A DNA stretch of 11,496 nucleotides, taken from assembly GCA_034722955.1 (NCBI GenBank), contig JAYEOM010000092.1, positions 1 through 11,496 of the forward strand, in the 5' to 3' direction. Shown piece after piece: positions 1 to 11,496 of this stretch (its first letter is position 1; every line of letters begins with the position of its first letter). The position numbers and the translations under genes were made by a program. Source of the stretch: Campylobacterota bacterium (lineage in GTDB: Bacteria > Campylobacterota > Campylobacteria > Campylobacterales > Sulfurovaceae). A model generated the notes under the pieces. It worked only from the letters and a program-made list of their open reading frames with translations, was not told where the DNA came from and made no database searches.

Positions 1-126
1 ATAAAAATAGTACAAGCATACAAAAAAGGATATTCACAGCATTTGATTGCTAAAGTATTAGGATTAAATCAAGCAACTGTACAGAGGATTATCAAGAGGA
101 CAAAGGATAGCATTAGCATTATCTGA
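1..126 (+). CDS. 3' end (partial, runs off window) of an HTH-tailed protein, probably a REP-associated/HUH (Y1) tyrosine transposase
   Basis: Manual frame-1 translation IKIVQAYKKGYSQHLIAKVLGLNQATVQRIIKRTKDSISII*, TGA at 124-126. GYSQHLIAKVLGLNQATVQRII is an HTH pattern. The stop lies in a TGACCCC motif (124-130) that I associate with ends of RAYT-like genes. The catalytic domain is not visible, so the family call is inference. Confidence 0.55.
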   Translation: MKIVQAYKKGYSQHLIAKVLGLNQATVQRIIKRTKDSISII

Positions 127-137
127 CCCCTTTAGCC

Positions 138-211
138 CAAAAATATCTGTCTATACTGCTCTTTGATGGTATGGAAAGCTTCCATTATCTCAAAACACCG
201 CTCTTCATCTT
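138..211 (-). pseudogene. 74-bp internal fragment of the sbcC/Rad50-type SMC ATPase 3' region (copy 1 of direct repeat)
   Basis: Minus-strand translation DEERCFEIMEAFHTIKEQYRQIFL. Manual alignment to 1723-1796 gives 68/74 identical. Confidence 0.85.
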
Positions 212-1305
212 CACTCATGATTAAACTCATACTTATCAATCTCTCTTCGTAATGGATGAGTATAGGCAATCAAATTTTCATGCATCATTCTTCCAACTAC
301 AATTGATGTTTTTATATCTAAAGAGTTAGCAAAGGTCTCAACACTTGCTTTGCTCTTACAGTTTCCACTCATTGTAAATACATCAAAATCTTTTTGCGGG
401 ATAAGTAAATCTCTTGCAAATTGATTTGCTTCTTCCTCTTGTTCTCGTAGTTCAGGCGTGTCATAACCGTTTTCTATAAATATCTCACGCTTTTTATGTA
501 GTAAAATATGCCCTATCTCATGGAAGAAGCTGAACCAAAACTTATCGGAACTTTTACCTCTTAATGACATCATCAAAACTGCTTTATCTTTATTGTTGAG
601 CCAAAAAGTAGCTCCTTGTGCTCCTGTATTTTTAAAATGAGGCATAAGCACAAATGCTACACCACAAGAGGCAAGTAACTCTTTACATGCAGCTATAGCA
701 CCATTTACATCTAAAAGCATACTCTTTTTTATTTTTGGTAGTAATTTTTTTAGCTTTGACTTGTCAAAGGCTTTAGTATCGATAGTATTTGCCTCTAATC
801 GTCCTGCTTGTATCCATGAAGCGATACTCTCATGAGTAATGTTTTTATGGCTAGTTACTCTAAATGCACTTTGATAAGCACCTACATGTTCTATACGGCT
901 AAGATTAGCGACAGAAAAGAAACTTCTCAACTCATCTACTTTTTTTATCTTATCTCTTGTTTTTTCTACAAAACCAAGTTTAGAAAGGTCAAGGTATGGA
1001 AATCTATCCAAGAGAGAAGTCTCCTCCTTCATCACTTTTAACTCTTCTTGTTTTGCTTTTACCATTTGGTATTCAGACTCTAAGCCTATCCAGATATGTG
1101 CAGGTACTTTTAAAACATCCTCAAGCTCTATCGCTGTTGCAGGAGTGATGCTTTTTTTACCTTTTATGATCTCGTTTATAGCCTGTGTTGGTCGTCCAAG
1201 TCTATTTGCAAGTTCTGCTTGACTCATACCAATCTCTTCAATGGTCTCTTCCAGAAGTTCGCCAGGGTGTATAGCTAAGTCTGATATATATGTATTAGTC
1301 TCCAT
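211..1305 (-). CDS. higA: HigA-family XRE HTH antitoxin fused to ImmA/IrrE-type Zn metallopeptidase (364 aa)
   Basis: N-terminal IHPGELL...MSQAELANRLGRPTQAINEIIKGKKSIT...A.ELE..L..PA..W..L (HigA/VapI HTH). C-terminal FHEIGH (HExxH) plus EEEANQFA. Start moved to ATG 1305 (GAGGAGG at 1318-1324), overlapping the toxin stop by 11 nt. Confidence 0.88.
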   Translation of the reverse strand: METNTYISDLAIHPGELLEETIEEIGMSQAELANRLGRPTQAINEIIKGKKSITPATAIELEDVLKVPAHIWIGLESEYQMVKAKQEELKVMKEETSLLDRFPYLDLSKLGFVEKTRDKIKKVDELRSFFSVANLSRIEHVGAYQSAFRVTSHKNITHESIASWIQAGRLEANTIDTKAFDKSKLKKLLPKIKKSMLLDVNGAIAACKELLASCGVAFVLMPHFKNTGAQGATFWLNNKDKAVLMMSLRGKSSDKFWFSFFHEIGHILLHKKREIFIENGYDTPELREQEEEANQFARDLLIPQKDFDVFTMSGNCKSKASVETFANSLDIKTSIVVGRMMHENLIAYTHPLRREIDKYEFNHE

Positions 1306-1597
1306 AGTGGTCACTGACCTCCTCAATTTTTGCGATGTCAAATGTCTCTCCATCGTTGGTAATGATTAAACGCCAATAGCCTGTAAGCTTTATGGCATAT
1401 TCACCTTTGCGGTTTCCTTTTAAGGGGTGAAATTTTAAAGAGGGGATTTTATATAAGTCTTCAAAGTTTTTGGCACTTTTTAAGATGCCAACTCTCATAT
1501 TGTATTTTTTTGCAACCTGAGAACCGTAGGCTTTCTCAGCCTCCTTATGGTTCTCATACTGTTTTTGGAGTTTTTTAGTTCTAAATTTTATTTCCAA
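1295..1597 (-). CDS. higB: HigB/RelE-family type II toxin (100 aa)
   Basis: MEIKFRTKKL...KFHPLKGNRKGEYAIKLTGYWRLII...EEVSDHYGD matches the HigB pattern (HxLKGxRKGxxSIxxxxxWRL). TTG start. Toxin-first order upstream of HigA. Confidence 0.87.
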   Translation of the reverse strand: MEIKFRTKKLQKQYENHKEAEKAYGSQVAKKYNMRVGILKSAKNFEDLYKIPSLKFHPLKGNRKGEYAIKLTGYWRLIITNDGETFDIAKIEEVSDHYGD

Positions 1598-1611
1598 GTT
1601 TTCTTCTTTTT

Positions 1612-1637
1612 ATTCACCCATTAGGTGAATTATATCA
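1612..1637 (-). promoter_or_regulatory. higBA promoter (extended -10) overlapped by a palindromic operator
   Basis: Minus strand TGATATAAT (-10 hexamer at 1629-1634). Perfect 7-bp inverted repeat ATTCACC-N5-GGTGAAT at 1612-1630 covers the expected transcription start. Confidence 0.7.
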
Positions 1638-1668
1638 TAACTTTTTAAATAATCTTTATCCTTTACCA

Positions 1669-1890
1669 TTACAACTCCACCACTCTCTCAAACATCTCCT
1701 TAATCTCACTCTTATGAGATATCAAAAATATCTGTCTATACTGCTCCTTGATAGTATGAAATGCTTCCATAATCTCAAAACGCCGCTCTTCATCTTGACT
1801 TCCAAAAACTTCATCAAATGCCAGGAAACCAACCCCACCGCTATCACTAAGTTCGCTCAAAGTCTTAGAAAAGCTATACGCAACACTAGG
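1669..1890 (-). pseudogene. sbcC: Orphan 3' end of an SbcC/Rad50-type SMC ATPase gene, with a 1-nt frameshift
   Basis: Reads LVLRIA/(1-nt deletion near 1871)/SKTLSELSDSGGVGFLAFDEVFGSQDEERRFEIMEAFHTIKEQYRQIFLISHKSEIKEMFERVVEL*. Contains Walker B/D-loop (AFDEVFGSQD) and H-loop (LISH). No 5' portion upstream in the window. Confidence 0.8.
1723..1796. repeat. Copy 2 of the 74-bp direct repeat (with 138-211) bracketing the TA operon
   Basis: caaaaatatctgtctatactgctc...ccgctcttcatctt occurs at both sites, with 6 mismatches and no indels. Confidence 0.92.
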
Positions 1891-1980
1891 TATAATTTTG
1901 AAGGAGTTAACAATAAGGTATTTGAGGATAGAGATTTGTTACTAGATGTAGCATAATTAGGTGGAATAAGGAAATTATTT

Positions 1981-2061
1981 TTAGTGGTCTTGACAAAGGG
2001 GTGCATTATACAGAAACTGTGTTGATAAAACAAGCAGCAGTGTTACAATATACTTAATCAT
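1981..2061 (-). pseudogene. Signal-peptide-like mini-ORF (26 aa), probable truncated exported-protein gene
   Basis: AAGGAGGAG RBS at 2066-2074, ATG at 2061, translation MIKYIVTLLLVLSTQFLYNAPLCQDH*. Basic n-region plus hydrophobic h-region, then an early stop. Confidence 0.5.
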
Positions 2062-2109
2062 CTTTCTCCTCCTTGATATAGTAGTTGAGTAATAATACAA
2101 TAAATGACC

Positions 2110-2316
2110 CTAAAAAGAGATCAGCCAAATGGTGCTGATGCACCAATAGAGTTGAAACAGAGATAAGACAAAACCACAATACAACAGAACACTCCACCAT
2201 ACTCCATGACTAGCCAACCACAAAAAGTACCAACTTATTGCAATAGCTATAAAAAATATGGCGATATTCAATTTTTCTGGTATTTTGCAGCTATCAAGAT
2301 CGTCACTATTTTTCAT
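2110..2316 (-). CDS. Small hydrophobic protein (68 aa), possibly an N-terminal remnant of a membrane fatty-acid desaturase
   Basis: MKNSDDLDSCKIPEKLNIAIFFIAIAISWYFLWLASHGVWWSVLL... has two hydrophobic stretches. IPxxLN...LWLASH..WW resembles desaturase N-termini from memory, but no His-boxes are present. Lies just downstream of the DUF1622 gene. Confidence 0.35.
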   Translation of the reverse strand: MKNSDDLDSCKIPEKLNIAIFFIAIAISWYFLWLASHGVWWSVLLYCGFVLSLFQLYWCISTIWLISF

Positions 2317-2344
2317 ACTGTATCCATCTATTGGCAGTTTCAAT

Positions 2345-2668
2345 CTATTGAAGTTCAGAGACTTCCTTGTTGAGAGAGTAGGTCAAAACAGTTCTTATCG
2401 CAACAATAGCACCCAATACGACAACCTCATCTATGGTGGGCTTAATGATAGTATTGATGATGTCAGCAGCGATTAAAAATTCTAATCCCAGTAGAAGATA
2501 GGAGCCTAAATATCGTCTTATCACTCCTATCTCCTTGAGTGTATCCTCCTCATTTGCTTTACGCAGGCTCAAGAGTATGAACTCTTTCAAGCTCGATATC
2601 ACACCCCATAAAATAATCAAAATACCTATAAACCCTATGCCTAGTGTTAAAAAATGTAATATTTGCAT
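2345..2668 (-). CDS. DUF1622 family membrane protein
   Basis: RRYLGSYLLLGLEFLIAADIINTIIKPT...LGAIVAIRTVLTYSLNKE is the DUF1622 signature. GGAGGAG RBS at 2676-2682 favours ATG 2668. Confidence 0.9.
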   Translation of the reverse strand: MQILHFLTLGIGFIGILIILWGVISSLKEFILLSLRKANEEDTLKEIGVIRRYLGSYLLLGLEFLIAADIINTIIKPTIDEVVVLGAIVAIRTVLTYSLNKEVSELQ

Positions 2669-2819
2669 CAAATAGCTCCTCCTGCAAAATAGTTATTGAA
2701 GAATATTATGGCACAATCAATATTAAACTTAGGGTTGAAAGGTTTGAGTTTTTAGCCTCACTATTTTCAGTAATCCTAATGCATAATGCCGGTGAATAAT
2801 CTCTCTTCTATTTATTACT

Positions 2820-2828
2820 TGCTATAAT
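2820..2828 (+). promoter_or_regulatory. Extended -10 promoter of the antiporter gene
   Basis: TGCTATAAT at 2820-2828, 8 nt before ATG 2837, with no Shine-Dalgarno in between. Confidence 0.6.
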
Positions 2829-2836
2829 ATACCATT

Positions 2837-4039
2837 ATGGAAATAGATAATTTTTTTCTTACACTATTTTTGATATTGATTCTTGCTAGAGTATTAGGAG
2901 AACTCTTTGCACGATATGGTATCCCATCTGTATTGGGGGAACTCTTTGCAGGTGTGCTTTTGGGGTCATCCGTATTTGGTATCGTTGAGCCTAATGAGAT
3001 ACTCAAAATACTTGCCGAAATAGGGATTATTTTGCTTCTGTTTGAAGTAGGATTAGAGACGGACTTTGAGCGACTCAAAGATGCTGGGGTCAAATCCTTT
3101 ATCGTTGCTATCGCAGGGGTTGTTTTCCCATTCTCTTTGGGGTTTATTGTCTCCTATTTTCTCTTTGATCTCTCTACAAATATCTCGCTGTTTATTGGTG
3201 GGACGATGACAGCTACAAGTATAGGTATCACGCTGAGAGTATTGAGAGATATTAGTATGGAGAAGACCAATATAGCCCAGATAGTCATCGGTGCAGCGGT
3301 TATTGATGATATTATTGGGATTATTTTACTGGTATTTATTTACGATTTTTCAACCACTGATAATATGAGCTACCAGCATACCATAGAGGTAGCTGGTATG
3401 ATATTTGCATTTCTCATTTTTGCACCTCTATTAGCCAAAATATTATCTTATTTTATCTTCAAATACCATGCTCAAAGCAGGCTGCCTGGCTATATGCCTA
3501 CGATTATTATCTCGTTGATTTTGTTTTTTGCCTATCTATCACACCATATTGGTGCTCCTGCAATTTTAGGTTCTTTTGTCGCAGGTGTTGCTCTTTCGCG
3601 ACGCTTCTTTTTGCCTTTTGGTTTGATGTTGCGTAAAAATAAAGATCTTATCCATGAAGTACAGTCAAGCATGGCTCCCATCATCCAAATTTTCACTCCT
3701 ATATTTTTTGTTATGGTCGGACTCTCGATGGATTTGAGTGTGATTGACTTTAGCTCCGCAACCTTTTGGATAATGAGTAGTGTATTTATCTTTTTAGGCT
3801 TCATCAGTAAGTTTATAGGAGCATTTTTTATCTTCCAGCACTCTTTGAGAAATAATGCGATGATAGGCATATCGATGATACCTAGAGGTGAAGTGGGACT
3901 TATCTTTGCTGAGATAGGACGAGTCAATGGTGTGTTACCAAATGATATCTATGCGATACTAATCTTTGTAATCATCATCACAACCGTTGTGCCACCGTTT
4001 TTATTGAAGAGATATTTTAAGTTTGAATGTGTAGGGTAG
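2837..4039 (+). CDS. CPA2-family cation:proton antiporter (NapA/GerN/Kef-type membrane domain)
   Basis: 400 aa, highly hydrophobic. Motifs LAEIGIILLLFEVGLETD, TATSIGIT, AAVIDDIIG, PIFFVMVG, MIPRGEVGLI. Confidence 0.93.
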   Translation: MEIDNFFLTLFLILILARVLGELFARYGIPSVLGELFAGVLLGSSVFGIVEPNEILKILAEIGIILLLFEVGLETDFERLKDAGVKSFIVAIAGVVFPFSLGFIVSYFLFDLSTNISLFIGGTMTATSIGITLRVLRDISMEKTNIAQIVIGAAVIDDIIGIILLVFIYDFSTTDNMSYQHTIEVAGMIFAFLIFAPLLAKILSYFIFKYHAQSRLPGYMPTIIISLILFFAYLSHHIGAPAILGSFVAGVALSRRFFLPFGLMLRKNKDLIHEVQSSMAPIIQIFTPIFFVMVGLSMDLSVIDFSSATFWIMSSVFIFLGFISKFIGAFFIFQHSLRNNAMIGISMIPRGEVGLIFAEIGRVNGVLPNDIYAILIFVIIITTVVPPFLLKRYFKFECVG

Positions 4040-4169
4040 AGAATCTAGTTAGAGTCTCAAGCTTTGATATCATATTGCAGTTTTGGCTAGTCCTGCAAAC
4101 GATTGCCTTGTCTATGAGGTACCTCTCGACATAAATCGATCATCCTTAAGGGATTGTGTCACAGTATTT

Positions 4170-4225
4170 GGATATAATGCGTCTCATTTTCTATATTTCT
4201 AGATGAAAAAATATCTGTAAAGGAG
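4170..4225 (+). promoter_or_regulatory. rpmI-rplT promoter (-10) and RBS
   Basis: GATATAAT (-10 at 4173-4178) followed by GCGTC. AAGGAG at 4220-4225, 7 nt before ATG 4233. Confidence 0.6.
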
Positions 4226-4232
4226 TAACCTA

Positions 4233-4424
4233 ATGCCAAAAATGAAGAGCGTAAAAGGCGCTGTGAAGCGTTTCAAAGTTAAAAAAAGCGGCAAGATCAA
4301 AAGAGGAACGGCTTATAGAAGTCACATCCTGACCAAAGTTGATGGTAAGCACCATAGACAAATGAGATCACCAAAGCATGTTGATGCTGCGGACGCGAAA
4401 AACATCAAAGAGATGATCAACTAA
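4233..4424 (+). CDS. rpmI: 50S ribosomal protein L35
   Basis: MPKMKSVKGAVKRFKVKKSGKIKRGTAYRSHILTK..., upstream of rplT. Confidence 0.97.
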   Translation: MPKMKSVKGAVKRFKVKKSGKIKRGTAYRSHILTKVDGKHHRQMRSPKHVDAADAKNIKEMIN

Positions 4425-4440
4425 TCATCTCGCCATCTAT

Positions 4441-4556
4441 TCCCCCAAAAGGGGCAAGTTCAAACAGAGATAATGTTTGACACCTAATATAAACCAGCTT
4501 CAGCAGTTGACCCACACGATTAGTCGTATTGCGACATGCGAAGTTCGGTACAGGGT
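4441..4556 (+). ncRNA. Putative structured cis-regulatory RNA (candidate L20 autoregulatory element) between rpmI and rplT
   Basis: Manual folding gives three helices: CCCC/GGGG (4442-4454), TCAAACA/TGTTTGA (4460-4480) and a long bulged stem 4493-4549. It ends just before the rplT RBS (AAGGA ~4558-4562). Function is inferred from position. Confidence 0.5.
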
Positions 4557-4567
4557 AAAGGAAAACC

Positions 4568-4924
4568 ATGAGAGTAAAAACAGGTGTAGTCAGAAGACGA
4601 CGACACAAAAAACTACTAAAACAAGCCAGAGGATTCTACAGCGGTAGAAGAAAACATTTTAGAAAAGCAAAAGAGCAGCTTGAGAGATCACTGGTATATG
4701 CCTACAGAGATAGAAGACAGAAAAAAAGAGACTTTAGAAAACTATGGATCATCAGGATCAATGCAGCAGCAAGGCTCAACGATATGAACTACTCAACATT
4801 TATGTATGGTCTCAAACTTGCCAATATAGAACTTGACAGAAAAATTTTAGCAGATATGGCTATGAATGCTCCTGAAAGTTTCACGAAAATAGCAGAGGCT
4901 TCTAAAGCAGCTATAGTAAAATAA
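4568..4924 (+). CDS. rplT: 50S ribosomal protein L20
   Basis: [27 protein letters not shown]...[25 protein letters not shown]...[10 protein letters not shown]. Confidence 0.98.
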
Positions 4925-4943
4925 TATTTATCTATCTATAATT

Positions 4944-4967
4944 TTGAGGAGCAGACCTGCTCCTCAA
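4944..4967. terminator. Perfect hairpin between convergent rplT and FTR-rhodanese genes (probable bidirectional terminator/3' stabiliser)
   Basis: TTGAGGAGCA-GACC-TGCTCCTCAA, 10-bp stem. No clear U-tract on either strand. Confidence 0.65.
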
Positions 4968-4980
4968 CCCTCTATGACCA

Positions 4981-5718
4981 CTATCCCCTTTGTGTTTCAC
5001 CACCATAACTTATGATACCATATTGAAGATTGCTTATCTGTTTGAATCCTAGTGATTTCATCGCATGTTGGACTTGGAAACTTCGACTTCCTGTATGACA
5101 GTAGACAACTATTGGAGTATGCTTCTTATCTGCAATATCTTCAACTTTTGCATAGAACTGTGAAGTGGGAACAAGGATATCGGTACCTACGATATGACCC
5201 ATCTGATACTCCATATACTCACGCACATCGACAAGCTCGAATGCTATCATGCCTAGCTCTCGTGCTTCGATCAATGCCTCTAGCTCATCTCCATCTAGTT
5301 GTTCTTGTTTTAGAAGTATCTCTGCTTGCTCATGGGTCAAGCCTTTGGAGTGCTGATGGACAACCTCTTCGATCTCATCTTTGATCCTTTGTGACTCTGC
5401 ATACTCAGAAGTACAGAAGATACCACAATGACAAAGCCCATCTTCGGGGATCTCCTTTTCCAGAGCTGGCTTGCAGGGGCATATACGGTTATCTGCCTCT
5501 CTCCTCTCCTCTTTTGTCTCTCCGATCACCATAAAACATGGGCAGAACCTCTTGCCATACATCAAGCGATTGCGTGCCAATCCCATAATCACACCCTCAT
5601 TGACCTCTTCATTGGGATTTTGTACAAGATTGAACTGTTTGTTAACTTTGTCTACAAAAACTTGTGTCTTATCCATCTCTGCTAAAAACTCAGGAGAGTT
5701 CATATCTATCTGTTGCAT
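4981..5718 (-). CDS. Ferredoxin-thioredoxin reductase catalytic (beta) domain fused to a C-terminal rhodanese domain
   Basis: N-half has the FTRc cysteine set CPC...CPC...CHC (YGKRFCPCF, ICPCK, GLCHCGIF). C-half has LVDVREYMEYQMGHI.G and VVYCHTGSRS...LGFKQISNLQYGI (rhodanese). Confidence 0.88.
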   Translation of the reverse strand: MQQIDMNSPEFLAEMDKTQVFVDKVNKQFNLVQNPNEEVNEGVIMGLARNRLMYGKRFCPCFMVIGETKEERREADNRICPCKPALEKEIPEDGLCHCGIFCTSEYAESQRIKDEIEEVVHQHSKGLTHEQAEILLKQEQLDGDELEALIEARELGMIAFELVDVREYMEYQMGHIVGTDILVPTSQFYAKVEDIADKKHTPIVVYCHTGSRSFQVQHAMKSLGFKQISNLQYGIISYGGETQRG

Positions 5719-6248
5719 TACTTTACCTCTTTCGTATTGTTTAACTCATTGCTATTGAGAGATTTGGCAAAAGCATCAAACTCTTTTGCAAGCCCCTCCA
5801 TCTTTTTGCCCCACTTGTCAAAAAATGTTTTACTCTCATTGAGATCGATACTCACTGTATCATTAGTGACCTCTATCCCCGCAGATTGCATCATAGTGAC
5901 ATTTCCGCTTTTAATCTCCTTGTCAACACCATCAAGGTTTTTTTTGACTTGACCCAAAAACTCTTTTGCTTTATTAGTATCTATGATCAATTTACCCTCT
6001 TCCATACTCACGCCAAAATTGTTGAGCATAGAGGGTTTTTGAGCCTCTTGGGCTGCCAATTGAGCTTTTTTGGCAGCCTCTTGTGCCTCCTTCTGCTCTT
6101 TTTGTGCTTTTGCTTTGGCCTCTAAGCGTACCTTCTCCATCTGCTCCTCTTTGAACAGTTCAGCCTGCTTGGCTCTCTCTATCTCCTCTCTGCTCTCGCA
6201 GCCAGAGATCAAACCTATAACTATACATGCCAATATTACTCTTTTCAT
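5718..6248 (-). CDS. Hypothetical lipoprotein with coiled-coil region (176 aa)
   Basis: MKRVILACIVIGLISGC lipobox, E/K/A/Q-rich helix. AGGAG RBS at 6254-6258 and TATAAT at 6273-6278 (minus). Its stop overlaps the next ATG (TAATG). Confidence 0.8.
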   Translation of the reverse strand: MKRVILACIVIGLISGCESREEIERAKQAELFKEEQMEKVRLEAKAKAQKEQKEAQEAAKKAQLAAQEAQKPSMLNNFGVSMEEGKLIIDTNKAKEFLGQVKKNLDGVDKEIKSGNVTMMQSAGIEVTNDTVSIDLNESKTFFDKWGKKMEGLAKEFDAFAKSLNSNELNNTKEVK

Positions 6249-6350
6249 CGGTACTCCTCATATAATAGAGCAATTATACATAGATTTGTGTAAGAGTTGT
6301 GGAACATACAGTCTTAAGGCTCCCCCAATGAAATAAACCCTTTGGTTGAC

Positions 6351-7436
6351 CTAAAAAACCGTAGGTTGTATATGTTCATTCTCTACACCGCCTGATCTGT
6401 TGACTCTCATCATCATATCCCATAGTGTCGTAGCGATCTTCCCGTAGCGTCTGGATGTTTCACAATTTGGTGCTAGCACAGTGATCGGCAAACCACTATC
6501 TCCACCCTCTCTAATGGCAGGCTCTATAGGTATCTCTCCTAATACTTCTGTGCTATATGCATCGGCTAACGGTCCGGTGGTTCCTTTGCCAAATATATCA
6601 TACTCTTTGCCACTGTCGGGACAGATAAAACCACTCATATTCTCTACTATTCCTGCTATAGGGATATGAAGCTGGGTGAACATATCCATACTTCGTATCG
6701 TATCATCCAGGGCTACCTTTTGTGGCGTAGTGACACAGACACCTGCTGTGACAGGCAGACTTTGAGCTAGTGCCAGCTGGGCATCTCCTGTACCCGGAGG
6801 CATATCAAAGAGTAACACATCCAGAGAGCCCCAATCAATATCTTCTAACATCTGCTCTATAGCTTGGGTGACCATCGCCCCTTTCCATATGAGGGAGGAT
6901 CCTCTAGCTATGAGTGAACCGATAGACATCACTTTGATGTTGTGTGCGATGATCGGTTTGATTGTCTGACCCAAAAAAACAGGCTCCTGATCCTCTATCC
7001 CCGTCATCCTAGGGATATTTGGTCCATAGATATCTGCATCAAGCAGACCTACTCTTTTGCCTTGTTGTGCCAATGCTATAGCTATATTTACTGTTGTTGT
7101 TGACTTACCGACACCACCTTTGCCACTACTAACCATGACAAAGTTTTGGATATTGGGGAGTACATTTTTACCTTGCGAGCTTGTCTCTTTAGGTATAGGG
7201 GGCTTGGAGATCGTGATATTTATGTGAATTGGACCTAGAGGAGAGAGTCGTTGAGTGATCTCTTCTCGAAGCTGCATCTCTATCTCAGGTGCTATAGAGG
7301 GGATATCTAAGTGTATGGAGACTCTATCTCCATCGATATTGACCTCTTTGACAAAATCAAATGTGACTATATCTTTAGTGAATCCTGGGTATATAACTTG
7401 TGTAAGTTTCTCTTGAATGGGTGCTTGTTGTATCAT
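6351..7436 (-). CDS. mrp: Mrp/ApbC (NBP35 family) Fe-S cluster carrier ATPase with N-terminal DUF59-like domain
   Basis: SSGKGGVGKST deviant Walker A, DADIYGPNIP, DMPPGTGDAQL, VTTPQ, GIVENMS, IFG. Confidence 0.95.
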   Translation of the reverse strand: MIQQAPIQEKLTQVIYPGFTKDIVTFDFVKEVNIDGDRVSIHLDIPSIAPEIEMQLREEITQRLSPLGPIHINITISKPPIPKETSSQGKNVLPNIQNFVMVSSGKGGVGKSTTTVNIAIALAQQGKRVGLLDADIYGPNIPRMTGIEDQEPVFLGQTIKPIIAHNIKVMSIGSLIARGSSLIWKGAMVTQAIEQMLEDIDWGSLDVLLFDMPPGTGDAQLALAQSLPVTAGVCVTTPQKVALDDTIRSMDMFTQLHIPIAGIVENMSGFICPDSGKEYDIFGKGTTGPLADAYSTEVLGEIPIEPAIREGGDSGLPITVLAPNCETSRRYGKIATTLWDMMMRVNRSGGVENEHIQPTVF

Positions 7437-7507
7437 ATTGGCTGAACCTCTTAATCTTTGGGCTATATTTTGATATGATTATGCCATACTTTAGCAAGGA
7501 TCTTTGT

Positions 7508-7735
7508 ATGAAAAAAGAGTTTTTTATTTTTATTGGTATTTTTCTATTTTTAGCGATAGGAATGCACTTTAAAGAGTGGATGAGTCACCCTATTGACCAT
7601 GTAGTTGCACTGCCTTCTGCAGGGGCATATGGCATCGGTGCCGTTCACCCATTGGTATTTACATTTGTAGTCTATATCATCGTATTGATCTTTAGAGTTA
7701 TCTCTGGCTTGTTCAAGCGATCAAAATCAAAATAG
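7508..7735 (+). CDS. Small hypothetical membrane protein (75 aa)
   Basis: AAGGA RBS at 7496-7500 and TGATATGAT at 7471-7479 support ATG 7508 (MKKEFFIFIGIFLFLAIGMH...HPLVFTFVVYIIVLIFR). Two hydrophobic segments. Confidence 0.75.
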   Translation: MKKEFFIFIGIFLFLAIGMHFKEWMSHPIDHVVALPSAGAYGIGAVHPLVFTFVVYIIVLIFRVISGLFKRSKSK

Positions 7736-7765
7736 ATTTACCACCATAATATATGGAGATAATAT

Positions 7766-9262
7766 ATGTATAGTGATTGGAGTCCTTGGATTCGCGGTCC
7801 TTGGTGGCTCGCTAAAAATCTGGGCAAGATACTGTTTTTCTTCTTTCAAGGTGTAATAGTTGCTGTGATGATAGGTTTTGTTCTCTATCTCTACTCTCTT
7901 CCTGAGCTTTCCATTTGGCATACAACGCAACTTGATCATAGATTTAAGGCTGATCTGGATATACACACCCTAGAGGAGTATATGGCACTAGAGGATCGAC
8001 TTTTTGATGAACTCAATAGAGAGATCTATGCCAAGCTCAAACCAGATGAAAAGAGTGATATTAATCGCTATACAAAAAACAGTTATTCCGATCCAAGCCG
8101 ATGGTCTATTCAGGGAAATCGAACTACTGAACTTCCCGCAAAAGATGCTAAAATGGGCGTATTGCTCCTGCATGGTATGTCCGATTCTCCCTATAGCCTC
8201 CATGCACAGGCAACTTATCTGCAAAAACAGGGAGCCTGGGTAGTCAATATGCGTATGCCCGGACATGGTATCATCCCTTCTGGATTGATAGAGCTTCGAT
8301 GGGAAGATATGGCAAGAGCCATTGAGATTGGGATGCATCACCTCAAGAAAAAACTTGGGGATAGACCACTCTATATCATGGGCTACTCTACTGGAGCACC
8401 TCTAGCACTCAACTACACGATGAAAGCCCTATATGATGAGAAACTTGCTCTGCCATCTGGACTGCTCTTCTATTCGCCGGCTATCGGTGTGACTCCAGCA
8501 GCATCCCTAGCAGTATGGCAAGGACGAATAGGGCATCTTCTGGGTATTGACAAACTAGCATGGAATAGCATCACACCCGAATACGACCCCTTCAAATATG
8601 GCTCTTTTGCTGTCAATGCAGGTGATCAAGTCTATCGTATCGCCAAAGAGGTGAGAGAGCAGATGCACCAGCTCAGGAGAGATAAAGAGAGATACAATCG
8701 ACTACCTCCTATCATCAGCTTTGCCTCCTGTGTAGATAGTACCGTAGTTGTTGCAGATACGGTTCAAAATCTTTACAATCTCCTGCCAAACAGACAAAAC
8801 ACCTTGGTACTTTTCGATGTCAATCATAAATATGAAAACTCATATCTCATATCTCCAGAGGTAAGTGCCTCTATCAAAAATCTTATCTCAGCAAAGAGAG
8901 GCAACCACTATCGACTAGAGATGGTCACCAATCGTATAGAGAACATGGAGGATAGTTTGCGACAGATCACAGTAAAAAAAGATGGAAATGTAGAGCAGAA
9001 AGATCTCGACCTCTCCTGGCCAAAAGGTATCTACTCGCTCTCTCATCTAGCTCTTCCCATCAATGCAGATGATCCACTCTATGGTCGCACAGGAGCCCCG
9101 CCTAGCCCCGGTATCAAGTTAGGAGATGTCACACTGCATGGAGAAAACCACACACTGGATATCTCCGCCTCCACCCTACAGCGACAGCGATGGAACCCAT
9201 TTCATCACTATACAAAGAGGAGAGTTTTAGAGTTTATGCAGTTAGGAGAAGAGGAGAGATAA
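7766..9262 (+). CDS. Membrane-anchored alpha/beta hydrolase (esterase/lipase-like)
   Basis: N-terminal TM segment, LLHGMSDSP oxyanion region, GYSTG nucleophile elbow, candidate Asp (VDSTV) and His (LSHLAL). GGAG RBS upstream. Confidence 0.85.
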   Translation: MYSDWSPWIRGPWWLAKNLGKILFFFFQGVIVAVMIGFVLYLYSLPELSIWHTTQLDHRFKADLDIHTLEEYMALEDRLFDELNREIYAKLKPDEKSDINRYTKNSYSDPSRWSIQGNRTTELPAKDAKMGVLLLHGMSDSPYSLHAQATYLQKQGAWVVNMRMPGHGIIPSGLIELRWEDMARAIEIGMHHLKKKLGDRPLYIMGYSTGAPLALNYTMKALYDEKLALPSGLLFYSPAIGVTPAASLAVWQGRIGHLLGIDKLAWNSITPEYDPFKYGSFAVNAGDQVYRIAKEVREQMHQLRRDKERYNRLPPIISFASCVDSTVVVADTVQNLYNLLPNRQNTLVLFDVNHKYENSYLISPEVSASIKNLISAKRGNHYRLEMVTNRIENMEDSLRQITVKKDGNVEQKDLDLSWPKGIYSLSHLALPINADDPLYGRTGAPPSPGIKLGDVTLHGENHTLDISASTLQRQRWNPFHHYTKRRVLEFMQLGEEER

Positions 9263-9306
9263 TACCAAATACAAGTAAAATCATATACCGTAAACAGTTT
9301 AGGCAG

Positions 9307-11016
9307 CTACTCTATATATAGATATCGTTTGATCTTTTTTGTTGGTGTTTTGACAAATGCTTCCCTCTGCTCTATCACTTTGCGGATACGAGAGAAGGAG
9401 GAGACTCTACTGTTAACCTCTATGCGAATCTCTTCTAGGAGACTCTCTATCTTATGATGCATTTTGGTCTCTGACTGCTCTTTGATACCCAGAATCTCAT
9501 CTAATTTATCATAATCAAGATTGATACGAGCAGTGAGTGTACCTTTGTCATCATAGACGAGAGAGTCTGCTACTATTGTATGGACATTGATGAGTGCTTC
9601 GATCTGCTCCGGATAGATATTTTCTCCACTTGAACCGATGATGATATTTTTGGCACGACCACTCATAAAGAAGTAGTCGTCCTCATCAAAATATCCGATA
9701 TCTTCTGTATTGAACCAGCCATCCTCATCTATCACCTCTGATGTCTTTTCAGGATCCTTATAGTATCCCATCATAACATTGGGGCCTTGTGCCCATAGTG
9801 TACCGACACCCTTATCGTCTTGATCACGAAGTTGAAGCTTCACACCGGGAAGAGCTGGCCCGATAGCTCTATATTTGGTGATAGTAGGATTGGTTCCCGC
9901 TAAGATAGGTGCTGTCTCTGTCAGGCCATAACCGATACAGTATGGAAATTTGGCTTCACGCAAAAACTTCTCAACGATAGGAGAGATACCTGCACCGCCT
10001 ACACCAAAGAAACGGATTTTGCCTCCGAAAGTCTCTATGAGTTTTTTGCCGGCAATTTCATGAAGTTTTTTACGAACAAATGGGATCTTGTAGAGAGTTC
10101 TAATCAAAAAGTTTTTTTGAAAATTTGGCATTACTCTGTTTTTGTAAATCTTCTCAATGACCAGAGGTACACTGAGTATAAAGTCAGGTTTTACTGTCGC
10201 CATAGCTCTTATCAGCACAGTTGGTGTAGGTGGTTTTTGTATATAGTGGATGGAGGCACCATTGAGAATAGGGATGATCATACCAACTGTACACTCATAA
10301 GTATGGGCTAGCGGCAGGATGGACAGAAATCGATCTTTGGGAAATATATCAACTAACTTTTGTGCTGCTGTAGCATCAAATGTTAGATTTATGTGACTGA
10401 GCATCACGCCTTTGGAACCTCCTGTTGTCCCTGAGGTATAGATGATAGCAGCTAAGTCATCCTCATCTATCACAACTTCATACTTCTCAGGGGATTCTCT
10501 GCCTAACCTCTCCATAGCTTTCGAGAGCTGTTCACCTCCTTTTTGTAATACCTTATCTATAGTTGATGGCACAGAGAGTTTCTTGAGTACTTGGAGTCTG
10601 TCTGCTATCACTAGTAGATTGAGTGTAGGGGGCTGTATCTCATCTAGCATAGTCTCAAAAAGCTTCTGGGAGACAAAAGCTGCTTTACACTCTGCGTGGT
10701 TAGCGATATGGAGTGCTTCTGAGGTGTGAAAGTCAGGCAAGATAGGCACTATTACTGCGCCCATAGTAGTCACTGCGAAATATATAGCAGCCCAGTTGGG
10801 CATATTTTCACTATAGAGTGCAACTTTATCACCTTTTCTGATACCATATTGGTAGAGTATCTCTTGGATCATTCCAACTTTTACAGCAAACTCTTCATAA
10901 GTTATCTCATCACCATCTACAAACTGTACAACAGGACGATCTGCATAAGTCTCTATACTATAGTCAAGTAGTGCTTTTAGTGTAAGTGTTGGCAGAGTTA
11001 TAAAGGGTTTACTCAT
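9307..11016 (-). CDS. Long-chain fatty acid-CoA ligase (AMP-binding, FadD-like)
   Basis: YTSGTTGGSKG P-loop, LPLAH, GYGLTET, GPNVMMGYYK, GRAKNIIIGSSGENIYPEQIE, KTPTKKIKR. AAGGAG RBS at 11025-11030. Confidence 0.92.
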   Translation of the reverse strand: MSKPFITLPTLTLKALLDYSIETYADRPVVQFVDGDEITYEEFAVKVGMIQEILYQYGIRKGDKVALYSENMPNWAAIYFAVTTMGAVIVPILPDFHTSEALHIANHAECKAAFVSQKLFETMLDEIQPPTLNLLVIADRLQVLKKLSVPSTIDKVLQKGGEQLSKAMERLGRESPEKYEVVIDEDDLAAIIYTSGTTGGSKGVMLSHINLTFDATAAQKLVDIFPKDRFLSILPLAHTYECTVGMIIPILNGASIHYIQKPPTPTVLIRAMATVKPDFILSVPLVIEKIYKNRVMPNFQKNFLIRTLYKIPFVRKKLHEIAGKKLIETFGGKIRFFGVGGAGISPIVEKFLREAKFPYCIGYGLTETAPILAGTNPTITKYRAIGPALPGVKLQLRDQDDKGVGTLWAQGPNVMMGYYKDPEKTSEVIDEDGWFNTEDIGYFDEDDYFFMSGRAKNIIIGSSGENIYPEQIEALINVHTIVADSLVYDDKGTLTARINLDYDKLDEILGIKEQSETKMHHKIESLLEEIRIEVNSRVSSFSRIRKVIEQREAFVKTPTKKIKRYLYIE

Positions 11017-11184
11017 TTTCTATTCTCCTTGGGATAGCTATTTCGGGTTTAATGGTCTATTATACTATATCTGTTCCAAATTAGCCTTTATCATAGTCAC
11101 AATCTATCGGTTTGATACTGTTGTGTTCCTAATGATAAAAAATATGTTAGAATATAAATAAGAAAATTTATTTAAGGAGGGAGA

Positions 11185-11268
11185 GTGATTGCTAAAAAAT
11201 TGGTTGGTGCTATACTGAGTCTACTCCTGCTGATAGAGGTTGCAAATGCTAGAAATAATGCGGCTTGA
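11185..11268 (+). CDS. 27-aa mini-ORF consisting almost entirely of a Sec signal peptide (small protein or truncated gene)
   Basis: TGTTAGAAT extended -10 at 11145-11153, AAGGAGG at 11174-11180, GTG at 11185. Translation MIAKKLVGAILSLLLLIEVANARNNAA*. Confidence 0.5.
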   Translation: MIAKKLVGAILSLLLLIEVANARNNAA

Positions 11269-11270
11269 AG

Positions 11271-11345
11271 TGGTGACCCCACGGAGACTCGAACTCCGGT
11301 AACATGGATGAAAACCATGGATCCTAACCGCTAGACGATGGGGCC
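11271..11345 (-). tRNA. tRNA-Glu (TTC), copy 2 in transcription order
   Basis: Reverse complement GGCCCCATCGTCTAGCGGTTAGGATCCATGGTTTTCATCCATGTTACCGGAGTTCGAGTCTCCGTGGGGTCACCA. Anticodon arm CATGG-TT TTC AT-CCATG, T-loop TTCGAGT, encoded CCA. Confidence 0.97.
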
Positions 11346-11375
11346 AACAATGGATAAAACTGTGTCAAGTTGAAG

Positions 11376-11450
11376 TGGTGACCCCACGGAGACTCGAACT
11401 CCGGTAACATGGATGAAAACCATGGATCCTAACCGCTAGACGATGGGGCC
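11376..11450 (-). tRNA. tRNA-Glu (TTC), copy 1
   Basis: Identical 75-nt sequence to 11271-11345, 105-nt period. Confidence 0.97.
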
Positions 11451-11463
11451 ATTTACAACTTGT

Positions 11464-11476
11464 GGACGGCATTATA
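11464..11476 (-). promoter_or_regulatory. Stable-RNA promoter -10 with GC-rich discriminator for the tRNA-Glu pair
   Basis: Minus strand TATAAT (11471-11476) followed by GCCGTCC, 20 nt before the tRNA 5' end. Confidence 0.65.
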
Positions 11477-11496
11477 TATAGTAGTTGCTTAAAATG

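What the first reader, a model, noticed from the sequence alone, without database searches (positions are those of the whole stretch)
138..1890. TA cassette bounded by duplicated 3' tails of an sbcC/SMC gene: candidate gene-tail cassette-accretion hotspot
Seen: the complete higBA operon plus promoter sits between two same-orientation pieces of an SbcC/Rad50 C-terminus (1669-1890 and 138-211). The downstream piece starts on the last base of the higA stop codon, and no integrase is present. Established: elements integrating into a gene's 3' end restore the gene and leave a displaced duplicate tail downstream, usually at tRNA genes and via an encoded integrase. Inference: small integrase-less cassettes (TA, HUH transposase) carry a piece of sbcC tail and accrete or swap at this locus by homology, giving an integron-like variable array anchored on a DNA-repair gene. 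I do not know of a description of sbcC as such an anchor.
Basis: partly seen in the sequence, partly recalled or inferred. Interest (0 to 1): 0.8.

Follow-up and report, generated by a model that had tools for sequence, protein, structure and literature searches.

The report
Orphan sbcC tails flanking a toxin-antitoxin cassette
Two leftover end-pieces of a DNA-repair gene (sbcC) flank a toxin-antitoxin module here, and related bacteria show the end of sbcC is a recurring landing place for defence genes that leaves such leftover tails.

Summary
The repeat is real: 138-215 and 1723-1800, direct, 71 of 78 bases identical. It flanks an intact higB/higA-M78 cassette with its own promoter and operator. 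Details need correcting. The genome has no intact sbcC or sbcD, and none was found in 13 same-genus genomes. Tail B is a 73-codon stump cut at 1890 by a 120-nt repeat. Tail A is cut at 137 by the end of a multi-copy Y1/HUH transposase element.

Five of the 7 differences between the tails are synonymous, which suggests two once-functional alleles rather than one local duplication.

The hotspot idea is supported in relatives:
- 7 of 58 Campylobacterales sbcC loci carry extra partial tails behind cargo.
- The first gene after sbcC falls in 41 families among 58 loci.
- Cargo 86-91% identical sits behind sbcC genes only about 68-70% identical.
- One partial tail is clearly foreign.
- Metagenome contigs diverge exactly at the sbcC stop.

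Partial tails start at varied points (residues 673 to about 780) and no integrase was seen. Homology-anchored insertion fits better than an integron-like site-specific system. This window is an eroded relic of such an array.

The parts
1..129 (+). 3' end (41 codons plus stop) of a multi-copy Y1/HUH (IS200-like or RAYT-like) transposase gene with a C-terminal HTH. The contig starts inside it.
   Evidence: HTH_28/HTH_23 hits. Other copies lie on C120, C112, C104, C130, C40, C108 and C111, with Y1 and HTH parts contiguous on C130. Y1_Tnp plus HTH_23 confirmed on the C130 copy and Y1_Tnp on the C104 piece.
104..137 (+). Conserved end motif of that element (GCATTAGCATTATCTGACCCCT plus a few bases). 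It abuts and truncates tail A.
   Evidence: The motif occurs at 22 sites in 17 of 140 contigs, 18 of them within 400 nt of a contig end. It is seen at the gene's 3' end, upstream of gene starts in the opposite orientation, and as inverted doublets on C118, C41 and C13.
138..215 (-). Tail A: orphan piece of sbcC, residues 754-779 (SEDEERCFEIMEAFHTIKEQYRQIFL). It lacks the last 17 codons. It supplies the higA stop codon in another frame.
   Evidence: It has 7 mismatches to tail B, 5 of them synonymous. It is as close to tails of another genus (L048, 6 mismatches) as to tail B.
211..1308 (-). higA-like antitoxin/repressor fused to an ImmA/IrrE (M78, HEIGH) peptidase domain. An upstream ATG at 1353 is also possible.
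   Evidence: TIGR02607 5e-18, HTH_3 and Peptidase_M78. PADLOC model PD-Lambda-2_B 1.8e-39. Homologues at 56-73% identity, always next to higB, occur in 6 of 400 other genomes of the order.
1295..1597 (-). higB-like RelE-fold toxin, 100 aa, TTG start, overlapping higA.
   Evidence: PF05015 2.6e-09. 65-79% identical partners lie beside every full higA homologue.
1598..1668 (-). Cassette promoter region. It holds a perfect inverted repeat TTCACC-N5-GGTGAA (1613-1629) overlapping a TATAAT (1634-1629 on the minus strand). This is a likely HigA operator.
   Evidence: Read from the sequence. The same inverted repeat is conserved in L040. Nucleotide homology of the cassette to L040 spans window 221-1650. 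Function is inferred.
1669..1890 (-). Tail B: orphan 3' end of sbcC, residues about 724/728-796 plus stop (Walker B, D-loop, H-loop). There is no gene body upstream.
   Evidence: Contigs from the same metagenomes match 1690-1891 and then run on into real sbcC sequence. Others diverge at 1669 or 1675.
1890..2010 (.). Roughly 120-nt intergenic repeat that marks the upstream break of tail B.
   Evidence: Copies lie on C104 and C56 (75-77%) and in same-genus and other genomes (up to 95%). All alignments end at 2010. No Rfam match.

Best explanation
Window 138-1890 is an eroded remnant of a cargo array that forms at the 3' end of sbcC in Campylobacterales. It holds two stacked units, each a partial sbcC tail followed by cargo:
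- Unit 1 is tail B plus a self-contained higB/higA-M78 toxin-antitoxin cassette with its own promoter and operator.
- Unit 2 is tail A. Its own end and cargo were removed when a Y1/HUH transposase element landed at 137.

The sbcC body is gone; the break lies at 1890, beside a 120-nt repeat.

In this order of bacteria the last roughly 50-100 codons of sbcC are the most conserved part of the gene, and the position right after its stop codon is hypervariable. I infer that incoming DNA from other strains or genera, carrying 'sbcC tail plus cargo', recombines through the conserved tail as a homologous anchor. The other end joins illegitimately, or a circularised fragment integrates Campbell-fashion. 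The result is 'full tail, new cargo, partial tail, old cargo'. No dedicated integrase is needed.

Shown: the repeat, the genes, the truncations, the hypervariability, the extra tails in relatives, cargo transfer between genera to the same site, and one foreign tail. Inferred: the recombination mechanism, the order of events, and that tail A once led another cargo.
For: The window:
- The repeat and genes are real.
- No sbcC body or sbcD in the genome. No sbcC or tail was found in 13 same-genus genomes.
- The two tails differ at 7 sites, 5 of them synonymous. P is 0.002 to 0.04 under neutral drift of a local duplicate. This points to two alleles that diverged while functional.
- Tail A is cut by the transposase end motif.

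Relatives:
- Among 250 Sulfurovaceae genomes, 32 have a tail. 21 of these are in full-length frames and 11 genomes hold only fragments.
- Almost all partial tails of sbcC, DUF2779 and DUF2130 run to the gene's C-terminus while their starts vary. That is the pattern expected if insertion happens at the gene end.
- 7 of 58 sbcC loci with at least 1.2 kb downstream carry 1-2 extra partial tails behind 0.7-1.1 kb of cargo.
- The first downstream ORF falls in 41 clusters among 58 loci.
- Cargo includes PADLOC hits PDC-S05, Old, LmuA/ABC-3C, AriA/PtuA-like and Ppl.
- PDC-S05 cargo is 86-91% identical between genomes whose sbcC bodies are about 68-70% identical.
- The L101 partial tail is 68% identical to its own primary tail but 82% to other genomes' tails.

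Metagenome:
- Contigs share tail B, then diverge at the stop codon or continue into intact sbcC.
- A second form joins the native higA end to the last roughly 13-17 sbcC codons.
Against: - No recombination event was observed directly.
- The tail shows no excess synonymous conservation among distant sbcC pairs. The same-codon fraction is 0.38-0.52, against 0.36-0.59 elsewhere in the gene. Its conservation is therefore explained by protein constraint alone and gives no sign that tails are routinely exchanged.
- In L114 the extra tails are closest to the locus's own tail (96% and 93%), and the duplicated block runs into the first codons of the next gene. That looks like local duplication.
- The 12 full-length loci first examined have one tail each.
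- higBA homologues in 6 other genomes have no sbcC tail within about 1.5 kb.
- With only 7 differences the synonymous excess is modest.
- The genome is a 140-contig metagenome bin. The join across 1975-2078 is not bridged by any listed contig.
Confidence: 0.58

Rival explanations
1. Site-specific accretion. A recombinase encoded elsewhere (tyrosine, serine or HUH) recognises a core inside the sbcC tail and inserts circular 'tail plus cargo' cassettes. These stack as in tandem islands at tRNA genes or integron cassettes.
For: - Cargo genes start 0-33 nt after the tail's stop and end at the next tail's first codons in L111, L114 and L146.
- Several partial tails start at residues about 745-755 (the window's tail A, L102, L104, L111, L114, L146).
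- DUF2779 tail fragments in one array start within about 15 nt of each other.
- A back-joint 1709 to 223 in two runs could be a circle or a tandem.
Against: - No integrase family appeared in any Pfam scan of the flanks.
- Starts range from residue 673 to about 780.
- The start shared by L102, L111 and L114 follows cargo genes with a homologous C-terminal half (PDC-S05), so it may be inherited.
- The higA/tail A junction destroys the native higA end, which looks illegitimate.
- The L114 p2 junction sits on an ATGG microhomology.
Confidence: 0.14
2. One-off local event. A tandem duplication of 'tail to higA' arose in this lineage, and the second copy was then lost through the transposase element. 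It is unrelated to any general hotspot.
For: - Tail B is the best match of tail A among primary tails (91%).
- L114 shows that local duplication of tail blocks does occur.
- Transformation can create tandem duplications (PMC3784515, abstract read).
Against: - 5 of 7 differences are synonymous.
- Tail A is as close to tails of another genus (6 mismatches to L048) as to tail B (7 mismatches).
- No second higBA copy exists in the genome.
- The same architecture recurs in unrelated genomes.
Confidence: 0.18
3. The Y1/HUH transposase element built the structure, by one-ended or rolling-circle capture of flanking DNA in the manner of ISCR elements.
For: In this genome the element's end abuts 3' parts of convergent genes four times: sbcC tail A (C92), a DUF2779 tail (C113), a reverse transcriptase (C112) and a Cas2-like gene (C104). 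A Y1_Tnp gene also lies at the far end of the G166 island.
Against: - Multi-tail loci in Sulfurimonadaceae have no such element within 4 kb.
- The G166 Y1 protein has no match in this genome at E 1e-5.
- The element truncates tail A rather than bounding a complete unit.
Confidence: 0.06
4. Assembly or binning artefact.
For: The genome is a 140-contig metagenome bin. Repeats lie at both ends of the region. Summed depth over tail B is about 3 times that of its flanks because other populations carry similar tails.
Against: - The copies differ at 7 of 78 positions, and the longest exact shared run is 24 nt.
- Independent contigs bridge REP/tail A/higA (98-948, 1 mismatch), higB to tail B (1286-1698, 0 mismatches) and tail B to the repeat (1814-1975, 0 mismatches).
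- In run X1, depth is similar on both sides (24-27 versus 30-31).
Confidence: 0.04

Closest known systems
Defence-island hotspots flanked by core genes (E. coli and Pseudomonas aeruginosa hotspots; PMC10121019 and PMC10250203, seen as search listings and abstract starts only)
   Same: A conserved chromosomal gene borders a slot that holds different defence or TA systems in different genomes. Here there are 41 first-gene families among 58 loci, with PADLOC hits.
   Different: Here the border gene leaves truncated copies of its own 3' end between cargo units, and the border gene itself is often lost. I did not read those papers for reports of such remnants.
Orphan toxin/immunity modules downstream of rhs, cdiA or mafB genes (recalled from my own knowledge; no paper read)
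   Same: Arrays of displaced units, each keeping a piece of the conserved gene sequence that can serve as a recombination handle. The newest unit lies next to the main gene.
   Different: In those loci the variable part is the gene's own C-terminal toxin domain. Here the conserved piece is the very end of the gene and the variable part is unrelated whole genes after the stop codon.
Integrase-driven insertion into the 3' end of tRNA or protein genes with tandem accretion (recalled)
   Same: The target gene's end is duplicated, with one copy kept on the gene and one displaced behind the insert. Repeated events give arrays.
   Different: No integrase was found, there is no fixed core, and one junction is inside a cargo gene (higA).
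Integron cassette arrays
   Same: Small, mostly promoter-dependent or TA cassettes stacked in one orientation and separated by a recurring element.
   Different: There is no IntI or attI. The recurring element is a coding gene fragment rather than an attC hairpin, and its length is variable.
Homology-facilitated illegitimate recombination, and transformation-induced tandem duplication (PMC3240628 abstract start; PMC3784515 abstract)
   Same: One homologous anchor plus an illegitimate join integrates foreign DNA. Alternative pairing during transformation creates tandem duplications bordered by repeats.
   Different: Those are laboratory observations in other bacteria. Neither was shown here, nor shown to leave gene-tail arrays.
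higBA type II toxin-antitoxin with an XRE-M78 (ImmA/IrrE-like) antitoxin; PADLOC PD-Lambda-2_B
   Same: A HigB toxin lies upstream of a HigA-type HTH protein. There is a palindromic operator in the promoter, and the M78 domain carries HEIGH.
   Different: Activity is untested. Only the B component of the PADLOC system matched. What the full system needs was not checked.

Membership tests
SbcC (exonuclease subunit) | Full-length ~790-1050 aa SMC-like ATPase with N-terminal Walker A, coiled coil and C-terminal Walker B/H-loop, encoded next to sbcD | tested here: not met
   Only residues about 724-796 (tail B) and 754-779 (tail A) are present. tblastn with three full SbcC proteins and one SbcD found nothing else in the genome. 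The C-terminal identity of 91-94% shows origin from sbcC, not a working gene.
Type II toxin-antitoxin higBA | HigB (RelE fold) toxin gene upstream of, and overlapping, a HigA HTH antitoxin gene | tested here: met
   PF05015 and TIGR02607 above their cut-offs. Gene order is higB then higA with a 14-nt overlap. The pair is conserved as a unit in 6 other genomes.
Type II toxin-antitoxin higBA | Toxicity neutralised by the antitoxin; autoregulation at an operator | not testable with these tools
   Only the inverted repeat TTCACC-N5-GGTGAA over the -10 box is seen.
Integron | IntI tyrosine recombinase with attI next to the array | tested here: not met
   No integrase family appeared among the Pfam hits for ORFs of the window or of the flanks of 37 related loci.
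Integron | attC sites (imperfect palindromes) bounding each cassette | not tested
   The recurring units are direct copies of coding sequence. No attC model was run.
Integrase-type island in a gene's 3' end | Identical core at both att sites and an integrase inside the element; target gene restored | tested here: not met
   The longest exact run shared by the two tails is 24 nt within a 91% identical block. There is no integrase. The target gene is not intact here, although it is intact in the 7 Sulfurimonadaceae-type loci.
Core-gene-flanked defence hotspot | Conserved flank with cargo that differs among genomes and is enriched in defence genes | tested here: met
   41 clusters of first downstream ORF among 58 loci. 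PADLOC and Pfam hits to Old, LmuA/ABC-3C, AriA/PtuA-like, Ppl, PDC-S05, TA pairs and zeta toxin. No formal enrichment test against other genome positions was made.
RAYT / IS200-like Y1 transposase element | Y1_Tnp (HUH) domain | tested here: met
   PF01797 on the C130 copy (1.1e-13) and the C104 piece (2.7e-18). The window holds only the HTH end.
RAYT / IS200-like Y1 transposase element | For RAYTs: a single gene flanked by inverted REP sequences that are abundant as REPINs | tested here: inconclusive
   The end motif is seen at gene 3' ends, upstream of gene starts in the opposite orientation, and in three inverted doublets. But the gene is multi-copy, there are only 22 motif sites, and the one full copy examined (C130) lacks the motif.

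The most novel reading that the evidence does not exclude
Across Campylobacterales the conserved last roughly 50-100 codons of sbcC, and in Sulfurovum also of the neighbouring DUF2779 and DUF2130 genes, act as a portable recombination handle. Defence and TA cassettes travel between genera with a tail piece attached. Through natural transformation and RecA they are stacked or swapped at the gene's stop codon. This would give an integrase-free, integron-like defence array whose anchor is a DNA-repair gene that can itself be lost.
Probability: 0.3. Interest if true: 0.75.

Novelty: new variant of a known kind. Interest (0 to 1): 0.6.

Why it matters
If the handle model holds, it gives a simple integrase-free route by which naturally competent bacteria collect and exchange defence and addiction modules at a fixed chromosomal address. 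It would also explain orphan gene tails as footprints that date successive acquisitions.

It also shows sbcCD being replaced or decaying at a locus crowded with anti-phage systems, which invites the question of whether loss of this nuclease and gain of defence cargo are linked.

For annotation, short 'SbcC-like' ORFs of 40-110 aa next to defence genes in Campylobacterota should be read as relics, not genes.

For this window alone the finding is modest. It is a decayed example, and the TA cassette is the only part likely to be functional.

Tried and rejected
1. **Tails homogenised by transfer.** I tested codon identity at identical residues along 60 aligned sbcC genes, using 1096 pairs below 55% aa identity. 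The tail windows (0.41, 0.38, 0.52) lie within the range of the rest of the gene (0.36-0.59). No support.
2. **Shared 761-766 junction as a site-specific core.** Six Sulfurovaceae genomes (G074, G086, G156, G538, G539, G598) share this junction. Rejected, because all lie directly after DUF2130. In four of them (G538, G539, G598, plus G164, which has a different junction) the upstream neighbours are the same FabI/SpoU genes that lie upstream of sbcCD in other Sulfurovum genomes. Common descent therefore suffices.
3. **Flanking direct repeats around the higBA cassette in five other genomes**. Only a 29-nt 79% pair in L040, which did not look meaningful on reading.
4. **Rfam and tRNA scans of 1-4300.** Nothing relevant. 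The promoter and terminator scan was no better than shuffles.
5. **Base composition.** No sharp boundary around the cassette.
6. **Earlier-findings index.** Empty for this genome and for the key words.
7. **Literature.** The term sets were sbcC/hotspot/defense island; DUF2779; HFIR/natural transformation/duplication; sbcC/Sulfurimonas/Sulfurovum/genomic island; and RhuM/ORF6N/defense/hotspot. No listed title or abstract start describes sbcC as an insertion anchor or orphan sbcC tails. Only listings were seen for most papers.
8. **Repeat-to-repeat excision joint (138-215 with 1723-1800).** Not seen among the Logan contigs. Contigs drop rare forms, so this says little. The joint 182 to 1788 with 20 letters between is best read as a third sbcC allele aligning to both tails.
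9. **Linking contig C92 to C113**, which starts with a DUF2779 tail next to the same element. Not possible.
Full report
**1. What is in the window**

The window is the whole of contig C92 of a 2.51-Mb, 140-contig genome. The repeat finder gives one strong direct repeat: 138-215 and 1723-1800, 78 nt, 71/78 identical, spacing 1585. A blastn of either piece against the whole genome finds only the other copy (E 1.6e-25).

All relevant genes lie on the minus strand.
- **Tail B (1890-1669)** reads as the last roughly 73 residues of SbcC (Walker B, D-loop, H-loop, stop).
- **Promoter region (1668-1598)** is 70 nt long. It holds a perfect inverted repeat TTCACC-N5-GGTGAA over a TATAAT.
- **higB (1597-1295)** matches PF05015.
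- **higA (1308-211)** matches TIGR02607, HTH_3 and Peptidase_M78 with HEIGH. PADLOC matches it to the model PD-Lambda-2_B (1.8e-39).
- **Tail A (215-138)** is SbcC residues 754-779.

The higA stop codon and two bases of its last sense codon come from tail A, read in another frame. HigA here ends in NHE*, while its closest homologue ends in K* just after the same EF.

**2. Neither tail belongs to a gene**

tblastn with three full SbcC proteins and one SbcD from relatives finds only the two tails in this 99.97%-complete genome.

Tail B stops at 1890 against a roughly 120-nt repeat. Every alignment of that repeat ends sharply at 2010. It lies between unrelated genes on C104 and C56 and in other genomes.

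Tail A stops at 137 against the end of a multi-copy element. Bases 1-129 are the last 41 codons of a Y1/HUH transposase with a C-terminal HTH. Its end motif occurs at 22 sites in 17 contigs, 18 of them within 400 nt of a contig end. In this genome the same end also abuts a DUF2779 3' fragment (C113), a reverse transcriptase (C112) and a Cas2-like gene (C104).

Only rpmI-rplT (window 4165-4933) is conserved at DNA level next to this region in same-genus genomes. The left 4 kb of the window is therefore strain-variable.

**3. The structure is not an assembly artefact**

Contigs from four runs of one brine-metagenome study bridge the following stretches:
- 98-948, with 1 mismatch
- 1286-1698, with 0 mismatches
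- 1690-1836
- 1814-1975, with 0 mismatches

No listed contig spans 1975-2078.

Other contigs in those runs share tail B and then take a different course:
- Some diverge exactly at the stop codon (1669) or at 1675 into different sequences.
- Some run on beyond 1891 into sequence that reads FSGGEVDLA, which is real sbcC.

A further form joins higA at 223 to sbcC from 1709 down to its stop. The 28 nt between give a native-looking EFG* end. This form appears in two runs at depths of 19.5 and about 8. It is a second 'cargo then partial tail' arrangement, or a tandem, or a circle.

**4. The two tails did not arise as one recent local copy**

Of their 7 differences, 5 are synonymous. Only 17% of random substitutions in this stretch, or 32% of transitions, would be synonymous. 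That gives P of 0.002 to 0.04.

Tail A is as close to tails in another genus (L048, 6 mismatches) as to tail B (7 mismatches). I read them as pieces of two sbcC alleles that diverged while still functional.

**5. Relatives in the same family**

The family is Sulfurovaceae, named from record titles.
- None of 13 same-genus genomes has sbcC or a tail.
- Of 250 family genomes, 32 have a tail. In 21 it sits in frames of at least 650 aa. The other 11 genomes hold only fragments.
- In Sulfurovum-type genomes, SpoU (with FabI where seen) lies upstream of both forms of the locus. Downstream of it comes either DUF2130 or (Tex/TA)-sbcD-sbcC, then the sbcC tail, then variable cargo. DUF2779 follows in many of them.
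- Five genomes with full sbcCD lack DUF2130.
- One genome (G585) shows sbcCD decaying by frameshifts.

Cargo includes a zeta-toxin TA, ParE/Phd, RES, NACHT, NERD, Ppl and ABC-3C.

Duplicated gene tails recur:
- Two sbcC pieces in tandem in L053.
- A full DUF2130 plus its last 93 codons around a hydrolase gene in L052.
- Four DUF2779 tail pieces, same strand, 0.6-1.5 kb apart, between small cassettes in L047. There are others in L049, L050, L056 and L057.
- DUF2130 pieces behind DUF2779 in L061.

Nearly all fragments run to the C-terminus, while their starts vary.

The 12 full-length loci examined first each have a single tail within about 6 kb.

**6. Relatives in other families**

A scan of one genome per species returned 80 sbcC-tail loci across Campylobacterales. 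Of these, 64 have the tail at the standard place in the locus and 58 have at least 1.2 kb downstream.

Seven loci carry a full sbcC, then 0.7-1.1 kb of cargo, then a partial tail on the same strand. These are Sulfurimonas, Sulfuricurvum and allied bins. L114 carries two such rounds. By tblastn, starts lie at residues 693, 734-751, 763 and 772. Every partial tail runs to the last residue, 796, though the one in L104 is split by a frameshift.

The cargo before the partial tail is an ORF6N or RhuM/Bro-N protein (PADLOC PDC-S05). The cargo after it is Old, ABC-3C/LmuA, an AriA/PtuA-like ATPase, a DnaG-like protein, KilA-N or SIR2-like.

Further findings on these loci:
- The first ORF after sbcC falls in 41 clusters among 58 loci, 35 of them singletons.
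- PDC-S05 cargo is 86-91% identical over about 890 nt between genomes whose sbcC bodies are about 68-70% identical or barely alignable. The cassette has therefore moved between genera and landed at the same address.
- The L101 partial tail (307 nt) is 68% identical to its own locus's sbcC tail but 82% identical to tails of other genomes. In 5 of 8 partial tails another genome's tail is the best match. In L114 the own tail is the best match.

**7. Mechanism (inferred)**

Three features point to insertion at the gene end rather than at a fixed core: the fixed 3' limit, the variable 5' limit, and the lack of any integrase in the Pfam scans. The illegitimate-looking junctions point the same way. 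These are the chimeric higA end and an ATGG microhomology in L114 p2.

The tail is the most conserved part of SbcC, at 0.78-0.92 aa identity among distant pairs. It is thus the best homologous anchor in the gene. Two routes would each give 'full tail, new cargo, partial tail, old cargo':
- An anchor crossover plus an illegitimate join.
- Campbell integration of a circularised 'tail plus cargo' fragment.

Laboratory precedents exist for one-anchor integration and for transformation-made tandem duplications (PMC3240628, abstract start; PMC3784515, abstract).

The test for excess synonymous conservation in the tail was negative. There is therefore no sign that tails are constantly exchanged.

**8. 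Verdict**

A tail-marked cargo hotspot at sbcC exists in this order, but it is not shown to be integron-like. This window is a decayed, transposon-cut relic in a genome without sbcC.

The five literature searches found no description of it. For most papers only listings were seen. DUF2779 is predicted to be an RNase H-like 3'-5' exonuclease with a PD-(D/E)XK part (PMC3985635, two passages).

Noticed in passing
window 4085-4125: A roughly 40-nt repeat between the antiporter gene and rpmI. It has more than 20 copies at 88-100% identity across the own genome, and copies in a same-genus genome. It may be a REP-like element distinct from the transposase end motif.
   Followed up: no
own genome C113:1-400 (L150): The contig starts with the last roughly 40 codons of a DUF2779 gene, and no DUF2779 body was found elsewhere in the genome. 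This fragment is joined to the same transposase end motif and to a 41-codon Y1 N-terminal fragment. It is a second orphan tail of the Sulfurovum-type island in this genome.
   Followed up: partly
own genome C104:1-1400 (L151) and C112:180-1080: The transposase end cuts the 3' ends of a Cas2-like gene that sits next to a GNAT acetyltransferase gene (C104). It also cuts the 3' end of a reverse-transcriptase gene (C112).
   Followed up: partly
L016, L017, L018, L019, L052, L053, L054 versus L013, L020, L021: In Sulfurovum-type genomes DUF2130 (zinc ribbon, coiled coil, nuclease-like C-terminus by eye) and sbcD-sbcC occupy the same slot downstream of SpoU. They appear mutually exclusive: 5 of 5 sbcCD genomes lack DUF2130. 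This may be a functional replacement.
   Followed up: partly
L047 2200-5600; L049 6200-8400; L050 4400-7250: Arrays of DUF2779 tail fragments of about 80 nt. Their starts fall within about 15 nt of each other, and they separate small cassettes (ParE/Phd, HTH_3, DUF2721). They lie on four contigs of one bin that has 6% contamination and probably represents several strains.
   Followed up: partly
L102 5163-5315, L111 5130-5282, L114 5136-5288, L146 5210-5350: The partial sbcC tails remain open 46-50-codon ORFs that overlap the stop of the preceding cargo gene. This holds even where the tail is strongly diverged (L111, 44% aa identity). It could be chance, recency, or selection on a small ORF.
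   Followed up: no
L114 4207-4235 and 5288-5316: The duplicated block extends past the sbcC stop into the first 6 codons (MNEIVT) of the next gene. The RhuM gene therefore carries a borrowed N-terminus.
   Followed up: partly
window 11271-11450: Two tandem tRNA-Glu(TTC) genes at the right end of the contig.
   Followed up: no
L061 9709-9789 and 11536-11652: A complete Sulfurovum-type genome without a DUF2130 gene has two DUF2130 C-terminal fragments directly behind DUF2779.
   Followed up: no
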